DNA of 64,000 bases from Candidatus Poribacteria bacterium (GTDB lineage: Bacteria > Poribacteria > WGA-4E > WGA-3G): NCBI GenBank assembly GCA_965205015.1, contig OZ242029.1, positions 2,656,001-2,720,000 on the forward strand, given 5' to 3'. The notes beneath the pieces were generated by a model. That model ran no database searches and was not told the origin of the DNA. It saw only the letters and a list, made by a program, of their open reading frames with translations. A program made the position numbers and the translations under genes. Below are positions 1 through 64,000 of the stretch, piece after piece (within the stretch, counting starts at the first letter, position 1; the number at the start of each line of letters is the position of its first letter).

Positions 1-990
1 GACCTCGTTTCAAATGGACGTGTAGAGTGGGGCACGGGGGAATCTGCCTCGCGTATGGAACTCGATGGGTTTAACGTCGATCCGAAATGTAAGCGCGAGA
101 TGTGGGCGGAATGCACGCGTGAAACGGCGAAAATGATGAGCCAATCGCCTTACGCAGGGTATGACGGGCAGTATTTTTCGATGCCGACCCGCAACGTCGT
201 TCCAAAACCGTTGCAGACCCCACACCCTCCCCCGTGGGTCGCCTGTTCCAGTCGTGATAGCCTGCGATACGCCGCCAGATACGGGCTTGGTGCGTTAACC
301 TTTGCATTTGTCGATGCAAACGAAGCAAAATTCTGGGTGGAAGAGTATTATGAGATTTTTGAAAAGGAGTGTGAACCTTTGACGCAGCGGGTGAACCCGA
401 ACATCGCCATGGTGTCAGGCTTTTCGTGCCATGACGATGAAGAGACTGCCATCGCCCGCGGTTTAGAGGGTTTGCGTTTCTTCCGATTTGGGCTCGCACA
501 TTACTATCACAACGGCTCTCAAATACCGGGAGAAACGGATATTTGGCAGTTATATAAACAGACACCACAGGATCCAGCTGAAGGTAGAGCAGGGATCGGC
601 ACACCAGACCAAGTCCGTGAACACTTAGAGATAATGGAAGACGCTGGCGTGGACCAAGTTGTCTTCATTCAGCAGGCTGGCGCGAACCGTCATGAGGATA
701 TAATGGAATCGTTGGAACTGTTTGCTGAACGCGTACTCCCAGATTTTAAAGCGCGAGATGCAGGACACGTTGAGAAAAAAGATGAGCGGCTCGCTGCAGC
801 GACCGAGAGAGCGGAAGAACGAAAACCGGCTTTAACATCCCTCAGCGAAATCCCAACCGTGGATTCCTATCCTGTTCTCAGGCGAAAATTAGAGGAGAAA
901 ACGGAAGAAACCGATGCCAATGAGATGAGCGACGATGGCGAAAAGTTTTTGTTGTCAATTGAGGGCGGCAAGCGAATTTCTAACGATTGA
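1..990 (+). CDS. LLM-class (luciferase-like) flavin-dependent monooxygenase, 5' truncated by window edge
   Basis: Frame open from base 1 (DLVSNGRVEWGTGES...); VVPKPLQTPHPP and GTPDQVRE..L...GVD motifs typical of LLM family. Confidence 0.85.
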   Translation, partial: DLVSNGRVEWGTGESASRMELDGFNVDPKCKREMWAECTRETAKMMSQSPYAGYDGQYFSMPTRNVVPKPLQTPHPPPWVACSSRDSLRYAARYGLGALTFAFVDANEAKFWVEEYYEIFEKECEPLTQRVNPNIAMVSGFSCHDDEETAIARGLEGLRFFRFGLAHYYHNGSQIPGETDIWQLYKQTPQDPAEGRAGIGTPDQVREHLEIMEDAGVDQVVFIQQAGANRHEDIMESLELFAERVLPDFKARDAGHVEKKDERLAAATERAEERKPALTSLSEIPTVDSYPVLRRKLEEKTEETDANEMSDDGEKFLLSIEGGKRISND

Positions 991-1010
991 ATCTGGTTAT
1001 GGTAAAAAAA

Positions 1011-2438
1011 ATGAAGAACGTATTGGTAATTGACGACGACGAAAAAATCTGTTGGGCATTCGAGCAATTCTTAGAAAGCGAAGGCTATCGTCCGAGTATT
1101 GCGAATAATGCTGAGGAAGGTTTACGCCGCATTGCAGCCGATAAGCCAGATGTCGTCTTACTTGATGTGAAATTGCCGGGGATGAGCGGTCTGGAGGCGT
1201 TAGGCGCGATTAAAGAGCACCACCCGTGGGTGATAGTGGTTATCATCACGGCGTATGACGATGTAGAGACAACAATAGAAGCGATGCGTTTGCAGGCGTT
1301 CGATTTCGTTCCAAAACCGATTGATCTGGATATCGTCAAGAGCGTCCTGGAGCGTGCTTTCCGGACACAATCCGTCCGAAGTGCTTTGCCTGTGGAAACA
1401 GCAGACGCATTGCCCTCTACGGAGATTGGTCACCGATTGGTTGGAAAAAGTAGCCAGATGCGCGAAATCTACAAACTCATCGGAATCATGGCAAGCAACA
1501 CAATGACTGTGCTGATCGAGGGCGAAACGGGAACAGGCAAAGATCTGGTTGCGCGTGCAATCCACACAGGTAGTCCACGGAAGGAGGCACCCTTCGTCCC
1601 TGTTGATTGTGGCGCTCTCCCTGATGAACTCTTAGAGAGCGAATTGTTTGGTTACGAAGCGGGAGCGTTCACGGGTGCGAAATCAGAAGGGAAACCCGGA
1701 CGATTTGAATTGGCGAATGGTGGCACGCTTTTTCTGGATGAAGTCAGCAATATGACCCCAACATTGCAGGTGAAGCTGCTTCGCGCTTTGCAAACACAAG
1801 AGATTGAGCGGTTGGGTGGCACGCGACAGCTTAAGGTAGATGTCCGTGTCATTGCTGCCACGAATCAGGAACTCAGTGAGATGGTGAAACGAGGGCAGTT
1901 TCGCGAGGATCTCTACTACCGTTTCAAGCGCATCGCGCTTCATCTTCCCCCGTTACGGGAACGTCAAGAGGACATTCCGCTACTGATTACACATTTCCTG
2001 AAACTCGCTCAGGAGGAACTCGGTAAACCCATTTGGGGCATCTCTGAAGAAGGGATGAAATTGCTACAAGACTACCCCTGGCCCGGCAACGTTCGAGAGT
2101 TGGAAAACTGCCTTAGAAGTGCGGCGACGCTTTGTCGGGCAGATGTGATTCTTCCTGATGATCTGCCGTTAGAAATTCGGACAGGACATCGGATGGATTC
2201 TACCAGTACCTCACAACTGGAAGTATCCCTAAAATCTGTTTTACAAGACATTACAAAAGAGGCTATCACGCAAAAGAAACGGGGACTTTACGAGGAGGTT
2301 GTCGCTCTGTTAGATAAAGCACTTATTGAACTGATATTAGATGAATTTTCGGGTAACCACAGTAAAACAGCGGAATTGCTCGGGATGAGCCGAACGACCC
2401 TTTTAAAAAAGATTAAACAGAGGGATAACGGGCAATAG
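1011..2438 (+). CDS. NtrC-family sigma-54 response regulator
   Basis: Receiver (VIDDD, LLDVKLP, KP), Walker [16 protein letters not shown]-terminal HTH; start could be 999. Confidence 0.92.
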
Positions 2439-2477
2439 ATAGAAGCGATTTCTCGATCGCGATAGGAAGTCAACATC

Positions 2478-3194
2478 ATGCAGCCTTGGATTCGGATTGC
2501 ACACCGGGGGGCATCGGGAAGTGCCCCAGAAAATACAATCGCGGCATTCAAAAAGGCGATCGAAATTGGTGTGGATGCGGTTGAGCTTGATTTACACGGG
2601 ACCGCTGATGGTGAGGTCGTCGTGATACACGACGCGTCTTTAGATCGAACGACAAATCAGTGTGGACGTGTCAATCAAACCACTTTAGAAACGATTCAAC
2701 GTGCTGATGCTGGCGGGTGGTTCGCCCCCGAATTTGTTGGTGAACCTGTGCCGACGCTTGTAGAGGCACTGGAATGCATCGCAAAGAAAACAATTGCCGT
2801 TTTAGAAATTAAAGACCCTTTGATAGCGGAGGCAGTCGTTGCCGGAATCCGCGAGACCCAGACACAAGATCTCACCGTTATTATCTCCTTCCATATCCCC
2901 GTTTTAGAGACTGTTCGTTCGTTAGAGCCGCGCATTCCAACGGGATGGCTCATCGGAAATCACGGCAGCCCTGCCTCTCCTGTAGAATTGTGCCAGCAAC
3001 TGGGGCAACTCGGCAGCAACCTACTGAACGTCAATCACCAACTGATTACAGCGGAATTCGCTTACGAAGTCCAACGACGCGGTATTGCACTCTGGTGTTG
3101 GACTGTCGACGATGTCGTCCGTATGCGCGAAATGAAGGCATTCGGCGTACAAGGTATCACCTCAAATTGCCCTGAACATTTTGCCAAGGTTTAG
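2478..3194 (+). CDS. Glycerophosphodiester phosphodiesterase
   Basis: IAHRGAS..PENT, ELDL, VVIHD, WTVDD motifs. Confidence 0.92.
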   Translation: MQPWIRIAHRGASGSAPENTIAAFKKAIEIGVDAVELDLHGTADGEVVVIHDASLDRTTNQCGRVNQTTLETIQRADAGGWFAPEFVGEPVPTLVEALECIAKKTIAVLEIKDPLIAEAVVAGIRETQTQDLTVIISFHIPVLETVRSLEPRIPTGWLIGNHGSPASPVELCQQLGQLGSNLLNVNHQLITAEFAYEVQRRGIALWCWTVDDVVRMREMKAFGVQGITSNCPEHFAKV

Positions 3195-3225
3195 TCCGTC
3201 ATGGGAGTTGAACACTGATACGTGG

Positions 3226-4860
3226 CTATTGCACTCGGATGATTCGGCGTCCTGTGAAAGTTTGACCAAACATGTCAGTTGTACGGACGTGAATAACGTG
3301 CGTTCCTTTGCGGGCATTCGCTGGGAGTTTTGCTTGCCAGATATGCGATGATTTTGTAATCCCGCTCAGTGGACGTCCCCTTTGGGGTAGTTCGCCATTT
3401 TCCTTCAACTCTGACTTGATTGTTTCTCGAAGGGCGATATGCAGTTTCTGCTCAAGGTGGTTCGTATCGTCTCGTGCCTTAAGTGCTTTATAGTATGGGT
3501 CTTCCTGAGGCATATAGGTCATCGGGATCCATTCTCCGGCTTCGTCCAGACGGAACTCAACCGTTGAGCGTTTGGTGCCTCCAAAAACGTTAACGATGAC
3601 ATCTGTTGTGCCGGTGTCTGTAGAGACGACTTCCCAAGGTGCCCATATATTCATCTGATAATCCGCTGGACGACGGGCGGCTTTAAACCGGATCGAATAT
3701 TGATTTCCACTGAATGTGAAAATGCCATATCCGTTTGGGGCACCATCTCGCATGGTTGTGTGGGGAATACCGATTTCATCAAGCGTACCCCGCCACCAAC
3801 TGCCTGATGTGGTCGCGTGATTGTGGTGATGATGTGGGGCATCTCCATGCCAACCGTGGTCCGGTCCGACGAAATCATCTCGTTGGAAGTGCGTGTGTGC
3901 TGACAGGGATAACGTGTAGGGTCGATCGCCGAGTAGGTTCATCAATTGCTTCACATCACGCATCTCAGTCAACGGGATATGTAGGGATACAACAACGAGC
4001 TGCTCTTTCGGTACGAAAGCGAGGTCGTTTCGAATGAACGTCAGCTGCCGTTCTCCGACCTCACTCAAATAGCGAGGCTTATCCTCCTCATCGCGGTGAA
4101 AATACACGTTGTCGATGTTGATGAAATGAACGGGTCCCCAATCAAATGAATAACACGCGGGTCCATAAACACGTTCGAAGGTCTCATCAGCGTACCGGTC
4201 ATCCGTAGCAAGGAAATTCATATCGTGGTTACCGTGGACGTTGTACCAGGGTATTCCGACGGTAGCCATCACTTCGTTGAGTGGGTGGAATAGGTTTAGA
4301 TCGTCACCCACCAAATCGCCAAGGCTGAGTCCGAACACTGCATCAATGCCAATAACTTCTTCAATCACATCATGTGCTAACCACTCAATCTCTTGCATAT
4401 TATAGGGTTGTGTATCCCCGAAGACAAGGACCTTGAAGGTATCCGCCTCAGGCTGTTCAGTGAGTGGAAAATCAACCGATTCTGGTAATGGACCGGTGGG
4501 TCCGATGCCTGCGTACTTGAGTCCTTCAGGTGAACCGTGCGGTTTGTGAATGTAATAAAACCGCGGGAGACGATTTTCATCAACGGGTGTCATAAACCCG
4601 CGAGGCTTAATAACAAAAAGAATAGTGTCATCGCTGACTGGGAGTGAATAGTGTCCATTGGCATCGGTCTTTACAATATCCTGCCCGTTTGAAACGCGAA
4701 CCCCAGGCACCCCTTTCTCGGTATCGTCCTTCACCTGATTTCTGTTTGTATCCAGAAATACAGTGCCAGTTGCTGTTAAATTTGCTGCGACACTGGTTCC
4801 AATCCAGCAAAAAATTAAGATGACGATTAAAACCACACGATTCCATTGCTTGTAAATCAT
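3226..4860 (-). CDS. Secreted calcineurin-like metallophosphoesterase
   Basis: Signal peptide; GDTQ, GDLVGD, GNHD, AHTH metal-binding motifs. Confidence 0.88.
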   Translation of the reverse strand: MIYKQWNRVVLIVILIFCWIGTSVAANLTATGTVFLDTNRNQVKDDTEKGVPGVRVSNGQDIVKTDANGHYSLPVSDDTILFVIKPRGFMTPVDENRLPRFYYIHKPHGSPEGLKYAGIGPTGPLPESVDFPLTEQPEADTFKVLVFGDTQPYNMQEIEWLAHDVIEEVIGIDAVFGLSLGDLVGDDLNLFHPLNEVMATVGIPWYNVHGNHDMNFLATDDRYADETFERVYGPACYSFDWGPVHFINIDNVYFHRDEEDKPRYLSEVGERQLTFIRNDLAFVPKEQLVVVSLHIPLTEMRDVKQLMNLLGDRPYTLSLSAHTHFQRDDFVGPDHGWHGDAPHHHHNHATTSGSWWRGTLDEIGIPHTTMRDGAPNGYGIFTFSGNQYSIRFKAARRPADYQMNIWAPWEVVSTDTGTTDVIVNVFGGTKRSTVEFRLDEAGEWIPMTYMPQEDPYYKALKARDDTNHLEQKLHIALRETIKSELKENGELPQRGRPLSGITKSSHIWQAKLPANARKGTHVIHVRTTDMFGQTFTGRRIIRVQ

Positions 4861-4982
4861 ACAAATCCCCTTTTGGTATCAGCGCATTGCGTGATGTTTT
4901 TTGATAGACTTCATTATTATAACATACAGGCGTTACAGAGTGCTAACATTTCCGTGGCATTTTCGTAAATATCATCATATCT

Positions 4983-6350
4983 TTATCTCCTCTGCCAAAA
5001 AGCAAACGCAATATACACAAGAATTGGGTAAGACAACAACGCTGTTGACCAAGCGATTCCCTCTAATCCCCAATACTGCATGAAGAACCAATTGAGAACG
5101 GGGTTTAGGATTAGCCTGATAAGTGTTGCTGTGACAACGGTCGGGTGTGCCTGGCGTGCGAGATGTGCACGGATTAGTACGCGACTGATTAAACGTGGGA
5201 GCATCCCGAGTAGGTAGATACCCAGCAACGCAGCGATATGCGCCTGTCCTGCCTCGGACAATTCGCCGTGTCCATATAACAGTGTAACAATGTCCACTCG
5301 GAAAAGGTAAAAGCCTATCAGGAACGGGACCATCAAGATGAGTAGTACAACGACGCTTCGCCAGACACTTCGCTGTAACTGGGTCCCATTAGGAGGAACC
5401 TCCGATTCCCGACCTGTTTTTAAACCCTTCTCGGCTTGCGAATCGGCGGACGATATCCTTGCCCAATGCGAAAGTAAAACTGGAAGCGTTACACCCGTGA
5501 GTGTTTCAGGGATTGCACACAGACGGAGTGCATAATCTAATTTGGAGACGGAACTTGCTCCCAATGAACTTGCCATACCTCTGTCGACGACTGGGTTTAA
5601 CCCGTCTGAGATCGCTGCGCCCATCATCAGCAGACATTGCCGCAGGAATTGCGTTGTGTACGATGTTTTCTGCCAATTGCGTTTAAGATGACGGACGGGT
5701 AAATTTAGGACAGCGCAGCATCGCCGAAACAGGACAATCAGTTGAAACAGTTCACCCATAATCAAGGCAAGTGGAATGCTCAACCACATCAGAAACGGCT
5801 TGCAGAGGTATATCACACCGATGACAAGGATAGCACGGAGTCCCTGTACAATGACCGGTAGGTGAAACGCTTGGTAGGTGTCTAAGATCGCCTTAAGCAT
5901 CCAGCGAGCTGCGGCGATAATCGCAAAACACAGAAATCCACCCACGATGCCGATTGTCGTAGACGGTGGAAGCCCCGCGCTCGGTAAAAACAGTTGGGAA
6001 ATCAACCATGAAAGGAGGACGAGGAGGCAGCAGAGTCCCGGCATGAAGAGGATATATAGGGAAAAGATCGATTGTACACACTGTTGTGCCTCGGTCTCGC
6101 CTTTCGCACGAGCTTCCGCTAACATCGGGACGAGGACAGAATAGGCGGAAGCGGCACTGAGCAATTCAATCAGGAATACGGCGATGCCCCAGTAATAGTA
6201 GATAAAATCCATCTCTGCCGGGTCGCCGAACCAGTTGGCGAGAACAACGTAGATAAGAAGGGTTCCCGCACGTCCAATCAGACTCAGCGGTGTCAGAATA
6301 AGGACGTTCTTGAGGAGAGAGGCTTCGGATTGGGAGGCATGAGTGGACAT
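4983..6350 (-). CDS. MurJ/MviN-like MOP flippase
   Basis: Polytopic membrane protein; VDRGMASSLG..SVSKLDYA.RL..IP pattern. Confidence 0.75.
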   Translation of the reverse strand: MSTHASQSEASLLKNVLILTPLSLIGRAGTLLIYVVLANWFGDPAEMDFIYYYWGIAVFLIELLSAASAYSVLVPMLAEARAKGETEAQQCVQSIFSLYILFMPGLCCLLVLLSWLISQLFLPSAGLPPSTTIGIVGGFLCFAIIAAARWMLKAILDTYQAFHLPVIVQGLRAILVIGVIYLCKPFLMWLSIPLALIMGELFQLIVLFRRCCAVLNLPVRHLKRNWQKTSYTTQFLRQCLLMMGAAISDGLNPVVDRGMASSLGASSVSKLDYALRLCAIPETLTGVTLPVLLSHWARISSADSQAEKGLKTGRESEVPPNGTQLQRSVWRSVVVLLILMVPFLIGFYLFRVDIVTLLYGHGELSEAGQAHIAALLGIYLLGMLPRLISRVLIRAHLARQAHPTVVTATLIRLILNPVLNWFFMQYWGLEGIAWSTALLSYPILVYIAFAFWQRR

Positions 6351-6379
6351 GACGCAATTGAGGAAAGGCGTAAACGAAA

Positions 6380-7642
6380 CTACTCACGCACTTGACCGTC
6401 TCCGTAGACGATATACTTGTAAGTCGTCAGTCCTTCAAGTCCCATCGGTCCCCGGGAGTGGAGTTTTTGTGTGCTAATTCCGACCTCGGCACCTAATCCA
6501 AATTCATAGCCGTCCGTGAAGACGGTGCTTGCATTGACATAAACTGCGGCGGAGTCCACCTCTTTGAGAAACCGTTGCGCTGCGCTGTAACTTTCGGTGA
6601 TAATCGCATCGGAATGATGCGAACCGTAGGTTTCAATGTGGTCAATGGCGGTGTCCATGTCATCTACAACTCGAACGGATAAGATATAATCGAGGTATTC
6701 TGTCCGCCAGTCTTCTTCGGTTACGGGTTTCGCGGCGGGGTAAATCTGCTGTGTGCGTTCACACCCACGGATTTCAACATCCGCACCTTGCAACTTGTCA
6801 CAGAGAATGGGAAGGAAAGCCTCGGCAGCATCGGTATGGACGAGGAGTGTCTCTACGGCGTTGCAGACAGCAACCTTATAGCCAACTTTCGCATTCATGC
6901 AGATCTTGGTTGCCATATCAAGGTCGGCGGCTTCGTCAACGTAGATATGACAGATACCGTCGGCGTGTCCTAACACCGGAACATCGGATTTTTTCATCAA
7001 AAACTGGACGAATTCGTTGCTACCGCGTGGAATAATGAGATCAACGTCGTCTGGCAGTCGGATGAGTTCATACACCGCTTGTCGGTCGGTCGTGTTAACG
7101 AACTGAATGGCATCTGGCACACCTTCTGCGGTCGCTGTCTTGCTGAGGATATCCGCGAGTGTGGCGTTGGAGTGAATGGCTTCGGAGCCGCCTCGGAGGA
7201 TAACCCCGTTTCCGGACTTTATACAGAGTGCTGATACCTCAACAGTAACGTCGGGACGCGACTCATATACCACGGCGACAACACCGATAGGGACACGGAC
7301 TGTGCCGATTTTGAGCCCGTTGGGACGTTCCCCCATACTGATGACCGCGCCGATCGGATCCGGAAGTGCGGCAACTTGACGGAGATTGTCCACCATCCGT
7401 TCAATTTTCTGGTCGTCGAGTAGGAGACGTTGCATCAGTGGGGCAGCGAGTCCGGTTTTTTCCCCTTTTTCGAGATCAATACGATTCGCTTCCTGAATTT
7501 TGTCTTTCGAATCCTGCAGGCTTTCAGCCATCGCTAAAAGGGCGTGATTTCGGACATCGGCGGAACTTCGTGATAAAACACGCATCGCCGATTTCGCCTT
7601 TCGTGCTTGTGATTGGATCAATTCTTGGATGTTTTGGTTCAT
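6380..7642 (-). CDS. proA: Gamma-glutamyl phosphate reductase
   Basis: VPIGVV..YESRP, CNAVETLLVH, EVGISTQKLHSRGPMGL. Confidence 0.97.
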   Translation of the reverse strand: MNQNIQELIQSQARKAKSAMRVLSRSSADVRNHALLAMAESLQDSKDKIQEANRIDLEKGEKTGLAAPLMQRLLLDDQKIERMVDNLRQVAALPDPIGAVISMGERPNGLKIGTVRVPIGVVAVVYESRPDVTVEVSALCIKSGNGVILRGGSEAIHSNATLADILSKTATAEGVPDAIQFVNTTDRQAVYELIRLPDDVDLIIPRGSNEFVQFLMKKSDVPVLGHADGICHIYVDEAADLDMATKICMNAKVGYKVAVCNAVETLLVHTDAAEAFLPILCDKLQGADVEIRGCERTQQIYPAAKPVTEEDWRTEYLDYILSVRVVDDMDTAIDHIETYGSHHSDAIITESYSAAQRFLKEVDSAAVYVNASTVFTDGYEFGLGAEVGISTQKLHSRGPMGLEGLTTYKYIVYGDGQVRE

Positions 7643-7771
7643 ATTTAATAATTATTCCTTTAAATAAAAGGTTGTAATAAACACAGATTTCAGTATTCTA
7701 ACATACCGCTTGGAAAATTTTCAAGGCAGTTTAAAAATCCGATTTTCACCGGTCCTGTTTGGGAAATGGTA

Positions 7772-8935
7772 TCAGTCGAGTAATACCAAATTGTCTCGGT
7801 GTATGATTTCATCGTAATCACGGTAGCCGAGAATATTCTCAATATGTTTCGTATGTTTTCCTGCGAGTTTGGCAGTTTCTACGGCATTATAGTTTACCAA
7901 ACCGCGTGCGAATTCCGTGCCGTTTTCGGTGAGACACGAGACCGTATCGCTATAGTCAAAATTACCTTCAACGCGTCGGATGCCAGCAGGGAGTAGGCTT
8001 TTACCGCCTTGCACGAGGGCGTCCCGTGCGCCGTTATCCACGAAAAGTCTGCCTTTCGGTGGACGCGAATAGGCGATCCACCGTTTTCTTCCGGAGATGC
8101 GGGAGTTTGGGAGGAATAACGTTCCAAGAAGCTCACCTTTCAAGAGTCTCGTTACGACAAGGGGTTCCCGTCCGTGTGCCATTACCATCATCTCTCCGGA
8201 CCCGGTGACGATATCAGCGGCTTGCAATTTCGTCACCATCCCGCCAGTTCCACTCGTTGTGCCAGCGTGTCCTGCGGCTTCCCAAATTCCCTCTGAGAGG
8301 GTCGTAACGGTGTGTATCAATTCCGAGTTCGGATCGTGTCTGGGGTCTGCGGTGTAAAAACCAGCCTGATCTGAAAGGATAACGAGGAGTTGTGCTTGGG
8401 CGAGATTCGTTACGTAAGCAGAGAGGGTATCGTTATCACCGACCCGAATTTCGTCCACGGCGACGGTGTCGTTTTCGTTGATAATTGGGATCACACCGAG
8501 ATGTAGGAGGGCGCGGAGGGTATCGTTCATGCGGGTGTAGCGTTCCCGATTGGAGAAATCGTCGCGTGTGAGGAGCATGAGTGCGGCCTGTTGTCCGTAG
8601 TTACGAAATAGCGACTCATAAACTGCCATCAACTGGATCTGTCCAACAGCAGCGGCGGCTTGTAAGCGCGGTAGCGTCTGCGGACGTTGTTTCAGCCCGA
8701 GTTGGGGCCAACCCGCGGCGATTGCGCCGGATGTGACGAGAATAACCTCCACACCGTCCTCTTTAACGAGTGCTAAATCGTGGACGAGCCCATGGAGTGC
8801 ATCTTCGTTGAGGTGTGCGCCTTCCGAGATGGTGCTGCTACCAACCTTTACGACAATGCGCCTCACGTCTGCTAAGGCAGCACGCTGTTCAGTGGGATTG
8901 CATGGCTCGTGGGCTATAGGTGAACTCAAATTCAT
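7772..8935 (-). CDS. proB: Glutamate 5-kinase with PUA domain
   Basis: RIVVKVGSS, INENDTV, GDND, GTGGMVTKL, IHRDNLV; start may lie slightly downstream. Confidence 0.96.
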   Translation of the reverse strand: MNLSSPIAHEPCNPTEQRAALADVRRIVVKVGSSTISEGAHLNEDALHGLVHDLALVKEDGVEVILVTSGAIAAGWPQLGLKQRPQTLPRLQAAAAVGQIQLMAVYESLFRNYGQQAALMLLTRDDFSNRERYTRMNDTLRALLHLGVIPIINENDTVAVDEIRVGDNDTLSAYVTNLAQAQLLVILSDQAGFYTADPRHDPNSELIHTVTTLSEGIWEAAGHAGTTSGTGGMVTKLQAADIVTGSGEMMVMAHGREPLVVTRLLKGELLGTLFLPNSRISGRKRWIAYSRPPKGRLFVDNGARDALVQGGKSLLPAGIRRVEGNFDYSDTVSCLTENGTEFARGLVNYNAVETAKLAGKHTKHIENILGYRDYDEIIHRDNLVLLD

Positions 8936-10178
8936 CGATCCGAATGGTGTCTCCTTCGACTACACCTGCGCGTTCGAGTGCGTTAATCACGCCCATCTTT
9001 TTCAGTTTCCGGAAGAGTAGAATGAGGGCTTGCTCGTTTTCCATGTCGGTCATCAGGACAGCACGGCGAGGTTCTTCACCGCTGACAACAAACCCTTCGT
9101 GCGTCTCAGCGAGTTCAAACCGTGCGCGTGGCTCTGGAGGGAGTTCCTCTTCAAAGACAATCGACGTCTCCGCTTCTTTTCGGGCGCGTGTTTCAAGGTA
9201 TTGTAAGGAACGGTAGGCTTGCTGTATCAGGGGAGGCACGCCTGCGCCTGTAACTGCAGAGATGGGGAAGACCTTCCGCTTCCCGAAATATTTTTCGACG
9301 CGTTCCAAATTCGCTTCAGCGTCTGGCATGTCTATTTTATTCAGAGCAATGATTTGCGGGAGTTTTGTCAACAGTTCGTTGTAATGCCCCAATTCACGGT
9401 TGAGTTGCTCATAGTCCTCAATCGGATCCCGCCCATCTGTTGCATTCAGGTCGATGACATGGATAAGCATCTTGGTGCGCTCGATGTGTCGCAGAAATTG
9501 ATGTCCCAAGCCTGCCCCTTTGTGGGCGCCTTCTATCAATCCGGGGATGTCGGCGAGGACGAAATTCTGCTCTCGATTGATGCGGACCACCCCCAGATTC
9601 GGACGAAGGGTGGTGAACGGATAGGCGGCAATTTTCGGTGTCGCGGCAGAGGTTCGCGCCAGCAGGGTCGATTTACCGGCGTTCGGATAGCCGACCAAGC
9701 CGACATCAGCGATGAGTTTGACTTCAAGACTTATTTCGCGTTCTTCTCCGGGTTCCCCTTTTTCTGCGACGCGCGGTGCCTGAAAAGTGCTGCTCTTAAA
9801 ACGAGCATTGCCCTTACCACCAATGCCCCCACGAGCGACAACAACGGTTTCATCAAGTTCCGTCAGATCTGCAAGCAACTCGGTTGTGTCAAGGTCTCTG
9901 ACAATCGTACCGGCGGGAACTTTCACAATGCAATCCGGACCATCGGCGCCGTCTCGCTGCTTGCCGGTGCCGTGTCCACCGTTTTTAGCGATTTGACGTG
10001 GGTTATGGTGCAGATCGATCAATGTGCTCATCCCAGGGGTCGCTACGAGGCGGACATTTCCGCCGTTTCCGCCGTCCCCACCATCGGGACCCCCGCGAGG
10101 GACATATTTTTCCCGGCGGAAACTGATGCATCCGTTCCCGCCATCGCCTGCTTTGACTTGAATCCTTGCTGTGTCCAT
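8889..10178 (-). CDS. obgE: GTPase ObgE/CgtA
   Basis: Gly-rich Obg fold, GYPNAGKST, YPFTT, DIPG, NKID, C-terminal OCT domain. Confidence 0.97.
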   Translation of the reverse strand: MDTARIQVKAGDGGNGCISFRREKYVPRGGPDGGDGGNGGNVRLVATPGMSTLIDLHHNPRQIAKNGGHGTGKQRDGADGPDCIVKVPAGTIVRDLDTTELLADLTELDETVVVARGGIGGKGNARFKSSTFQAPRVAEKGEPGEEREISLEVKLIADVGLVGYPNAGKSTLLARTSAATPKIAAYPFTTLRPNLGVVRINREQNFVLADIPGLIEGAHKGAGLGHQFLRHIERTKMLIHVIDLNATDGRDPIEDYEQLNRELGHYNELLTKLPQIIALNKIDMPDAEANLERVEKYFGKRKVFPISAVTGAGVPPLIQQAYRSLQYLETRARKEAETSIVFEEELPPEPRARFELAETHEGFVVSGEEPRRAVLMTDMENEQALILLFRKLKKMGVINALERAGVVEGDTIRIDEFEFTYSPRAMQSH

Positions 10179-10196
10179 AGGTTACGTCCTTTAGAA

Positions 10197-10333
10197 GTAT
10201 CGGGGTAGGCACAAGGCTTCGAATTTAACATTTTTTAGTGCCTTCCGAGTGAAGCCTTTAGCGGTATCGGGATAGGCACGAGGTATCGGGATAGGCACGA
10301 GGTATCGGGGTAGGCACAAGGCCTACCCCTACA
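10197..10333. repeat. 19-nt tandem repeat ending in a GTAG-type REP hairpin
   Basis: GTATCGGGRTAGGCACRAG at 10197, 10264, 10283 and 10302; the last copy is completed by GCCTACCCCTACA. Confidence 0.8.
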
Positions 10334-10368
10334 GGCATCTATAATTCGTTGGCTGGTAACATCGTAGG

Positions 10369-10575
10369 TTAGAATATCTCGAAACCTGCCTCGGTTATTG
10401 CCTTTGTAAAATCTGAAGGGGTAACGCGCGAGGCATCGAAATGAACGACAGCCTCGGCTTTGCGTAGGTTTACCTTCGCGCGCCGAACGCCCGGAAGTTC
10501 TGTGAGGGCGTCAGTTACGGTTTTGACACAATGTTGACAAGACATCCCACCGATTTTTAATTTCGTTTTTTTCAT
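10369..10575 (-). CDS. CopZ-like heavy-metal chaperone (HMA domain)
   Basis: GMSCQHC motif, 68 aa. Confidence 0.9.
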   Translation of the reverse strand: MKKTKLKIGGMSCQHCVKTVTDALTELPGVRRAKVNLRKAEAVVHFDASRVTPSDFTKAITEAGFEIF

Positions 10576-10579
10576 AATT

Positions 10580-10759
10580 TTATACCTTTGTCGGAAAACT
10601 ATGTTTGCATGAGGGACAGGTTTGGGTGTGCGTCCGAATTGCCAGCCCACACGCAGGACAGATACGTTTCATCCGGAAACTTTCAACAAGACGAGACACA
10701 ATGACGATTCCTAAAAAAAGGATAATGAGAAAGGCTACTTCCCAAAAACCGATAGACAC
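10580..10759 (-). CDS. Small membrane-anchored zinc-ribbon protein (59 aa, not in ORF track)
   Basis: GGAG RBS + GTG; MSIGFWEVAFLIILFLGIVIV...CPACG...CPSCK; fills the nfo-copZ gap. Confidence 0.7.
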   Translation of the reverse strand: MSIGFWEVAFLIILFLGIVIVSRLVESFRMKRICPACGLAIRTHTQTCPSCKHSFPTKV

Positions 10760-10811
10760 TTTTTACACTCCGACGTTCTTTACAGGAAATCGAGTGAACC
10801 TGCAGACTGCG

Positions 10812-11651
10812 TTATGTCCTTAATCCACGTAAGGTTGCGAGGTTCGTCTCGTGCATTGTTTCCATCTGTGGTGTTTCAATGATAAGCGGAATTTCCGCGA
10901 ACCGAGAATCGTTGAGGATATAAGTGAATGCGGCTGCCCCGATATTGCCATCGCCGATGTGTTCATGCCGGTCGACGCGGCTCTGATAGGTCGATTTTGC
11001 GTCGTTGAGATGGAAAGTCTTTAATCGCGTTAAACCGATAACCGTATCAAACTGATGAAATGTTGCCTCACAATCCGCCTCCGTCCGGAGGTCGTAGCCG
11101 GCAGCGAAAACATGACACGTATCCAAACAGACCCCGAACCGATCTGGGTATTTTGACATGCCGATGACATCGCGCAAATGTTCAAAGCAGTAGCCGAGGT
11201 TCGTGCCTTGCCCAGCGGTGGTCTCAAGGAGAACAGTGACATCGGGTGCATCGCCGTTTTCAAATAGAAAATCGAAACTTTCGCTTAGCAGTTTTAAGCC
11301 GAGTTCTTCACCTTCGCCGAGGTGTGCGCCGAGATGTGTCACGATGTATCGGAGACCGAGCGTATCCGCGAGTTCCATTTGCTCCCGAAACTGTTGCCGT
11401 GATTTTTCGAGAACCTCTGTTTTCGGTGAAGCGAGATTACTCAGATGAATATCGTGAACGATCACGTCTCCAATGGGGGATACCGCCCAAGCCTCTCGAA
11501 ACTTTTCAATGACTGTAGGGGTCGGCGGTTTCGCCACCCATCGGTTCGGGTTTCTCAAAAAAATTTGGATTGTGTCGCAGTGGAGTTTGTCGCCATTTTT
11601 GATGGCGTTGTGTAAACCACCTGCTGTGGATACGTGTGCACCGAGGATCAT
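10812..11651 (-). CDS. nfo: Endonuclease IV
   Basis: LGAHVS, LETTAGQG, CLDTCH, HLND, DRHEHIG, IETP. Confidence 0.96.
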   Translation of the reverse strand: MILGAHVSTAGGLHNAIKNGDKLHCDTIQIFLRNPNRWVAKPPTPTVIEKFREAWAVSPIGDVIVHDIHLSNLASPKTEVLEKSRQQFREQMELADTLGLRYIVTHLGAHLGEGEELGLKLLSESFDFLFENGDAPDVTVLLETTAGQGTNLGYCFEHLRDVIGMSKYPDRFGVCLDTCHVFAAGYDLRTEADCEATFHQFDTVIGLTRLKTFHLNDAKSTYQSRVDRHEHIGDGNIGAAAFTYILNDSRFAEIPLIIETPQMETMHETNLATLRGLRT

Positions 11652-11824
11652 ATTTCGATTTGCCTTTCCTTGATGTCCTTATCTGGCATGGGTTGTTGCG
11701 GCAAGGGATTTTCGTTCTGTTTAAGCTGGAGAAACCGCTTCATATAGGCTGTTCCCATTTGCGTTATTAGTTCTTTAAGCCCTGCTTCATACAGTTGATT
11801 CTCTGTCATTTCTTCGGTTTGCAC
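11648..11824 (-). CDS. Small hypothetical protein (58 aa, not in ORF track)
   Basis: GAGG + GTG; MQTEEMTENQLYEAGLKELITQMGTAYMKRFL...; stop overlaps nfo start (ATGA). Confidence 0.55.
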   Translation of the reverse strand: MQTEEMTENQLYEAGLKELITQMGTAYMKRFLQLKQNENPLPQQPMPDKDIKERQIEI

Positions 11825-11987
11825 GCCTCTATCCGGGCTCCATTACTGCTAATTGTCGAAATTTTAGTAGAATAATTATAGCACATCCTAAAAGCAGATA
11901 GCAAATTTTCTCAAAGAGAGAAATGATCATTTATAGTGACTCTTAGAAAAAAGAGCGTTTCGCTGTTTTTTCTTAAACAGGCCTTAC

Positions 11988-12350
11988 GTGAGTTCAATCA
12001 ATTTCTGTTCATTTGCTGGATATTTTAGCAGAGGTTTCGGATCCCCGCAAGGCAAAAGGGAAACGCCATCCGTTAGTGTCGATCCTTGCTTTAGGGGTCG
12101 TGGCGAGTCTTGCGGGATGTAAGAGTTACACGGCGATATCTGAATAGGGGATGTTGTTTTGGGTGAGGACGCATCGCAGGTCCGGTGTGGCGACATTCCG
12201 GCTGTCATGGCGGTCTTACGAAATACCGCGCTTGCTATTCTTCGATTTGCAGGATATACACATATCAGTAAAACAATGCGATTTCTCGCAGGAAAATCTA
12301 AACAAGCGTTAAAACTTCTTAACGATACTTTTTAAAACTAAATGCCCCTG
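11988..12350 (+). pseudogene. Internally deleted ISAs1-family transposase remnant
   Basis: N-terminal DPRKAKGKRHPLVSIL...GCKSYTAISE* is directly followed by C-terminal DVVLGEDASQVR.G..PAVMAVLRNTAL; ends in GCCCCTG, resembling an ISAs1 terminus. Confidence 0.8.
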
Positions 12351-12438
12351 ATATCTAACAGATTCGCTTGACTTTCTCATGGACTGTCTGTTAGAATTCA
12401 TTCGTAGGAACATATCACGATCTTTAAGAAAATAAAAT

Positions 12439-12627
12439 ATGGCACAATATGACACAATCGTTAAACACCTTTTGGAATATTTTGCAAGCGAATATGCACG
12501 GGTAGCACTCGGCATACAAAATGTAGAAGTCTTATCGACACTCAACACAGAGCATCCCTCGGTCAAGATGCTTCATAACGATATTTCCCTGAAAATAAAA
12601 CTCGATGACGAGACAGCCATACTTCAC
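12439..12627 (+). pseudogene. Rpn-like (PD-(D/E)XK) gene, 5' part, interrupted by IS
   Basis: MAQYDTIVKHL...HNDISL...AILH stops at the IS left end. Confidence 0.7.
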
Positions 12628-12713
12628 CTAATTTACGGATTGGAAGCCCCGAACCTTTAGGTCGGGGAGGAAAATCCGCCCTCTTGGAAAGGTCCAAAAC
12701 GTTCATTTTTTTC

Positions 12714-12743
12714 TTGACATATCGTCTGAAATTGTGGTAGAAT
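12714..12743 (+). promoter_or_regulatory. Sigma-70 promoter of tnpB
   Basis: TTGACA-N18-TAGAAT with extended TG. Confidence 0.75.
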
Positions 12744-12747
12744 GAGA

Positions 12748-12837
12748 GTATCAGGTTGGCAGACAGTGTTTAGCATTACCGCTTGGTAATGTGTCTGCCT
12801 CCCACTAAGCAGGGGATAAATATCTGATACCTGATAT
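12748..12837 (+). ncRNA. Pseudoknotted 5' leader RNA of tnpB
   Basis: Four helices plus pseudoknot, covarying with 43639-43724. Confidence 0.7.
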
Positions 12838-12840
12838 ACC

Positions 12841-14042
12841 ATGAACCTAACCTTTGAATATCCTGTGTATCCAACACAGACACAGGAAGAAACCTTATTA
12901 GGATGGCTCGACCATCTCTGTGAACTTCAGAACTCTGCGCGCAACAATCGCAAACATGCGCATGAGACAGAAGGTCGTTTTGTTTCGCGATATGACCAGG
13001 AGCAACTCTTGAAGATTGCCCGTAAGAAATATGACGATTTTCGGGAAGTCCCTCAAGATTTCCAAGTGTCTATCCTCAAGCGCGTTGACAGGTCCTTTAA
13101 TGCATTCCGTAAGCGGTGTAAAGAAGGAGCAGCGAAAAAAGGTTACCCTCGCTACAAAATGCGTGTGCGTTCTCTGACGTGGTGCTTGCGTAAACATAAA
13201 CGCAAAACAGGTGAACGTGTCCGTCAAAACCCGATAAAAGCAACCGACTTTCGCCATAATCGCTTGAAAGTGCCGAAGTTGGGTGAAGTCAAGATACGCA
13301 TGCACCGCCGGCTTGAAGGCGATCCGAAAGAAGTGACGCTCGTGAAAAAAGCAAGTGGCTGGTATGCTCATATTACCTGTGAACTCCCCGATACTCCCAA
13401 AGTTGCGCCGACCGATGCGGTCGCTGTTGATGTCGGCACGACACACTACCTGACGACTTCTGAAGGTGAAACAGAAGATAATCCGCGTTGGTATCGCAGG
13501 TCCGAAGGTTTGCTACGAAAACACTCTAAAGCCCTTTCTCGAAAGAAAAAAGGCAGCCAGCGTTGGCAGAAACAACAACACACACTCGCTTTACACCATG
13601 AGCGAACCGCGAACAAACGCAAAGACTTTATCGGTAAACTCGTCTACAAACTCTATCATCATCTAAAAAACAACGTCCTTATCGCTGAAGACCTCAGCGT
13701 ATCTAACATGGTTCAGAATAAACACCTCAGCAAGAGCATCAGCGATGCATCTTGGGCAAAGTTCTTTCAGTGGGCTGGGAACATGGTTCCGAAAGAGACG
13801 GTTTCCACTTCCACCAAGTCGATCCTAAGAACACTTCGCAAACCTGCTCTGCCTGCGGTAAGAAGTCGCCAAAGAAACTGTCGCTGGCGACACGCACCTT
13901 TAATTGTAGTTTTTGTGGCACGGTTTTAGACCGCGACCACAATGCTGCAATAAACATACTTTTGCGGGCGGCTTGCGCCCATCGTGGAGAGCGTTGGGTT
14001 ACCAACCTCTATGAAACGAGAAACTTACCGGTAGACCGGTAG
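12841..14042 (+). pseudogene. tnpB: TnpB RNA-guided nuclease, frameshifted near 13786
   Basis: RuvC-I AVDVG and RuvC-II AEDL in one frame; TSQTCSACG, CSFCG and DRDHNAAINIL in another. Confidence 0.9.
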
Positions 14043-14098
14043 GCTTGTTGGAACTAACACGCTAACAAGCCCCATGCTTTAGCATGGGGTACTATGAC
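13960..14098 (+). ncRNA. TnpB omega/reRNA scaffold (guide would extend into the flank from 14099)
   Basis: Overlaps tnpB 3' end; GTGGAGAG...CTCTATGAAAC...RE hairpin layout; 5' boundary approximate. Confidence 0.6.
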
Positions 14099-14594
14099 GT
14101 ATAAGGTGGTTCGGCTGTATGCGTTAGAGGGTGAATCGGTGTTGGATGCGGCATTGACGGGACTATTACCGTTTACACCCTTGATGGTGCCTCCTTCGAG
14201 CATGTCAGAGACGGTATGGGCTGCGAAATGTGTAGATGCTGCGCGTGCAGCACCTGTAGACGAGACGACGCGTGCGACGCTTTTTTTTGCAATGCGTGTT
14301 TTCAGTAACTTCGGTAACTTGGAAGAACTTTTTGACACATTGATAACGGAGGACATCATGCAAGCATCACCTTTCTACCAAGAACTCCAACAACGTTTTT
14401 TACAGCAAGGGGTCGAACAAGGCACCCGCGACAACATTCTCGCTGTGCTTACGGCGCGCTTTCCACACGGGGATGTGGAGACCGTAAAACCGACTTTGGA
14501 GGCGATATCCGACCTTGAGCAGCTCAATCAGCTGCTCCGCACGGCTTCACTCACCGGGAGTTTCGAGGCGTTCCTACAGGCACTTGGGAACTAA
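14099..14594 (+). pseudogene. Rpn-like gene, 3' part
   Basis: YKVVRLY...GLLPFTPLM...SPFYQEL..QGVEQG...LTARF C-terminus; the ORF-track ATG at 14094 lies inside the IS end. Confidence 0.7.
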
Positions 14595-14689
14595 GATATG
14601 GTAGGCGTTCCCGCATCTACTTCGGGTCCCTCAACATCTTGCAAATGTGTGAATCAACCTTCACGAAAGAGTCGCGTTAGTTCTATCTA

Positions 14690-15706
14690 TCAGGGATGCA
14701 CGACAGTCTTGATTCCGCGTTGGGCGGCGGCGTTATCGAACGCGGCTAACCCTTGTGCAATTGGGAACCGATCTGTTAGCAGCGGCTCGAAATTGAGTGC
14801 TTTTTCTATCAAAAGTTGCCGCGACGCTTCAAGACTTGAACGGGAAAACGCCCACGAAGCCATCAGTTTATGACCCGTATAATGGAATTCCTCTAAATTG
14901 ATATGGAGCGTTTCACCATCCGGAGCAAGTCCAAAGAAGTTGACGCATCCGCCTCTGCGGACAAGCTCGAAAGCGAGGGCAATTACGGATGCCTTATTGG
15001 TTGTGGAAGAGATGACAGTATCAACGCCTCCGTGGGTGATGTCTTGAAACTGCGTGATTGCCTCCGGCGAAGTATCAAAAGCGTGATCGGCACCGAGCAC
15101 TTCAGCGGCAGTCCTGCGGTGCGCCAGCGGTTCGACCACATAGGTCGCCAAACCGGCTCGCTTCGCCAATTGCGTGAATATCAAGCCGATAGGACCGGCA
15201 CCGAGAATAGCAACGGAATTCTTGAAAAGGGTTTCCTGCATCGCATTCAGGCAGCAGCCCAGCGGTTCCAGAAAGAGCAACTCTTTAGGTGGGACACTGT
15301 CAGGCACTCGGATCAGTTTACCGGTATCCACGCCGTGTTTCGGCATCCGCATATACTCGGCGTAACCCCCATCAATATCGTGACCGATGCCTTCAATAGT
15401 ATTGCAGTATTTGTCCAGATCGTTCTGGCATTCGGGACAGACACCACAGGAAAGCATCGGATTGACAGTAACCCGTTCACCGATTTTGACGTCGGGATGT
15501 CGACTCTCTACGACTACGCCTGCGAGTTCATGTCCCATCACGACGGGTGGCGCGTAATCCGATACATCTCCACGTAGCGCGGCGAGGTCGGAGGCGCAAA
15601 TGCCGCAGAGCTCCATCTGAATGAGCACATCTCCGGTCGCGAGTGTAGGGATGGGTTTCTCATGGATACGTAATTGCTGAATTTTCTCAAAAACGATAGC
15701 CTTCAT
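14690..15706 (-). CDS. Zn-dependent alcohol/sugar dehydrogenase (MDR)
   Basis: CGICASD, GHE, CGVCPEC..C, GAGPIG. Confidence 0.92.
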   Translation of the reverse strand: MKAIVFEKIQQLRIHEKPIPTLATGDVLIQMELCGICASDLAALRGDVSDYAPPVVMGHELAGVVVESRHPDVKIGERVTVNPMLSCGVCPECQNDLDKYCNTIEGIGHDIDGGYAEYMRMPKHGVDTGKLIRVPDSVPPKELLFLEPLGCCLNAMQETLFKNSVAILGAGPIGLIFTQLAKRAGLATYVVEPLAHRRTAAEVLGADHAFDTSPEAITQFQDITHGGVDTVISSTTNKASVIALAFELVRRGGCVNFFGLAPDGETLHINLEEFHYTGHKLMASWAFSRSSLEASRQLLIEKALNFEPLLTDRFPIAQGLAAFDNAAAQRGIKTVVHP

Positions 15707-15729
15707 TGTTCAACCTAATGTGTCAGATC

Positions 15730-16761
15730 CTATGCTTCAAACTCATAAGGCACTGTTTCTGCCTGATGGGTTTTGGCAGATTTTTCTGCTAAATCCATAA
15801 TAGCGATGACGCGGCGGGCCGACTCTGGGGTCACCAACAACGGTGTGCCATCGTTTAAATGGGCGACGATGTTTTCATAGTAGGTGGGTCCGGGTCTGCG
15901 ATGGTAACCGACCTGCTGCTCTTTAGGGTGTCCCTCGACTTCAGATAAGACTTTGAACCCGCCATCTCCGTCGGTAATCGCGCCGTGTGAGCCGAGCAGT
16001 TTCCACCGGGATCCCCCAATTTTCGCGATGTTAGACATCTGGATGTTTGCCGCCGCTCCGTCCGCAACCACCGCTCCGCCTGAAAATCGAACGATTGCTT
16101 GGACATGGTCCTCGTTGGTAATATCGTCCCAGACGAGGTTGGGTTGATAGAAACCGGTGACGTTGATCATCGGTGCCTCGAGGACATTGAGTAACCAATC
16201 GAGGTAGTGGGCACCCCAGTCGTAGAATTGGCCACCAGAAATTGCCTTGACACTCCGCCACCAATCTGGATTCGGTCTCCCATAACCGCCGCCCCACATC
16301 TCGACGCTAAAGACTTTCCCGATAACACCGGAATGGACGAGTTCACGAAGCGTCCAGAAGTCGGCATCCCACCGTCGGTTATGATGGACGGACAACATAA
16401 CGCCGTTTTCCTGGGCGGTCGTAATCATTTCGGTGGCTTCTGCGATGGTGACGCACATCGGTTTTTCAACGACGACATGTTTACCTGCTTCGAGACTCGA
16501 CACAGTTGGACCGCAGTGCAGACTGTGCGGGAGGACGTTCGCAATCAGATCGACGCCATCGTCCGCATTGAGTTCTTCAACCGCGTTATAGGTGCGGACG
16601 CCAGGAAAATCCTCTTTCGCTGCTTTTGTTCGCTCTGGATCGATGTCACAGATAGCAACACATTCAATGCCATCTGTATTTTGCATCATGTTTGCGTGGG
16701 CTTTGCCCATATTAAATGCCGCTCCGTATCCGAGGACGGCACCTTTGATGATATCTGCCAT
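15730..16761 (-). CDS. Gfo/Idh/MocA oxidoreductase
   Basis: GKHVVVEKPM, HNRRWD, GGQFYDWGAH. Confidence 0.92.
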   Translation of the reverse strand: MADIIKGAVLGYGAAFNMGKAHANMMQNTDGIECVAICDIDPERTKAAKEDFPGVRTYNAVEELNADDGVDLIANVLPHSLHCGPTVSSLEAGKHVVVEKPMCVTIAEATEMITTAQENGVMLSVHHNRRWDADFWTLRELVHSGVIGKVFSVEMWGGGYGRPNPDWWRSVKAISGGQFYDWGAHYLDWLLNVLEAPMINVTGFYQPNLVWDDITNEDHVQAIVRFSGGAVVADGAAANIQMSNIAKIGGSRWKLLGSHGAITDGDGGFKVLSEVEGHPKEQQVGYHRRPGPTYYENIVAHLNDGTPLLVTPESARRVIAIMDLAEKSAKTHQAETVPYEFEA

Positions 16762-16999
16762 TTATTTTGCTCCTTCTCTTTTATGTGAATGCCTAATTAT
16801 AGCACAAACGAGAAAAAAATCGCATAACAATTCCCTTAAACTTTACACATCCGTTGACATTTCCAAGAATTTGTGATAGACTCAACCGATGTTTATTGGC
16901 ACAATTGCCGCCGGATCGTATACAAAATACGACTTCTGAAAAATACGGAATCTGTGTTAATTCTACATACTATTCTTTACAAACTCCTTGAGGTAATTT

Positions 17000-17893
17000 A
17001 TGGCGAAAGTTGGATTAATCGGGGTTGGCAACATGGGTATGGGGATGTCAAGGAACATCCTGAAGGCTGGACACGAACTTACGGTGTATGATGTCCGTCC
17101 AGAGCCGTTAGAAACACTCGCACAAGAGGGGGCATACGCCGCTACATCGCCGCGCGAAGTGGGCGCGGCGGCTGACACTGTGTTTATTATGGTTCTGAAT
17201 GTTGAACAAGTCAAAGCAGCACTTCTTACAGAAGATGGACTGCTGGCAGGACTCAAACCGGGAGGCACGGTTATCTGTACAGCGACCATCGGACGTTCGC
17301 AGGTGATGGAGGTCGCCGAACTGGTGACAGCAAAAGGGTTTAATGTTGTCGATGCGCCTGTCAGTGGTGGGGCACCAGGGGCAGCCGCGGGGACCCTGAC
17401 AATGATGGTGTCGGCACCAAGTGAGACGTTTGAAGCATCAAAGCCGGTACTTGAAGCAGTCGGGCGGGACATCTATCACGTTGGCGAGGAGATTGGGATG
17501 GGTCAAACCGTCAAATCTGCACTTGCAGTCCTCATAGGCGTTACGTATGCGGGTATTTTTGAAGCCTTGACGTTGGCGGTGAAGGCGGGTGTAGCACCGG
17601 AGACGCTTCGTGATGTTGTCAGCACAAGTGTCGTCGGGAATTTTCTCTTCAGGGACACAACACAAAATATCTTGGAGCGAAATTTCAAGGGGCAGAGCAA
17701 TATCGGCACGATGTATAAGGATCTCACTTTGGCGAAAGATATGGCGAGCGATTGTGGAGTGCCACTCTTCGCTGCAAGTGCCGCTTTTGAGCTGTTTCAA
17801 GCCGGAAAAGCCGTGAACCCTGACGAGGATAACTGGACGATTATCAAGATTCTTGAAAACATTGCAGGTATTGAGATTCAGAAGACAGAATAA
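17000..17893 (+). CDS. Beta-hydroxyacid dehydrogenase (3-hydroxyisobutyrate DH family)
   Basis: GLIGVGNMG, DAPVSGG, catalytic Lys (GQTVK), KDL. Confidence 0.9.
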   Translation: MAKVGLIGVGNMGMGMSRNILKAGHELTVYDVRPEPLETLAQEGAYAATSPREVGAAADTVFIMVLNVEQVKAALLTEDGLLAGLKPGGTVICTATIGRSQVMEVAELVTAKGFNVVDAPVSGGAPGAAAGTLTMMVSAPSETFEASKPVLEAVGRDIYHVGEEIGMGQTVKSALAVLIGVTYAGIFEALTLAVKAGVAPETLRDVVSTSVVGNFLFRDTTQNILERNFKGQSNIGTMYKDLTLAKDMASDCGVPLFAASAAFELFQAGKAVNPDEDNWTIIKILENIAGIEIQKTE

Positions 17894-18010
17894 TTAAAGG
17901 GTGGAAGGATGGAAGGATGGGCAGCATCCAATCTTCCAATCTTCCCCGCGTAACGGAAGGGTGGAACTCACCACCCTCTGACGAAGCTGGAAAAGAATTG
18001 AGAGGATTGA

Positions 18011-18862
18011 ATGTTCAAATTGGGAACTATCACCGATGGAATCAGCCGGGACTTCGAGTATGCGCTCGACACGATGGTAGAAACTGGGTTGGAATACGTT
18101 GAGTTACAATACCTGTGGGAAAAGCAGGTTGGTGATCTGACGGATGCAGATGTTGAACGGGTCAAAGGATTAATCGAAGATCGGGATTTAAAGGTGTCGT
18201 GTATCTCGCATCACAATCTCACGGCACTTCCTGTGGACACAGCGGTTGATGCGCCTGCGTATCGTGCACACATTACGACACTGCAACGGTGTATTGAGGT
18301 CGCACAAGCACTTGGCACGAATCTTGTGAGGATTTTCAGTTTCCGAAAAGAGATGGTGCTTTTTGGGGCTGAACCGATTATTTCCGAAGGCGCGTGGACA
18401 ACACTTCTGAACCGGTTAGAGGAGCCGTTGCGAATCGCGGATGCGGCGGGTATCACGCTTGTCATCGAAACTGCGATTTCTGGTAACGTGACATCGGCAC
18501 ACCTTGCGAGAAAGTTGATTGATGAATTAGACGTACCGCATCTAAAAGTTCTTTGGGACCCGTGCAGTTCCCTTTATTGTACCGAAGTTCCGTATCCGGA
18601 TGGGTACGAAATCATTCGTGAGCATATTGCCCACGTTCATCTCAAGGATGGGGTTGTGAACCTCCCAGCGGCGACATTCGATTTCTGCGCCATGCGCCAA
18701 GGACAGATGGACCCTTACTACAATGACATCGTGCATGCCCTGAAACGCGACGGATACGCGGGGGCGATTTCCTTAGAGAGCGTCTACACGCCAATTGGGG
18801 GGACGCGTGAGGACGGATTTAGGGAATCGCTGCCGGTTTTTATGGAACTCATGGGCCGGTAA
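18011..18862 (+). CDS. Sugar phosphate isomerase/epimerase (TIM barrel)
   Basis: LVIE, LWDP, HVHLKD, ISLE metal ligands. Confidence 0.85.
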   Translation: MFKLGTITDGISRDFEYALDTMVETGLEYVELQYLWEKQVGDLTDADVERVKGLIEDRDLKVSCISHHNLTALPVDTAVDAPAYRAHITTLQRCIEVAQALGTNLVRIFSFRKEMVLFGAEPIISEGAWTTLLNRLEEPLRIADAAGITLVIETAISGNVTSAHLARKLIDELDVPHLKVLWDPCSSLYCTEVPYPDGYEIIREHIAHVHLKDGVVNLPAATFDFCAMRQGQMDPYYNDIVHALKRDGYAGAISLESVYTPIGGTREDGFRESLPVFMELMGR

Positions 18863-18884
18863 CAAATAACCGTACCGAGCACCC

Positions 18885-18931
18885 TGTGCACACTTAATCA
18901 TGTGCACACTTAATTATGTGCACACTTAATT
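18885..18931. repeat. 16-nt tandem repeat x3
   Basis: TGTGCACACTTAAT(C/T)A units at 18885, 18901, 18917. Confidence 0.9.
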
Positions 18932-18950
18932 TTGGATTTACGGAAAAAGA

Positions 18951-18986
18951 AAAGGACGCAACCGATACGTTTTGGCTGCGTCCTTT
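18951..18986. terminator. Bidirectional intrinsic terminator
   Basis: AAAGGACGCAACCGA...TTGGCTGCGTCCTTT hairpin with A/T tracts between convergent genes. Confidence 0.75.
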
Positions 18987-19011
18987 AATTTTATTTATTC
19001 AACCCTAAACA

Positions 19012-20238
19012 TTACTTGGTTTTCAGACTTCCCCAAGTTGTGAAGAGTTTCCCCGCGGGTTCGACGGAAACGAATCCACCGGTGTAAACATCCCATGTAC
19101 CACCAACACCAGCGAACAGGCTCCAACCGCCGCCGCGTTCACTGACCTTCACCAACAGGACATTTTTACCTGCGATCAAGTTAACTTTGAAATCATCTTG
19201 GAAATCGCCAGCGCCGCGGTTGACAGCGTTTGTGTGAACGACTTCACCGTTGAGCCAGACTTTGACGGAGTCATCACTACCGACTTTCGCCGGAACGCCA
19301 TCCTGTGCTTCGGCAGCTTCGAGGATGATCAGTCCATAAACGGAGTGGTCGTTGACATCGCCTTCGCCCAAGCCAATCTCATTGACGAGATCATTGACGT
19401 TGTTGCCGCCGGTTTCAGAAATCTCACCGACTGTCCATTCCAAATCACCGACTTTGTCGCCCGCCATGGCACCCTGCATGGAGACCATTTCTTCGGTCAC
19501 ATCACCACCACTGGCTTCAGCGAGTGAATCGACATCGGTAGAATTCGCGCCGCCTTGATTTGCTTCGGTTGCGGCAATCATCCAGAGCCACGGACCGGTA
19601 ATTTTCCCAGCGACACCGGGAGTTGCGGGTTTAAAGACAGCGGTCACGTCGGCATCAACACCGACGAACATGCTCCAACCGCCACCCCGTTCACTGACCT
19701 TCACGAGCAAGAGATTATCGCCTTGCTTAATATCCACTTGGAATGTGTCCTGAAAGTCGCCAGCCCCACGGTTAACAGCGTTTGTGTGAACCACTTCACC
19801 GTTGAGCCAGACCTTAACGGAGTCATCACTGCCGACTCTCATATCCACGCCGTCCTGATCAGAATCGGATTCAAGCGTGATGAGTGCGTAAGACGAGTGG
19901 TCGTTGACATCGCCTTCACCCAAGCCGATCTCAGTGACGGTGTCATTGACGTTGTTGCCGCCGGTTTCAGAAATCTCACCGAGCGTCCAGACCAAATCGC
20001 CGACAGCATCGCCTTCGTTGGCCCCGTTGTTTGCGATCATCTCTTCGGTCACATCACCGCCGCTGGCTTCAGCGAGTGAATCGATATCGGTAGCAGCTGC
20101 GCCGCCTTGCCCGGATTCGGTTGCGGCAATCATCCAGAGCCACGGACCCGTAATTTTGTCTTGGGCATCGGCAGTTTGTGCCATAGCAAAAAGTGCTATG
20201 AGACCTGCGAGCCCTATTGTGAACAATTTTCTATACAT
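19012..20238 (-). CDS. Secreted acidic protein with two tandem beta-rich domains and C-terminal VEPAGKL..TW tail
   Basis: GGAGG RBS before ATG 20238; signal peptide; internal duplication KITGPWLWM...GSDDSVKVWLNG...GGGWS. Confidence 0.8.
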   Translation of the reverse strand: MYRKLFTIGLAGLIALFAMAQTADAQDKITGPWLWMIAATESGQGGAAATDIDSLAEASGGDVTEEMIANNGANEGDAVGDLVWTLGEISETGGNNVNDTVTEIGLGEGDVNDHSSYALITLESDSDQDGVDMRVGSDDSVKVWLNGEVVHTNAVNRGAGDFQDTFQVDIKQGDNLLLVKVSERGGGWSMFVGVDADVTAVFKPATPGVAGKITGPWLWMIAATEANQGGANSTDVDSLAEASGGDVTEEMVSMQGAMAGDKVGDLEWTVGEISETGGNNVNDLVNEIGLGEGDVNDHSVYGLIILEAAEAQDGVPAKVGSDDSVKVWLNGEVVHTNAVNRGAGDFQDDFKVNLIAGKNVLLVKVSERGGGWSLFAGVGGTWDVYTGGFVSVEPAGKLFTTWGSLKTK

Positions 20239-20507
20239 GAAAATCCTCCAATTATTTTTTATTTTTAAATCAAACAAAACAAAGTGAAATCAGTGTTGCC
20301 CGTTTTTGTGGTCCGGCTGCACCTCAATCGGGGATCGCGGCTATAATAATACACCGATGCTTACAAAGATAGGACAACCTCTTCAGATTAGTTTAACAAA
20401 TATACCAGAATTAAATCAAGCACAAAAAACTTTGTGCGATTTTAGCCGGTAAAAACGGCTCCAAATCGTGAGATCCCAGAACAGTGATACCGGCTAAGGA
20501 TATCAAC

Positions 20508-21200
20508 TTAGTAAGAACGTTTGATTTCTGCCCACTGTGTCGCTAATTTGCCAGCAGGTTCAACAGGAAGTCCCTTGAACTCCAGATTGTATTCCAAAGG
20601 TGCGTCGATACCGGCGAACATGCTCCAACCCCCGCCGCGTTCGCACACTTTAACCATAAAAACGTTATCGCCTTTTTTCACGTCCACCTCAAATGTGTCC
20701 TGAAAATCGCCAGCACCACGGTTAACGGCGTTTTTGTGAACCTCTTCGCCGTTCATCCAGACCTTAACGGAATCATCGCTGCCGACACGGGCTTCAACAC
20801 CTTTCTTCGTAGCTTTTGATACGGCGTTGATTACGGCGTAGGAACAGTGGTCATTGACATCGCCCCCGGGACCCAACTTGATCTTTATGAGCATGTCGTT
20901 GATGTTGTTTCCACCGACTGCGGCGATTTCTCCCTCGGTCCATTTATAATTTTCGGCAAATTTGACCTTCAGAATGTCCTTTGTAATGCCCTGTTCTGCG
21001 ACATCTATCTCGGTCAGTTTACCCTTTGTTGCCTCCTCGATACCGTCTTCGTCTGTTACGGCGGCACCCCCTTGGCCGGCGGGGCTTTCGGTGATCATCC
21101 AATACCAAGGACCCTCAATTTTGTCTAAGGCAATGGCAAATTGTGCCGTAAGCAGGCATCCGATAGCACACACCGCCATAGTCATGAATATACGTTTCAT
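20508..21200 (-). CDS. Secreted single-domain Lys-rich paralog of 19012-20238
   Basis: Signal peptide; same GSDDSVKVW.NG domain; LPVEPAGKLATQW tail. Confidence 0.8.
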   Translation of the reverse strand: MKRIFMTMAVCAIGCLLTAQFAIALDKIEGPWYWMITESPAGQGGAAVTDEDGIEEATKGKLTEIDVAEQGITKDILKVKFAENYKWTEGEIAAVGGNNINDMLIKIKLGPGGDVNDHCSYAVINAVSKATKKGVEARVGSDDSVKVWMNGEEVHKNAVNRGAGDFQDTFEVDVKKGDNVFMVKVCERGGGWSMFAGIDAPLEYNLEFKGLPVEPAGKLATQWAEIKRSY

Positions 21201-21265
21201 TTTTTATCTAACCTCCCTCTCTTAACTTTAGGAACTTGTGAAAGTGTCGTTTATCTAACGAAAAT

Positions 21266-21294
21266 AGTTTAACACAAGTTACCGGAAAAGTCAA
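21266..21294 (-). promoter_or_regulatory. Sigma-70 promoter
   Basis: TTGACT-N17-TAAACT with extended TG; a similar TTGATT-N18-TAAACT lies near 20390-20419 before the paralog. Confidence 0.6.
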
Positions 21295-21331
21295 ATTGAT
21301 TTTTTCAGTTGCGTTTGAAAATACCTATCGG

Positions 21332-21637
21332 TCATTCTGCCTGTAACTGCTTTTGGACACTGCTCACCTTATCATCCATTGTTTGTGTTCTGTCGACCCG
21401 AGTGCCAAACTTGAGCGTTGTTGTGATACGCGGGGCACCCATCTCATGGACGACTTCGTGACACCGCCGAATTGCTGCAAAGACAGCATTCCATTCGCCT
21501 TCAATATTAGTACCATAAGCGTGTAGTTTTGTCTCCAAACCTGCTTCCTTCAACACTTTTTCACAAGCAGTAACATATTTCGAGACCGAGACACCGACTC
21601 CTATTGGAACAACACAGAGATCTGCGATAACCTTCAT
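21332..21637 (-). CDS. MTH1187-family thiamine-binding protein
   Basis: VVPIG..VSVSKYV, HAYGTNIEG, CHE.V..MGAPR. Confidence 0.9.
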   Translation of the reverse strand: MKVIADLCVVPIGVGVSVSKYVTACEKVLKEAGLETKLHAYGTNIEGEWNAVFAAIRRCHEVVHEMGAPRITTTLKFGTRVDRTQTMDDKVSSVQKQLQAE

Positions 21638-21647
21638 AGCATCTCCC

Positions 21648-22586
21648 TTAATTATTGTGTAATTGTTCCAGAATGTCAGCAGGTAAAGGCACGGCACCCG
21701 AGGTCGCAACTCCGTCGTCAACTTGCGCTGGGGTCATCATTCCTGGAACAACACAAGAGACTGCCGGATGCGCCAAAATGAATTTGAGGGCGGCTTGTGG
21801 AAGGCTGCGCGCTTTATTTTTAACGATTGACTTTACCTGTTCCACACGCGTCAGATCAGAGAGAAATTTCTCACGGGACCACGTCTTCCGATAATCGTTC
21901 TCCGCAAAGACGGTATCCGGTCCGAGCTGTCCAGAGAGTAGACCGGACGACAACGGCTGTCGGACAACAACAGCGATGCCGCGCTCGGTGGCCGTCTGCA
22001 TCACAGGGGTTGCCATTTCTTGGGTGAGAATGTTGTAAGTGAGCATCAACGAAGAGATACCGGTTTCTTTCAGCGCCTTTAGTGCATCTGCCTCACCGCC
22101 GAGGCATAATCCATAAAAGCGAATTTTGCCTTCGGTTTTGAGTGCCTCCATTGTCCCGAATGCATCATCCCATGCCTCTGCGGGGGGTGGAGAGTGGAAT
22201 TGATAGATGTCTATAACATCCCGCTTCAACCGTGTGAGACTCCCTTCAACCGCCAGACGAATATAATCCGGTGAGACGTTGAACGATGGATGTTCCCATC
22301 CATGGCTAATCCAGCCATCGGAATCCAATTCATAACCGAGTTTCGTGGCAATGATAACTCTATCGCCGAGGGCTGAAAAGGCTTCACCGAGTAGCCGTTC
22401 GGCGCGACCTCCACCATATTGGTCTGCTGTGTCGTAATAGGTGACACCACTTTCAAAGGCGTATCGGAGGAGATCCACAGCATCGGTTTCACCGATGTCT
22501 CCCCATTCGCGTCCTCCAAGTTCCCATGTTCCCATGCCGATTTCAGAAACGGTTAACCCTGTATTCCCCAATTTACGTTGACGCAT
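21648..22586 (-). CDS. Aldo/keto reductase
   Basis: LGNTGL.VSEIG.G, DTADQYG, ATK, SL.RL..D.ID. Confidence 0.92.
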   Translation of the reverse strand: MRQRKLGNTGLTVSEIGMGTWELGGREWGDIGETDAVDLLRYAFESGVTYYDTADQYGGGRAERLLGEAFSALGDRVIIATKLGYELDSDGWISHGWEHPSFNVSPDYIRLAVEGSLTRLKRDVIDIYQFHSPPPAEAWDDAFGTMEALKTEGKIRFYGLCLGGEADALKALKETGISSLMLTYNILTQEMATPVMQTATERGIAVVVRQPLSSGLLSGQLGPDTVFAENDYRKTWSREKFLSDLTRVEQVKSIVKNKARSLPQAALKFILAHPAVSCVVPGMMTPAQVDDGVATSGAVPLPADILEQLHNN

Positions 22587-22862
22587 GATTCTCCCTTTCG
22601 CAAGGCACGGGACCCTGCACTCTCTAAAGTATTACAATTTGGATGTATCATCCATTTTATGATATTCATAATTACTTGTCAACAATTTTTATTCCGCTCT
22701 GGTACTCAGAATCTTCCGTTACAAAAGCGAATTTAGATTGACAGACGACACGCATTTTTGATAAGATAGAGTTACCCATTGAAAAGGAGGGTTGCTGGCT
22801 AAAAAACTCGCAAATTTTCGGGTTGCAAGTCGCGCTGCTTCTCCGCAAGGAACAATTAAAAA

Positions 22863-23900
22863 ATGAAATTATTGGTCACGGGTGGTGCAGGATTTATCGG
22901 GACCAACTTTATCCGATATTGGCTGCAACGCAATTCGGGCGATGTTATTGTCAACTTTGACCGGTTGACGTACGCTGGGAATCTCTCCAATCTGATGGAC
23001 ATAGCGGAAACTCGCTATCCAGAGCGGTACAGGTTTGTACACGGCGATATTCTGGACGCTGCTCTTGTGGAGGGTGTTGTAAAAAAGGAGGGTCCAGACG
23101 TAATTGTCAATTTCGCTGCGGAGTCCCATAACAGTCGGGCAATTCTGCATCCGCGTCGGTTTTTTGAAACGAATGTGATGGGAACACAGGTGTTACTCGA
23201 TGCGTCTCGGAAGTACGACGTGCGGCGATTTCATCACATCTCTACCTGCGAGGTCTATGGCGAACTTCCTTTAGATTCACCCGATAGGTTCAGTGAAAAT
23301 GCCCCCTATCGTCCGCAAACACCTTACAACGCCTCTAAAGCGGCAGCGGATCATCTCGTGAACGCCTACTTCCACAGTTTCGGTATACCGATAACGATTT
23401 CCAATTGTGCGAATAACTACGGTCCCTATCAACATCCAGAAAAACTCATTCCGCTCTTTACAACGAATGCACTCCAGGATTTACCCTTAACGCTCTACCG
23501 AAGCAGTCATAACCGACGAGAATGGTTGCATGTTGAGGATCATTGCAGGGCAATCGCGGCGGTCCTTGCGCACGGCAAAATCGGTGAAACTTACAACGTC
23601 GGGAGTGGTGTGGAGAAGAGTATTGAAGAAATTAGCGATTTCATATTGGATGTTCTTAATAAACCGCAGCATCTGAAAACTTATGTTCCTGACCGACCCG
23701 GGCACGATTGCCGTTATCTCTTGGATTCAAGCAAGATCGCTCGTGATGTGGGCTGGAAACCGATGATTGCATTTGAAGATGGGATGCGTGAGACCATCCA
23801 GTGGTACCTCGAAAATCGGAAATGGTGGCAAACAATTCAACAGAAGGCAGGCGATGAAGCAGTGCAGGAGGACAAATGGGAAACATTCTCAGGGAGGTGA
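22863..23900 (+). CDS. rfbB: dTDP-glucose 4,6-dehydratase
   Basis: TGGAGFIG, LTYAGN, NFAAESH, YNASK, NNYGPYQ.PEK, DRPGHD. Confidence 0.92.
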   Translation: MKLLVTGGAGFIGTNFIRYWLQRNSGDVIVNFDRLTYAGNLSNLMDIAETRYPERYRFVHGDILDAALVEGVVKKEGPDVIVNFAAESHNSRAILHPRRFFETNVMGTQVLLDASRKYDVRRFHHISTCEVYGELPLDSPDRFSENAPYRPQTPYNASKAAADHLVNAYFHSFGIPITISNCANNYGPYQHPEKLIPLFTTNALQDLPLTLYRSSHNRREWLHVEDHCRAIAAVLAHGKIGETYNVGSGVEKSIEEISDFILDVLNKPQHLKTYVPDRPGHDCRYLLDSSKIARDVGWKPMIAFEDGMRETIQWYLENRKWWQTIQQKAGDEAVQEDKWETFSGR

Positions 23901-23904
23901 CACT

Positions 23905-24873
23905 ATGCAACTCACAACGGAACAATTAACAGCATGGAAACGAGATGGAATAATCGTGGTGCCTAACGTGTTTTCACCAGAAGCGGCAGCACCGGCGTTA
24001 GAAGCGGTTGAACGAAATGCGTATGATGGCTTGACTTATGCCGAATATCGGACGAAATGGGATCCGCAGCCGGACGCGTTGAAAAGTGCTTATGAGAAGA
24101 ACAGTGACATGCAACGGCTCGCTGGTCCTTTTGGGAAAGTGCTGCATTTTCCAACAGGTTTGGAAGCGGTGGATAAGCTCATCGAGAACGAGGCATATCT
24201 CGCAATCGCACAGCAACTCTTAGGCACGGAGGAAATTCGGCTCGGTTATGGACAAATCTTCCTTCGAGAGGGGCTCACCGATAGCCGTCATAGCGAACAT
24301 CCGTGGCAGGGTTACCACATCGACAATGCGACGAACTCCCCCTTACCCCCGCACCCGGATTGGCAACGCTATGGATATATTCTGTCCGCTATTTTCCTAC
24401 ACGACATTGAAGTGGATGGTGCCCCTATGCTCGTTTGCCCCGGTTCACAGAACCAATTGGATAAAATATGGGCGAAGTATCCGGGTAGAGCGGGCGGAAT
24501 GGGTATCCCTGACCTCCGTGAATTTAAAGGAGAACTTGCAGATCCGGTTCCGCTTACAGCGCAGGCGGGAAGTGTAGCATTCCGATCCAGCTACTTGGTT
24601 CATGCAGCGCAGCCGTTTCAGAACAGAAGCAGACAGCGTGGGTGGATGGGGTATCACTTCCATCGCGCCGACAATGACGATTGGTGCAAAACAACGCGCC
24701 CAGTGCCGGGTTGGGGCAGCCCACAGTATATGAAATTTGTGGCGCAAACGACCCCCGCCGTGCGCCATGTTTTGGGGTGGCCGGCTCTGGGTGATGCATA
24801 CTATACGTCGGAGGCTCTTACGCGTCTTGAGCATGCATATCCGGGGATTGATTTGGAACCTTACCGAAGGTAA
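23905..24873 (+). CDS. Phytanoyl-CoA dioxygenase (PhyH) family protein
   Basis: HID...H Fe(II) triad, DG..VVPNV, GA..VCPGS; GGAGG RBS. Confidence 0.8.
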   Translation: MQLTTEQLTAWKRDGIIVVPNVFSPEAAAPALEAVERNAYDGLTYAEYRTKWDPQPDALKSAYEKNSDMQRLAGPFGKVLHFPTGLEAVDKLIENEAYLAIAQQLLGTEEIRLGYGQIFLREGLTDSRHSEHPWQGYHIDNATNSPLPPHPDWQRYGYILSAIFLHDIEVDGAPMLVCPGSQNQLDKIWAKYPGRAGGMGIPDLREFKGELADPVPLTAQAGSVAFRSSYLVHAAQPFQNRSRQRGWMGYHFHRADNDDWCKTTRPVPGWGSPQYMKFVAQTTPAVRHVLGWPALGDAYYTSEALTRLEHAYPGIDLEPYRR

Positions 24874-24891
24874 AAGTAGAAAGGATTGTCT

Positions 24892-25938
24892 ATGAGTAAA
24901 ACGAGAAAAGTTTTGATGATGAACGAAGCCGGACGTATCTGGACGGAGGAGCAGGAAACCCCTGCGCCGAAACAGGGGCAGCTCTTAATTGAAGTTCACG
25001 CCTCGATGGTAAGTCCTGGTACGGAACTCGGTGGGGTCAAACGGCGACGCGAAAATCCAGGCTCCGAAGCGCGGCAGCGTCCATTCGGATACACGAATGC
25101 TGGGGTTGTGATCGGCAAAGAGGGAGACTGCGACGAATTTGAAGTTGGTGATAGGGTGGCGGGTATGGGTGGCGGATATGCGCTTCATGCCACATACGCC
25201 TGTGTGCCACATAATTTATGCGCGAAGATTCCGGATAAAGTGAGTGCTGAAGAAGCCTCATCTATTCATCTTGCGGCAACCGCACTTCACGCTGTGCAAC
25301 GCGGACGCGTCCGCATCGGTGAGAACGTTGTCGTTGCTGGATTGGGCATTGTTGGGCAATTTGCGTGTCAGATAGCCAAAGCCGCGGGTGCTTATGTTAT
25401 CGGCTTGGATCGGTTGTCCTTGCGGATCGGTATTGCTGAAAACGCCGGGATACATCGTGCAATAAACGTCTCAGAGACGGATCCGATCCCGATTGCAGAA
25501 GAATTCACCAACAGTTACGGTATGGATTGCGGCATTATTGCCTTCGGTGGCGACGCAACGAGCGCGTTTCAGCAGATCCGTGCGATGCTGAAAACCGCAC
25601 CGGATACCCACAAAGTCGGACGGATTGTCATTGTCGGGGGTGCGAACATTACACACGGTTTTGCGGCAGGTCTCGGTAACGTCGATGTTATCAGTGCGGC
25701 TCGCACTGGACCCGGTTACCACGATGAGGATTATGAACACGGCGCGGATTATCCACCGGTATTTGTCCCGTGGCCGACACAGCGCAATTTGGAATTATCG
25801 TTGCGACTGATGTCGGAGGGTAAAATCCGAGTGAATCCCCTGATTACGGATATTCTTCCGATTGATCGGGCGCCCGAAGGGTGTGAAAAATTGATCCAAA
25901 CCCCGAATGAAGCGTTAGGGGTTGTCTTTTCAATGTAG
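24892..25938 (+). CDS. MDR-family dehydrogenase lacking Zn cysteines
   Basis: SPGTE, GY..AGVV, GLGIVG. Confidence 0.85.
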   Translation: MSKTRKVLMMNEAGRIWTEEQETPAPKQGQLLIEVHASMVSPGTELGGVKRRRENPGSEARQRPFGYTNAGVVIGKEGDCDEFEVGDRVAGMGGGYALHATYACVPHNLCAKIPDKVSAEEASSIHLAATALHAVQRGRVRIGENVVVAGLGIVGQFACQIAKAAGAYVIGLDRLSLRIGIAENAGIHRAINVSETDPIPIAEEFTNSYGMDCGIIAFGGDATSAFQQIRAMLKTAPDTHKVGRIVIVGGANITHGFAAGLGNVDVISAARTGPGYHDEDYEHGADYPPVFVPWPTQRNLELSLRLMSEGKIRVNPLITDILPIDRAPEGCEKLIQTPNEALGVVFSM

Positions 25939-25955
25939 TAGATTGGGATAACAGA

Positions 25956-27176
25956 ATGGAGATTAGAGGCGCTCACGAATCAGAATTAGAACAGGTCGTT
26001 GAACTTTGTTGTTTGGCGTTTAATCCCGATGGACATGAACGCTATTGGCAGTATGTGCGCGGGGACAGCAGTTACAGACTTCCGCAAACCCGGGTTGTCG
26101 TTGTGAACGACACGGTTGTTTCAACCCTGCGCGTTTGGGAACGGCGGATGCGGGTCGGGGCATCCCTCGTAACGATGGGTGGCATTGGCGGTGTTTGCAC
26201 ACATCCGAAGTATCGTGGGGTGGGGTATGCGTCTGCCCTCATGCGGGATACTATTGACTATCTGCGGACGACGGGGTGTGACATCGGCGCGCTGTTTAGT
26301 ATCATTCCAGAAGCGTTTTACCGGCGTTTGGGATGGACCTCTTTACCGCTACACGGATTCCAGTTGACATCCTACTCGGAAACCACCGCTATGGCAGCAT
26401 CATCGGAATGGCAGGTAACCGATTTTAACCCAAAGACGGATTTAGACGCTGTGGCGGCACTACACGACCTCGCCAATGCTCAGCAGAGTGGCACGATTGC
26501 TCGGACACGTGCTTACTGGGATATGGCGCCCTGCCGCATCCGAGAGGTCCTTCCAACTGTTGTCGCCCGCCAAGATGGACGCATCGGTGGGTATCTCAAC
26601 TATGAAACGGAAGGCAAGCGAATGGAAGTGCGTGAAGTCGGATACGCCCCTGATGATCCATCGATATTGGATGTACTTGTATCCCATCTTTTGCAAACGT
26701 GTGAAGCACGAGGGGTTGAAGAAATAAACGGCAGATTTCCACCCCAACATCCATTTGCAGAACGCCTAATAGCGAAGTGTAACAGCCCGGTAAACCAGAC
26801 AAAATATACAGGGATGATGCTTTATGCCGTGAATCTGCCAGTACTTTTACGTCGGTTTGTCGTCGACTGGGAATTACGAATTGCGGATGCTGATGAGACG
26901 TTTGCACCGCTCGCTGTTAAACTGCTTGTTCTTAACAATCAACAAATAGTACTGCGACACACTGCTGATGGCACGCTGCAAATCGTTCCTGAAGATACCG
27001 ATGCTGTTGACTTGGGAGTAGACTTAACCGAAGCGGATTTCTGGCAACTCCTGTTCGGTGAAATAGGGTGGGAGCAGATAGGTTCGGATGCAACGGTGTC
27101 TTCAGAAATCTCGTCATTTTTAACGACATTGTTTCCGAAACGCACTGTCATTTTCTGGTCCCCGGATCAGTATTGA
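25956..27176 (+). CDS. Eis-like GNAT acetyltransferase
   Basis: GGIGGVCTHPKYRGVGYAS, FYRRLGW. Confidence 0.85.
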   Translation: MEIRGAHESELEQVVELCCLAFNPDGHERYWQYVRGDSSYRLPQTRVVVVNDTVVSTLRVWERRMRVGASLVTMGGIGGVCTHPKYRGVGYASALMRDTIDYLRTTGCDIGALFSIIPEAFYRRLGWTSLPLHGFQLTSYSETTAMAASSEWQVTDFNPKTDLDAVAALHDLANAQQSGTIARTRAYWDMAPCRIREVLPTVVARQDGRIGGYLNYETEGKRMEVREVGYAPDDPSILDVLVSHLLQTCEARGVEEINGRFPPQHPFAERLIAKCNSPVNQTKYTGMMLYAVNLPVLLRRFVVDWELRIADADETFAPLAVKLLVLNNQQIVLRHTADGTLQIVPEDTDAVDLGVDLTEADFWQLLFGEIGWEQIGSDATVSSEISSFLTTLFPKRTVIFWSPDQY

Positions 27177-27196
27177 GAAACCGATGGAGGCTCACA

Positions 27197-27580
27197 ATGA
27201 ATACATCGTTTGAAAGACCTTACAGACCTGTAGATCTGGATACGTCATTAACCAAGTCGTTTCCGCTTATGTCAATGGCTGAAAAACTTATGGAAGAAGC
27301 CGCATTCGCCACGTCTGGTCGTGCCTCGCTGACCTTAGCCCGTGGGGATGAACTCACTATCGTCCTGGCTGTGCTGAAAGCGGGAACTACGCTTGAGGAG
27401 CATTCAGCACCTGCAGCCGCTGTCGTCGTTACGCTTAGCGGAAACATTATATTTACAACAAGTGCTGATAAGATAACGCTGGAACAAGGGGACGGGGTTA
27501 CCTTCACAGAGGACATTCTGCACAGTGTCTATGCTACTGAAGATAGTGCCTTCCTCATTGTGATCGGAGGAAAGAGTTAG
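27197..27580 (+). CDS. Cupin-domain protein
   Basis: GGAGG RBS; EHSAP...LSG...HSV cupin motifs. Confidence 0.8.
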   Translation: MNTSFERPYRPVDLDTSLTKSFPLMSMAEKLMEEAAFATSGRASLTLARGDELTIVLAVLKAGTTLEEHSAPAAAVVVTLSGNIIFTTSADKITLEQGDGVTFTEDILHSVYATEDSAFLIVIGGKS

Positions 27581-27638
27581 GTATCACAGAAAAGAACAGT
27601 GAAGGTCATACAGATACAGCCCGGATAGTGATAGAAGG

Positions 27639-28562
27639 ATGGAAAATACGGATAAAAACAACTCGAAATCTCGAAAGGGTGGGACTCAAACCAGCGCGTT
27701 CGGAACTCCCGGCAGAATCAATCACGATGCCAGTGCGTTTTATGGGAGCAAGCTCTACGCCGATCAGGAATTCGCCGAACCCGATATATGGGCGGAAAAC
27801 CCGATACCTGCCGAAAACCTTGATCGACTCTATTGTGCATCCAGCACAGACATGTCCGCGATTCCCGATGATAGTGTTCATCTGATGGTTACATCGCCGC
27901 CGTATAATGCGAAAAAGGAGTATGACGAGGATTTGTCGCTCGCGGAGTACAGAGAACTCCTCTACACTGTTTTCGCTGAGACCTATAAAAAGTTGGTTAC
28001 CGGTGGCAGGGCATGTATCAATATCGCTAATTTAGGACGGAAGCCCTATATCCCGTTGCATAGCTACATTATAGAGGACATGTTAGCGCTCGGTTACTAT
28101 ATGCGGGGTGAGATTATTTGGGACAAGGCTTCGAGTGCGGGTTCCTCAACGGCGTGGGGAAGTTGGCTATCGGCGGCGAATCCTGTGCTGAGAGACGTTC
28201 ATGAATATATCCTCGTTTTCTCAAAGGGGTCATTTTCTCGGAAACGCAACGGGAAAGAGAATTCGATTCGCAAGGAGGATTTCTTAGAGTGGACAAAAAG
28301 TATCTGGACGTTTCCGTCCGTCTCGGCGAAACGTATCGGGCATCCGGCTCCGTTTCCTGAGGAGTTACCACATCGGTTAATTCAACTCTATACCTTCGTA
28401 GGTGAGGTCGTCCTGGACCCATTCTGTGGAAGCGGCACCGCGTGCCTGAGTGCTTTGAAATCGGGGAGGCACTATATTGGATACGACATTGAGAAAAAAT
28501 ATGTTGAACTGGCAGAGGAGCGAATCAGACAATATACGAATCAAGGACGTTTGCCAATATAA
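27639..28562 (+). CDS. Beta-class N4-C/N6-A DNA methyltransferase (orphan)
   Basis: VTSPPY precedes HPAPFP and LDPFCGSGT. Confidence 0.92.
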   Translation: MENTDKNNSKSRKGGTQTSAFGTPGRINHDASAFYGSKLYADQEFAEPDIWAENPIPAENLDRLYCASSTDMSAIPDDSVHLMVTSPPYNAKKEYDEDLSLAEYRELLYTVFAETYKKLVTGGRACINIANLGRKPYIPLHSYIIEDMLALGYYMRGEIIWDKASSAGSSTAWGSWLSAANPVLRDVHEYILVFSKGSFSRKRNGKENSIRKEDFLEWTKSIWTFPSVSAKRIGHPAPFPEELPHRLIQLYTFVGEVVLDPFCGSGTACLSALKSGRHYIGYDIEKKYVELAEERIRQYTNQGRLPI

Positions 28563-28568
28563 GTAGAC

Positions 28569-30914
28569 TTAACTCGAAACTGATAGTGCGTACGTTTTCC
28601 CTGCCTCTGTTGCAAACGTGACAACCGACTCCGCTTGTTCCGTTTCAACTGGTACGCCATCACCTGTCACCGAAACGGTTGCGGCTGTTCGGACAGTGCA
28701 GTCTTCTCCCAATGTGGAATGGAATCGTGCCTCGGAGAGTTGTCCATTCTCCCATGCCATTGCCACCTCAAATCCGCCGCGGGCGCGCAATCCACTGACA
28801 CTTCCTGTGCTCCATGCCTTTGGAAGCGCGGGCAACAGGTGAATCTCACCGGCGTGACTCTGAAGCAACATCTCAGCAATGCCGGCGGTTCCTCCGAAAT
28901 TTCCATCAATCTGAAACGGTGGATGTGTATCAAATAAGTTGGTTAAGGTGCATTTCGCCAAAAGTGCCTGAAGATGTGCGTATGCCTCCTCGGCGTCCTC
29001 AAGCCGCGCCCAGAAGTTGACGAGCCATGCGCGGCTCCAACCCGTGTGCCCACCCCCGTGCGCCAAGCGATATTCCAACGATTTTTTTGCTGCGGCTGCT
29101 AACTCGGGTGTCCCGCGTAGTGTAATCTGACAACTTGGATGGAGCGCATACATGTGAGACATGTGCCGGTGTCCGGGTTCCGGTTCGTCATAGTCAAAGA
29201 CCCATTCTTGCAACCGTCCTGTTTTCTCGCTAATCTGGAGCGGTGCGAGTCGTTCCAGAGCAGCGACCAATTCAGTCCGGAATTCGGCATCCTCCCCGAG
29301 CACATCAATGCAGGCGATACAGTTGGTAAAGAGTTCATGAATGATTTCCAGGTCCATCGTTGCAGCGTAGGTAAAAAGCGAGCGTGTGCCATCAGACTTT
29401 AGGAAGCTATTTTCGGGTGAATGTGACGGGTTCGTGACGAGTTTACCAGCAAGAGGTGTGCCTTCGGGTGCCTCAACGAGAAAATCGAGTATAAAACGGG
29501 CGGCACCTTTCATGAGTGGGTAGCCCTGCCCTATGAGAAAATCTTTATCGCCATGGAAAAGATAGTGTTCCCATACATGTTCACAGAGCCACGCTGCTCC
29601 TACGGGCCAGATACCCCAGATGCCATCAGCAGGCGTTGTGAAACCCCATACGTCAGAAAGATGATGGACAACCCAGCCATTGGCACCGTAATGGCATTTT
29701 GCCGTGCGACTTCCCGGTTCAACAAGTGTCTCCATATAATCGAATAAGGGGATATGGCACTCCGCAAGGTTGCAGATTTCAGGAACCCAATAGTTCATCT
29801 GGAGATTGATATTGGTATGAAAATCGCTATTCCAAGGGGCATTCATGTGCTCGTTCCAGATGCCTTGTAAATTCGCCGGTAAGCATCCGGGTCTCGAACT
29901 TCCCATCATCAAGTAGCGTCCATACTGGAAATAGAGGACAACCAGTCCCGGGTCCGATGTGCCAATCTTTACAGCTTCCAAACGTTCGTCGGTTGGTAGA
30001 TTCGCAGTGTCGGTTCTACCGAGATCCAGGTGTACGCGTTGGAAGAGTTCCTGATGGTCGGCAATGTGATCTGCTCGAACTGTCTTATAGGATTTTGCAT
30101 CAATATCAGTGAGATGTCTCTCGCAAAGCGCGTGTGGATTTCCGCTCACATCCTTCTGATTAATGTAACTTGTCGCTGCGGCGAGCAGAAGCGTCACGGC
30201 ATTTGCGTCACGCACAACGAGTTGGTCATTCTCCGACTGGATCTGCCCACCCTCGATTTGTGCCTGTAGGTATACTGAAAAGCGCATGCCATCCTTGCCA
30301 CATTGTCCGTCCAATCTAAGGATATTAGCGGCAATTGCTTCAACAGTGGCATCTTGTTCCCGGGTTATTGAGACATCGAAAGCGAGTTGCCCTACCGTGT
30401 CAGATTCAATTCTGAGGGCAATAAGATTGTCGACGGCTGTTGCAAAGACCTCTCTACTAAAATTGACATCTCTGCAGCGATAGGTTGTTTTTGCAATACC
30501 TGTGTCCAAATTTAACTCTCGGCGGTACTCAGTAGGATCATCATCATGGGAAAATTCCAGAAAGAGATCGCCCAAGGATTGATAGGACTTGATACGCTCA
30601 GGAACGCCAAGCATTGTCTCACCAGCGAGTTGAGTGGCTTCTTCGTTTTTGTCGTCAAAAAGCAATTGCTGCACTTTTGAGAGTGCTTCCAAAGCCTTTG
30701 GATTGTTCGTGTCGCGAGGACCGCCGTCCCACAGACTTTCTTCGTTGAGTTGAATATGGTCCCGTTCCACACCCCCGAACACCATAGCACCGAGCCGTCC
30801 GTTTCCAATGGGGAGTGCGTCTGTCCATGCCTCGGCTGGTTTCTGATACCATAAAACAAGATTATTTGTGTCTATGTTTGTTATTGGCTTTTTTAGCAAT
30901 TGGCTCTTAGGCAT
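28569..30914 (-). CDS. GH95 alpha-L-fucosidase-like glycoside hydrolase
   Basis: [42 protein letters not shown]. Confidence 0.95.
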
Positions 30915-30977
30915 CGTTCTCCTTCGTTTCACGATGGTTTTTGGTGAATCGCGACGCGACTGAAAACCTGTGCGATT

Positions 30978-31922
30978 TTAATATCGTTTTTTCTCTTGAT
31001 GCAAAGATGATTCCCACAACCATCCGCGTTGTTCTCGGTGGCGGCATAATACCTTCACTGCTTCATGTGCTTTCTTCTCTGCTGCGATGTGTAAAGGCGT
31101 ATGACCTTTATCATCTTCAGCGTTAGCATCCGCACCACTTTCCAACAGAACCAACGCCGTTTCGTAGGCATTGTGCTGTGCGGCAACGTGCAAGGGTGTA
31201 TCGCCATTTTCGTCCGTTGCGTTGATATCCGCGCCATTCTTTACCAACACCGTTGCTACTTCAGACGTATCGTCTTCCGCCGCGATGTGTAATGGGGTAC
31301 AGCCATTTTTATCTTTTGCGTTGATATCCGCGCCATTCTCCAGTAATACGACGGCTGTTTTATAGGCGTTACGCCACGCTGCCCAGTGCAGGAGTGTATA
31401 ACCAGATTTGTTTCTCGGATTGACTCCTGTCTGGTCTTCCAGCGAGATTCCTTCTGCTTCATAAACATTGCGCCACGCTGCCCAGTGTAAAGGTGTGTCG
31501 CCCTCTTCACTCCTTGCGTTGACATCTGCGCCATTTTCCAACAGTATCGTTGCTGTTTCATGCCCATTATTCCATGCTGCCCAATGTAAGGGCGTAAAAT
31601 CCTTATCGTTCTTTGCGTTGACATCTGCGCCATTTTCCAGCAATACCGCTGCTGCCTCATAAGCATTGTGCCATGCCGCCCAGTGCAGGGGCGGGTAACC
31701 GTATGTATCTCTTGCGTTGACATCTGCGCCATTTTCCAGCAATACCGCTGCTGCCTCATAAGCATTGTCGCGTGCCGCGTCATGCAGGGAGGTATAACCA
31801 GGTTCCTCCGCCGGGGTAGCTGGACGCGCGATGTACTTAGATGTTGATGAATTTACCATCTTTCCTGTATCTATTTCTGAGGTAACTTCCATGACATCAT
31901 TTAAGATTCGTTTGTGAACCAA
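30978..31922 (-). CDS. Ankyrin-repeat protein (about 8 repeats)
   Basis: Repeated G.TPLH.AA......A..LLENGADVNA; start placed at TTG after AAGGAGG (uncertain). Confidence 0.9.
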   Translation of the reverse strand: MVHKRILNDVMEVTSEIDTGKMVNSSTSKYIARPATPAEEPGYTSLHDAARDNAYEAAAVLLENGADVNARDTYGYPPLHWAAWHNAYEAAAVLLENGADVNAKNDKDFTPLHWAAWNNGHETATILLENGADVNARSEEGDTPLHWAAWRNVYEAEGISLEDQTGVNPRNKSGYTLLHWAAWRNAYKTAVVLLENGADINAKDKNGCTPLHIAAEDDTSEVATVLVKNGADINATDENGDTPLHVAAQHNAYETALVLLESGADANAEDDKGHTPLHIAAEKKAHEAVKVLCRHREQRGWLWESSLHQEKKRY

Positions 31923-31972
31923 AACAGGAACCTCCTTTTCTATTTGGATTTCTAACTGTGGGCTGATGACTC

Positions 31973-33262
31973 TTATGCAGTTATGCGTTGCCAAGGGACA
32001 CGCCCTGCCTTTTGCGTTTCCGCCTGAAATAATTGACTCATTTCTCTAAAGAGGTCCAGTTGTATCTGTGAGTCGTTCGTCGTTTCCAGTGGATCGCTTG
32101 ATAAATCGTAGAGTTCCAATGGCTCAAAAGGACTGTTGTGCAATAATTTAGTGTCCCCACGCCGTATGGCATGCTGACACTGCCCCAGAAATCGCTGTCC
32201 GCCCTCTCTTCGCAACCAGTAGAGAATGCGGTCAGAGAAGTCTTGCTGTTCCCCTTGGAGTGTTTGCCAAATTGAACGTGCTTCGATTTCGTGAGTGATC
32301 GGGACTCCAGCTACCTCACAGACTGTCGGGAAAAGGTCCATCAGCAAGGCCACCTGATCGGTGACATGTCCCTCCGGAACATGCCCTGGCCACATTGCAC
32401 AGGTCGGGACTCGGATGCCGCCTTCGTACATTTCACCCTTTTGCCCGCGTATGGGACCGTTATGTGCGCCGACGTCCATCGACCCGCCATTATCAGAGGT
32501 ATAAATAACGAGTGTATTGGACAGCTGATCCGTTTCAACAAGCGTATCAAGTACTCGCCCAATACCAGCATCCATGTGCTCAACAAGCGCAATGTATTTG
32601 GCGCGCTGTGGAGAAATGTCCGGCTCGCGTTCCCTGACGCGTTCCACCCAATCATCCGGCGGTTGGATCGGTGTATGTGGCGCGTTATATGCAAGATAGA
32701 GGAAAAAAGGAGACTCGGATGATTCTGCCTGAGCACGAATGAAATCCGTACTCCATTCCGTGAAGAGGTCTGTGGCGTGTCCTCTCGGATCGATCGTATC
32801 GAAGCCGTGTTGCATGTAATTGATATCGTGTCGGAGATGTGTGTAGTAGTCATCCATCATATCGCCGAGAAAACCGTGGAAATGGTCGAAACCCCGTTTA
32901 CATGGATGGTTCTCCGGTTCAAGTCCAAGGTGCCACTTACCGATGAGTGCGGTCTGATACGCCTTCCGCTTCAAAATTGATGGGAGTGTGACGGCGTCCT
33001 GTCGAAAGTAGCCCCAACTGTTTTCTGGATGGGTGCGGATTACGCCCGGCACTCCGACTCGGTCGGGGTAGCGTCCGGTCATGAGAGCGGATCTACTGGG
33101 AGAACAGACGGAGGAATTGGCATAAAATTGGGTAAATCGCACCCCGTTTTCGGCGATTCTGTCAATATTGGGCGTCTGAATTGATGGACCGTTGTGAGCT
33201 GAAATATCACCATAACCGTGGTCGTCGGCGAGAATAAGCAGTACATTCGGGGACTTCGTCAT
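31973..33262 (-). CDS. Formylglycine-dependent sulfatase
   Basis: PNVLLILADD, CSPSR, GKWHLG, SDNG. Confidence 0.95.
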   Translation of the reverse strand: MTKSPNVLLILADDHGYGDISAHNGPSIQTPNIDRIAENGVRFTQFYANSSVCSPSRSALMTGRYPDRVGVPGVIRTHPENSWGYFRQDAVTLPSILKRKAYQTALIGKWHLGLEPENHPCKRGFDHFHGFLGDMMDDYYTHLRHDINYMQHGFDTIDPRGHATDLFTEWSTDFIRAQAESSESPFFLYLAYNAPHTPIQPPDDWVERVREREPDISPQRAKYIALVEHMDAGIGRVLDTLVETDQLSNTLVIYTSDNGGSMDVGAHNGPIRGQKGEMYEGGIRVPTCAMWPGHVPEGHVTDQVALLMDLFPTVCEVAGVPITHEIEARSIWQTLQGEQQDFSDRILYWLRREGGQRFLGQCQHAIRRGDTKLLHNSPFEPLELYDLSSDPLETTNDSQIQLDLFREMSQLFQAETQKAGRVPWQRITA

Positions 33263-33378
33263 AATGTTTCCTTGACAGATGTAGGCGAATCCTAAACTCG
33301 TCCATGCCTCAGTGGCGTCGAGGAATGAGTGCAACCGGTCGTTCAGAGAACGCCCCAGCTGCACTCGGTTTGTCTGGT

Positions 33379-34167
33379 CTATTGCCGAGCTTTAATGCTG
33401 CCCCATGTGGTTGCAAGCTTACCAGAAGGCTCAACAGGCAGGAGTGTTCGCATTCCTTTTTCCATCAATTCCTTTATATCTTCTGCTTCCAGCACAGAAG
33501 CGAAAATTGCGACCTCATAGAGTATACCATCGAGGGTCTCTGAAGTGTTGTTGGTCCAACCACCGATGTTGACATCCGTGTCATTCCGAGGTGCCGGTTT
33601 ACCCATCCCGCCAACAGAAGCGATTTCCTCAGCATTTTCGTAGATCTTGATGGTATCCTTTGCGTCGTAAGTTGCGGTCATGTACAACCATTCATCTTTC
33701 TTCACTTGACTTTGATTCCAGGCACCTTTCCAACCGCCGTTCGCGAAGTAAGCTTCCCAACCGGTGCCGGAGCTGCTTGTCCTGAAGGCGTAATTTGCCA
33801 CTGTACCCGCCGCGGGTCTTTTGCCGAGAATATGTCCATACCCGTTCTCGGATTTGTTGACATACACCCATGAAGTGATTGACCACGCCTTTTCCAGATA
33901 CATACTGTCGGAATCTGCGATGATAACCCGATCATTTTGTCCATTTAAGCTTAGAGCGGCGGGACCCTTATTTGGTCCTTTGACCCATTTTCCGCCCTGA
34001 AGTTCACCGTGATTCTCGTTTCCAGAGATATCCTCGATTTGATCGCCTTTCCCTTCGTCGAGTAGCCAAATGCCTCTTGCGGTTTCAAAATCTATCTCTG
34101 CATAGGTTGGGACTGCGAAGGTCAAACCGATGGTGATAATCGCTAAGCAAACTATAACGGATTTCAT
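33379..34167 (-). CDS. Secreted LamG-like jellyroll protein (Lys-rich member of pair)
   Basis: Signal peptide; W.LDEG.G..I.D.SG...HG; LPVEPSGKLATTW tail. Confidence 0.85.
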   Translation of the reverse strand: MKSVIVCLAIITIGLTFAVPTYAEIDFETARGIWLLDEGKGDQIEDISGNENHGELQGGKWVKGPNKGPAALSLNGQNDRVIIADSDSMYLEKAWSITSWVYVNKSENGYGHILGKRPAAGTVANYAFRTSSSGTGWEAYFANGGWKGAWNQSQVKKDEWLYMTATYDAKDTIKIYENAEEIASVGGMGKPAPRNDTDVNIGGWTNNTSETLDGILYEVAIFASVLEAEDIKELMEKGMRTLLPVEPSGKLATTWGSIKARQ

Positions 34168-34175
34168 GTTTACCT

Positions 34176-34575
34176 GTTCTTAAAAACCTATGTTTTTCCG
34201 AAGAAATCCATAAATTTCTAAAGGGTTCCTAACCCCTGTTACGGCACCCGTCAGTGTCTAAGCCTACCTATACCCAACTGTGCCTGCCACGTTAGCAGAA
34301 GATATAGGCGGCTTGCATATCCCAAGAAACACGGGATATGGACGAACCGTCAAAGTTAGCACCGAAATGCTAACGCCTTTTTCTCGCCCCGTACTCTATT
34401 TTCCAGGCTCATCAACGGGTATTTGAACCTGTCGGGCAGCCCTACGTGGTTCTTGTAGGTTGCATTGGTTTTTGCGACTGCCAGAGGCGGTATGTGGGAA
34501 TCGAACCCACCGAGAATGCCTACATTTACCGCGAAACATAGAAAAAACAAGAAAAACAACTATGTAGGAATGACT
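34176..34575 (-). ncRNA. 400-nt structured RNA element inserted in the RBS, copy A
   Basis: Homologous to 55788-56202 with compensatory changes; absent from the homologous leader of paralog 34671-35453. Confidence 0.85.
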
Positions 34576-34670
34576 CCTAAAGGTTGAATTTACCGTTAAA
34601 GAACATTTACGTCGGTGTGTCCCTTTAGTTGTTCAGGTGACCCACCGACTGCGCCCAATTTGTTCAACGC

Positions 34671-35453
34671 TTATTGAGATTTGATGTCTGCCCATGTCGT
34701 TGCGAGTTTGCCAGAAGGTTCAACAGGAGTGACTAAGGACGGGAGTCCCTCGTCCATCAGGGTGTTTACGTCTTCTTCTGACAGCGCGACACTAAAAAGC
34801 GCGACCTCAGAAAGCATACCGTCAAGGGTCTCTGTGGTATTGTTGGTCCAACCGCCGATGTTGGTGTCAGTATCATTCCGGGGTGCCGGTCCACCAAGAC
34901 CGCCAACAGAACCGATTTCAGCTCCGTTTTCGTAGATTTTGATGGTGTCTTCTCCATCATAAGTTGCGGTCATGTACAACCATTCATCTTTCTTGACGGT
35001 TCCTTGATTCCAAGCCCCTTTCCAGCCGCCTCGCGAGTAATATGCTTCCCAGCCGGTACCATTGCCGCTTGTCCTGAAGGCGTAATTTGCCACCGTCCCA
35101 GATGCGGGTCTTTTGCCGAGAATATGTCCAAAACCGTTCTCGGTGCTATTCACGAAAACCCATGCAGTGATTGTCCACGCCTTCTCCAGATACAAACTAT
35201 CGGAGTCAGCAATGATAACCCGATCATCTTGTCCGTTCAAACTTAGGGCAGGCCCATTCGGTCCGTCGACCCATTCTCCGCCCTGAAGTTCACCGTGATT
35301 TTCGTTTCCAGACATATCGTTGATCATATTGCCTTCGCCTTCATCGAGTAACCAAATGCCTCGTGCGGTTCCAAGGTCGATCTCCGCATAGGTCTGGACT
35401 GTGAAGGTTAGACTGATGATAAGAATCGCTAAGCGAATTATAGTGGATTTCAT
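34671..35453 (-). CDS. Secreted LamG-like jellyroll protein (acidic member of pair)
   Basis: Close paralog of 33379-34167; intact AGGAGGT RBS; TPVEPSGKLATTW tail. Confidence 0.85.
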   Translation of the reverse strand: MKSTIIRLAILIISLTFTVQTYAEIDLGTARGIWLLDEGEGNMINDMSGNENHGELQGGEWVDGPNGPALSLNGQDDRVIIADSDSLYLEKAWTITAWVFVNSTENGFGHILGKRPASGTVANYAFRTSGNGTGWEAYYSRGGWKGAWNQGTVKKDEWLYMTATYDGEDTIKIYENGAEIGSVGGLGGPAPRNDTDTNIGGWTNNTTETLDGMLSEVALFSVALSEEDVNTLMDEGLPSLVTPVEPSGKLATTWADIKSQ

Positions 35454-35497
35454 TTTACCTCCTAAAGGTTGAATGTGCCGTTAAGGGATGTTTTGAA

Positions 35498-35584
35498 TGG
35501 GCAGATACAAGACCTGCCCCTACAAGTGGGCAGATACAAGACCTACCCCTACAAGTGGGCAGATACAAGACCTGCCCCTACAAG
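35498..35584. repeat. Three tandem 29-nt GTAG-type REP units
   Basis: TGGGCAGATACAAGACCTRCCCCTACAAG x3 with no spacers; related units at 10307-10333 and 58087-58112. Confidence 0.9.
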
Positions 35585-35585
35585 A

Positions 35586-36605
35586 TCATAATTCACCGTA
35601 ATTAACCGACTCTTCTGAATTTACCGCCTGAATCAGTGCGATGATGTATCCGAACTGGAATGCCCATGCCTGTCGAACCCTACCAGAAACACCGGAGGGC
35701 GATGGATCGTCTGGATGTCCTGGTGCGTGATCAGGCATTAGCATGTAGGGGTATTCTACATCTCGAAGCGTCTGTGCAACTTTGTGCATGTCCAAGTGTC
35801 CCTCGTCGGGCCAGACCTCTTGGAAGTTGTGCAGTCCGCCTCGGATGTTACGAAAGTGAATGTTGAAAAGTTTTTTCTGCTCACCAAAATAGCGGAGGAT
35901 TTCGTAGAACTCAGTGCTTGGATCGTCTAAACCCTCGGACACTGTGCCGCAGCAGAAATTAAAACCGTGATAGGGACTATCCACAATTTCAGCGTAACGT
36001 TTCAAACCATCAAAGATGGGATAATTCCACCGTTCAACGCCTCTCAAAATAGGTGCGGGTGGATCGTTTGGGTGACACGCCATCTGGATTCGGTTCGCTT
36101 CGGCGACTGGGATCACACGTTCAAGGAAATACGCGATTCGATCAAACGCTTCTTCCCGACTGACCTCACCTGCTTCTGACAACGTTTCGTTATCGTACTT
36201 GGAAAGGTCGAATGTGCTGTAACTTGAGCCACCGCGCCCGAGTGTGCTCTCCGTCCGCTGATGGTTTAGGATGCAAAAATTATAATTTAAACCTCGCAAT
36301 CCAGCCGCTGCAGCGTTCTCGATCATTTTACAAACGGCATCAATATCTCGATCGCGCTGCGGATCTTCGGCAAGCGTAATGCTCCTTGGAAGCCCAATAT
36401 GAATCATCTCCAGGCTAACACCTGCTTCCGCCGCTTCCGCTTTGTGTCGAGCCAGCGTTTCGGTTTCGGTATTCTCAACGGAGGCATCCATGTGCGTTAC
36501 CCCGTGGCGCACGAGGAATGCCAACTCTTTGGGAGATGTTCCGATTCCTTGGACACCGACGTGCATCGCTGCCTTTTTGTGTGATTGTTTCTCAGGTGTA
36601 TCCAT
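35586..36605 (-). CDS. Mannonate dehydratase (UxuA)-like protein
   Basis: YNF, VIPVAE..IQMACHPNDPP, FCCGT, HFRNI, MPDHAP. Confidence 0.8.
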   Translation of the reverse strand: MDTPEKQSHKKAAMHVGVQGIGTSPKELAFLVRHGVTHMDASVENTETETLARHKAEAAEAGVSLEMIHIGLPRSITLAEDPQRDRDIDAVCKMIENAAAAGLRGLNYNFCILNHQRTESTLGRGGSSYSTFDLSKYDNETLSEAGEVSREEAFDRIAYFLERVIPVAEANRIQMACHPNDPPAPILRGVERWNYPIFDGLKRYAEIVDSPYHGFNFCCGTVSEGLDDPSTEFYEILRYFGEQKKLFNIHFRNIRGGLHNFQEVWPDEGHLDMHKVAQTLRDVEYPYMLMPDHAPGHPDDPSPSGVSGRVRQAWAFQFGYIIALIQAVNSEESVNYGEL

Positions 36606-36855
36606 CGTTTTGTTCTCCTGTGCCAATTGCGTGTGCCGTATCAACTGTCGGGCTAAAACGTTATCTGCACATTGTAACATACTTAAAAAATTAGGTCAAT
36701 TCAAAATGAGAGCACCGTCAGAGGCATTTGGTTTTCAGTACATCAAACTCACGTTGAGATTGGCGATTGACAATTCCTGAGAGGTGTGTTAAGTTAATGC
36801 CAATCTTTTAGACCTAATTCTGCGTCACAAACTTAACTGAAAGAGGGAAATTCTC

Positions 36856-37161
36856 ATGGAAAAAGAGATTAGAAACGACATCAAAGGCATTGATCGGTTT
36901 ATATTTGAAGCCGGGGCGGACCGAGCACAGCTCCATCTTCATATCTCCGAAGTCGGACCTGGCCAGCGAGCACATCCGCCACATACACACGACGGTCAAG
37001 AAATTTTCTACGTATTTTCCGGTGAAGGCGAAGTCTTGTTTGGGGATCAGACACATCGTGTCAGCGACAACGAAGCCGTCCATGTTGATTGCCAGGTTTT
37101 ACACGGCATACGTAACGTCGGTGAGACACCCCTCCGCTATGCCGTGATTATTGCAAAATGA
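36856..37161 (+). CDS. Cupin-domain protein
   Basis: HPPHTH..QE.FYV.SG.G...HGIRN. Confidence 0.88.
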   Translation: MEKEIRNDIKGIDRFIFEAGADRAQLHLHISEVGPGQRAHPPHTHDGQEIFYVFSGEGEVLFGDQTHRVSDNEAVHVDCQVLHGIRNVGETPLRYAVIIAK

Positions 37162-37215
37162 CCTGTCGCGATCACGCGCGGTGAATAACCGCGCTTTGCA
37201 CAATCCGCGCTAACG

Positions 37216-37653
37216 CTATTCCGAAGATTCTACAGGCAGTCCCTCCGAGCGTAATTTATAAATCCCATAGACCCCGACAGCGATCAGGACAATTCCGACA
37301 GTTGCTAAGCCGCGCCGCACCCAAATCGGTTGTAAAAAGATCGGCAAATTGACGATAAACCATCGGGGTTGTAGGAGTTTTGACATGGCGATGCCGAAAT
37401 ACAGTGCTCCATAAGCGATAAGACCGATGTCGCTCGCTAATTCCTGCTTTCGAGGCGTGACGGGCAGTTTGAACGGGTTGAGGAGATAGTCGCCAGAGAA
37501 GATTAAGGCGATTCCGACAACCAGAAAGATGGAGAGAATTGTACCTGGATACCCTGAACTCCGGAGTGTTATCAACAAACCGATACTGAAACACCCCAAT
37601 ATGAGGCTCATTACCCCTTGCATAATTTGGTAGTTTCTATTTCGTGAGACCAT
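37216..37653 (-). CDS. Hypothetical membrane protein (4 TM)
   Basis: Four hydrophobic segments; start trimmed to avoid overlap with the permease. Confidence 0.6.
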   Translation of the reverse strand: MVSRNRNYQIMQGVMSLILGCFSIGLLITLRSSGYPGTILSIFLVVGIALIFSGDYLLNPFKLPVTPRKQELASDIGLIAYGALYFGIAMSKLLQPRWFIVNLPIFLQPIWVRRGLATVGIVLIAVGVYGIYKLRSEGLPVESSE

Positions 37654-37693
37654 ATTTGCCTTAAGCGCGGAATGAACGTATTTATCGGGTAAT

Positions 37694-38686
37694 TTACGAG
37701 GCGGAAGATCCAAGTCGGATGCGCGGGTCGACCAGTGTGTAACTGATGTCGGTAAGTAATAAACCGACAATATACAGTACAGAACCGATGTAAACCATAC
37801 TGCGCACGATAGCGAAATCCTGGGCATGGATGGCTTCTATTGTAAAACCGCCAAGCCCTGGAATTGCGAAAAACGCTTCCATTACCAAACTTCCCATAAA
37901 GAGCAACGGAATTACCAAGACCACATTCGTCAAAATCGGAATCATTGCGTTCTTCAGGGTATGTTTAAAAAGAACGACTGCTTCACTCAACCCTTTTGCG
38001 CGTGCTGTCCGTACATAGTCCCGATTAATCTCTTCAAGAAATAGCGTTCGGTAAAAACGGATCCCGGTGCCGACCCCACCAATAATGCCGATAACCACTG
38101 GTAGAATAACGAACTTCAACATGTCTGTACCTGTATCATATCCAGAGATTGGGAAAAGTCGCAGCATTTTTCCGAACACCCACTGTCCACCAATAATATA
38201 GAACAGTGTTGAGACGGACATGAGAATAACGGCAAGGATTGTTCCCCAGAAGTCGACGTAGGTTGCGCGATAGTAAGCGACAATCATTGAAACGGTAATG
38301 TTTACCAGAACGCCGATCAGAAAGGTCGGGAGCGCAATCGCGAGACTTGCCCACATTCGTTGAGAAATCTGTGATGTGATGTCAATGTTGTTGGCATCCG
38401 ATGTTCCAAAATCAAAGAAAAAGAGTTTCACCGATTTCTCGAAAAAGATCGTCTGTGTCAAAGACTCGGTCCCGGAGGCTTTGGTATTGAACCAGAGGGG
38501 CAGATGATAGCCGTTTTGTTTCTTCCAATTGTCAATATCTTCCTGCGTAATGTTTTTCTCACCGAGGATGCGTTGTGCCATCTGGTCAGGAGAACTAACG
38601 ACAAAGAAAAGTAAAAATACAGTGATGTTCACACCGATCAAGATTGGGATTGCGTAGAGGGTCCGGCGGACAATGTAGGTGATCAT
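37694..38686 (-). CDS. Peptide ABC transporter permease (OppB/DppB-like)
   Basis: DYVRTARAKGL EAA loop, E..F.IPGLG, DPRIR. Confidence 0.93.
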   Translation of the reverse strand: MITYIVRRTLYAIPILIGVNITVFLLFFVVSSPDQMAQRILGEKNITQEDIDNWKKQNGYHLPLWFNTKASGTESLTQTIFFEKSVKLFFFDFGTSDANNIDITSQISQRMWASLAIALPTFLIGVLVNITVSMIVAYYRATYVDFWGTILAVILMSVSTLFYIIGGQWVFGKMLRLFPISGYDTGTDMLKFVILPVVIGIIGGVGTGIRFYRTLFLEEINRDYVRTARAKGLSEAVVLFKHTLKNAMIPILTNVVLVIPLLFMGSLVMEAFFAIPGLGGFTIEAIHAQDFAIVRSMVYIGSVLYIVGLLLTDISYTLVDPRIRLGSSAS

Positions 38687-38691
38687 TAAAA

Positions 38692-40827
38692 TTAAACACC
38701 CCGTTCCCGTTTCCAAATTGTGATCACAGCCGGAATAGTGCCTAAAATAAGGAGCGTGATACATACCCATAGGGGCCAGACAACGGGTTGATTCCATGCC
38801 TCCCGATTTTCCGTCCGCTGACCAGCATTAATGCGAACATACTTAAGCGTTCCACCGCCCAAGGCGTTCGGTTTACTGTTCTTCACCCATTGATGCGACA
38901 GACCGAAACTAACAGGGTGAAAGGTGAAGACCCACGGTGCATCTCGTTGAAGCAGATGATTCATTTCGCGAATGAGTGCCAACCGTTCTGGCGAGTTTTC
39001 CATATTTTTCATCTGCTCAAAGCGTTTGTTGTATTCGGCGTTATCGTAGTTTGCAGTGTTTTCACCCCCGTGAACGACTCTGGCATTTGGTCCATAGAGG
39101 AGAAATAGAAAATTTTCGGCATCAGGGTAATCTGCGCGCCATCCCCATGAGATGATTTGGAAGTTCCCGTTCTTCACTTTATCCCGAAATCGGTTGTAAT
39201 CCGTCGTGCGGTTCTCCATCGTAATGCCGAGTTGATCCAACTTATTCCGCATCCACATTATGTGGGGTGTAGCCCCTGCGGAGTTCCAGGCGTTGTCAAA
39301 AGTGACGACGAGGGGTTTTCCCTTACTATCCTGTCCATCTGGGTAGCCGGCTTCTGCGAGAAGTTGTTTGGCTTCTTCAATGGATTTGCGAACCGGATGT
39401 TGCTTTTGGGCATCCCAATTATAGACATAAGGGTTCATGCCGCTTTCGCCCGCCTCGTGCCCAAAGATACCGGGCGGAATGGGATTATGGGAACTAACCC
39501 CGCGTCCATTGTAGAAAATTTCAACGTACTCCTCATAATCTAAAACGATCGAAATGGCTTGACGGAGTTTCTGCTTTTCCACTGTATTCCCACCAAGCGT
39601 ATCGTCCAACATATTAAAAGCGAGGTATCTCGTCGTCGGTTCAACACTGGTGCGTAGCACGATACCTTTCGCGTTCATCTCCTCACTTATCCTCGGATCG
39701 CCTGTATCGTTAAACGTGACGGCACTGTCAAATGTGTCCGAAGAGATGCCGGAAGTATCATAGTATCCCTGTAAGAATTTATTCCAGCGTGGAATGTATT
39801 CCTTTTCCAATTTGTAGACGATTCTTGGAATAAAGGGAACAATTTCCCAGGCATCGTCTAACAGTCCGGCTTCCCTATCACCAGGTTCTCCGCTTGATGG
39901 GTAACGCACCACCCGATAATTCTCATTCCTGACGAGAATTATCTCTTTGTACGAGAGCAGGGTTTCTATCCGATAGGCACCCGTTCCGACAGGAAATCTG
40001 TCAATCGTAATATTCCGATCTTCGACTGCGGGTTGACTGTAGAAATCAATTGCCTCTTTCGGCATGGGTGAAAAGAATGGCATCGCTAACCAATAGACAA
40101 ACTGCGGATACTTCGTCTTAAGGATAATCCGATAGGTGTATCGGTCCACGACTTCGACACCCGGAAAAGGGGCGTCCTGCTGTCCGTTAGCAATAGCGGC
40201 TGAATACGCTTCCATGCCGAGGATATAATCCTTCAGCGTGCTAAGAATAGGACAGGAAACCCCCGGATCCGCCATTCGTTTAATTTGATAGACATAATCC
40301 GCAGCGATGAGTTCACGCGTGCCTGTCATTGGGAAATCTTTGATCTCATTGAAGCCTTTAACATCTGATTTCGTTAAGTTGTGGTAATGCCACTTCCCAT
40401 CTTCAGTCTTTGCAAAACAGGGATGTTGCTGATACGTAATCCCTGGACGGATGCGGACTTCATAAACGGCACGCGCCACGGATTTCGCCGGCGCGTTTGG
40501 TGATAACTGCTGTCCGTTAGCATCTAAGTAGCGGGGTTGCGGCACCGCCTCTGCGGTCAACGGGATGAGTTCGTAGGGTCTTTTCAGGTAATGATATTGC
40601 AGCGGAGGTTCATAAATCTGCTGGATGAACCTATATTCGTCCGAACTGTAGGAGATCGCTGGATCGAAGTGTTTCGGTTCTTCACTGAATGTACTATAGT
40701 AAATTTCTTGATCGTGTTCGGATTTAGGATATGGATTATTCGGCACACCACAACCAAAGAGAAAAAGAGTGAGTGTTAAGGCTACACAATATCGACTTGA
40801 AAATTTCGGCAATACGATTTGCATCAT
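38692..40827 (-). CDS. Peptide ABC transporter substrate-binding lipoprotein with C-terminal TM
   Basis: Lipobox LFGC, PVGTGAY, W.ADYPD.ENF family-5 SBP motifs. Confidence 0.88.
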   Translation of the reverse strand: MMQIVLPKFSSRYCVALTLTLFLFGCGVPNNPYPKSEHDQEIYYSTFSEEPKHFDPAISYSSDEYRFIQQIYEPPLQYHYLKRPYELIPLTAEAVPQPRYLDANGQQLSPNAPAKSVARAVYEVRIRPGITYQQHPCFAKTEDGKWHYHNLTKSDVKGFNEIKDFPMTGTRELIAADYVYQIKRMADPGVSCPILSTLKDYILGMEAYSAAIANGQQDAPFPGVEVVDRYTYRIILKTKYPQFVYWLAMPFFSPMPKEAIDFYSQPAVEDRNITIDRFPVGTGAYRIETLLSYKEIILVRNENYRVVRYPSSGEPGDREAGLLDDAWEIVPFIPRIVYKLEKEYIPRWNKFLQGYYDTSGISSDTFDSAVTFNDTGDPRISEEMNAKGIVLRTSVEPTTRYLAFNMLDDTLGGNTVEKQKLRQAISIVLDYEEYVEIFYNGRGVSSHNPIPPGIFGHEAGESGMNPYVYNWDAQKQHPVRKSIEEAKQLLAEAGYPDGQDSKGKPLVVTFDNAWNSAGATPHIMWMRNKLDQLGITMENRTTDYNRFRDKVKNGNFQIISWGWRADYPDAENFLFLLYGPNARVVHGGENTANYDNAEYNKRFEQMKNMENSPERLALIREMNHLLQRDAPWVFTFHPVSFGLSHQWVKNSKPNALGGGTLKYVRINAGQRTENREAWNQPVVWPLWVCITLLILGTIPAVITIWKRERGV

Positions 40828-40938
40828 TCTTCCTCAAGACTTGGTAAATATGCCGTTCCTGTCAGTGAAATTCGGACACGCTAACATCTTAAATTAAAAT
40901 GAATTGAAGACAGAGAAATAGAGAAGAAATTCTTGCCA

Positions 40939-41889
40939 TTATAGCGGGTCTCCATCCGTCTCCAAGTTAAGCCACTCCATTTCAGCCTGGGAAAGTTCGA
41001 GTTCCATTGCGCCGAGGGAGGAGTCCATCTCTGTTAAAGTTATAGGTCCAACGATTGGAAAAACGGGGAATGGGATATTCAAGCAGTATGCGAGGGAGAC
41101 CTGAATTGGGGAATAGCCGTGTTTTGCCCCTAATTTCTTTGCGCGTGCGAGTCTTTCAAAGTTGTCGTCGTTGTAGTAGACGCGCACCATATCTCCGTTT
41201 TCGCGATTTTCCGGTGTGAACGCGCCGCTGAAGAAACCTCGTGCTTGCGAAGACCAAGGCATCAACGGGAACTGACTCTCTTTATGCCATTTGCGTGCGG
41301 CATCGTCGACGCAGATACACCCCGCCCACATCGGTTCCATCGGCACGGCGAGACTGATGTTATTGCTACAAGAGACAAATCCCGCCAGTCCGTTTTCAGC
41401 GGCATAGGCGTTGGCATCAATAATGCGCTGAGGGTGCCAATTAGAAGCAGCAGCCGCTCGAATGCGCCCTGCACCGATCTCGTCGTTCAGGTAATCAATG
41501 ATGGTTTCAACGGGAATCACGGGGTCGTCGCGATGGAGCATGTAGAGGTCGATATAATCGGTGCGAAGTCGGATGAGACTTTCATCGAGATCGCTTTTGA
41601 GTTCTTCGGGGGAGAGACGGGGACGCGGCACCCTGCCTTGTGGATGTCCGCCTTTGTCAATGAGAAAAACTTCGTCTCGGTTGCGGCGTTGGCGCATCCA
41701 GAGACCGATAAGCATTTCACTATCACCGCCTCCATAACCGTGCGCTGTGTCGAGGGTATTTCCGCCGGCTTCAAAGAAAGCGTCGAGCATTTCAGTGCTA
41801 TAATCGAATTTGACAGGTGAAAATACCATGGTACCCAGAATCAGATGCGAGATCTCTTTGGTGACTCCGGGAATTTTTATATGTTTCAT
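40939..41889 (-). CDS. Aldo/keto reductase
   Basis: DTAHGYG, SLIRLRTDYIDLYMLHRDD, WSSQARG. Confidence 0.92.
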   Translation of the reverse strand: MKHIKIPGVTKEISHLILGTMVFSPVKFDYSTEMLDAFFEAGGNTLDTAHGYGGGDSEMLIGLWMRQRRNRDEVFLIDKGGHPQGRVPRPRLSPEELKSDLDESLIRLRTDYIDLYMLHRDDPVIPVETIIDYLNDEIGAGRIRAAAASNWHPQRIIDANAYAAENGLAGFVSCSNNISLAVPMEPMWAGCICVDDAARKWHKESQFPLMPWSSQARGFFSGAFTPENRENGDMVRVYYNDDNFERLARAKKLGAKHGYSPIQVSLAYCLNIPFPVFPIVGPITLTEMDSSLGAMELELSQAEMEWLNLETDGDPL

Positions 41890-42112
41890 TACAAACGTTT
41901 CCCTTTTTTATTTGGGCATACGGGTTGTGCCCTTTGTAATTACAGAATATAGGGGAATTATAGCAGATTTTCAATCCAAAATCCAGAAGAAAATGTGTCA
42001 ATCGCTCATAATATGTTTGACACCAATCCGATACATCGCATAAAATTTCAGTTACGAGAAATAAGAGCAGGACATACGCAATTTGCGGGTGATACGCTAC
42101 AGTTCACACGCC

Positions 42113-42139
42113 GCTGGCGAGGTTTCAAACCTCGCCAGC
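42113..42139. repeat. REP-like palindrome
   Basis: GCTGGCGAGGTTTCAAACCTCGCCAGC; near-identical unit at 54043-54070. Confidence 0.75.
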
Positions 42140-42180
42140 ACAGGGGCTGCGTAAGTCCTAAAGAGATTGGAGGGAAACCA

Positions 42181-43194
42181 ATGAAGATCACAGGCTTTGA
42201 ATACCGGACCATCTCTATTCCCTTTATTCCTGCAATACAGGAGCACTCGGGCATGGAGTATCCGACCACCTTGGTTTGGGTGCACACAGATGAAGGTTTG
42301 ACAGGATTGGGTGAGAGCAATTCCCTGAACAGCGATATTACAGACCAGGCTGGTCAAATCGCCGAAAGATACGTCGGCAGAAATCTTTGGGATATTGATC
42401 TCGCTTCGGAGTCATTTGTTTTCCAGTGCGCCTTTTACGATTTGGCAGGACAGGCGTTGGGTGTGCCTGCGTATAAGTTAATCGGTGAGAAATATAGGGA
42501 TAGCGTTGAACTCGCCTATTGGTCGCCACCAATGCCAGCGGAGGCGACAGCAGCAGAGGCAGAACGCGCCGCGAACATGGGTTTTCGGGTGCATAAACTT
42601 AAGGCTCGGCAGGCGAATATTGTCGAAACCGCGCGTCTCATCAAAGAGGCATGCGGACCTGATTTCCAGATTCGTGTGGATCCAAACACGGAATTTGGAG
42701 ATTTGGAGACCGGTCTCCGACTTGCGGAAGCGTTACTGCCATATAATATTGAAGTCTACGAAGACCCGATCCGATTTGAGGATTTGTCTTGGTATCGTCA
42801 GATGCGAGAAGAGGTGGAAGTCCCGGTCGCTCGACATTTGGGAGCACCGCCAGGCATCTTAGAGAATATCCTTGCGGGTGCAGTGGATGCGGTCAACATG
42901 GGTGGGAACGTCGCCGGACTCCGCAAAAGTGCCGCCGTTGCTGAAGCGGCTGACTTACCAATCTGGGTGCAGATCTTTGCATTCGGTTCATGTGTCGCGT
43001 CGACCTTCGCGGCGCACATTGCATGTACACTGCCAAATTGCACAATGCCGATTGATGAACTCCCACACATCCGCGTTGACGATCTCTCTGGGGGCAGTAT
43101 GGACCTCTCAAACGGGGCAATCCACCTATCGGATGCACCAGGATTGGGTATCAGCCTTGATATGGACGCGGTTGAGCGGTATCGGATTCGTTAG
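42181..43194 (+). CDS. Mandelate racemase/muconate lactonizing enzyme family protein
   Basis: TDEGLTGLGE, KLK, RVDPN, EDP; GGAGG RBS. Confidence 0.88.
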   Translation: MKITGFEYRTISIPFIPAIQEHSGMEYPTTLVWVHTDEGLTGLGESNSLNSDITDQAGQIAERYVGRNLWDIDLASESFVFQCAFYDLAGQALGVPAYKLIGEKYRDSVELAYWSPPMPAEATAAEAERAANMGFRVHKLKARQANIVETARLIKEACGPDFQIRVDPNTEFGDLETGLRLAEALLPYNIEVYEDPIRFEDLSWYRQMREEVEVPVARHLGAPPGILENILAGAVDAVNMGGNVAGLRKSAAVAEAADLPIWVQIFAFGSCVASTFAAHIACTLPNCTMPIDELPHIRVDDLSGGSMDLSNGAIHLSDAPGLGISLDMDAVERYRIR

Positions 43195-43300
43195 AGAATA
43201 GCAGGCGGCGGTCAGTTTCAGCAATTACGGATAAGTGTTGGCACGGCGATTGTGGGATCGTGGTATGGCATGCGGACAGAGCATCGTTTTGGGAGGCACC

Positions 43301-43328
43301 CGGTACGGTTAGGAAACCGCACCTACCG
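43301..43328 (-). repeat. GTAG-type REP
   Basis: Minus strand CGGTAGGTGCGGTTTCCTAACCGTACCG. Confidence 0.65.
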
Positions 43329-43384
43329 GATGTAGTTGACCGATCATTTGAAACCGAGAGCCACAGTATAACGTTTTTATTTCA

Positions 43385-43866
43385 GTGATACTACCCAACG
43401 CCTAAAGGCGTGGGAGACCTCGGTTTCATAGCGATTGCGGTTTTCGCGCAAGCGTCCACCGTCTGACTATCGCTCCACCAGCAGGCTCTTATTCCGAATC
43501 AGATCGGCTTTATCTGGTTTAGGTCCAGGGTACCCCAGCCTGCAAAAGATTGTAGTTGGATAGCGAAACAAGGCGTAGGGTTATAAATCCGCATTCGGCT
43601 TATATGCACGCTATCCGATATACTTTTAGAGTGGTATGGCACTTCGCACCGTATAACCCCTTTCTACGAGGGCGGTTAGGACTCTCTCAAGCGAGAGAGG
43701 TAGAAATCCTAACCAAGTGCTGATATTAATTATACCACAATTTGAGAAAGATTGCAAACCTTTTTGAGTCCACTCGTAACCTCTTGTTTTCTGTTTCTTG
43801 GATAAGAGGCGCGGAGGTTACCGATTGGACCCACACTTAAAGGAATGGGCTTTCTTGACAATGCCC
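43385..43866 (-). mobile_element. Non-autonomous ORF-less IS200/IS605 derivative (482 bp)
   Basis: Target TTAC (43870-43867), guide AAAG + LE hairpin CCCATTCCTTTAAGTGTGGG; RE hairpin CCCACGCCTTTAGGCGTTGGG ending TCAC at 43385; omegaRNA-like GGTGGAGCGAT...ATCGCTATGAAAC. Confidence 0.8.
43729..43757 (-). promoter_or_regulatory. Near-consensus sigma-70 promoter inside the ORF-less element
   Basis: TTGCAA-N17-TATAAT with extended TG; shares AAATTGTGGTA.AAT with the tnpB promoter. Confidence 0.8.
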
Positions 43867-43946
43867 GTAAAAGAGAAGTGTGGACGAGGAAAATGCATTC
43901 CATTCTTCTCAATGCGCAAACCACCAATAGCGTAAGGAGAGATACA

Positions 43947-44144
43947 ATGGCTTCGGAATCGTATTGGAAAGTCCTACAGAAATCAAACCGTATGCTGGCG
44001 TTAAATTGGGAAACACTTGTATCAGCACGCACTGAAGGCGATAAGAAGCGGATAAGGAGAGCGGAGCGGAATTATTTCCAATCCTTGCGGAGTGCTATGG
44101 TAGCAACGCAAAATGCGGTTTCAGAGCGGATAACTGCTCGATGA
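43947..44144 (+). CDS. Small basic hypothetical protein (65 aa)
   Basis: AAGGAG RBS; stop overlaps next start (ATGA). Confidence 0.65.
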   Translation: MASESYWKVLQKSNRMLALNWETLVSARTEGDKKRIRRAERNYFQSLRSAMVATQNAVSERITAR

Positions 44145-44920
44145 ACAATATTATGAGTACTTCCCATCTACGTTATCTACACGTTGCACAAGACGTGCTA
44201 AAGCAGATTGAGGCGACGCAAACCGAGGCGATTGCACAAGCCTCTGAAATGTGTGCAGAGACGATAGCAGCAGACGGACTTGTCTACCTATTCGGATCCG
44301 GGCATTCCCGCATGCCGGTCGAGGAAATTTTTCCACGTTATGGCAGTTTTCCAGGGTTTTTTCCCATCGTTGAATTAGCAGTTACGTTTCACAATCAGGT
44401 CGTCGGTTGCAACGGTCAACGTCAAGCACTCTTTCTGGAGAACGTCTCAGGGTATGCAGAGGTGATTCTACGCAACTTCACCTTCGGTCCCCACGATTGC
44501 ATGATGGTGTTCTCCAATTCCGGCACGAACATCCTCCCGATCGAAATGGCGATGGGAGCAAAGGCACGGAACCTCCCCGTCATTGCAGTGAGTTCAATCG
44601 CGCACAGCAGCGCGTCTTCCTCAAAACACGCCTCCGGCAAACGCCTGTATGAAGTCGCGGATCTAACGATTGACAACTGTAATCCGCCGGGAGATGCTGT
44701 CGTAGACATTCCGGATTTGGCGTATCCTGTGGGACCTACATCCAGCATTGGCACACTGTCGATTGTCAATGCCATTAAATGCCGTGTTGCAGAACTCCTG
44801 ACAGCGCGTGGGAAACCGCCTGTCGTATTGACCGGTGCGCATTTCCTCGGACCCGAAGAATCGGCGAAGCAGATTGAAAAGGCTTATGACGATTATAAAA
44901 CTCGCGTTCAAGGTAGTTAG
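44141..44920 (+). CDS. SIS-domain sugar isomerase-like protein
   Basis: FGSGHS, FSNSG.N, IDN..P.GDA, GPTSS. Confidence 0.88.
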   Translation: MNNIMSTSHLRYLHVAQDVLKQIEATQTEAIAQASEMCAETIAADGLVYLFGSGHSRMPVEEIFPRYGSFPGFFPIVELAVTFHNQVVGCNGQRQALFLENVSGYAEVILRNFTFGPHDCMMVFSNSGTNILPIEMAMGAKARNLPVIAVSSIAHSSASSSKHASGKRLYEVADLTIDNCNPPGDAVVDIPDLAYPVGPTSSIGTLSIVNAIKCRVAELLTARGKPPVVLTGAHFLGPEESAKQIEKAYDDYKTRVQGS

Positions 44921-45027
44921 TGCGCCACAATTTTTCCATTGACTTTTCTCCCACGAATCTATATACTTTAAAAAGTACGCAAAACGCTGGGTTTCCCGAA
45001 GTAAGTTTGCATCCGATGGACATTCCG

Positions 45028-45627
45028 ATGCCGAAAACTACCAAAAGAATCGCGGTGATGGGTGGGACATTCAATCCCGTTCACTACGCGCATCTGATCA
45101 GTGCTGAACAGGTTCGGACAGGGTTAGGTTACGATAAAATTCTGTTCATTCCTTCTGCGAGACCGCCGCATAAGGTGGCAGACACTGATATTATCGAACC
45201 GGAACATCGGTATCAAATGGTGCTTTTAGCAATCGCAGGGAATCCGCATTTTGAAGTATCACGCATTGAATTGGAGCGCGCAGGTCCGTCCTATACTATC
45301 GAGACGCTCAAAGCCTTGAAAAAATTGTATGGAGAAACGACTGAACTGGCATGGATCATTGGGGCGGACTCTCTTATTGAGTATAAAGTCTGGAAGGATT
45401 TCGATGAAGTGTTGGAGCAATGCGTTATGATCGCGACGACACGCCCGAATTACGACCTGAATCGAGTTCCATTAGAAATTCGCAAACGGGTTACCACCTT
45501 TCCGATAATAGGCGTTGATATATCCGCCACAGTTATCCGACATCGGGTGCGGAAAGGTCATTCAATCCAGTATCTCGTGCCAGAAGATGTCCGCGCTTAT
45601 ATCGAACAGCGTCGGCTATATCTATAA
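45028..45627 (+). CDS. nadD: Nicotinate-nucleotide adenylyltransferase
   Basis: GGTFNPVHYAH, PPHK, SYTIETL, IIGADS, ISAT.IR. Confidence 0.95.
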   Translation: MPKTTKRIAVMGGTFNPVHYAHLISAEQVRTGLGYDKILFIPSARPPHKVADTDIIEPEHRYQMVLLAIAGNPHFEVSRIELERAGPSYTIETLKALKKLYGETTELAWIIGADSLIEYKVWKDFDEVLEQCVMIATTRPNYDLNRVPLEIRKRVTTFPIIGVDISATVIRHRVRKGHSIQYLVPEDVRAYIEQRRLYL

Positions 45628-45673
45628 TTGAAGCCGTCCGTTTAAAAAATCAGAGTACCTAAAAAATAAGGAA

Positions 45674-45925
45674 GTGAAAGACGTGCAACATACATGTAGT
45701 ATGTGTGGGACAGTTTACGATTTCGTATGGAAAGAGGGAACCCCTTTACCGAAGAACTTCCCTTTCTGTAGTGCGCGATGTAAAGCAGCAGACTTGTCAA
45801 AATGGTTGAACGAGGAATACACTATCAGCACCGCACTCCCAAATATGATTGTGTCGGATACCGAACACGAGATTCTTGCCGAGCTCGCCCAATTAGGTGT
45901 GCGTCCTGACGATGACACCGACTGA
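45674..45925 (+). CDS. yacG: DNA gyrase inhibitor YacG-like zinc finger
   Basis: CSMCG...FPFCSARCKAADLSKWLNEEY.I. Confidence 0.85.
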   Translation: MKDVQHTCSMCGTVYDFVWKEGTPLPKNFPFCSARCKAADLSKWLNEEYTISTALPNMIVSDTEHEILAELAQLGVRPDDDTD

Positions 45926-45972
45926 TTGAAATAGTGGTGGGAGGTAAGGTTTAGAAACCACGTTTATATGAG

Positions 45973-46575
45973 ATGAATTGCACATTAGCGGAACTCCGGG
46001 CACACCCGAAGTCAATCGAAATTCAGAAGTATCTCTCAGACAAGCTGAGTGAGAAACGCTATCAGCACGTTCTCTCTGTACAAGAGATGAGCGTTGATTT
46101 AGCACATGTTCATGGCGCCAACGTCTGGCATGCCAACCTCGCTGCGCTTTTGCATGATAGTGCAAAGTGGATGAGTGTGCAAGAATTACACACCGAAATA
46201 CAGCGCTACGGGATTCGTCTGGACCCGGTTGAAGAGCAGAATCCGTCTCTTTTGCATCCATTCATCGGCGTGAAAATTGCAATAGAGAGGTTTTCTGTAA
46301 CAGAACTCGAAGTCCTTGAAGCTATTCGAAACCATACCACAGGTAGCCCCTCAATGGGTATTATTGCACAAATACTATATGTTGCGGACTTTGCAGAACC
46401 AACACGGACCCATCAGGAGGTCGATGTCGTGCGGAAGTTAGCCTACACAGATTTGGACCGAGCGGTGCATCATGTGGCACGTAGGGAAATTGTGTATCTT
46501 TTAGAAAAAGGGGTATTGATTCATCCGAATACGCTTCATACCTATAACAGTACGTTAGAAAGTAGCGAGCTTTAA
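45973..46575 (+). CDS. yqeK: HD-domain YqeK (Ap4A hydrolase)
   Basis: RYQH, LLHDSAK, LLH, HTTG, YVADFAEP.R; sits between nadD and rsfS. Confidence 0.88.
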   Translation: MNCTLAELRAHPKSIEIQKYLSDKLSEKRYQHVLSVQEMSVDLAHVHGANVWHANLAALLHDSAKWMSVQELHTEIQRYGIRLDPVEEQNPSLLHPFIGVKIAIERFSVTELEVLEAIRNHTTGSPSMGIIAQILYVADFAEPTRTHQEVDVVRKLAYTDLDRAVHHVARREIVYLLEKGVLIHPNTLHTYNSTLESSEL

Positions 46576-46741
46576 AAACAGAGGCGGTTTCCATGCGCCG
46601 CCGGACGAGTCATCATTACATCAAAAGTGCAGCGTCTTGATAGTGCCAAAGCACGTAAGCCCAAATAACGCGCCGGGCTGGCTCTACGGAAAGGCACGTC
46701 AAATGTCAAAACCTGACCGAACCGCAAGGAATACATAAAAA

Positions 46742-47197
46742 ATGGGAATCGAAAAGGATACATTAGATATGGTAAAAGCTGCAGCATCTGCAGCGATGAG
46801 TCGACGTGCACGGGACGGAGTCATTCTGGATCTGCGGAAACTTGACGGTTTCACGGATTTCTTTGCAATCTTTAGTGGCACTTCTGATATTCAAGTAGAA
46901 GGTATATCACAAGCCGTGATTGAGGAACTCGAAACGAACTGGGCACAGCGTCCTTGGCATCAGGAGGGTGAACGCAAAGCAGATTGGATTCTGTTGGACT
47001 ACGTGGACTTTGTCGTACATGTTTTCCTTTCTGATCGGCGTTCCTACTATAACCTGGAACGCTTGTGGGCTGAGGCGAACCGGATTGAGTTGCCAGAATT
47101 AACGATGCCTATCCCGCAAGAAACATGGGAAGAAGAGATGGATCCTGATGGTGCGCTGGTTTTTGGTGAGCAGGAGGAAACCACGTCAGAGGGATAG
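46742..47197 (+). CDS. rsfS: Ribosome silencing factor
   Basis: WILLDYVDFVVHVF...R.YYNLERLW. Confidence 0.93.
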   Translation: MGIEKDTLDMVKAAASAAMSRRARDGVILDLRKLDGFTDFFAIFSGTSDIQVEGISQAVIEELETNWAQRPWHQEGERKADWILLDYVDFVVHVFLSDRRSYYNLERLWAEANRIELPELTMPIPQETWEEEMDPDGALVFGEQEETTSEG

Positions 47198-47265
47198 GTG
47201 CGTTTCGGCGAGAAGCGTCGTTAAAATTTTGAAAGTGAGGCTATGGGGGGTATTGCGAAGATAGG

Positions 47266-48000
47266 TCAATCAATGGCAAAGAGGAGAACTGTGACGTTAT
47301 CGGTGCCGCCGTAATCGAGTGCTTTATCGACGAGATTTTCTGACGCTTCTTCAATATTGCGAGCCGCCATAATAATCTCAGCAATTTCATTATCGTTGAC
47401 GATCATGTCATGCAAGCCATCGGTACAAGCGAGGACGATGTCCCCTGGACCAAGTGGGTAGGCATCAGCGCTGACGGTGACAGTGGGCATCAGACCGACA
47501 GCCTGTGTGACAATATTTCGTTTTTCATGAACGCGGCTCTCTTCGGGCGTTATTTCACCCTTTTCGACCATCTTTTGAACGAATGTATCATCTGTTGTTA
47601 TTTGTGTAATCTTTCCATCGCGTAAGACGTAAAGCCGGCTATCCCCGACATGCACATAAGCGAGGTAGCTGAAGGTGACAAAGCCTGCGATAAGGGTTGT
47701 GCCCATACCCCGTGCCTTGCCAGTGTTCTCCGCTGCGGTGTGGATACGCTGATTCGCTTCCTCCGCGAGTTCGGTCAAGACGGCGAGTCTTTTCATAGGC
47801 CCTAAATCGCTCTGCGGAGACGCTTGGGTTTTTGCCCACTCCTGAATAATCTCAAGAGCGATAAGACTCGCGACATCGCCGCTTTCATGTCCACTCATAC
47901 CATCGGCGATGGCAAATAACTGGAGTTGCGTATCAAAATAGTATCGGTCTTCGTTTCTTTCACGAAGTTTACCTGTGTCTGTTTTTGCTGCAAACTGCAT
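47266..48000 (-). CDS. PP2C-family Ser/Thr phosphatase (Stp1/PrpC-like)
   Basis: R.RNED, ADGM.G, GMGTT, VGDSR, TDGL, DNVT. Confidence 0.93.
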   Translation of the reverse strand: MQFAAKTDTGKLRERNEDRYYFDTQLQLFAIADGMSGHESGDVASLIALEIIQEWAKTQASPQSDLGPMKRLAVLTELAEEANQRIHTAAENTGKARGMGTTLIAGFVTFSYLAYVHVGDSRLYVLRDGKITQITTDDTFVQKMVEKGEITPEESRVHEKRNIVTQAVGLMPTVTVSADAYPLGPGDIVLACTDGLHDMIVNDNEIAEIIMAARNIEEASENLVDKALDYGGTDNVTVLLFAID

Positions 48001-48245
48001 CTTTCTATCGCCCGGGTCGTCTGTGGTTAAGAATATAAAAGGCTTATGAGTGCTTATTCAGGAAGGTGCCAGATGCATTCAGAAGGACCACATATCTTCT
48101 TTGAAATGTCGACTGCATAGAAAAACGATGAAAGTAAGATACGGTTTCAAAATTCGCAGAACTTCTGATTTTTCGGGTAAAATGGGATCTAAACCCCAGT
48201 AATTATTTCGTTGGAATTTGAGCATTTGCTATTCATAAAATAAAC

Positions 48246-49409
48246 ATGTACATAGAGCGGTTATCCACCAGTCCAAAGCACCATTTCTTCGGCTACTACG
48301 GCATTAATCCGTGGGATAGCACGGCAAGGTACCACCTGGCGTTAGAGACAGATTTTCATACGCACCGTCCTCTACCCGAAGATGTAGCAACGGTTGGACT
48401 GATTCATCGCGAAACGCGCGAATTTATCCCACACGCAAAGACCGCTGCTTTTAACCTTCAACAGGGAAGTATGCTGCACTGGATAAACGGTAGCGAAAAT
48501 GGCGAACACGACGCTGCCCGTACGGAATTCACGTTTAACGATTGGGAAGATGGCAACCTTGTATCGCGTGCTCTAAATCCGGGGACGGGTACCCTCCGAA
48601 CAATTCAGGGTGCGATCGCGGCAGTGTCCCCGACTGCCCCCCTTGCCATTGGGCTTAACTATGGGCGGATGGCACACTGCCGTGCTGTTGTCGGCTACGC
48701 TACGCACACTAAATCCAGCGAGGTCATAGCACAACCCGAGGACGACGGCTTATATCAACTCAACCTCCAAGACGGGAGTTCTGAGCTTATCCTCTCTATC
48801 GCGGATGTCATCCGAGCGAGCGGGGATGAACGGATGGTAGGCAAACGAACTTGGTTCAATCACGTTCTGTTTAATACAGATGGAACACGACTTCTATTCT
48901 TCTGTCGAGTCCGTCGAGAGACAGGGCACTGCACCTCGCTCTGGACAGTCAATCCTGATGGTTCCGATTTGGAAATGCAAATCCCGTTTGACTATCGAGT
49001 GTCTCATTTCGACTGGCGCACTCCTACGCGGATTCTCGTCTCTTCAGATCTATCCGGTCAGATGGGATTTTTTGAATTCACAGATGGGGTCCGAGACTTC
49101 GCGCCGATTGGATGCGGTGTCCTGCCGAGCGATGGGCACGCTTCCTTCTCACCGGACCGAGAGTGGCTACTTTGTGATACGTATCCTCGCGGTACAGAGC
49201 GTTTGGCGCAGCTTATGGTTTACAATATCGCTGAAAACCGCAAGATTGTTTTGGGCGAATTTCATCATGAAGAACAGTTCGTTGGAGATATTCGATGCGA
49301 TCTACATCCGCGCTGGGCACCCGATGGAAAAACGATTACCTTCGACTCCGTCCATGAAGGCTCCCGACAGATATATCTCGTGGAGATACCGCACACAGAT
49401 CCCCTATAG
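48246..49409 (+). CDS. Beta-propeller protein (TolB/oligogalacturonate lyase-like)
   Basis: HFFGYY, FNH..FN.DG, GH.SFSPD, RCDLHPRW..DG. Confidence 0.65.
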   Translation: MYIERLSTSPKHHFFGYYGINPWDSTARYHLALETDFHTHRPLPEDVATVGLIHRETREFIPHAKTAAFNLQQGSMLHWINGSENGEHDAARTEFTFNDWEDGNLVSRALNPGTGTLRTIQGAIAAVSPTAPLAIGLNYGRMAHCRAVVGYATHTKSSEVIAQPEDDGLYQLNLQDGSSELILSIADVIRASGDERMVGKRTWFNHVLFNTDGTRLLFFCRVRRETGHCTSLWTVNPDGSDLEMQIPFDYRVSHFDWRTPTRILVSSDLSGQMGFFEFTDGVRDFAPIGCGVLPSDGHASFSPDREWLLCDTYPRGTERLAQLMVYNIAENRKIVLGEFHHEEQFVGDIRCDLHPRWAPDGKTITFDSVHEGSRQIYLVEIPHTDPL

Positions 49410-49454
49410 AGGAAACCTGCGGGATAATGAAGTAAGTCCTTCAATCTCATAAAT

Positions 49455-49538
49455 CGTAGCCCGTAATGAAATGGAGGGCGGATTCGAGAAAGGACCGTTA
49501 AAGTTCAAACCCACGTCATTTAACCGCAAGGTATAATT
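49455..49538. repeat. Dispersed ~84-bp repeat, copy 1 (copy 2 at 53932-54015)
   Basis: CGTAGCYCGTAATGAAATRGAGRGCGGATT...AAACCCACGTCAYTTAACCGCAAGGWATAATT in both. Confidence 0.8.
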
Positions 49539-49543
49539 AAAAA

Positions 49544-50605
49544 ATGTTCCGAGATGATTGTTCTCATGAAAAGATTGGGCGATTGCCAAGCATTGTGACG
49601 TGTCCCTTTGCGAATGTTAGGGAGCATCGCGAGGCTATCGTTTTAACAACGGATCCGGCGTGGAAGGCTGTTAGGGGTATTGACGTTAACACGCAACAGC
49701 CGATCTATGTTGAGGGTAACACGCGAGCAGATATGGCTGCGCTCGCAGCGTCGTGTGACGGCGAAGTGGTTTACGGTATCGGGGGAGGTTTGGCGATTGA
49801 TACTGCCAAATATGTTGCTGCTGCGAAAGCGTTGCCACTCATCGTACTCCCCACCATTCTATCAACTGATGCGTTTCTTACGGATGCGACAGGCGTTAGA
49901 GAAAATGGGTGTGTCCGCTATCTTCCCTCAACAGCACCGGACACTGTTATTATAGATATGGATGTCTTGTGTAGTGCCCCTGCCGCCATGAGGGCGAGTG
50001 GTGCTGCGGATGTTCTCTCAATCGCGACGGCGCTCTGGGATTGGCAGGAGGCGGAGCAGATGGGAACGAATCCAGCGAATCAACAATTGACGCCACAAGC
50101 GGTTGGCATAGCGACCACGCTTCTCCAAACGCTTCTGGATAACGCACGGGAAATCGGGCGCGGGACGCCAACTGGCTTGAAGCTCCTACTCGACCTGCTC
50201 TGTATGGAGGTCCAACTCTGTTATCAATGCGGACATAGTCGCGTTGAAGAAGGAAGCGAACATTACTTTGTCTATGCCATTGAAAACCATTTGACATTCA
50301 CAGAAAAGAGGGGTCCCGACAGCGAGGCTACAAATGAGGACCCGCTTTTACACGGTGAATTGGTAGGACTTGGTATCCTCCTGATGGCTGTGTTGCAATC
50401 GCAGCCCTGGACACAGTATCGTCATGCGTTGGAATGTTTGCAGATTAATTACCGTCCGTCGGCTGTTGCCCGTGATGCAATTGCCGAAACGCTTATTAAC
50501 CTATCCGACTACGTCGCGCAACACCAACTCCCATATACAGTAGCGACCTCTTTACGGATCACTCCTGATATTGCCGAAAGGACGATACAAACGATATTGG
50601 ATTAA
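49544..50605 (+). CDS. Glycerol-1-phosphate/glycerol dehydrogenase family (Fe-ADH-like)
   Basis: GIGGG.AIDTAK, PTILSTDA, EGSEH, HGE.V. Confidence 0.8.
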   Translation: MFRDDCSHEKIGRLPSIVTCPFANVREHREAIVLTTDPAWKAVRGIDVNTQQPIYVEGNTRADMAALAASCDGEVVYGIGGGLAIDTAKYVAAAKALPLIVLPTILSTDAFLTDATGVRENGCVRYLPSTAPDTVIIDMDVLCSAPAAMRASGAADVLSIATALWDWQEAEQMGTNPANQQLTPQAVGIATTLLQTLLDNAREIGRGTPTGLKLLLDLLCMEVQLCYQCGHSRVEEGSEHYFVYAIENHLTFTEKRGPDSEATNEDPLLHGELVGLGILLMAVLQSQPWTQYRHALECLQINYRPSAVARDAIAETLINLSDYVAQHQLPYTVATSLRITPDIAERTIQTILD

Positions 50606-50615
50606 GCCTGAGGAC

Positions 50616-51701
50616 ATGGAGAAGCAAAACGAAAAAATGACATTAAACACCCAAATTTCCGAACTGCACCAGCAGGCACTCGTGATAGACTCGCATAACG
50701 ATGCGATTGTGGCACATATCCGTCGAGGGGTAGGGGTTGGGTCACCCAACCCCTGCGACGAAAACACCCAAAATACCACAGATCCCCTTGGTACGATCGC
50801 TTACCTGCGCGGACCTGTGCCGCCTGAAGAGGAAGCTATCGGTATCCAGCTCAACATACCGAAAATGCGGCAGGGAGGTATTGATGCCGCCTTTTTCGCT
50901 GTTGATGTGACACGCGCGTGGAAAAATCATCTCGCCTATGCCTTAGATGCATTCGGTTGGTTCGAGGCAGAAGTGGCAGCAAATGCCAACGATATCTGTA
51001 TCGCACGGAAGGCAAGTGACATCCGAGCAGCGAAAGCCGCTGGCAAACTCGCCGCAGTGCTTGTGATTGAAAATAGCGAAGCTGTCGAACGAAGCCTTAA
51101 TATTCTGCGATCATTGTATACACTTGGTGTTCGCTCAATTGGACTGACCCATAATCTGAATACATGGGCATCGACAGGAAACGATGAAGAGGATATGGGA
51201 GGCGGCTTGACGCGATTCGGTATGGCATTAGTCAAAGAGATGAATCGCCTTGGCATGCTCGTGGATGTTTCCCATATTAGTGAGCGTGGATTTTGGGATG
51301 TGCTGGAAATATCGGAACACCCTGTCATTGCGTCCCATAGCAATTGCAAAACCTTGTGTCGTCATTCGCGGAACCTCAGCAATGAGCAGCTAAAAGCTTT
51401 AGCGGCTAATGGCGGGGTTGTCGGTGTCACTTTTGTTCCAGGGTTTATCACTGCTGACGGGTGGACGAAGATGCCTCCGTTGGCGCAGTTGCTCAATCAT
51501 TTTGCCTACGCAATCGACATCGCTGGCATTGATCATGTCGGCATCGGATCAGATTTCGACGGTGGTGGTGATCTACTCAAGGATGCCGGTGAGTTTATTA
51601 AGATCGCTGAAGGTTTAAACGAGCGTGGTTATTCTGATGAAGATATCCGAAAAGTGCTTGGGGAAAATCACCTACGTGTTTTTGAGGCGGCGTGCGGATA
51701 G
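50616..51701 (+). CDS. Membrane dipeptidase (peptidase M19)
   Basis: DSHND, DVSH, ASHSN, RN.S.EQ, HVGIGSDFDG. Confidence 0.92.
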   Translation: MEKQNEKMTLNTQISELHQQALVIDSHNDAIVAHIRRGVGVGSPNPCDENTQNTTDPLGTIAYLRGPVPPEEEAIGIQLNIPKMRQGGIDAAFFAVDVTRAWKNHLAYALDAFGWFEAEVAANANDICIARKASDIRAAKAAGKLAAVLVIENSEAVERSLNILRSLYTLGVRSIGLTHNLNTWASTGNDEEDMGGGLTRFGMALVKEMNRLGMLVDVSHISERGFWDVLEISEHPVIASHSNCKTLCRHSRNLSNEQLKALAANGGVVGVTFVPGFITADGWTKMPPLAQLLNHFAYAIDIAGIDHVGIGSDFDGGGDLLKDAGEFIKIAEGLNERGYSDEDIRKVLGENHLRVFEAACG

Positions 51702-52697
51702 GTCAAGTGTGTCGGAGATAGACTGCCACACCTCATCTACAGTGATTTTTTTCATACAGATATTATCTTTACATTTATCCGTGAATTGCTTACAGGGGTT
51801 GCATGGCACATCGTGACGAATGGTTTGATGTAACCCACCGAGGGGTTGAAATCGGGTGTGGTTGCCGGGACCGAACAAGGCAACAGTGGGTGTTTCGACC
51901 GCTGCGGCAATGTGCATCGGACCGGTATCGTTTGTGAGAAAGAGATCGCACTTTTCAATACAGGCGGCTAACTCCCGAACCTGAAGGTTTCCAGCAAACG
52001 GAACGGCACGCGTAGCCATCAGTTTCGCGACAGTATGTACGAGGTCCGCCTCCTTTTGTCCCCCGAAAATCAGGACCTCAGCATTGAACTGCCGAACCAG
52101 TCTATCCGCAATAGCTGCGAAGCGATCGGGCATCCATTCTCGTAACTTCCAACCTGCCCCTGGAAAGATGCCCACCTTTAAACCTGTCTGGGGAACACCT
52201 GCAGCATCAAACCGCTGCGAAGCATCTGTGCGCTCAGATTCAGCAAGAAACAGTTCGAGTTTTTGATCCACTGCTGGGATTCCGACTGCATGTAACAGAT
52301 CAAAGTAGTGTGCCGTGGCGTGTTTGTTCCCTTGCTCAAGGACCTGAACGGTACAAAGCGCGCCTTTACCAACACGCGCAGTGGCACCGCTAAAATACAT
52401 CAGCAGCGCAGTACGGAATTTCCGCTGTAGGTCAATAGCCAGCGTAAATTTACGTTCACGTAAGACGCGAACAGTCCGTAACATCTCGCCCGTATCCTTA
52501 CCTTTGGCGGACCGATCAAACGTAATTATCTCATTGAGGTGTGGATTTTCTCGAAGGACATCCGCTGACTGTTTTCCGACAAGCATAGCGATATACGCCT
52601 CTGGGAAATGGGCGCGGACCGCTCGAATAGCGGGCGTTGTAAGCACAATGTCGCCAAGGGAGCTGAGGCGAATGAGCAGAATTCTTTGAGAAACCAT
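51672..52697 (-). CDS. GT9 glycosyltransferase (heptosyltransferase-like)
   Basis: RLSSLGDIV, NDTGPMHIAAA...VALFGP. Confidence 0.9.
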   Translation of the reverse strand: MVSQRILLIRLSSLGDIVLTTPAIRAVRAHFPEAYIAMLVGKQSADVLRENPHLNEIITFDRSAKGKDTGEMLRTVRVLRERKFTLAIDLQRKFRTALLMYFSGATARVGKGALCTVQVLEQGNKHATAHYFDLLHAVGIPAVDQKLELFLAESERTDASQRFDAAGVPQTGLKVGIFPGAGWKLREWMPDRFAAIADRLVRQFNAEVLIFGGQKEADLVHTVAKLMATRAVPFAGNLQVRELAACIEKCDLFLTNDTGPMHIAAAVETPTVALFGPGNHTRFQPLGGLHQTIRHDVPCNPCKQFTDKCKDNICMKKITVDEVWQSISDTLDLSARRLKNT

Positions 52698-52701
52698 CTG
52701 T

Positions 52702-53859
52702 TCAACCAACGACCTGTTTTTCGAGATTATTTAGCGCATCTTCAACCAACGTGTCTATATCTAAATTCGATTCTGCGTCCGCTAATTCGGTAAGCGACGC
52801 TCGAGTAGCCGGGTGCTTGGGGACAAAGAGCGAACAACAATCTTGGTGTGGGCGTGTGGATACGTCAAAAGTGCCGATCCGCTGTGCTTTTTCGATAATT
52901 TCAGCCTTATCTTCACCGATAAGTGGACGCAGAATTGGGATATCGGCGATCGCTTCAATCGTTCTAAGGTTTGTTAGGGTTTGGGAAGCGACTTGTGCGA
53001 GGCTTTCGCCAGTGACGAGTGCCTCTGCATTCACCATAGCGGCAATACGCTGGGCAATTCGGGTCATCATTCGCCGATACAGCAGCACTCGGAAGGGTGC
53101 CGGTGTTGCGGCGACGATAAGCTGCTGAAGTTCAGCAAACGGAACGAGATAGACGGTACTGCGATAGTTTGATACGGCTAAAATCTGTGTGAGTTCAATC
53201 ACTTTCTCCAAGGAAGCTTTATCGGTATACGGATAACTGTAGAAGTGAATAAAAACGGCTTTCGCGCCACGTTTTATCATTTGCCACGCCGCAACAGGGG
53301 AATCAATTCCGCCAGACAACATAACGAGCACTTTACCACTCACACCGACTGGCAGCCCCCCAATCCCTGGAATCTTCTCGGTGGAGATATACGCTGCATT
53401 ATGTGTTATTTTCACCCAGCATACTAAGTCGGGATTATGCATATCGGCTCTCGTGCTTGTTTCTTTGACGAGATAGCCCCCAACCTCTGCACTCACCTGC
53501 GGAGAGGTTAATGGAAAGGTTTTATCTGTCCGACGTGTCTCGACTTTAAGGGATTCGTAGGAAGTATTTTGGATGTGCCGTAGAGCAGTCTCTTTAATTG
53601 CGGTGATGTCTCTTTCGGTACGTGAAGAGAGTTCAAAATGAGCAATACCCATGACCTGCCGCAGACGTTTCTTAACTTCCGCGATGTCAGCATTCTGCCC
53701 GAGATGCACGAGAATTCTATCGTGAAGTCGTTCTACTTCTGCGTATCCTGTACCGCGTAGCGCGAGTTTGATGTTATTCACAAGCCGTTTCTCAAAAAAC
53801 ACCCTGTTTTTGCCTTTGAGTCCAACTTCGGCGTAATGAATAGTAAATAATTCTTCCAT
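52702..53859 (-). CDS. thiI: tRNA 4-thiouridine synthase
   Basis: THUMP domain, SGGIDS PP-loop, GESL.QVASQT, DCC. Confidence 0.95.
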   Translation of the reverse strand: MEELFTIHYAEVGLKGKNRVFFEKRLVNNIKLALRGTGYAEVERLHDRILVHLGQNADIAEVKKRLRQVMGIAHFELSSRTERDITAIKETALRHIQNTSYESLKVETRRTDKTFPLTSPQVSAEVGGYLVKETSTRADMHNPDLVCWVKITHNAAYISTEKIPGIGGLPVGVSGKVLVMLSGGIDSPVAAWQMIKRGAKAVFIHFYSYPYTDKASLEKVIELTQILAVSNYRSTVYLVPFAELQQLIVAATPAPFRVLLYRRMMTRIAQRIAAMVNAEALVTGESLAQVASQTLTNLRTIEAIADIPILRPLIGEDKAEIIEKAQRIGTFDVSTRPHQDCCSLFVPKHPATRASLTELADAESNLDIDTLVEDALNNLEKQVVG

Positions 53860-53931
53860 CTTTTTAATTTATGGCCTCCTGGGCTGCGCTCCGCTCCGCT
53901 TACGCGCAGGTTCTTTGTCTCGTCCAAAACG

Positions 53932-54015
53932 CGTAGCTCGTAATGAAATAGAGAGCGGATTTCAGAACGGGACGTTAGCGCACAAACCCACGTCACTTAA
54001 CCGCAAGGAATAATT
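53932..54015. repeat. Dispersed ~84-bp repeat, copy 2
   Basis: Matches 49455-49538. Confidence 0.8.
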
Positions 54016-54109
54016 ATAGTAAGTCCCACAATTACGTGGACACTGGGGCGAGGTTAAAAACCTCGCCAGCGGGATGCAGGATGGTGCTGCTGCTCCCTGA
54101 GGTGTTAAC

Positions 54110-54862
54110 TTATTTTTCGACTTTACTATAAAAAGTCCGAACAGCATCCGTCAAACGAAAGTGAAGTTTGGCAACGTCCTCCAACGTAGCACTTCCATGC
54201 CGTGCGACTAATTCTTTACCCGCTTCTACGACTTGATACGCACCTCTCGGCAAACGCATCTCATATTTTTCCGACAGGATTTCCATGGCATTCAGAAAAG
54301 CATCTCGAGCGATGATAGAGGCGGCAGCAACGGCAATATCCCGTTCTGCTTTTGGGACCTGTATTATCTCTATCCCTAAGTGGATACCACGGGCAATTCC
54401 GCCTTGAAATGGAACAGGGGCATCTTGTTGCAAACGTGGTTTTCCCCTCATGCGTTGGCTGAGTTCTTGTGTGATGAGATCGTCCTTAGAAAATCTGTCA
54501 ACCAGCGTGTGTTTCGCGCCGACCCGAGCCGCTAAAGTATGAATGGCTTCTGCATGAAGTGATGCCAAAAGGTGGTTTAAGTTTTGTCCTCGCCTACGGA
54601 AATCGTTATAAAGGGAATTATACGCCTTCGGCATTCTTTCCACGACGACAATATGTCGTTCATAGTGCTGGTGCATCAATTCAGCAAGGTTCCGAATACG
54701 ACGATTTGAGAGTGTTTTCCCATCGGCGACCCCCAAATCCGAGAGCGTTTCTCGACAGTCTGCATCCACGTAGACGGCTGCGACGACGAGCGGACCGAAA
54801 TAATCACCCTTTCCTGCTTCATCTGTGCCGATCCATGCGTCCCAATTGTGTATTGTGTTCAT
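54110..54862 (-). CDS. rnhC: Ribonuclease HIII-like catalytic domain
   Basis: IGTDEAGKGDYFGPLVV, VAAASIIAR, AKLHF; no N-terminal TBP-like domain. Confidence 0.8.
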   Translation of the reverse strand: MNTIHNWDAWIGTDEAGKGDYFGPLVVAAVYVDADCRETLSDLGVADGKTLSNRRIRNLAELMHQHYERHIVVVERMPKAYNSLYNDFRRRGQNLNHLLASLHAEAIHTLAARVGAKHTLVDRFSKDDLITQELSQRMRGKPRLQQDAPVPFQGGIARGIHLGIEIIQVPKAERDIAVAAASIIARDAFLNAMEILSEKYEMRLPRGAYQVVEAGKELVARHGSATLEDVAKLHFRLTDAVRTFYSKVEK

Positions 54863-54911
54863 GGCATCTACTGCGATTTGTGTGTCTCGTATTTCTGTAT
54901 TGTTTCTGTTC

Positions 54912-55481
54912 TTATGCTGAATCCCGAAGTGTGGCGAATTCGGTAACCTGTTTGCCCACGGCTTTGACGCGTCCCGTCAATTCAGCATCGTATAAATTAC
55001 CGTCCGCATCAAACGCCTCAGATGAGTTTGGGATTGATACGTCGTTTGGTACAACCCATGCGTGAAGAGCAGTGCCTACCGTCCGTAACATAGAAAGCGC
55101 GTTCACCGCGCCCATTCGTCCCCCGGATACACCGATGAGTCCGATCACCTTATTCTCAAATTCATCGAATCCCATCAGATCGAGTGCGCTTTTAAGGACA
55201 CCACTAAAACTTCCGTGGTATTCGGGCGATCCGAGAAGTATACCGTGTGCGCGTTTCACCTTTTCCCGTAACTTGAAAACCCCAGGCGGATAGTCGCTTT
55301 CGCTGGCGACAGAACCTTGGAAAACGAGGTCATATTCACCGAGTTCAAGCAACTCGACCTCGGCACCGGCGTCTTTAGCAGCAGAGAGCGCAATCTGGAG
55401 CGCAGCATGTGTTGAACTCCCCTGTCGCAAACTCCCACAGATGGCAACAACATAGATGGATCGATCATCGGTACTCTTCAT
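54912..55481 (-). CDS. NADPH-dependent FMN reductase
   Basis: GSLR.GS, SPEYHGSFSGVLK.ALD. Confidence 0.92.
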   Translation of the reverse strand: MKSTDDRSIYVVAICGSLRQGSSTHAALQIALSAAKDAGAEVELLELGEYDLVFQGSVASESDYPPGVFKLREKVKRAHGILLGSPEYHGSFSGVLKSALDLMGFDEFENKVIGLIGVSGGRMGAVNALSMLRTVGTALHAWVVPNDVSIPNSSEAFDADGNLYDAELTGRVKAVGKQVTEFATLRDSA

Positions 55482-55685
55482 TTTGGCATCCTTTTCAGAA
55501 AAAATAAGATGGGGCAATCGTCGTCAATGCAGCTTCTAAAACATATTGAAGAAACACCCAAGCAAATAAACCTTGTGGGACTAAAGTGTTCTTTTCCTAC
55601 ACACCCTTAGCATATCACAGAAATTAGGGTATGTCAAAGGATTTTTATCTGTTTCCAGTAGAAAACGCGCAAATGCAAATTTTCC

Positions 55686-55715
55686 TTGACATATTTGGGT
55701 GCTTTCCTATATCAT
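55686..55715 (+). promoter_or_regulatory. Sigma-70 promoter, duplicated at 57118-57147
   Basis: TTGACA-N18-TATCAT in both copies, followed by a homologous ~70-nt leader. Confidence 0.7.
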
Positions 55716-55787
55716 ATTCCTATGCGTTAAAACGCGGGTCTCTTTTTAAGATTCGCACAGTGCGTTAATTTTGTTTTAGACATGAGG

Positions 55788-56202
55788 GGTCGTTCCTAAA
55801 TAGTTGTTTTTCTTGCTTTTTCTATGTTTCGCGGTAAATGTAGGCATTTTGAGGGGTTCAAGTCCCCTCTCCCGCATCCCAGTAGCATCGTGCGATACCC
55901 AAGCACACCCGACGAAAACCACGTCGGTTCTACTGTGAGGGGTTCATACACGAGTGAGACGAACCCTGACACTGTGAGGACACTCGGAAGTAAAATAAGG
56001 CGTTAGCATTTCGGTGTTAACTTTGTGGGTTACACCATACCTCGCGCAACCTTGAGGTATGCAAGCCGCGTATCGCTTCTGACGACGTATCAGACGACAC
56101 TGGTGATATTCAGGCTTAGAGGCTGTCGAGTCTCGTCATAAGGGGGTAGGATCCCCGTAGAAATCTGTGGGTTTAAATAGAAATACATAGATTTTTACTA
56201 AC
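55788..56202 (+). ncRNA. 415-nt structured RNA element inserted in the RBS, copy B
   Basis: Homologous to 34176-34575; absent from the homologous leader of paralog 57229-58023. Confidence 0.85.
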
Positions 56203-56212
56203 AGATATATTC

Positions 56213-57004
56213 ATGCGTTTAATGTTGTATTTATTTGCCGTTTCACTCTTAATGGTAGGCAGTGCGCTTACCACACACGCTGTGGTCCAAGACGACGGCT
56301 TAATCCTTTATTTCAGTTTCGATGACGCAAAAAACGGAACAATTATGGATGAAACCGGTGGCGGAAATGATGGTGTCGTTGATGGCGCAGAGATTGCTAC
56401 CGACGAAGTCGTCTACGGCAAGGGATCCTTGTTATGTGATGACGGTAATGACAGTGTGTCGGTTGATACTTTTAAAGAATTAGAGGAATATACAGACAAT
56501 TCCTATCTTTTCTGGCTCAATTTCACCGACGTGAATTCCGGGGCGTGGAATCAAATCATAGCAAAAAAAGCACCCGGTTCTGACCGTTCTCCGGGGATAT
56601 GGACTTGTAACCGCGCCAGTTTGCATATCCACTATCGGTTCAATCCGGGTAACCAAGGCACACTCTGTGCGGGTCCCGAGGGAGAAGATGACGAATTTGC
56701 AGTCGGGGACTGGCATCACATTGCAGGTGTCAAAGAGGGTGACCAGTTGAAGTTCTATGTTGATGGAGAAGTCGTTGTGGAGCAGAGTGTTCCGGCGAGT
56801 CACGCGCAAGGTGCGGAGAAACTCTATATCGGTAAAACGGGTTATAACGCTGCGCTCTTCTACATTGATGACCTCTATGTCTATGACAGAGCACTCAGTG
56901 CCGATGAAGTAGAAAATATCATGGAGGGGGGGCTTCTCACGCCTGTGGAACCTCAGGACAAACTCGCCACGACGTGGGGACACCTGAAAACACGCCGTGA
57001 TTAA
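56213..57004 (+). CDS. Secreted LamG-like protein (acidic member of pair)
   Basis: Signal peptide; LILYFSFD, WHHIAGV, IDDL.VYDRALS; TPVEPQDKLATTW tail. Confidence 0.88.
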   Translation: MRLMLYLFAVSLLMVGSALTTHAVVQDDGLILYFSFDDAKNGTIMDETGGGNDGVVDGAEIATDEVVYGKGSLLCDDGNDSVSVDTFKELEEYTDNSYLFWLNFTDVNSGAWNQIIAKKAPGSDRSPGIWTCNRASLHIHYRFNPGNQGTLCAGPEGEDDEFAVGDWHHIAGVKEGDQLKFYVDGEVVVEQSVPASHAQGAEKLYIGKTGYNAALFYIDDLYVYDRALSADEVENIMEGGLLTPVEPQDKLATTWGHLKTRRD

Positions 57005-57228
57005 TTTCGTTCTTCCCTGAAACAACTTGTAGGGACGGCTTCTATGTCGTCCCACATCTATTTCCCCATTTGTGTCTGCCTATTTCTCGAATACACACCC
57101 CACCGCACATATTTTCCTTGACATCTTTAAGTTTTTTCGTGTATCATATTCTCACGAGTTAAAACGCGGGTCCTTTTTAAAGACTCACACAGTATGTTAA
57201 CTTTGTTTCAGACATGAGGAGGTTACTC

Positions 57229-58023
57229 ATGCGTTCAGTTATGTATGTACTCGCCGTTGCCCTATTAGTCATAGGCAGCGCACTCTCCACAGATGCCGCA
57301 AAGGTCGAAGATAAGGGGTTAATCCTTTACTTCAGTTTCGATGAAGCAAAAGGCGGAAATCTTGAAGATGGAACCGGTGGCGGAAATAACGGTGAAATCG
57401 TTGATGGGGCGAAGATTGTCAAGGATGAAGTTGTCCATGGCAAAGGTTCAATGTTATTTGCCAAGCCGGGGGACAGTGTGCAGGTCGATTCCTTCAAAGA
57501 ATTAGAAGATTATACGGACAACTCCTATCTCTTCTGGCTCAACTTTACGGATCCAAACTCCGGTGGCTGGGATCAGATTATTGCAAAAAAAGCTCCCGGC
57601 TCTGACCGTTCACCCGGTATATGGACCTGTAACCGTGTACCTCTGTATATCCACTACCGGTTTAATCCCGGTAACGCCGGCACGCATTGTGCAGGTCCCG
57701 ATGGAGAAAACGACACATTTGATGAGAATAAGTGGTATCACATTGCAGGGGTCAAAGAGGATGCCCAGTTGATGTTCTATGTCGATGGAAAAGAGGTTGT
57801 GAAGATAGCCGTTCCGAAGGATCACGCACAAGGTGCGGAGAAACTTTACATCGGTAAAACGGGTTATAACGCTGCGAAGTTTTACATTGACGATCTCTAC
57901 GTTTACGACAGAGCCCTGAGTGCGAAAGAGGTTGTAAACGTTATGGAGGGTGGACTACTTCCTGTTGAACCTCAAGACAAGCTCGCCTCTACGTGGGGAC
58001 AACTGAAAAGAAATCGTGACTAA
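57229..58023 (+). CDS. Secreted LamG-like protein (Lys-rich member of pair)
   Basis: Close paralog of 56213-57004; intact GAGGAGG RBS; LPVEPQDKLASTW tail. Confidence 0.88.
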   Translation: MRSVMYVLAVALLVIGSALSTDAAKVEDKGLILYFSFDEAKGGNLEDGTGGGNNGEIVDGAKIVKDEVVHGKGSMLFAKPGDSVQVDSFKELEDYTDNSYLFWLNFTDPNSGGWDQIIAKKAPGSDRSPGIWTCNRVPLYIHYRFNPGNAGTHCAGPDGENDTFDENKWYHIAGVKEDAQLMFYVDGKEVVKIAVPKDHAQGAEKLYIGKTGYNAAKFYIDDLYVYDRALSAKEVVNVMEGGLLPVEPQDKLASTWGQLKRNRD

Positions 58024-58192
58024 TTTCACACCCTGAAAAATGTAGGGACGGTGCCCTGAAGATTAAGAATTTAATTCGGTAATATGTGGGCAGGCACAAG
58101 ACCTGCCCTACAATGTCTTTTTTGGGATAGGATTACCGAAATATTTATTTAAACTTCATTATGCTGTCCCACACCTACTCTCTCATCGGCGT

Positions 58193-59548
58193 ATGTTTAC
58201 GCATCAATGCCGTCTATTTCCCACAGTGAAAACTTTAATCCCCTTTTTTCTTCTGCTCATTTCGCTTGCATCGATACAAGGATGGTGCGATACTGAACAA
58301 GCACTCAACGGCAGGCTTGAACGCGGTGTACGCTACCTTGACAGCGAACGGTACGATCTGGCACTCGCCGAATTTCAAAGCATCCGAGAGGAATTTACGA
58401 CATCAGAGAATGTTCGGAGTTTCGCCGAATGTTATATCGGTATTGTCTATCAGGAGCTTAACAGTTTCAGCGAGGCCGTATTGGCATATCAGAGGGCTTT
58501 GGCACTGAAAGCCCCGCCGGATGTGCAGGGAACCGCGCACCTTCATTTAGGCATTGTCTACAAGACCCAAGGCGAATTGACGCTTGCTGAAAACCATCTC
58601 AGACAAGCACTCGCCCTGCTTCCTGAAATCGCAGAAGTCCACATCCACCTTGGGGATGTGTATGTACTTCAACACCGCTTGAACGCGGCTGAAACAGCTT
58701 ATCGTGCGGGTATCCGCTTAAATCCTGACCATACCGAGTCCTATTATGGATTGGGCAGGGTGTCAGAACTGCAGGATCGTCTGCAACAGGCAATGGAATA
58801 CTACGATGCCGCGCTTATTCGAAATCAATATCTACCACAGGCGCATTATCGGCGTGCCCTCACTTATCGGCGGCTTGGAGACAGTGAGCAAGCCGCGGCG
58901 GCTATGACACAGTTTCGACACTTGAAAACTTACGAGGACACGCTACATGAGTATCGGGAGGCACTCTATCTAAATCCGAATCTACCGGTGCTATACATCA
59001 AATTAGGGGAGCTTCACGAAGCATATAGCAATTTAACAGCAGCCGTTCGGGTTTATGAAACTGCTATACAGGTGCATCCATCTTACTTACCAGCGTATAC
59101 GCATCTCGGCGAAGTCTTCATCAAACAACGAGCCTTTGAAAAAGCGGCATTGGTGTATCGGAAATCTACAGAAATCGCATCAGACGACCCACAGACATGG
59201 TTGAAGTTGGGGGTCATCTATATCAACCAACAGCAGTTTGAACCGGCGATTGCAGCGTTTAAGCGTGCAATCGTTGTAGATAGCACAGCAGCGGCAGCCT
59301 ATAACAACTTGGCGCGCCTTTATGCTGGACTCGGTAAAGAGATGCAACGGGCGATTGACTTAGCGAAACATGCTGTCTCTTTGGAACCAAGTGCGAGACA
59401 CTACGATACGCTTGCATACACCTACTACCGCAACACACAATATGCGGAAGCTTCGGAAGCGATTCATCGTGCCCTCGCGCTGGCACCAGATGTAGACGCC
59501 TACAACAAACTCCTCTTAAAAATTCAAGCGGCGCAGAAGGAGAAATAA
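58193..59548 (+). CDS. Tetratricopeptide-repeat protein, probably exported
   Basis: Many LG..Y...G....A...Y..AL...P repeats; N-terminal hydrophobic segment. Confidence 0.9.
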   Translation: MFTHQCRLFPTVKTLIPFFLLLISLASIQGWCDTEQALNGRLERGVRYLDSERYDLALAEFQSIREEFTTSENVRSFAECYIGIVYQELNSFSEAVLAYQRALALKAPPDVQGTAHLHLGIVYKTQGELTLAENHLRQALALLPEIAEVHIHLGDVYVLQHRLNAAETAYRAGIRLNPDHTESYYGLGRVSELQDRLQQAMEYYDAALIRNQYLPQAHYRRALTYRRLGDSEQAAAAMTQFRHLKTYEDTLHEYREALYLNPNLPVLYIKLGELHEAYSNLTAAVRVYETAIQVHPSYLPAYTHLGEVFIKQRAFEKAALVYRKSTEIASDDPQTWLKLGVIYINQQQFEPAIAAFKRAIVVDSTAAAAYNNLARLYAGLGKEMQRAIDLAKHAVSLEPSARHYDTLAYTYYRNTQYAEASEAIHRALALAPDVDAYNKLLLKIQAAQKEK

Positions 59549-60337
59549 ATGAAAAAAGGAATATGTATTGGGTCATTACCCGGTAATTCGACGGAGGCAC
59601 GATTTAAACTGGCGAAAGAAGCCGGTTTTGACGGCGTTGAAATCGGTACCCTCGTAAATGATGCTGACCGGTACGAGACGAAAGAGATCGCAACGCGGCA
59701 TCAATTGGAAGTGTTCAGTGTGATGAATAGCAAGCACTGGTCATGTCCACTTTCGGATGCAGATGACACGGTTCGTGCCGAATCGCGAGAAGGCATGCTT
59801 GACTCCATAGCGACGGCAACGGCTGTCGGTGCAGACGCGGTGTTACTCGTTCCTGCTGTTGTCAATGAAGCGACTCACTACGAAGCGGCGTATGAACGTT
59901 CACAGGCAGAAATTCGTAAACTGATTCCAGAGGCGTCAGAAAAAGGGATCACAATCGCTATTGAGAACGTTTGGAATAAATTTCTACTCAGTCCGATGGA
60001 ATTTTCACGGTATCTGGATGAATTTGAGGATGAGACGGTAACAGCCTATTTTGATGTCGGTAATATTGTACTTTACGGGTATCCACAACACTGGATCCGC
60101 TCTCTGGGTCGTCGGATTTCTAAAGTGCATATCAAAGGTTTCAACGCAAACGAGCAGCGATTCACGTATCTAATCGAAGACTGCACAATTGATTGGAACG
60201 CTGTCATGGCAGCCTTGGGAGATGTCGGGTATGATGACTACATGACTGCAGAGCTTCCCGTTGACGAAGACAATCCGGGGGGTCGGGTGCATGGTATCAG
60301 CGATGATATGGACAGGATTCTTGCGGGGAGCGTTTAG
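59549..60337 (+). CDS. Sugar phosphate isomerase/epimerase
   Basis: AGFDGVE, IENVWNKFL, YFDVGN, VHIK. Confidence 0.88.
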   Translation: MKKGICIGSLPGNSTEARFKLAKEAGFDGVEIGTLVNDADRYETKEIATRHQLEVFSVMNSKHWSCPLSDADDTVRAESREGMLDSIATATAVGADAVLLVPAVVNEATHYEAAYERSQAEIRKLIPEASEKGITIAIENVWNKFLLSPMEFSRYLDEFEDETVTAYFDVGNIVLYGYPQHWIRSLGRRISKVHIKGFNANEQRFTYLIEDCTIDWNAVMAALGDVGYDDYMTAELPVDEDNPGGRVHGISDDMDRILAGSV

Positions 60338-60385
60338 CACTAAACCCAAAAGGCTAACGCAATTGGAAAGTTCTTTAAAAAATAA

Positions 60386-61186
60386 ATGGAAATTATCATT
60401 CAACCGACTTATGCGCAACTTGTGGCGGTTTCAGCGGACATTATCCGAGACGCGCTTATAAAAAAGCCGAATCTCGTTTTGGGACTGGCTACGGGTAGCA
60501 CGCCGATCGGGCTTTATGAAGCCTTGGCACAGATGCACAAGAGAGAGGGACTCGATTTCTCAGCCGTGACGACTTTTAACTTAGATGAGTACGTCGGGAT
60601 TCCACCGAACCATCCGCATAGTTATCACACTTTCATGGAGACCCACTTTTTTAGCGCTGTTAATATCTCTGCCGAGAATCGCCATATTCCACAGAGTACG
60701 GCTGTCGCACACGAGGAATTTTGTGAGCAGTACGAAACCGCAATTGTAAACGCAGGTGGCATCGACATCCAAGTGCTCGGGATTGGAAAAGATGGGCACA
60801 TCGGTTTCAATGAACCGAGTTCATCTTTGGGATCTCGGACTCGCATCAAAACTTTGACGCAGAGTACGCTCGAGGCAAACGCGCCGCATTTCGGAGGGAC
60901 CGTGGCTGCAGTGCCCAAAATGGCGATTACGATGGGAGTAGGCACGATCATGGAAGCGCGACAGTGTCTGCTGCTGGCAAGTGGGGCATCGAAAGCGGAA
61001 GCGATTGCCCACGCGGTGGAGGGACCTATCACAGCGGAAGTACCAGCATCGGTGTTACAGATGCATCCCCGAGCGGTTGTCATCGTCGACGAAGAAGCGG
61101 CTTTGCAATTGAAACGCATAGATTATTATAAACAGGTTTATGCGAACAAGCAGAAACTGTTGTCTCAGGCATCAGCCGTCAGTTAA
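60386..61186 (+). CDS. nagB: Glucosamine-6-phosphate deaminase
   Basis: GLATGSTP, FNLDEY, LGIG.DGHIGFNEP, PASVLQMH. Confidence 0.95.
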   Translation: MEIIIQPTYAQLVAVSADIIRDALIKKPNLVLGLATGSTPIGLYEALAQMHKREGLDFSAVTTFNLDEYVGIPPNHPHSYHTFMETHFFSAVNISAENRHIPQSTAVAHEEFCEQYETAIVNAGGIDIQVLGIGKDGHIGFNEPSSSLGSRTRIKTLTQSTLEANAPHFGGTVAAVPKMAITMGVGTIMEARQCLLLASGASKAEAIAHAVEGPITAEVPASVLQMHPRAVVIVDEEAALQLKRIDYYKQVYANKQKLLSQASAVS

Positions 61187-61190
61187 GAGG

Positions 61191-62684
61191 TTATCGTTTA
61201 ACGGAGGTTTCTTTTTGCTGATGGTTTCCGACGGCTGGCTGCTCTGCATCGGACAGACCGTACTCTTTTACTTTCCGTTGGATTGTTCGTCGACTCACTT
61301 TGAGAATTTCTGCGGCTTTTGCCTTGTTATTGTCTACAGATTCAAGCGTTGCGCGCAGTGCTTCCCGGTTAATCTCATCAAGCGACATACCAACCTCTAC
61401 ATTTAAGCGTTGCCCACCATTATCGGCACTCACTTGCCAAACATCAGGCACCGTAGGGGCTGGGTAACCCAGCCCGTACTTTGAAAACTCTGTTCCTGTT
61501 GCTTTGAGAATACGTTCCGGCAGGTGAATCTGCTGGATTGTCGATTGGTTAGACATAACAACCATGCCTTCAATACAGTTTTTCAATTCGCGGACATTTC
61601 CTGGCCAATCATATTTCATCAATGTCCGAACCGCCTCTGGTGCAATCGTAATGAGAGACTTACCGTTCTGTTGGCTAAACTCTTCAAGGAAATCTTTAAC
61701 GAGCAAGGGAACATCTTCAATACGTTCCTGAAGTGTTGGAAGGTAGATAGGCACTACGTTAAGCCGATCATAGAGATCTGGGAGGAATTCTCGACTTCTG
61801 GAAGCGGTTTCCAAATCGTGATTCGTGGCGCACACAACACGGACATCAACCTGAATTGTCTTGTCACCACCGACCCGTTCAAATTCACGTTCTTCGAGGA
61901 CCCGCAAAAGACGAGCTTGATTGGATAGACTGAGTTGCGAGACTTCGTCAAGAAATAGGGTACCCCCGTGTGCGAGTTCAAATCTTCCGATGCGTTGATG
62001 ATACGCGCCACTAAACGCCCCGCGTTCGTGACCAAAGAGTTCAGATTCTGCGAGGTTTTCGTTTAGCGTTGCACAATTGAAGGCAATAAGAGAACCGCGT
62101 CGCAAACTGCGATGATGGATCGCACGGGCGACCAATTCTTTTCCCGTACCCCGTGCACCGTATATCATTACAGTCGCTTTTGTCGGTGCGATCTGCGTAA
62201 TCATGTCGCGAATTTTCGTGATCTGAGGCGACTTGCCTGTGAGACGACGTAATCCTTCTTTCTCATCTATTTGTGATTGTAATTGCCGATTTTCAAAAGC
62301 GAGACGTTGGTTTTCGAGGGTCCTCTGCAAAAGTGCCGCCAGATGGACAGGATTCACCGGCTTCGGTAGAAAAAAGGTGTCTTTATATGCCAGCATCGCT
62401 TTGATCCCAATATCGGTTTCCAGGATGTTAGGTTCTGTAATAAAAATCACACCGACATCGGGTTGATGTTGTGCTGCAGCATCGAGCAGTGTCAATCCAT
62501 CAATCCGTTCCGCTCTCAATTGTGCGATAAGAATATCTACCTCGAGGTGCTCAATATGATGAAACGCTTGATACATATTTCCTGTAACGACGAGATGCAA
62601 CCCTTGACCTGCGAGTGTTTCACAAACAAGTTCTCGTTCCGTCCTGTCGGCATCTACAATAAGGACTGTTTTTTGCGTGTTCAT
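61191..62684 (-). CDS. Sigma-54 enhancer-binding protein with degenerate receiver domain
   Basis: [34 protein letters not shown]; receiver lacks the phospho-Asp. Confidence 0.88.
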   Translation of the reverse strand: MNTQKTVLIVDADRTERELVCETLAGQGLHLVVTGNMYQAFHHIEHLEVDILIAQLRAERIDGLTLLDAAAQHQPDVGVIFITEPNILETDIGIKAMLAYKDTFFLPKPVNPVHLAALLQRTLENQRLAFENRQLQSQIDEKEGLRRLTGKSPQITKIRDMITQIAPTKATVMIYGARGTGKELVARAIHHRSLRRGSLIAFNCATLNENLAESELFGHERGAFSGAYHQRIGRFELAHGGTLFLDEVSQLSLSNQARLLRVLEEREFERVGGDKTIQVDVRVVCATNHDLETASRSREFLPDLYDRLNVVPIYLPTLQERIEDVPLLVKDFLEEFSQQNGKSLITIAPEAVRTLMKYDWPGNVRELKNCIEGMVVMSNQSTIQQIHLPERILKATGTEFSKYGLGYPAPTVPDVWQVSADNGGQRLNVEVGMSLDEINREALRATLESVDNNKAKAAEILKVSRRTIQRKVKEYGLSDAEQPAVGNHQQKETSVKR

Positions 62685-62856
62685 GGTCGGAGCACCTTCC
62701 AAAATCCCAGATTTTCCACTCAAGGCATTTTGTAAAAAAAATCTTTGTTTAAAATTGCAAATTCATGTAAACTATAAAATCATCAAAATCTTCAGTATAT
62801 TACGGTAGTCAATGCGTTACCCTCGTAGTACCTATAGACTCGACTGGCGTATTCCA

Positions 62857-62888
62857 CAAGCCCGATCTTTTAGGATAGGGTCACTGAC
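62857..62888 (+). mobile_element. Isolated IS200/IS605-type end hairpin
   Basis: CAAG-CCCGATCTTTTAGGATAGGG-TCAC-TGAC mirrors the right end at 14067-14098. Confidence 0.55.
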
Positions 62889-62952
62889 AATATACGATAG
62901 AATTATAATATCTGATACCCAGAATTTTATTTGCACTTTTTTGGAGGAATGA

Positions 62953-63600
62953 ATGGACAAAAAGCTCAGTTCTCTGTATAGACTCGGTGGCCTTACTGGT
63001 GGCTTGAGTGGCTTTCTCATGTTTGTTTCAAGTATTTGGTTTATTTTTGGTTTATCGACTCTTTCTTCGCTTCCATCAGAAGAACAACTTGAACTCATGG
63101 GAAGAATCGGAGTTTATCACGGAATAGGGGTCGTTTCAACCATTTTAATGGTGCCAATGCTATTAGCTGGATATGGTTTACTTTCTTCAGACGCTGGTTC
63201 CCGCAGTACTCTCGGAGCAAGCTTCGCTATCCCTTGGCTTATCATAGAATTGATAGCCCATTGTTCACAAACTGCTCCGTTAAACTCGCTCTCCGAACTT
63301 GCCGGTGAATCGACAACCGCGGCGATTAGCACGTCCTTCTACGCACTGTGGGCGGAGTGGGGTGAAGCACTTTTCATGACGGGTGCGTTCTTGTGTGCGC
63401 TTCTTGCAATTTGCTACGGTTCCGCGCTCCACTCGTGGGGGAATCCGGTTGCGGGTTATCTATTCTTTGCTTCAGGGATCGCCTTTCCAGTGGGGGCTCT
63501 TTTAGACTTCGGGATACAATTGCATGTGCTCATCCGGGGCATCGCGTTCCTGTTCTTTGCGGGTATCCTAATACAAGCACCAGATGAAGACGAGATATAG
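62953..63600 (+). CDS. Hypothetical membrane protein (about 6 TM)
   Basis: GGAGG RBS; multiple hydrophobic helices. Confidence 0.7.
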   Translation: MDKKLSSLYRLGGLTGGLSGFLMFVSSIWFIFGLSTLSSLPSEEQLELMGRIGVYHGIGVVSTILMVPMLLAGYGLLSSDAGSRSTLGASFAIPWLIIELIAHCSQTAPLNSLSELAGESTTAAISTSFYALWAEWGEALFMTGAFLCALLAICYGSALHSWGNPVAGYLFFASGIAFPVGALLDFGIQLHVLIRGIAFLFFAGILIQAPDEDEI

Positions 63601-63658
63601 TAGACGATAGCATTAAAACAACAGTCCTTTTCGCGTAAGGTTCTCATAGAACCTTACG

Positions 63659-64000
63659 CTATTCCTCGTCCTCATTTAGCAATCTCTCCAACTCTGCCAA
63701 GATATCTTCTTCGTCGCTGTCTGCCTCGGTGGTGTCTGCCTCGAGAGTCTCCAAATCGGATCGAAATTCTATAAGGTTGCTGAGATAACGTTCACGGGTA
63801 ATATTTTCTGCTTCACCGTGTTCCTCGCGTAAACATTCGCCACAGAACTCCCCGATCTGTTGAATTCCAGTATCGATATGTTGCAATGCTGTCGCTGTAT
63901 CGTCCTCTTGCAGGCTCAATTCTGCTTTGGCGATGCTGTGCATCATGAGCATGTAACCCTTGTACTGGTAACTCCGCCAAGCGATTTCGGATGGGGCACA
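63659..64000 (-). CDS. Hypothetical protein, 5' truncated by window edge
   Basis: Frame open from 64000 (CAPSEIAWRSYQYKGYMLMM...); acidic C-terminus. Confidence 0.65.
   Translation of the reverse strand, partial: CAPSEIAWRSYQYKGYMLMMHSIAKAELSLQEDDTATALQHIDTGIQQIGEFCGECLREEHGEAENITRERYLSNLIEFRSDLETLEADTTEADSDEEDILAELERLLNEDEE

Follow-up and report, generated by a model that had tools for sequence, protein, structure and literature searches.

What separates the promoter of a Poribacteria tnpB gene from its start codon, and what might it be doing there? Cas12 descends from TnpB, which is itself a compact genome-editing tool, and the balance between the nuclease and its guide RNA is under active study. 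In the 64-kb stretch of Poribacteria DNA analysed here (the window, 64,000 nucleotides), the original prediction placed two RNA folds, of different sequence but the same pairing, just behind similar promoters of IS605-type elements. We followed up this prediction with folding, covariance models and comparison with relatives from public Poribacteria genomes.

A pseudoknotted fold occupies the interval between promoter and start codon

The features of the first copy and of its element, all on the plus strand, are as follows.

12623 to 12627, plus: flank word TTCAC just outside the left end, likely target/TAM-like, at a putative boundary
12636 to 12678, plus: two-tier subterminal hairpin of the left end; both stems covary among elements
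12714 to 12743, plus: internal sigma70-type promoter, TTGACA-18-TAGAAT with a TG extension; 11/12 matches, kept in relatives
12749 to 12836, plus: leader RNA fold, copy 1 (pairing read from sequence, MFE folding, covariance model)
12749 to 12756, plus: P1 5' strand, TATCAGGT, followed by a single T
12758 to 12765 and 12792 to 12799, plus: P2, GGCAGACA/TGTCTGCC; G after the 5' strand, T after the 3' strand
12767 to 12773, plus: pseudoknot 5' strand, the bulge TGTTTAG
12774 to 12780 and 12785 to 12791, plus: P3, CATTACC-GCTT-GGTAATG, with loop GCTT
12801 to 12803 and 12813 to 12815, plus: P4, CCC/GGG; A after the 5' strand
12805 to 12811, plus: pseudoknot 3' strand, CTAAGCA, in the P4 loop, followed by G
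12816 to 12820, plus: junction ATAAA, followed by T
12822 to 12829, plus: proximal P1 partner, which includes ATCTGAT
12829 to 12836, plus: distal P1 partner, ACCTGATA, followed by TACC and ATG
12841 to 14042, plus: tnpB (OrfB_IS605) with a frameshift near 13787 (Pfam; alignment with intact relatives of 430 to 435 aa)
14070 to 14089, plus: right-end hairpin, CCCCATGCTTTAGCATGGGG (alignment of elements)
to about 14098, plus: end of the copy 1 element, ...TACTATGAC

MFE folding of copy 1 recovered P1 to P4 with z = -4.2, and 0 of 200 shuffles folded as well; its pseudoknot, TGTTTAG/CTAAGCA, contains one G.U pair. As predicted, similar promoters (TTGACA-18-TAGAAT and TTGCAA-17-TATAAT) stand just before the folds of both copies; both are near-consensus and of sigma70 type, and in each the -10 element ends 5 to 6 nt before P1. 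The internal promoter of copy 1 is predicted to start transcription where the fold begins, and P1 of this fold ends 4 nt before the tnpB ATG, a distance originally put at 3 nt. All 51 of the genomic matches that we sampled end in ATG, with an ORF of at least 300 aa following in 30 and shorter, apparently broken ORFs in 21. A right-end-type hairpin lies 1,196 to 1,369 nt downstream in 41 of these 51 matches and at 571 nt in one, likely a mini-element, while the pattern used found none in the remaining 9. Contigs from the single RNA run (among 22 runs) contain relatives that cover 29 of 30 bins; such contigs are uninformative on transcription, starts, ends and strand.

The start of the window tnpB has no SD within 20 nt, compared with SDs at 19 of the 44 long ORFs in the window (background, 12.5%). 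The prediction that the fold hides the SD did not hold up: the AGGGG tract at 12811 to 12815 is 26 to 30 nt upstream of the ATG, too far for a Shine-Dalgarno sequence, and "sequestering the SD" is therefore a poor description of what the fold does. No terminator follows the copy 1 fold on the plus strand.

The limits of the element were read from alignment. In 10 aligned elements, similarity starts directly after a TTCAY/TTTAY word, and the copy 1 element probably starts near 12628. Its left-end hairpin consists of an outer stem, CGGATT/AATCCG, and an inner stem-loop, CCCCGA..TTTAG..TCGGGG, at 12647 to 12667. The window tnpB is in two pieces, an ORF at 12841 to 13929 (362 aa) and another at 13752 to 14042 in a different frame, the latter with a zinc finger and a DRDHNAA (RuvC-III-type) motif. 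Two letters are missing at 13787 in contigs of three sequencing runs, and this tnpB copy is probably a pseudogene, or else there is an assembly error near that position. By analogy with known elements, an omegaRNA scaffold should lie just upstream of the right-end hairpin (14070 to 14089).

Two further observations concern the left part of this element. At 12439 to 12660 (plus strand), a 73-aa ORF that matches nothing in Pfam extends into the left-end hairpin, whose loop supplies its stop codon (the TAG of CTTTAGG); the insertion may have altered the end of a host gene, or the ORF may be chance. In addition, an inverted repeat surrounds the -35 box (window 12688 to 12730), e.g., GGACCAAAACG...CGTTTGGTCC, AGACCAAA...TTTGGTCT and ATTAGAA...TTCTAAT. 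The repeat also occurs in L002, L007 and L030 (at about 1350 to 1395) and in L232 to L240 (at about 1380 to 1420), changing on both sides between elements, autonomous ones included. The repeat may act as an operator or, as a hairpin, block transcription that reads in from outside.

The leader covaries across Poribacteria

A TnpB search of genome contigs yielded 63 loci, 62 of which are titled Poribacteria and one "uncultured bacterium". An anchor pattern located the fold upstream of the ATG in 56 of these 63, and several of the other 7 were matched later by a covariance model. For alignment A2, the structure was written by hand over 40 leaders and the pairs were counted: 96.3% of cells pair and 22 of the 33 pairs have compensatory changes, a result reached by 0 of 500 shuffles, whereas slid partners gave 31 to 45% paired. 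We then built a covariance model, R1, from P1 (with the distal partner), P2, P3 and P4 only, omitting the pseudoknot and the proximal partner. R1 scored copy 1 at 104.8 bits and copy 2 at 58.5 bits, with no third match within the 64-kb window. The R1-aligned set comprised 104 matches, 95 of them distinct, in which 95.0% of cells pair, as against 26 to 54% when the partners were slid by 1 to 3 columns. Compensatory changes occurred at 28 of the 33 pairs in these 95 sequences, so the claim of one pairing scheme in different sequences, for P1 to P4 and the pseudoknot of both window copies, was borne out.

Since the pseudoknot was left out of R1, its covariation is independent support. All 7 of its pairs covary in the 95 sequences, with up to 6 pair types and 52 distinct 7-mers. 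Complete pairing at all 7 positions was found in 70 of the 95 sequences; when strands were swapped between sequences, the mean was 4.0 and the maximum 10. Cells with G.U numbered 117 versus 45 with A.C, which indicates that the tnpB sense strand is the folded strand. Certain unpaired bases are nearly invariant (91 to 99%): the single U linking P1 to P2, the U linking P2 to P4, the A that follows the P4 5' strand, and UAAA behind P4. These conserved junction bases adjoin helices that vary freely. Altogether, these data confirm that the leader fold is a real, conserved, covarying, pseudoknotted structure of the sense strand.

Some members carry insertions of about 28 nt in the P3 loop, as is typical of a solvent-exposed loop. 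In L009, L117, L151, L188 and L245, which come from different genomes, the insertion of about 28 nt forms a hairpin itself (CCCC..TTCCCA..GGGG).

P1 can form in two registers

On its 3' side, P1 has two tandem copies of a 7-nt strand, e.g., CACGATA-CACGATA, CTTGATA-CTTGATA or CGAGATA-CGAGATA. Pairing with the P1 5' strand was found in 93.9% of cells for the proximal partner, which is outside R1, and in 93.6% for the distal one. Both partners change in step at two variable positions, where AU, CG, GC and UA were all seen; replication slippage, not selection for pairing, could in principle keep the tandem repeats alike. The two registers are mutually exclusive and isoenergetic, with nearest-neighbour means of -26.14 and -26.08 kcal/mol; the lower-energy register is the proximal one in 66 sequences and the distal one in 24, with 5 ties.

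TnpBs 38 to 46% identical to the main clade follow a divergent leader type. Its P1 is another sequence altogether (GGCUUUC), again with two GAAAGCC copies, and P2, pseudoknot and P4 (CCG/CGG or UCC/GGA) are likewise its own. RNAalifold recovered P1, P2 and P4 of this type without manual input. On the other hand, only one P1 partner is present in 3 of the 95 leaders, L021 and L033 among them. A tnpB matched over residues 1 to 359 nonetheless lies behind the L021 leader, so the second register is not indispensable.

The fold belongs to tnpB-only elements of Poribacteria

A covariance search upstream of tnpB homologs, which the original prediction had named as its check on conservation, detected the fold in many Poribacteria genomes. 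R1 matches numbered at least 33, at least 55 and at least 64 in three Poribacteria genomes, with 150 of roughly 900 to 1,250 candidates scored per genome. Of 150 Poribacteria genomes sampled, 77 had at least one match and 73 had none. The tnpB-only (IS1341-type) IS200/IS605 members that carry the fold are expanded in sponge-symbiont Poribacteria. At 85 to 112 bits, the fold precedes TnpB clades that are 24 to 26% identical to each other; across these clades the leader, promoter and hairpin types are alike, while the right-end regions differ or align only around the terminal hairpin.

The same genomes contain Y1 transposase genes (8 to 34 matches per genome). Autonomous tnpA-tnpB elements share the two-tier left-end hairpin and the promoter type of the fold elements. 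In them, the promoter is followed by a short leader with AAAGG/AAGGG and then the tnpA ATG; only 1 of 12 tnpA loci had an R1 match, which was weak and offset. Because autonomous elements share the ends without the fold, the fold is not needed for TnpA-type ends. In L230, an autonomous element, tnpB overlaps tnpA by ATGA and its product is 57% identical to one TnpB encoded behind a fold. This likeness, together with the shared left end and promoter, indicates that the fold occupies the place of "SD leader plus tnpA".

TnpB relatives from other phyla (30 to 37% identity) had an R1 match at E<=1 in 0 of 48 loci, in comparison with 13 of 19 further Poribacteria loci. We also scanned genome contigs with the exact core pattern CCTCCCAC-N6-RGGGATAAA. 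Among the matches listed were 43 loci not titled Poribacteria, where a real fold was found in two "uncultured bacterium" records only, L188 (53 bits) and L132 (cut); the other nine R1 hits among the matches listed were weak, with E values of 0.02 to 0.7. Two weak matches, L114 and L161, were rejected as leaders, as both lie within apparent coding sequence of the opposite strand (...PLTVGGG...), which we take to be a HisA/HisF-type motif. Exact-pattern matches in other phyla are chance.

A tnpB-less mini-element carries the second copy

The second copy lies on the minus strand and is composed of the following features.

43385 to 43866, minus: tnpB-less mini-element of about 480 bp with predicted boundaries, ending ...TAGTATCAC
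43757 to 43729 (43729..43757), minus: mini-element promoter, TTGCAA-17-TATAAT with TG
43639 to 43724, minus: leader RNA fold, copy 2; same architecture with other helix sequences when 43724 to 43639 is read on the minus strand
43720 to 43715, minus: P1 5' strand, GCACTT
43714 to 43707 and 43681 to 43674, minus: P2
43706 to 43700 with 43667 to 43661, minus: pseudoknot
43699 to 43693 and 43688 to 43682, minus: P3
43672 to 43670 with GGG in 43660 to 43657, minus: P4
43650 to 43646, minus: proximal P1 partner, GGTGC
43644 to 43639, minus: distal P1 partner, AAGTGC

MFE folding recovered P1 to P4 of copy 2 with z = -3.0, and 3 of 200 shuffles folded as well. From a left-end hairpin (43849 to 43830), the mini-element runs through promoter and fold into the final part of a tnpB 3' end, where an omegaRNA-like region lies, and on to a right-end hairpin (43414 to 43394); its 3' part closely resembles, and aligns with, the 3' end of an L084-type element. 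Nothing TnpB-like follows the fold, and the ORF beside it (41995 to 43194, plus strand, 399 aa) is an enolase-superfamily (MR_MLE_C) gene according to Pfam. Both folds had been predicted to sit at the 5' end of tnpB transcripts. This applies to copy 1 and not to copy 2, whose element, on the minus strand, lacks tnpB and could be a guide-RNA-only, non-autonomous derivative.

Comparison with known RNAs and regulatory systems

Rfam 15 gave 0 matches in the 64-kb window at the gathering score. At E<=10, no match fell on the fold in either window copy, and at E<=1 none fell on the fold in six other leader-bearing loci, in line with the novelty that had been anticipated with respect to Rfam. ARAGORN detected no tRNA or tmRNA at 12600 to 13000. 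Our literature search found no description of such a tnpB leader and no paper that joins TnpB with Poribacteria. A "Poribacteria-1" motif was reportedly described by Weinberg et al. in 2017. The main text of that paper (PMC5737381) contains neither "Poribacteria" nor "IS605", and "Poribacteria-1" was found in no paper; an entry for this motif in Rfam 15, if there is one, would be among those that did not match the fold. Relative to Rfam 15, and unless it is itself "Poribacteria-1", the leader is a new, well-supported structured RNA family.

The TnpB omegaRNA (reRNA) is likewise a structured, pseudoknot-containing RNA from the same element; however, it overlaps the tnpB 3' end and continues into the flank as the guide, whereas the fold lies about 120 nt inside the left end, has no flank-derived part and is common to TnpB clades about 25% identical. 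We rejected the fold as an omegaRNA on these grounds: left rather than right end, no guide and no co-variation with the TnpB clade. The prediction that it is separate from the right-end omegaRNA agrees with its location inside the left end, between promoter and ATG. The omegaRNA of IscB/IsrB (HEARO, RF02033) does lie 5' of its gene and resembles the fold as a structured RNA upstream of a transposon nuclease gene, but the fold has no guide segment at the element border. In the window, RF02033 did not hit the fold; its only hits, at chance level (E = 6 to 8), fell on left- and right-end hairpins read on the opposite strand. The fold was also rejected as a TnpA subterminal hairpin; a separate hairpin occupies 12636 to 12678, and autonomous elements lack the fold, bar the weak, offset match at 1 of 12 loci.

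Leaders that gate translation by alternative or delayed folding are known from the MS2 maturation gene and from fold-back inhibition in IS10. In these cases too, the 5' end pairs near the start site and competing folds decide ribosome access; we know of no tandem duplicated partner strand or pseudoknotted junction in either. In IS200, the tnpA 5'UTR is reported to contain a stem-loop and to be associated with the antisense RNA art200 and a 5'UTR-derived sRNA (PMC4513863, PMC5435999). That leader, as reported, limits expression of its own element's protein, as ours may, and belongs to the same element superfamily; it is a simple hairpin over a real SD before tnpA, whereas the fold, which precedes tnpB, combines a pseudoknotted three-way junction with two P1 registers and lacks an SD, and the two show no sequence or model similarity. 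The fold has the position in the 5'UTR next to the start codon that marks an IS200-type repressor, but not the pairing with an SD. By analogy, it would work most like the structured IS200 tnpA leader, in a far more elaborate form and without SD pairing. A 2026 preprint reports that the Arc protein represses IS605 promoters (bioRxiv 10.64898/2026.09.24.754181). Arc, as reported there, is likewise a layer that restrains the strong native promoter output of IS605-family elements; it is a protein on DNA, whereas the leader fold would be an RNA acting after the transcription start. The main text of that preprint mentions no UTR, leader or secondary structure.

A model for the leader and its alternatives

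We see roughly even prospects for a model in which a cis-acting, two-register leader throttles the SD-less translation of TnpB and caps the 5' end. In tnpB-only (IS1341-type) elements, the fold would then make up the entire 5' untranslated region of the tnpB mRNA, transcription from the strong internal promoter presumably starting at, or within about 2 nt of, the first P1 base. The RNA would form a three-way junction of P1, a long P2-P3 arm and a short P4 hairpin, with a 7-nt bulge of the long arm paired to the P4 loop, and its 5'-terminal strand could pair with either of the two tandem 7-nt complements directly before the SD-less start codon. The proximal register would leave about 15 nt before the AUG single-stranded; in the distal register, pairing would reach position -5. 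The two registers may set, and possibly switch, the number of transcripts that are translated into TnpB, while the base-paired 5' end would be protected and the other transcripts could serve as omegaRNA precursors. With the guide RNA overlapping the 3' end of the ORF, a low, set translated fraction would, we conjecture, serve the element well. Three roles had originally been proposed, and translational control is the best of them on other grounds than those first given: the fold has a constant place between the predicted transcription start and the ATG, P1 has two registers, and an SD leader is replaced; nothing was found in support of a second RNP component or a ribozyme. Counting against the throttle model, the mini-element keeps the fold without any ORF.

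Occluding a start site would take no more than a plain hairpin. The pseudoknot and the near-invariance of the junction bases (U, A, UAAA) hint that some specific partner or ligand is involved; TnpB itself is an unlikely candidate, as TnpB clades about 25% identical share the leader. A more ambitious form of the model is a bistable sensor or partitioning device belonging to a new class of RNA, in which a ligand, a host factor or folding kinetics would pick the P1 register and decide, for each transcript, between TnpB translation and guide-RNA precursor. We hold this form to be doubtful; if true, it would be an RNA-level answer to the conflict between translating tnpB and folding the overlapping 3' omegaRNA. 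That a complex and strongly constrained leader replaces an SD leader points to a layer of RNA-based control not reported before, and the pseudoknotted three-way junction with its duplicated helix strand is a new family ready for probing, ligand screens and reporters. The family was found in a single phylum of uncultured bacteria, and its function is a putative one.

Several other readings were weighed against the two-register throttle. The fold might guard a poorly translated transcript from 5'-end-dependent decay, or block Rho-dependent or other termination, as far as the 3' omegaRNA. The paired 5' terminal bases, a tnpB without SD, the independence of the fold from the TnpB clade and a mini-element that retains promoter, fold and omegaRNA-like part with no ORF would all fit such a stabiliser; yet it would require neither the strict, short distance to the ATG nor a duplicated P1 partner beside the start codon, autonomous elements make an omegaRNA without the fold, and likely mini-elements (right-end-type hairpin within less than 600 nt) account for only 1 of 51 sampled matches, which together make this reading unlikely. 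That the junction with its docked arms is an aptamer for a small molecule or for a host or transposon protein, whose binding picks the P1 register and switches TnpB translation, seems quite unlikely. Conserved unpaired junction bases beside freely varying helices and registers that are isoenergetic and mutually exclusive are consistent with a sensor, as are two arms held side by side by a loop contact, presumably much as in junction-type riboswitches; no Rfam riboswitch matched, however, the gene context suggests no ligand, and TnpB is an unlikely partner of a leader common to clades about 25% identical.

A role in trans, with the leader cut off to act as a small RNA or as the second RNA of the TnpB complex, would fit the compactness, stability and autonomy of the fold and its tens of copies per genome; regulatory RNAs have been reported from the IS200 5'UTR (PMC5435999). 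This is very unlikely in our view: 51 of 51 sampled copies are fused to the ATG, no plus-strand terminator follows the fold, and neither the pseudoknot 7-mers nor the P1 6-mers recur consistently elsewhere in the elements. A variant, "barcode pairing in trans", was rejected, as neither the pseudoknot 7-mer nor the P1 6-mer had a consistently placed third partner in guide, omegaRNA or flanks (75 and 82 parsed elements). A pseudoknotted junction with few invariant bases at the transcript end of a mobile element might also recall a self-cleaving ribozyme that trims the transcript; no ribozyme family matched either window copy at E<=10 or any of six further leader-bearing loci at E<=1, and there would be nothing upstream to remove, given that the transcript is predicted to start at P1 already, so we regard cleavage as highly improbable. 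Barely credible, too, is a single-stranded DNA structure for TnpA-mediated transposition. The fold does share its strand with the hairpins of both ends, and DNA tolerates G.T pairs, but autonomous tnpA-tnpB elements with the same ends lack the fold (1 of 12 loci, weak and offset), and the fold is bordered by the predicted transcription start on one side and the ATG on the other.

Other tnpB loci

Two groups of related loci merit mention. In L292, L309, L312 and L313, which belong to Latescibacterota and are the nearest TnpB relatives there, TTGACA-17-TATATT (at about 1160 to 1203) stands a few bases before the ATG, which suggests that these tnpB mRNAs are leaderless or nearly so, a different answer to the same problem. 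In a single 4.0-Mb genome (G003), L094 to L109 represent many copies whose ORF stops after 136 codons, and the elements are of full length with right-end hairpins; they may be a decayed subfamily that kept spreading, or a case of recoding.

Follow-up and report, generated by a model that had tools for sequence, protein, structure and literature searches.

Two inserts of 400 and 415 nt that separate the Shine-Dalgarno (SD) sequence from the start codon in two LamG genes are very probably non-autonomous derivatives of an IS607-family transposon, carrying neither tnpA nor tnpB. A previous interpretation of this DNA, referred to here as the sequence-only reading, had described inserts of this size at the SD sequences of two LamG genes whose paralogs are empty, and had not recognised the element as belonging to a described class. 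The description is borne out by the sequence and by an empty allele in the DNA of run X4. A described class does accommodate the inserts, since their relatives carry genes for TnpA and TnpB, and a putative TnpB guide-RNA scaffold corresponds to their 3' half.

Inserts and empty sites

Copies A and B are the only copies of the element within the window (the whole 64-kb stretch of DNA that was analysed), and show 70.9% identity across an alignment of 426 columns, with 57 of the first 61 nt identical. Their host proteins share 95 of 314 aligned residues. Each filled gene has an empty paralog (199 of 264 aligned residues identical for pair A and 194 of 265 for pair B), and at locus B the promoter and leader of the filled gene can be aligned with those of the empty one. 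The empty paralog of A has the same leader as the filled gene, with the spacer and ATG immediately after its AGGAGG. The sequence-only reading had placed the insertion point inside this motif; its observations that the inserts are homologous and that their ends are ambiguous by about 2 nt stand. With the borders given here (Table 1) the insertion follows AGGAG in A and AGGGG in B; these borders are displaced by 2 nt because AG is present at both junctions, the ambiguity already noted in that reading.

Position 34173 is joined to position 34574, with exactly 400 nt skipped and the same 2-nt ambiguity, in contigs of DNA run X4 and RNA-library run X17, and a loose end of run X19 also carries the joined form. 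The joining contigs of X4 and X17 come from strains diverged by about 10-12% from the window, and are assembled contigs that carry no record of RNA ends, strand or level. Because these contigs skip precisely the 400 nt of the insert, its presence at locus A is not due to chance, and the X4 contig demonstrates that the empty allele exists as DNA in a related strain. A similar polymorphism is seen at the secD ortholog, where genome G002 is empty (AGGAG and the same spacer), G006 contains a full-length copy and G005 contains a 275-nt derivative. No target duplication is present at the empty sites, whether in the window paralogs, the contig of the diverged strain or the secD ortholog. As a separate observation, RNA-library contigs of X15 and X19 cover sections of copy A's 3' half and hardly any of its 5' half, at a likeness of 88%, and may represent other copies.

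Table 1. Features of the filled loci and their empty counterparts, in positions of the window
Feature	Position	Strand	Remarks
Element A, probable non-autonomous IS607-type, 400 nt	34174..34573	-	borders ambiguous by 2 nt, AG at both junctions
AGGAG, SD core of the host gene and transposon target motif (TAM)	34574..34578	-	last AG is the crossover dinucleotide
Left end of A, ~60 nt	34514..34573	-	common to the left end of relatives bearing tnpA and tnpB
5' RNA module of A	34386..34532	-	tRNA-like element without anticodon arm, three-way junction, H-type pseudoknot
3' half of A, putative TnpB guide-RNA (omega/reRNA) scaffold and right end	34174..34385	-	ends AACAG; R1 match 221.8 bits
Host gene A, secreted LamG/Laminin_G_3 protein	33379..34167	-	ATG 6 nt past element; PF13385, E 1.8e-18
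Empty paralog of A, LamG ORF (35453-34671) and SD	34671..35463	-	AGGAGG 35463-35458 intact, ATG 35453-35451
Promoter-like site upstream of locus B (TTGACA, 18 nt, TATCAT)	55686..55715	+	11/12 matches, consensus match only
AGGGG, target motif and SD remnant at left junction of B	55785..55789	+	left dinucleotide GG, not AG
Element B, probable non-autonomous IS607-type, 415 nt	55790..56204	+	~94% identical to L001 and L004 copies
5' RNA module of B	55831..55990	+	tRNA-like element, three-way junction, pseudoknot; mascRNA-like match 20.1 bits, sub-threshold
3' half of B, putative TnpB guide-RNA scaffold and right end	55991..56204	+	ends AACAG; R1 match 225.8 bits
Host gene B, LamG/Laminin_G_3 protein	56213..57004	+	ATG 8 nt past element; PF13385, E 1.1e-18
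Site without insert in the B paralog: AGGAG(G), spacer, ATG	57217..57231	+	AGGAGG without insert; ATG at 57229

Relationship to IS607-family transposons

The 3' half of the inserts (~212 nt) recurs at the 3' end of tnpB in Poribacteria elements of ~2.3 kb, which suggests that it combines a TnpB guide-RNA scaffold with the right end of the transposon. These full-length elements encode a serine-recombinase TnpA and a TnpB, which is the architecture of IS607. Within them, the R1 model of the 3' half matches from within the final codons of tnpB up to the border of the element, and the tnpB frame runs into the start of the match in 14 of the 60 copies examined. A serine-recombinase frame lies ahead of tnpB in all seven full-length copies for which more upstream sequence was examined, five of them with an intact frame and two (L047 and L048) with a partial one. 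The single tnpA scanned against Pfam, that of L043, matches Resolvase (7e-17) and MerR HTH (4.5e-6), with neither a Y1_Tnp nor an IS110 DEDD domain, and the best solved relatives of TnpA are themselves IS607-family TnpAs (ISC1904 at 8e-28, ISC1926 and IS1535). TnpB contains the Pfam domains HTH_OrfB_IS605, OrfB_IS605 and Cas12f1-like_TNB, and its best solved relatives are TnpB-like proteins. It also shows a weak full-length sequence match (E 1.6e-5) to chain 8iaz_A, labelled only 'Transposase' in its file, which we take to be the TnpB of the ISFba1 group. The zinc ribbon of TnpB typically contains cysteines, and those expected are missing from the Poribacteria protein, so that its nuclease competence is uncertain.

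Full-length and short copies have the first ~60 nt and the right end in common. BLAST comparison of the 5' parts of short elements with full-length loci gave matches over the first ~60-70 nt only, and the left end of full-length copies extends for only ~75 nt. Neither tnpA nor tnpB was found in the window by tblastn (best E 0.2). Pairing is maintained in 95.6% of the 3' half alignment, with changes on both sides in 25 of 65 pairs. The guide-RNA part of the window copies and of 15 further loci matched no Rfam family, RAGATH-18 included; the sole RAGATH match was to RAGATH-32, at 11.7 bits (E 7.8), in the last 68 nt of copy A. The 3' half adds a new family of putative guide-RNA scaffolds.

Distribution and target motif

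The R1 model gave 31 matches in five of five Poribacteria genomes and 28 matches in four of four. All 55 complete copies end in AACAG, none of them lies inside a reading frame, and in 47 a gene starts 4-12 nt downstream, in agreement with the prediction of the sequence-only reading that many copies would be found, nearly all a few nucleotides before a start codon. Its proposal of a mobile non-coding element, set in the sense orientation at AGGAG ribosome-binding sites and moved in trans, is likewise upheld, and empty alleles exist. Copies ahead of other genes in two further Poribacteria genomes (L001 and L004) share ~94% identity with element B, which suggests recent mobility. The host genes are functionally unrelated to each other and include those for EF-Ts, nuoD, secD and tatA. 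Orthologous sites are filled in two genomes at nuoD (L023/L058), a thioredoxin gene (L022/L057) and a ThuA-like gene (L040/L067).

The only conserved flanking sequence is AGGAG, which in the logo of 23 left flanks is represented by A in 23, G in 21, G in 22, A in 21 and G in 23 sites; the dinucleotide before the left end is AG at 21 of the 23 sites and GG at two. This motif has been published for IS607 TnpBs: of 22 strains, 18 use 5'-AGGAG as the TAM and four use GAGGG (PMC11061315). According to 10.1101/2023.11.20.567912, IS607 TnpA requires a core dinucleotide common to the target and the element ends, the guide scaffold ends in this dinucleotide, and the left and right dinucleotides may differ. 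IS607 transposition is described in PMC6188088 as a 2-bp TnpA crossover, with neither inverted repeats nor target duplications. The AACAG ends, the AGGAG flank and the AG at both junctions fit this published TnpB motif and TnpA crossover. Non-matching dinucleotides such as the GG to the left of copy B are known among IS607 TnpA products (10.1101/2023.11.20.567912). UUCCU near the left end is disfavoured as an anti-SD or an internal guide, and is more likely a recombinase half-site, because with right ends that finish in AGGAACAG the circle junction would form an inverted repeat around the core.

A 5' RNA module restricted to gene-less copies

In the gene-less copies, a covarying RNA module of ~150 nt that is absent from Rfam stands in the place of tnpA and tnpB; it is confined to these copies, and is missing from full-length copies at the same kind of site. 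An alignment of 22 copies (A4) has 97.0% of its cells paired, and both sides have changed in 21 of 42 pairs; when the partners were slid as a control, 32-42% were paired. The module consists of a tRNA-like element, a three-way junction and a pseudoknot, with helices in the order of a junction around two hairpins and then a simple H-type pseudoknot. In copy A, which diverges from the rest of the group, the three-way junction has two A-rich ...AACCA loops. The module also has a second (type 2) form. In L022 and L023 the left end is decayed while the RNA modules are intact, and such strong conservation hints at a function beyond transposition.

The tRNA-like part resembles the mascRNA/MALAT1 type (RF01684) in having an acceptor-like stem stacked on a T arm, whose loop is of the canonical 7-nt kind, and a small D arm looped by GG, although the RF01684 matches of the elements (20.1 and 25.7 bits) lie below the gathering score of 42.5. 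In contrast to that type, the Poribacteria module is bacterial and transposon-borne, and has no conserved CCA-like tail; the bases that follow the tRNA-like part form a covarying helix instead. The T-arm hairpin alone matches tmRNA models at 12.5-12.9 bits. ARAGORN predicted no tRNA or tmRNA genes in the window, and the Rfam tRNA and tmRNA models did not detect the element copies as members, either in the window or at 15 loci. Identification as tmRNA or hammerhead was rejected, as was HEARO/IscB RNA, for which Rfam gave no match, and a group II intron, whose GUGYG...AY ends are missing. An integrase-bearing island (L089) has simpler tRNA-like modules in the spaces between its genes.

A DNA pattern derived from the conserved 5' stretch had no matches in genome contigs, and a shortened version had none in metagenome contigs; a second DNA pattern matched 11 Poribacteria loci and two metagenome contigs. 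The pseudoknot pattern had no matches in viral contigs. A left-end promoter is clear only in full-length copies. The idea that short elements drive the host gene from their left end was dropped, because a promoter scan detected none inside the copies of the window. Transcripts initiated at the promoter-like site upstream of locus B would run through the element.

Proposed mechanism

From homology and published IS607 biology, we infer that a TnpA serine recombinase supplied by a full-length copy elsewhere would excise the element as a circle; a trans-acting source of TnpA in the organism of the window is assumed. The circle would then integrate at AGGAG by a 2-bp crossover at AG. Because AGGAG is also the core of the Shine-Dalgarno sequence, insertions fall in the sense orientation between SD and start codon. 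The last 212 nt would act as the TnpB guide-RNA scaffold, with the 16-20 nt past the right end as the guide, which would comprise the spacer, the start codon and the first codons of the host gene. TnpB could cut an emptied AGGAG site, after which recombination would restore the element. Our leading guess for the 5' module is that it aids the processing or stability of the guide RNA when this is read from the host promoter, possibly through cleavage by RNase P or RNase Z at the tRNA-like part. Homology, architecture, borders, target motif, RNA covariation and empty alleles are observations; the activity of TnpA and TnpB, the use of the guide and the role of the module are conditional parts of this scheme. 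It should be noted that insertion between SD and start codon should be harmful at essential-looking genes such as those for EF-Ts, nuoD, secD and tatA, which counts against this explanation.

Alternative explanations

The sequence-only reading had offered an intron-like RNA, a riboswitch-like cassette and an element with an IS110-like AG/CT core as possible identities. In an IStron-like scenario, which we consider very unlikely, the 5' module would be a ribozyme that cuts the element out of the mRNA and ligates AGGAG to the spacer, so that the ribosome-binding site is re-formed. IS607-family IStrons combining TnpA, TnpB, a guide RNA and a group I intron do exist, and their splice sites coincide exactly with the borders of the transposon, the 5' exon ending in the G-rich TAM (10.1101/2023.11.20.567912). 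Splicing would also be consistent with an element that ends in G, lies in the sense orientation ahead of essential-looking genes and contains a strongly covarying 5' module, and with the joined form of locus A in the RNA-library contig of X17 and the loose end of X19. The contigs in question are, however, 10-12% diverged, and the joined form is present in DNA run X4 too. No group I or II model in Rfam matched the two window copies at E up to 10 or the 15 loci at E up to 1. The core of group I introns follows a P3-P9 helix order, from which the order in the module differs. Published IStron introns, by comparison, do match the group I model of Rfam. Full-length copies that have no 5' module occupy the same kind of site, and the exclusion of complete copies from reading frames is unlike IStrons.

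It is very unlikely that the element is a domesticated cis-regulatory leader, now serving as a riboswitch-like or protein-binding structure that controls translation downstream. The filled orthologous sites at nuoD, the thioredoxin gene and the ThuA-like gene, the intact modules behind decayed left ends and a transcription that would come from the host promoter all agree with such a role, but the lack of functional relationship among the host genes, the near-identical copies at different genes of different genomes and the presence or absence that varies between strains argue against it, and TnpB-guided homing would equally yield retention at orthologous sites. Mobilization by another transposase, either as a non-autonomous IS200/IS605 element (PATE) through a Y1 (HUH) TnpA or as an IS110-type element with a bridge RNA, is extremely unlikely. 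IS605 elements likewise insert on the 3' side of a short motif with no duplication, carry a guide RNA of the TnpB type at their right end and keep a strict orientation, and AG/CT cores occur in IS110. Nevertheless, every tnpA frame that precedes tnpB in the seven full-length copies is a serine recombinase, and one dinucleotide found at either junction agrees with a 2-bp crossover by such an enzyme rather than with an IS110 core. Bridge-RNA targets span 11-14 nt, and here the flanks are not conserved past AGGAG.

Comparison with known systems

The elements most closely resemble the ISFba1 group of IS607 transposons with a 5'-AGGAG TAM, as described in PMC11061315. Both have a serine-recombinase TnpA, a TnpB and a right-end guide RNA, and in both AGGAG or a G-rich variant stands directly to the left of the element. 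They differ in that the reRNA of the ISFba1 group is derived from RAGATH-18 and, according to PMC11061315, is independent of coding sequence, whereas the Poribacteria scaffold matches no Rfam model and overlaps the 3' end of tnpB. The main text of PMC11061315 mentions neither ribosome-binding sites nor insertion sites. In our literature search, no paper connected the AGGAG TAM of IS607 TnpBs with ribosome-binding sites.

A second relative is the IS607 IStron CboIStron (10.1101/2023.11.20.567912), whose IS607 TnpA likewise uses a core dinucleotide, which also stands at the end of its guide scaffold, and whose left part is filled by a structured RNA. Mini elements of IStrons without both genes have been mobilised in trans in the laboratory, and IStrons are described as inserting inside genes and as bearing, upstream of tnpA, a group I intron that can be recognised (10.1101/2023.11.20.567912). 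In contrast, the Poribacteria RNA module is found in gene-less copies only and is not group I-like, and the copies lie ahead of start codons.

In the literature on TnpB homing, gene-less IS200/IS605 derivatives (PATEs) are said to keep their ends and guide-RNA scaffold and to outnumber autonomous copies. The short Poribacteria copies similarly keep the transposon ends and the putative TnpB guide-RNA scaffold and are more numerous than the autonomous ones, while the transposase chemistry of PATEs differs (Y1, single-strand). To our knowledge, PATEs have no added tRNA-like or pseudoknot module.

Implications

These elements show the AGGAG target motif at work in a natural host, where it places a transposon and its guide RNA precisely in the gap that separates the Shine-Dalgarno sequence from the start codon. 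The affected genes are many and some are probably essential, and the elements persist there across species, which raises the question of how translation is kept up with the SD moved 0.4-2.3 kb away. The finding also contributes a new RNA module that covaries and contains a mimic of the tRNA elbow, and for genome annotation it accounts for long 'orphan' structured leaders in sponge symbionts.

A more speculative and rather unlikely reading is that the module is a new functional RNA that lets a guide-RNA transposon live in the ribosome-binding sites of essential genes, with modules of the L089 type as its source. RNase P/Z punctuation might release the guide RNA from the mRNA of the host, the mRNA further downstream might be shielded, or the element might excise itself in an unrecognised way. 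If this were true, dozens of Poribacteria genes would have their translation start wired to a TnpB guide RNA, and the modules of the L089 island would point to tRNA-like punctuation of bacterial operons.

The two inserts and their empty sites

Elements A and B, each placed before a LamG gene, are the sole copies within the window, and share 70.9% identity over 426 columns, agreeing at 57 of their first 61 nt. The sequence-only reading had placed them inside the Shine-Dalgarno (SD) sequences of two LamG genes with empty sites in adjacent paralogs, and the sequence of both loci and paralogs bears this out to within its own 2-nt border ambiguity. At locus B the promoter and leader can be aligned between the filled and empty paralogs, and all four proteins (both hosts and both paralogs) match Laminin_G_3. 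A 29-nt tandem repeat (3.0 units, 96% matches) lies at 35498-35584, ahead of the LamG paralog whose site is empty at locus A.

Positions of the two inserts, their host genes and empty paralogs (window coordinates)
Feature	Position	Strand	Remarks
Element A, 400 nt	34573-34174	-	Between AGGAG (34578-34574) and 6-nt spacer + ATG
LamG host gene of element A	ORF 34167-33379	-	
Empty paralog of locus A	ORF 35453-34671	-	Same leader, AGGAGG, spacer and ATG; no insert
Element B, 415 nt	55790-56204	+	Between AGGGG and 8-nt spacer + ATG (56213) of another LamG gene
Candidate host promoter, element B	55686-55715	+	Promoter-like site
Empty paralog of locus B	ATG 57229	+	AGGAGG; no insert

Locus A was compared with assembled contigs of four public sequencing runs. 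Position 34173 is joined to 34574 in one contig from a DNA run (X4) and one from an RNA library (X17), skipping exactly 400 nt with a 2-nt ambiguity. Both contigs are approximately 10-12% diverged from the window and therefore represent related strains in which the site is empty; a loose end in a further RNA-library run (X19) also resembles the empty allele. Insert A is thus a presence/absence polymorphism at the DNA level.

Relatives of the inserts and their IS607 identity

A conserved 23-nt pattern retrieved 11 loci among species-representative genomes, all titled Poribacteria. The complete copies all end in AACAG with a start codon within about 12 bases after, their left ends are preceded by AGGAG, AAGAG or AGGGG, and their host genes are mutually unrelated. 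A covariance model of the 3' half (R1, 212 positions) gave at least 31 matches in five of five and at least 28 in four of four whole genomes (2-14 per genome), counts that are minima, with 150 of ~190-350 first-look candidates scored per genome.

In 14 of 60 examined copies, the R1 match is preceded not by an RNA-like 5' half but by an ORF that enters the first hairpin of the match and carries the TnpB domains HTH_OrfB_IS605, OrfB_IS605 and Cas12f1-like_TNB. Preceding this tnpB frame is a 201-aa protein with MerR-type HTH and Resolvase domains, whose best solved relatives are the IS607-family TnpAs ISC1904 (8e-28), ISC1926 and IS1535; those of TnpB are the TnpB-like protein L79 (2e-23) and the 384-aa 'Transposase' chain 8iaz_A (1.6e-5). 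The tnpA-tnpB arrangement of these full-length copies is the IS607 architecture. The structured RNA here overlaps the 3' end of tnpB and finishes at the transposon border, which is the position of TnpB guide RNAs (omega/reRNA). The full-length left end is only ~75 nt, with a good promoter-like hexamer pair leading directly to the tnpA ATG, and its first ~60 nt are common to the short, gene-less elements. Neither tnpA nor tnpB was found within the window. With good confidence, the inserts can be regarded as non-autonomous IS607 derivatives.

Several features of individual copies were also recorded. L79 is a mimivirus protein. The TnpB of L043 (2012-3229) and of six other full-length copies matches the TNB (zinc-ribbon) domain with one cysteine only in its C-terminal region, where two CxxC pairs are typical; DPG, FETK and DRDLN stretches are present at the expected places of the RuvC acidic residues. 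One copy (L003/L071/L076; G009:C50, ~41100-41650) is interrupted, within the long hairpin of its guide-RNA half, by a ~170-nt insertion built of short CCAGTAAC-like repeats; this copy lacks both an SD on the left flank and a gene start on the right.

Target motif and borders

Across 23 junctions the left flank reads A(23) G(21) G(22) A(21) G(23), and all 55 complete copies have the right end AACAG, placing AG at both junctions; the left dinucleotide is GG in two copies, including element B. At the secD ortholog site, genome G006 holds a full-length copy with the same borders as other copies, G005 a 275-nt derivative, and G002 an empty site in which the same spacer and ATG come straight after AGGAG. 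By eye, an apparent ordinary tRNA gene lies ~100 nt upstream of the AGGAG before secD at L027 (G005:C1, ~3707200).

These borders and target features match published IS607 biology. IS607 elements lack inverted repeats and do not duplicate their target, the exchange taking place over a dinucleotide that is identical in both partners (PMC6188088); their guide scaffold finishes with the core dinucleotide, and products are known in which the left and right dinucleotides do not match (both bioRxiv 10.1101/2023.11.20.567912). For one group of IS607 TnpBs the target-adjacent motif (TAM) is 5'-AGGAG in 18/22 strains and GAGGG in 4/22 (PMC11061315).

RNA structure

Elements A and B alone support 112 predicted pairs, 20 with changes on both sides. 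The window copies matched nothing in Rfam at gathering scores, with T-arm-like scraps only at E up to 10, and ARAGORN found no tRNA or tmRNA; the insert is a structured RNA outside any Rfam family. The 3' half has 95.6% of cells paired, 25 of 65 pairs with changes on both sides, and a long-range pairing between GUUC/GUUA and the GAAC/UAAC that immediately precedes the terminal AG. Over the full model length, the final 68 nt of element A (34175-34242, minus strand) weakly match RAGATH-32 (11.7 bits, E 7.8). Since RAGATH-18 is known as the core of an IS607 reRNA, other RAGATH motifs may be guide-RNA pieces too.

An alignment of 22 copies of the 5' module, which belongs to the gene-less elements, gives eight helices with 97.0% of 892 cells paired and 21 of 42 pairs changed on both sides; none of 500 shuffles reached these values, and slid partners gave 32-42% pairing. 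The module comprises an acceptor-like stem of 6 bp, a D-like arm of 3 bp whose loop reads UAGG, a T arm that adjoins the acceptor 3' strand without a gap and has a UUCAAUU-type loop, a three-way junction in which both hairpin loops read ...AAACCA..., and an H-type pseudoknot; an anticodon arm is absent. Its model (R2) has 28 matches in five genomes, of which 23 adjoin an R1 match, 4 are truncated where the contig ends and one, weak, stands alone; none lies beside the 10 tnpB-linked copies of the same genomes. Under stricter filters, R2 occurs in at least 35 of the 150 genomes sampled from the phylum. By reading, a second form (6/60 copies) is without the T arm and keeps the AACCAC loops and pseudoknot.

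Two copies, L022 (G005) before thioredoxin and L023 (G001) before nuoD, have a decayed or replaced left end (a promoter-like TTGGCA...TATCAT in L022) and an intact T arm, junction, pseudoknot and guide scaffold; these immobile copies are now long structured leaders. Simpler tRNA-like modules, with acceptor stem, D arm and T arm, no anticodon arm and then two hairpins, lie between small ORFs at L089 (G028:C25:20500-28000, three copies, minus strand), L093, L094 and L095, with the next AGGAG-type SD and its start codon ~50-100 nt further on. A phage-type integrase (phrog_216, 1.2e-37) is encoded by one of the neighbouring ORFs. The modules resemble tRNA-like punctuation marks in an operon that belongs to a mobile island, and are a possible source of the 5' module.

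Residency at ribosome-binding sites and the question of splicing

In 47 of 55 complete copies, the right end is followed 4-12 nt later by a start codon that opens a frame of at least 80 aa (distances 5-11 nt, commonest 8), five further copies being excluded where match or contig was cut. By reading, the other eight comprise three shorter genes (65-71 aa, one being TatA), two with an early TGA stop, one of which resembles an Rdx-type selenoprotein, one with GTG at distance 0, and two without a gene start. At L028 (G002:C3, ~2708150) the following gene starts MEVRIEYCTA and then has an in-frame TGA, resembling an Rdx/SelW-type selenoprotein start. The start-codon definition used for the copies, which over-counts, selects only 13 of 86 AGGAG sites on both strands of the window; the binomial tail is ~1e-30, with copies at orthologous sites not independent. 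Host genes, named from N-terminal sequences rather than by database search, include EF-Ts, NuoD, thioredoxin, LexA, SecD, TatA, a ferredoxin and S20, and the nuoD, thioredoxin, ThuA-like and secD sites are filled in two genomes. AGGAG alone is insufficient to account for the start-codon bias, which is probably explained by selective loss of within-gene insertions, and such a loss speaks against efficient splicing of the elements.

The obvious comparison for splicing is with IS607 IStrons, which splice exactly at the transposon borders (bioRxiv 10.1101/2023.11.20.567912). It is nevertheless very unlikely that the inserts are spliced introns of this kind: they match no group I model, their predicted helix order differs from the group I core, the 5' module is absent from full-length copies at the same kind of site, and no copy interrupts a reading frame. 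Moreover, the sole joined form seen exists as DNA, and therefore provides no evidence of RNA splicing.

Proposed mechanism

The IS607-type element is of a known kind. A search of open-access papers and preprints yielded no literature linking an AGGAG TAM to ribosome-binding sites and none mentioning TnpB in Poribacteria. Non-autonomous IS607 inserts would be mobilised in trans by a serine TnpA, with an AG crossover at AGGAG, and retained by TnpB homing with a guide formed from the right-end scaffold and the start region of the host gene. Insertion displaces the SD by 0.4-2.3 kb; about half of the right flanks begin with G, so that AG+G preserves an SD stub, and in some right ends AGGA stands four bases from the border. 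Where transcription of the element starts at a host promoter, such as the candidate site at 55686-55715, the 5' module would most likely help the guide RNA to mature or to remain stable.

Follow-up and report, generated by a model that had tools for sequence, protein, structure and literature searches.

An ORF-less, probably IS607-derived element of Poribacteria that carries a conserved RNA module and lies between the Shine-Dalgarno motif and the start codon of its host genes

Insertion sequences of the IS607 family do not duplicate their target, choose targets ending in G and carry direct repeats in their ends (PMC6188088), and the omega RNA of their TnpB proteins closes a pseudoknot between its nexus and its 3' end and takes its guide from the flanking DNA (10.1101/2023.11.20.567912). 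IStrons of the IS607 type splice at their DNA boundaries, with G as the last base of the 5' exon, U as the first base of the element and a terminal G; an ORF-less IStron (BcISt1) and a CAG-ending one (CsISt1), the latter inserting after AG, have been described, and IStrons are reported only from Firmicutes and Fusobacteria (PMC4227781).

What does a locus in Poribacteria share with these systems? The window, by which we mean the whole 64-kb stretch of DNA analysed, contains two copies of a structured element, as had been claimed by a sequence-only reading of the same DNA: copy B at 55790-56204 on the forward strand (415 nt) and copy A at 34174-34573 on the reverse strand (400 nt, ~75% identical to copy B). 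The bounds given earlier for copy B, 55788-56202, located the element correctly and were off by 2 nt at both ends. That reading rightly saw a structured RNA but overlooked its mobile nature and the guide RNA in its 3' half: in all likelihood the element belongs to the IS607 family of insertion sequences, as a non-autonomous Poribacteria member free of ORFs, with a TnpB guide RNA as its 3' half and, in the slot of the ORFs, a module that we call X. Copy B opens with a left end (55790-55830; TCGTTCCTAAATAG, then T-rich direct repeats) common to full-length IS607 elements. Module X follows as a tRNA-elbow mimic (55831-55875), a three-way junction (55880-55935) and an H-type pseudoknot (55939-55986), 15 nt upstream of the omega RNA scaffold, which extends to the right end ...UACUAACAG (56002-56204). 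The corresponding parts of copy A, on the reverse strand, are a tRNA-like domain at 34487-34532, X as far as 34388 and a scaffold at 34174-34374.

Both copies precede host genes for LamG proteins. The left end of copy B adjoins the host Shine-Dalgarno (SD) motif GAGGGG (55784-55789), the insertion target and presumed TAM, and a gene for a secreted LamG (Laminin_G_3) protein lies downstream (56213-57004, forward strand); on the reverse strand AGGAG (34574-34578) adjoins the left end of copy A, and the ATG of a LamG gene (33379-34167) stands 6 nt past its right end. The LamG gene downstream of copy B has a sigma-70-like promoter at 55686-55715 (TTGACA-18-TATCAT, 11/12 consensus matches), and the same promoter region is seen by eye in two loci where the site is empty (L006 and L002). 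Since this promoter is upstream of the SD, copy B would be read through from it; a simple promoter scan found no internal sense promoter inside the element. A small ORF was considered and rejected, as the 66-codon frame open in copy B is closed right after the ATG in the other copies, by eye.

The lack of a target duplication, the short direct repeats in the left end and the G-ending target fit IS607. Full-length relatives have the left end (~50 nt) and the 3' ~200 nt in common with the element and carry two genes in between, tnpA for a serine recombinase and tnpB; their matches to the element model are confined to positions ~3-50 and ~236-430, and X, the middle ~155 nt, sits where they have their two genes. 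The left-end matches to full-length elements cover positions 3-50 (BLAST, nhmmer), and the repeats are visible in an alignment of 35 whole elements (A3), for which RNAalifold predicted no conserved RNA helix within the left end. In one full-length relative (L101), Pfam recognises TnpA by Resolvase and TnpB by Cas12f1-like_TNB and HTH_OrfB_IS605, with OrfB_IS605 only below cut-off; 12 further full-length loci have the same two end matches, and X is present in 0/12. Neither tnpA nor tnpB lies within the 64-kb window, and a 95%-identical copy occupies a different locus in genome G001. This copy and the many different host genes speak indirectly for mobilisation, presumably by TnpA; TnpA and TnpB would be supplied in trans in the window organism.

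The element is placed exactly between a gene's AGGAG Shine-Dalgarno motif and its start codon. Two syntenic orthologous LamG loci (L006 and L002) are empty sites with SD and ATG adjacent, reading GAGGAGG-TTTACTC-ATG, and the window reads GAGGGG, the 415-nt element, ATATATTC and ATG; the earlier proposal that copy B splits a ribosome-binding site is thereby borne out. The rplU site is likewise empty in L194-L198 and filled in L154, and comparison of empty with filled LamG and rplU sites reveals no target duplication except an ambiguous AG common to both junctions. AGGAG adjoins 36 of 45 distinct copies and an SD-like motif stands at that place in 43, while ATG follows 3-12 nt past the element end in 31 and GTG or TTG in most others; this set includes orthologous sites and hence does not represent 45 independent events. 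Most copies start with U, the first bases being UAGUUCC or UCGUUCC, and all end in AG. The boundary bases, a flanking G, a first U and a terminal CAG, match the splice-site pattern of IStrons; the recombinase, too, requires these bases. In sequencing data, a DNA contig of run X4 spans the LamG site ~450 nt shorter. A 148-nt 'skip' in runs X1 and X4 is a separate matter, a cross-assembly of both copies in which the loose ends read as copy A.

The earlier proposal of selection on RNA structure holds in larger alignments. For the 5' module, 66 distinct copies from 69 references were aligned (A4), omitting L133, which runs off its contig, L118, with a 30-nt insert, and L167, with an internal deletion. 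Here the paired fraction is 95.6% of 3642 cells (shuffles: 86.1%), and both-sided changes occur in 29/56 pairs; the covariation score of 0.305 compares with 0.138 in shuffles, is reached by 0/500 of them and falls to at most 0.064 when the registers are shifted by 1-3 columns. The whole-element alignment A3, 35 elements from 36 references with L084 omitted for its divergent left end, has 96.1% of cells paired and both-sided changes in 46/99 pairs, its score again being reached by 0/500 shuffles. One hairpin, GGGG-UAGGA-CCCC, is mis-registered in the alignment, so that its 62.6% pairing counts neither for nor against covariation.

Homology to the post-tnpB region of 12 full-length elements identifies the scaffold, which comprises helices 9-17. 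It begins with the UUCG hairpin that had been noted in both copies (56002-56021 and 34355-34374), followed by a nexus hairpin (56025-56035), three covarying stems, also described before, the GGGG-UAGGA-CCCC hairpin and a long AU-rich hairpin. A stem previously likened to domain V of group II introns was correctly called non-canonical; its actual identity is that of an omega hairpin of ~50 nt (helix 14). In full-length elements the tnpB stop codon falls within the loop of the second scaffold hairpin, and the homologous region ends ...AACAG in all copies. The nexus loop GUUA (56029-56032) pairs with UAAC at the right end (56199-56202) across 190 nt in a long-range omega RNA pseudoknot, helix 12, which is 99.3% paired and covaries in A3: at column pair 282/470, 23 of the 35 sequences have A-U, the other 12 have C-G, and none is unpaired. 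As judged from these alignments, the element's 3' ~200 nt show the architecture of a TnpB omega RNA, including the covarying nexus pseudoknot. By analogy with the described system (10.1101/2023.11.20.567912), the adjoining host flank (56205-56224), spacer and ATG (56213) included, is the predicted guide, and the predicted omega RNA would bind TnpB and direct guided DNA cleavage. Rfam searches gave no match to a curated reRNA or omega family such as RAGATH-18, either at the gathering score or at permissive E limits of 10 and 5, and no other family passed its threshold; RAGATH-32 matched at chance level (11.7 bits).

The first part of X resembles the elbow of a tRNA. In tRNA, acceptor and T stems stack into 12 bp, the T-loop has the consensus U-U-C-R-A, and its partner loop contains GG. 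All three features recur in X, with a 6-bp acceptor-like stem (helix 1), a 4-bp hairpin with GG in its loop and a 6-bp T-arm (helix 3) with the loop UUCRANY, helices 1 and 3 being adjacent and forming 12 stacked bp. The T-arm is present in both copies (55851-55869 and 34494-34510), as had been seen before. Helices 1-3 are 93.7-97% paired in A4 with double changes in 8/16 pairs, and the loop bases are invariant or at least 90% conserved. A genuine tRNA or tmRNA was rejected: ARAGORN found none, Rfam gave no tRNA match, and there is no cloverleaf with an anticodon arm. The tmRNA model matched the T-arm alone (12.5 bits), and the mascRNA-menRNA model gave weak matches of 20.1 and 25.7 bits, under its gathering score of 42.5.

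The remaining parts of X agree with the stems read earlier in the two copies, namely a junction stem with two enclosed hairpins and a GGUUC/GAACC stem whose loop pairs downstream. The junction is closed by CAGUAG/CUACUG around two hairpins with A-rich ...AACCA... loops, and its helices 4-6 are 91.5-95% paired in A4, with double changes in 10/16 pairs. The pseudoknot stems GGGGUUC/GAACCCU (helix 7) and CGAGUG/CACUCG (helix 8) are 98.5% and 99.5% paired; no part of the element is better conserved, the pseudoknot being nearly invariant, and compensatory changes in the second stem occur solely in window copy A and in L168. No Rfam family for X was found with the window copies and 18 related loci at permissive thresholds. 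That X is not a group I intron, as already concluded from its sequence, is upheld: the same search gave no match (including RF00028), and a group I core needs P4-P6 to separate the first strand of P3 from that of P7, whereas the covariation-supported helix order puts the junction outside the pseudoknot. A group II intron was likewise rejected, there being no 5' GUGYG, no domain V and no Rfam match. The ribozyme or large ornate ncRNA proposed earlier from the sequence may yet be true of X itself.

Module X was detected in 39 of 175 Poribacteria genomes by a scan limited to 4 scored candidates per genome, which makes the copy numbers minima, and at least 3 different left-end and omega types share this X. 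The TnpB family of the full-length relatives is present in 26/39 X-positive and 29/136 other genomes, an odds ratio of 7.4 with kinship ignored. The 13/39 X-positive genomes with no TnpB match include 2 with weak X matches and are mostly fragmented MAGs, which makes absence unsure. One ORF-less element (L092) lacks X and carries an alternative middle module that is a singleton among the 175 genomes. Beyond these, the X-pseudoknot pattern was found in 13 metagenome contigs, all ORF-less elements, and in 0 viral contigs; the exact pattern TTTCGCGGTAAATGTAGGCATT had no match in the genome contig database, and the first 80 LamG loci, empty sites among them, gave no BLAST match to the elements. In the single RNA run found (X20, 0.06 of sampled words), one 157-nt contig covers 55907-56063; no contig joins the two sides of the element and no spliced one occurs, in data (assembled contigs throughout) too thin to weigh for or against splicing.

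Which genes tolerate such an insertion? X-bearing copies lie between SD and start of the single-copy genes rplU and rpmB, and therefore the insertion must be compatible with translation. Further X-bearing copies occupy this position at rpsT, trxA, nuoD and coxIII, and an X-less ORF-less copy stands in front of tsf; ORF-less copies ahead of such genes (rplU, rpmB, tsf, rpsT, trxA and nuoD) therefore imply that translation initiation is secured in some way at the RNA level. None of rplU, rpmB, rpsT, trxA, nuoD and coxIII is among the host genes of 9 full-length elements. Downstream of the element we counted 44 distinct N-termini, some of them orthologous, and 10 downstream genes scanned with Pfam fall into nine unrelated families (ribosomal proteins L21, L28 and S20, thioredoxin, NuoD, CoxIII, STAS, ThuA and TIM-barrel) plus one gene with no match. 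Right ends of the ACUAAC type offer no replacement SD; those of the AGGAAC type place AGGA 9-13 nt before the ATG, for instance at tsf, trxA and nuoD. The left end GUUCCUAAA is able to pair with the right end UUUAGGAAC, and both covary in L147; RNAalifold in addition pairs left-end UCCU with AGGA in a 3' hairpin loop, a pairing that never varies. Start regions are AU-rich, as at rplU.

What could X contribute? Our leading reading, which we put forward tentatively, is that X is an accessory 5' domain of a trans-acting guide RNA. TnpA acting in trans would recombine the element into an AG-ending target resembling the element's own ends, and the host promoter would then transcribe through the element to yield an omega RNA guided by the host spacer and start-codon region; with it TnpB, also in trans, would cut empty sites, so that the element is retained. 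The tRNA mimic could give a handle for RNase P-type processing and for stability, and the junction with the pseudoknot could form a protective or protein-binding fold, a functional omega RNA thus being carved from the host transcript. The near-invariance of the X pseudoknot exceeds the need of a mere stability handle, and under pure processing an RNase P cut at the tRNA mimic would sever the SD from the mRNA of single-copy rplU and rpmB. A different proposal, to which we give rather little credence, makes X the core of a new, non-group-I way to hide the transposon from the host mRNA, be it a self-splicing ribozyme of a new class or a bridge of RNA re-uniting the SD with a start codon 415 nt away. 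Taken by itself, the splicing version is unlikely. X, alone or with part of the omega RNA, would be a self-splicing ribozyme outside group I that re-joins AGGAG to the spacer and ATG and renders the insertion harmless, for which IS607-type, ORF-less and CAG-ending IStrons set a precedent (PMC4227781). The usual first U and invariable final AG of the element fit this, as do the separation of SD and start at the six core genes with X-bearing copies, the lack of an SD in ACUAAC-type right ends and the absence of those same genes from the host genes of 9 full-length elements; the conservation of the pseudoknot resembles that of a catalytic core, and X stays constant while left-end and omega types vary. 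Against it, the Rfam models of group I introns, group II introns and self-cleaving ribozymes all fail to match at E up to 10, and the helix order does not suit a group I core, with the three-way junction 5' to both strands of the pseudoknot and only ~5 nt separating the first strands of its two stems. Moreover, the P1-like AGGAG:UUCCU pairing recurs in full-length elements devoid of X and is explained by the inverted repeats at the ends, the 3' end has its covarying partner in the omega nexus loop rather than in X, and the copy ahead of tsf manages with neither X nor ORFs.

If the element instead stays in the mRNA, a fold organised by X with AGGA in its loops might bring the upstream or a surrogate SD near the ATG, or insulate an AU-rich start region for SD-free initiation, a version that we hold to be quite improbable. 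Its strengths are the essential-gene context (rplU, rpmB and others), the AGGA of AGGAAC-type right ends, the GUUCCUAAA/UUUAGGAAC end pairing that covaries in L147, the RNAalifold pairing of left-end UCCU with the 3' hairpin loop and the AU-rich starts. Yet the majority ACUAAC type disrupts the pairing between the two ends, whose covariation is equally well explained by inverted repeats at the DNA level; the UCCU:AGGA pairing is invariant, and the AGGAAC motif is occupied in the omega pseudoknot. To our knowledge, a loop-out of 400 nt between SD and start codon is also without precedent, phage T4 genes 38 and 25 having short hairpins only at this place. The presence of LamG genes behind both window copies and the size and structure of the element could finally suggest a host-encoded cis-regulatory leader of these genes, such as a riboswitch, or a free-standing ornate ncRNA gene, the option closest to the sequence-only reading. 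Orthologous LamG and rplU loci precisely devoid of the element, the diversity of the genes downstream, which form no constant class, and both ends being those of an insertion sequence make this highly improbable.

Set beside the IS607 systems with TnpB omega RNA or reRNA (C. botulinum, 10.1101/2023.11.20.567912; H. pylori IS607, PMC6188088), the element agrees in the TnpA and TnpB of its full-length relatives, in the lack of target duplication, the G-ending target and the direct end repeats, in a scaffold that spans the 3' end of tnpB and the DNA up to the right end and has a nexus-to-3'-end pseudoknot, and in the identity of the last two scaffold bases with the last two target bases. The known target is (T)GGG; that of the Poribacteria element is the SD motif AGGAG, hence the insertions between SD and start. 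Unlike known IS607, many Poribacteria copies have an inverted repeat of ~9 bp at their ends (GTTCCTAAA / TTTAGGAAC), and the window copies lack ORFs, carry X in their stead and have no Rfam match to known reRNA families. A literature search, which was not exhaustive, yielded no description of an SD-targeting IS607 or of module X. We see here an IS607/TnpB lineage that uses the SD motif as its target and presumed TAM, whereby each insertion parts a ribosome-binding site from its start codon and comes to be transcribed from a host promoter; its guide-RNA scaffolds and AGGAG TAM may be useful for the mining of TnpB systems.

Palindrome-associated elements of IS200/IS605 have kept their ends, lost their ORFs and are presumably mobilised in trans, but they are simple end-to-end deletions, whereas here a conserved structured RNA of ~155 nt, common to several end types, fills the ORF slot. 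The mascRNA of MALAT1 (RF01684; 20-26 bits, below the gathering score) likewise stacks an acceptor-like stem on a T-arm that has the T-loop consensus, a likeness in predicted fold only, the X module being bacterial, without an anticodon arm and part of a transposon transcript. In overall plan, the element may be compared with group B IStrons of the IS607 type (PMC4227781), which share the order of left end, structured RNA, optional ORFs, omega RNA and right end, the boundary bases, the existence of ORF-less forms and the joining of an RNA module and a guide RNA on one transcript. The structured RNA of IStrons is a group I intron, from which X differs in its lack of an Rfam match, in its helix topology and in never occurring together with ORFs, and IStrons are reported only from Firmicutes and Fusobacteria. 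If X does hide the element from the host mRNA, this could be how an SD-targeting IS607 lineage came to live ahead of single-copy ribosomal-protein genes. The SD target, the ORF-less copies ahead of such genes and the conserved module shared among end types together form a functional parallel to the IStrons, built from a different RNA in a different phylum.

What separates the Shine-Dalgarno (SD) sequence from the start codon in this stretch is a mobile element. Copy B occupies 55790-56204 on the forward strand (415 nt) and a related element, copy A, spans 34174-34573 of the reverse strand; the two are about 75-78% identical, and each has a secreted LamG (Laminin_G_3) protein gene directly downstream. 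At gathering scores Rfam gave no match in the whole window, and a tRNA search by ARAGORN found none. Two loci, L006 and L002, are orthologous to that of copy B and syntenic with it, with the same upstream FMN-reductase gene, promoter region and a LamG identity of 90%. There the empty site reads ...TAGACATGAGGAGG-TTTACTC-ATG, against ...TAGACATGAGGGG-[415 nt]-ATATATTC-ATG in the window, which places the element exactly between an SD sequence and a start codon that adjoin in the orthologues, and bears out the claim of the sequence-only reading that it splits a ribosome-binding site. The same holds for rplU, where five genomes have the empty site AGAAAGGAG|TAATATTCAAAA-ATG and genome G125 the filled site AGAAGGAAG[TAGTTCC...CTAAAAG]TAATATTTAAAA-ATG. 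No target duplication is visible in either comparison beyond an ambiguous AG. Among the 80 Poribacteria loci listed with the four LamG paralogues as query, none carries the element.

These paralogues form two tandem pairs (56213-57004 with 57214-58023, and 33379-34167 with 34671-35453), with 74% identity reported within one pair; only one gene of each bears an element. All four share the C-terminal tail PVEP-x-x-KLA-x-TW-x-x-x-K, which looks like a common sorting or anchoring signal. Beside its LamG genes, copy A is surrounded by a carbohydrate-degradation neighbourhood of GH95 fucosidase, sulfatase and UxuA-like genes (28569-33364, 35586-36680).

The origin of the element is seen in its relatives. 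Whole-genome BLAST in five relatives found further copies, as well as matches split in two, the first ~45 nt being separated by 1.7 kb from the last ~190 nt. Two genes lie in this gap, one for a serine recombinase that has a helix-turn-helix at its N-terminus (Pfam Resolvase), the other for TnpB (Cas12f1-like_TNB and HTH_OrfB_IS605, with OrfB_IS605 below cut-off only), which identifies the longer element as an IS607-family insertion sequence. In 12 further full-length copies from other genomes the element model aligns at ~3-50 and ~236/240-430 only, and the middle module, X, is present in none of the 12. The window element is thus a non-autonomous derivative of the IS607 family, and its ends fit the IS607 description in PMC6188088, with direct repeats that are short and a target that ends in G and is not duplicated. 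In one full-length locus (L101 3870-3900, G001:C2) the sole ATG preceding the tnpA frame is off the recombinase frame by one base; a frameshift in tnpA, a start codon other than ATG or an error of assembly could be the reason. Two others (L169 in G001, L170 in G135) share one SD-ATG site, that of a ferredoxin-domain gene, across two species, with TnpB 89% identical, which suggests that an autonomous copy has long persisted at one site. Some TnpB matches carry in-frame TGA, TAA or TAG stops (e.g. in G133, G130, G142 and G165), and degraded copies are numerous in G165.

As to target choice, among 45 distinct complete copies, which include orthologous sites and hence do not represent 45 independent events, AGGAG adjoins the left end in 36 and an SD-like motif in 43; an ATG follows 3-12 nt past the right end in 31, and GTG or TTG takes its place in most of the remaining 14. 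As full-length elements are placed likewise, SD targeting belongs to the lineage and not to X. The ends of many copies form an inverted repeat, GTTCCTAAA / TTTAGGAAC, and the AGGAG target resembles its right half-site, a likeness by which the recombinase may pick SD sequences. Pfam searches of ten genes downstream of X copies returned ribosomal L21, L28 and S20, thioredoxin, NuoD, CoxIII, STAS, ThuA and a xylose-isomerase-like TIM-barrel, with one gene unmatched. Behind nine full-length elements lie genes for Fer4, glyoxalase, altronate dehydratase, an oxidoreductase, three PhyH, a circularly permuted ATP-grasp and one unknown protein, none of the nine belonging to translation or respiration. 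Since the genomes with an interrupted rplU or rpmB have no second copy of that gene, ORF-less insertions must permit translation.

The 3' half resembles a TnpB omega RNA in position and in fold. In full-length elements the tnpB stop codon falls in the loop of the shared region's second hairpin and the region extends to the right end, which is where omega RNAs lie. According to Žedaveinytė et al. (10.1101/2023.11.20.567912), pairing of the nexus, the first stem-loop, with the scaffold 3' end is universal in TnpB omega RNAs. Here, the hairpin next downstream of the UUCG hairpin pairs through its GUUA loop (56029-32) with UAAC at 56199-56202; of 35 whole elements, 23 have A-U at the variable pair, 12 have C-G and none is unpaired, which accounts for the alternation of right ends between ACUAAC and AGGAAC. 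The UUCG hairpin itself (56002-21) stands in for one formed within the tnpB coding sequence of full-length elements and is therefore counted as scaffold. The absence of any match to the Rfam reRNA families counts against omega membership; judged by its architecture, the 3' half is nevertheless a TnpB guide RNA with the defining nexus pseudoknot.

The RNA structure of the element is real. We scored the helices of the sequence-only reading, together with two pseudoknots, on alignments of Poribacteria relatives comprising 35 distinct whole elements (A3) and 66 distinct 5'-module copies (A4), against shuffles and slid registers. Paired cells amount to 95.6% in A4 (shuffles 86.1%) and 96.1% in A3, and both sides have changed in 29 of 56 and 46 of 99 pairs, respectively. 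The covariation scores, 0.305 for A4 (shuffles 0.138) and 0.378 for A3 (shuffles 0.186), were attained by 0 of 500 shuffles in either case, and slid registers gave at most 0.064 and 0.095. RNAalifold predicted 92 pairs on A3, 43 with compensatory changes. Every helix initially listed was recovered, and the proposed selection on RNA structure is upheld by both alignments. The 5'-module pseudoknot is near-invariant, its compensatory changes in A4 being confined to copy A of the window and L168; the GGGG-UAGGA-CCCC 3' hairpin is mis-registered in the alignment, making covariation uninformative there.

X, at 55831-55986 on the forward strand, combines a tRNA-elbow mimic, a three-way junction carrying two A-rich loops and an H-type pseudoknot that is near-invariant in strands and linker across all 66 copies. 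In the elbow mimic a 6-bp stem surrounds two elements, a 4-bp hairpin with GG retained in its loop and a 6-bp T-arm with U-U-C-R-A conserved in its loop of 7 nt. The T-arm 3' strand is continuous with that of the outer stem, yielding 12 stacked pairs, as in the tRNA acceptor/T minihelix, the consensus used for the comparison. Both the tRNA-like T-arm and the pseudoknot had been proposed before and stand. The mascRNA Rfam model matches the elements weakly (20.1 and 25.7 bits; gathering score 42.5), and X matches no curated RNA family.

By BLAST, scoring at most four candidates per genome, X is present in 39 of 175 Poribacteria genomes; its pseudoknot pattern occurs in 13 metagenome contigs, all ORF-less elements, and in no viral contig. 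The same X module occurs together with three or more left-end/omega types. Two ORF-less elements, L092 (G004:C1, about 3595750-3596200) and L096 (G002:C1), retain the left end, UUCG hairpin and omega scaffold around a middle that differs from X, that of L092 being a singleton among the 175 genomes; L092 lies between SD and ATG of tsf (EF-Ts), its right-end AGGA 9 nt before the ATG. One host gene (N-terminus MHIAKLSLI...) bears, in different genomes, X elements of two left-end/omega types (L116/L122 versus L142, L125, L159, L143, L123 and L139): either the site was struck repeatedly, or ends were swapped in place via recombination through X. Run X20, a metatranscriptome selected for poly(A), yields a contig of 157 nt that matches the X-omega junction (55907-56063) with two differences; its source may be RNA or DNA carried over, and any copy present in the community may have given rise to it.

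We envisage that TnpA moves the ORF-less element in trans and that a host promoter, for copy B perhaps TTGACA-18-TATCAT at 55686-55715, transcribes through it. TnpB, likewise in trans, would then cut empty sites by means of the omega RNA, the host start region acting as guide. X and this TnpB family tend to occur together: 26 of 39 X-positive genomes yield a TnpB match, as opposed to 29 of the other 136 (odds ratio 7.4 on raw genome counts, kinship ignored), and 13 of the 39 yield none. For X itself we weigh three readings. It may serve the guide RNA as an accessory domain on the 5' side, the tRNA mimic being a putative RNase P-type handle: X lies 15 nt before the scaffold in copy B and occurs solely where the tnpB mRNA context is missing, but an RNase P cut would sever the SD from rplU and rpmB. 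The exclusion between X and tnpA-tnpB hardly discriminates among the readings, as both fill one slot between shared ends.

Essential-gene contexts, conservation of the kind seen in a core, and boundary bases reading G|U...CAG| would also suit an IStron-like, non-group-I splicing device; we consider this unlikely, given that X resembles no known ribozyme, that P1-like pairing also occurs in elements without X, and that the 3' end covaries with the omega nexus and not with X. A fold allowing initiation without removal of the element strikes us as rather improbable. AGGAAC-type right ends place a candidate surrogate SD 9-13 nt before the ATG, which the commoner ACUAAC type cannot provide. An accessory guide-RNA domain remains our leading, if tentative, reading.

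In the literature searched we met no description of an SD-specific IS607 lineage. In layout and boundary bases the element resembles the group B IStrons; PMC4227781 describes CsISt1 as an IS607-type IStron inserting after AG, with the terminus CAG. However, the element lacks the group I core that defines group B IStrons, and we have rejected this identity. Should X prove to be a ribozyme or to act as a bridge for translation, it would represent a new category.
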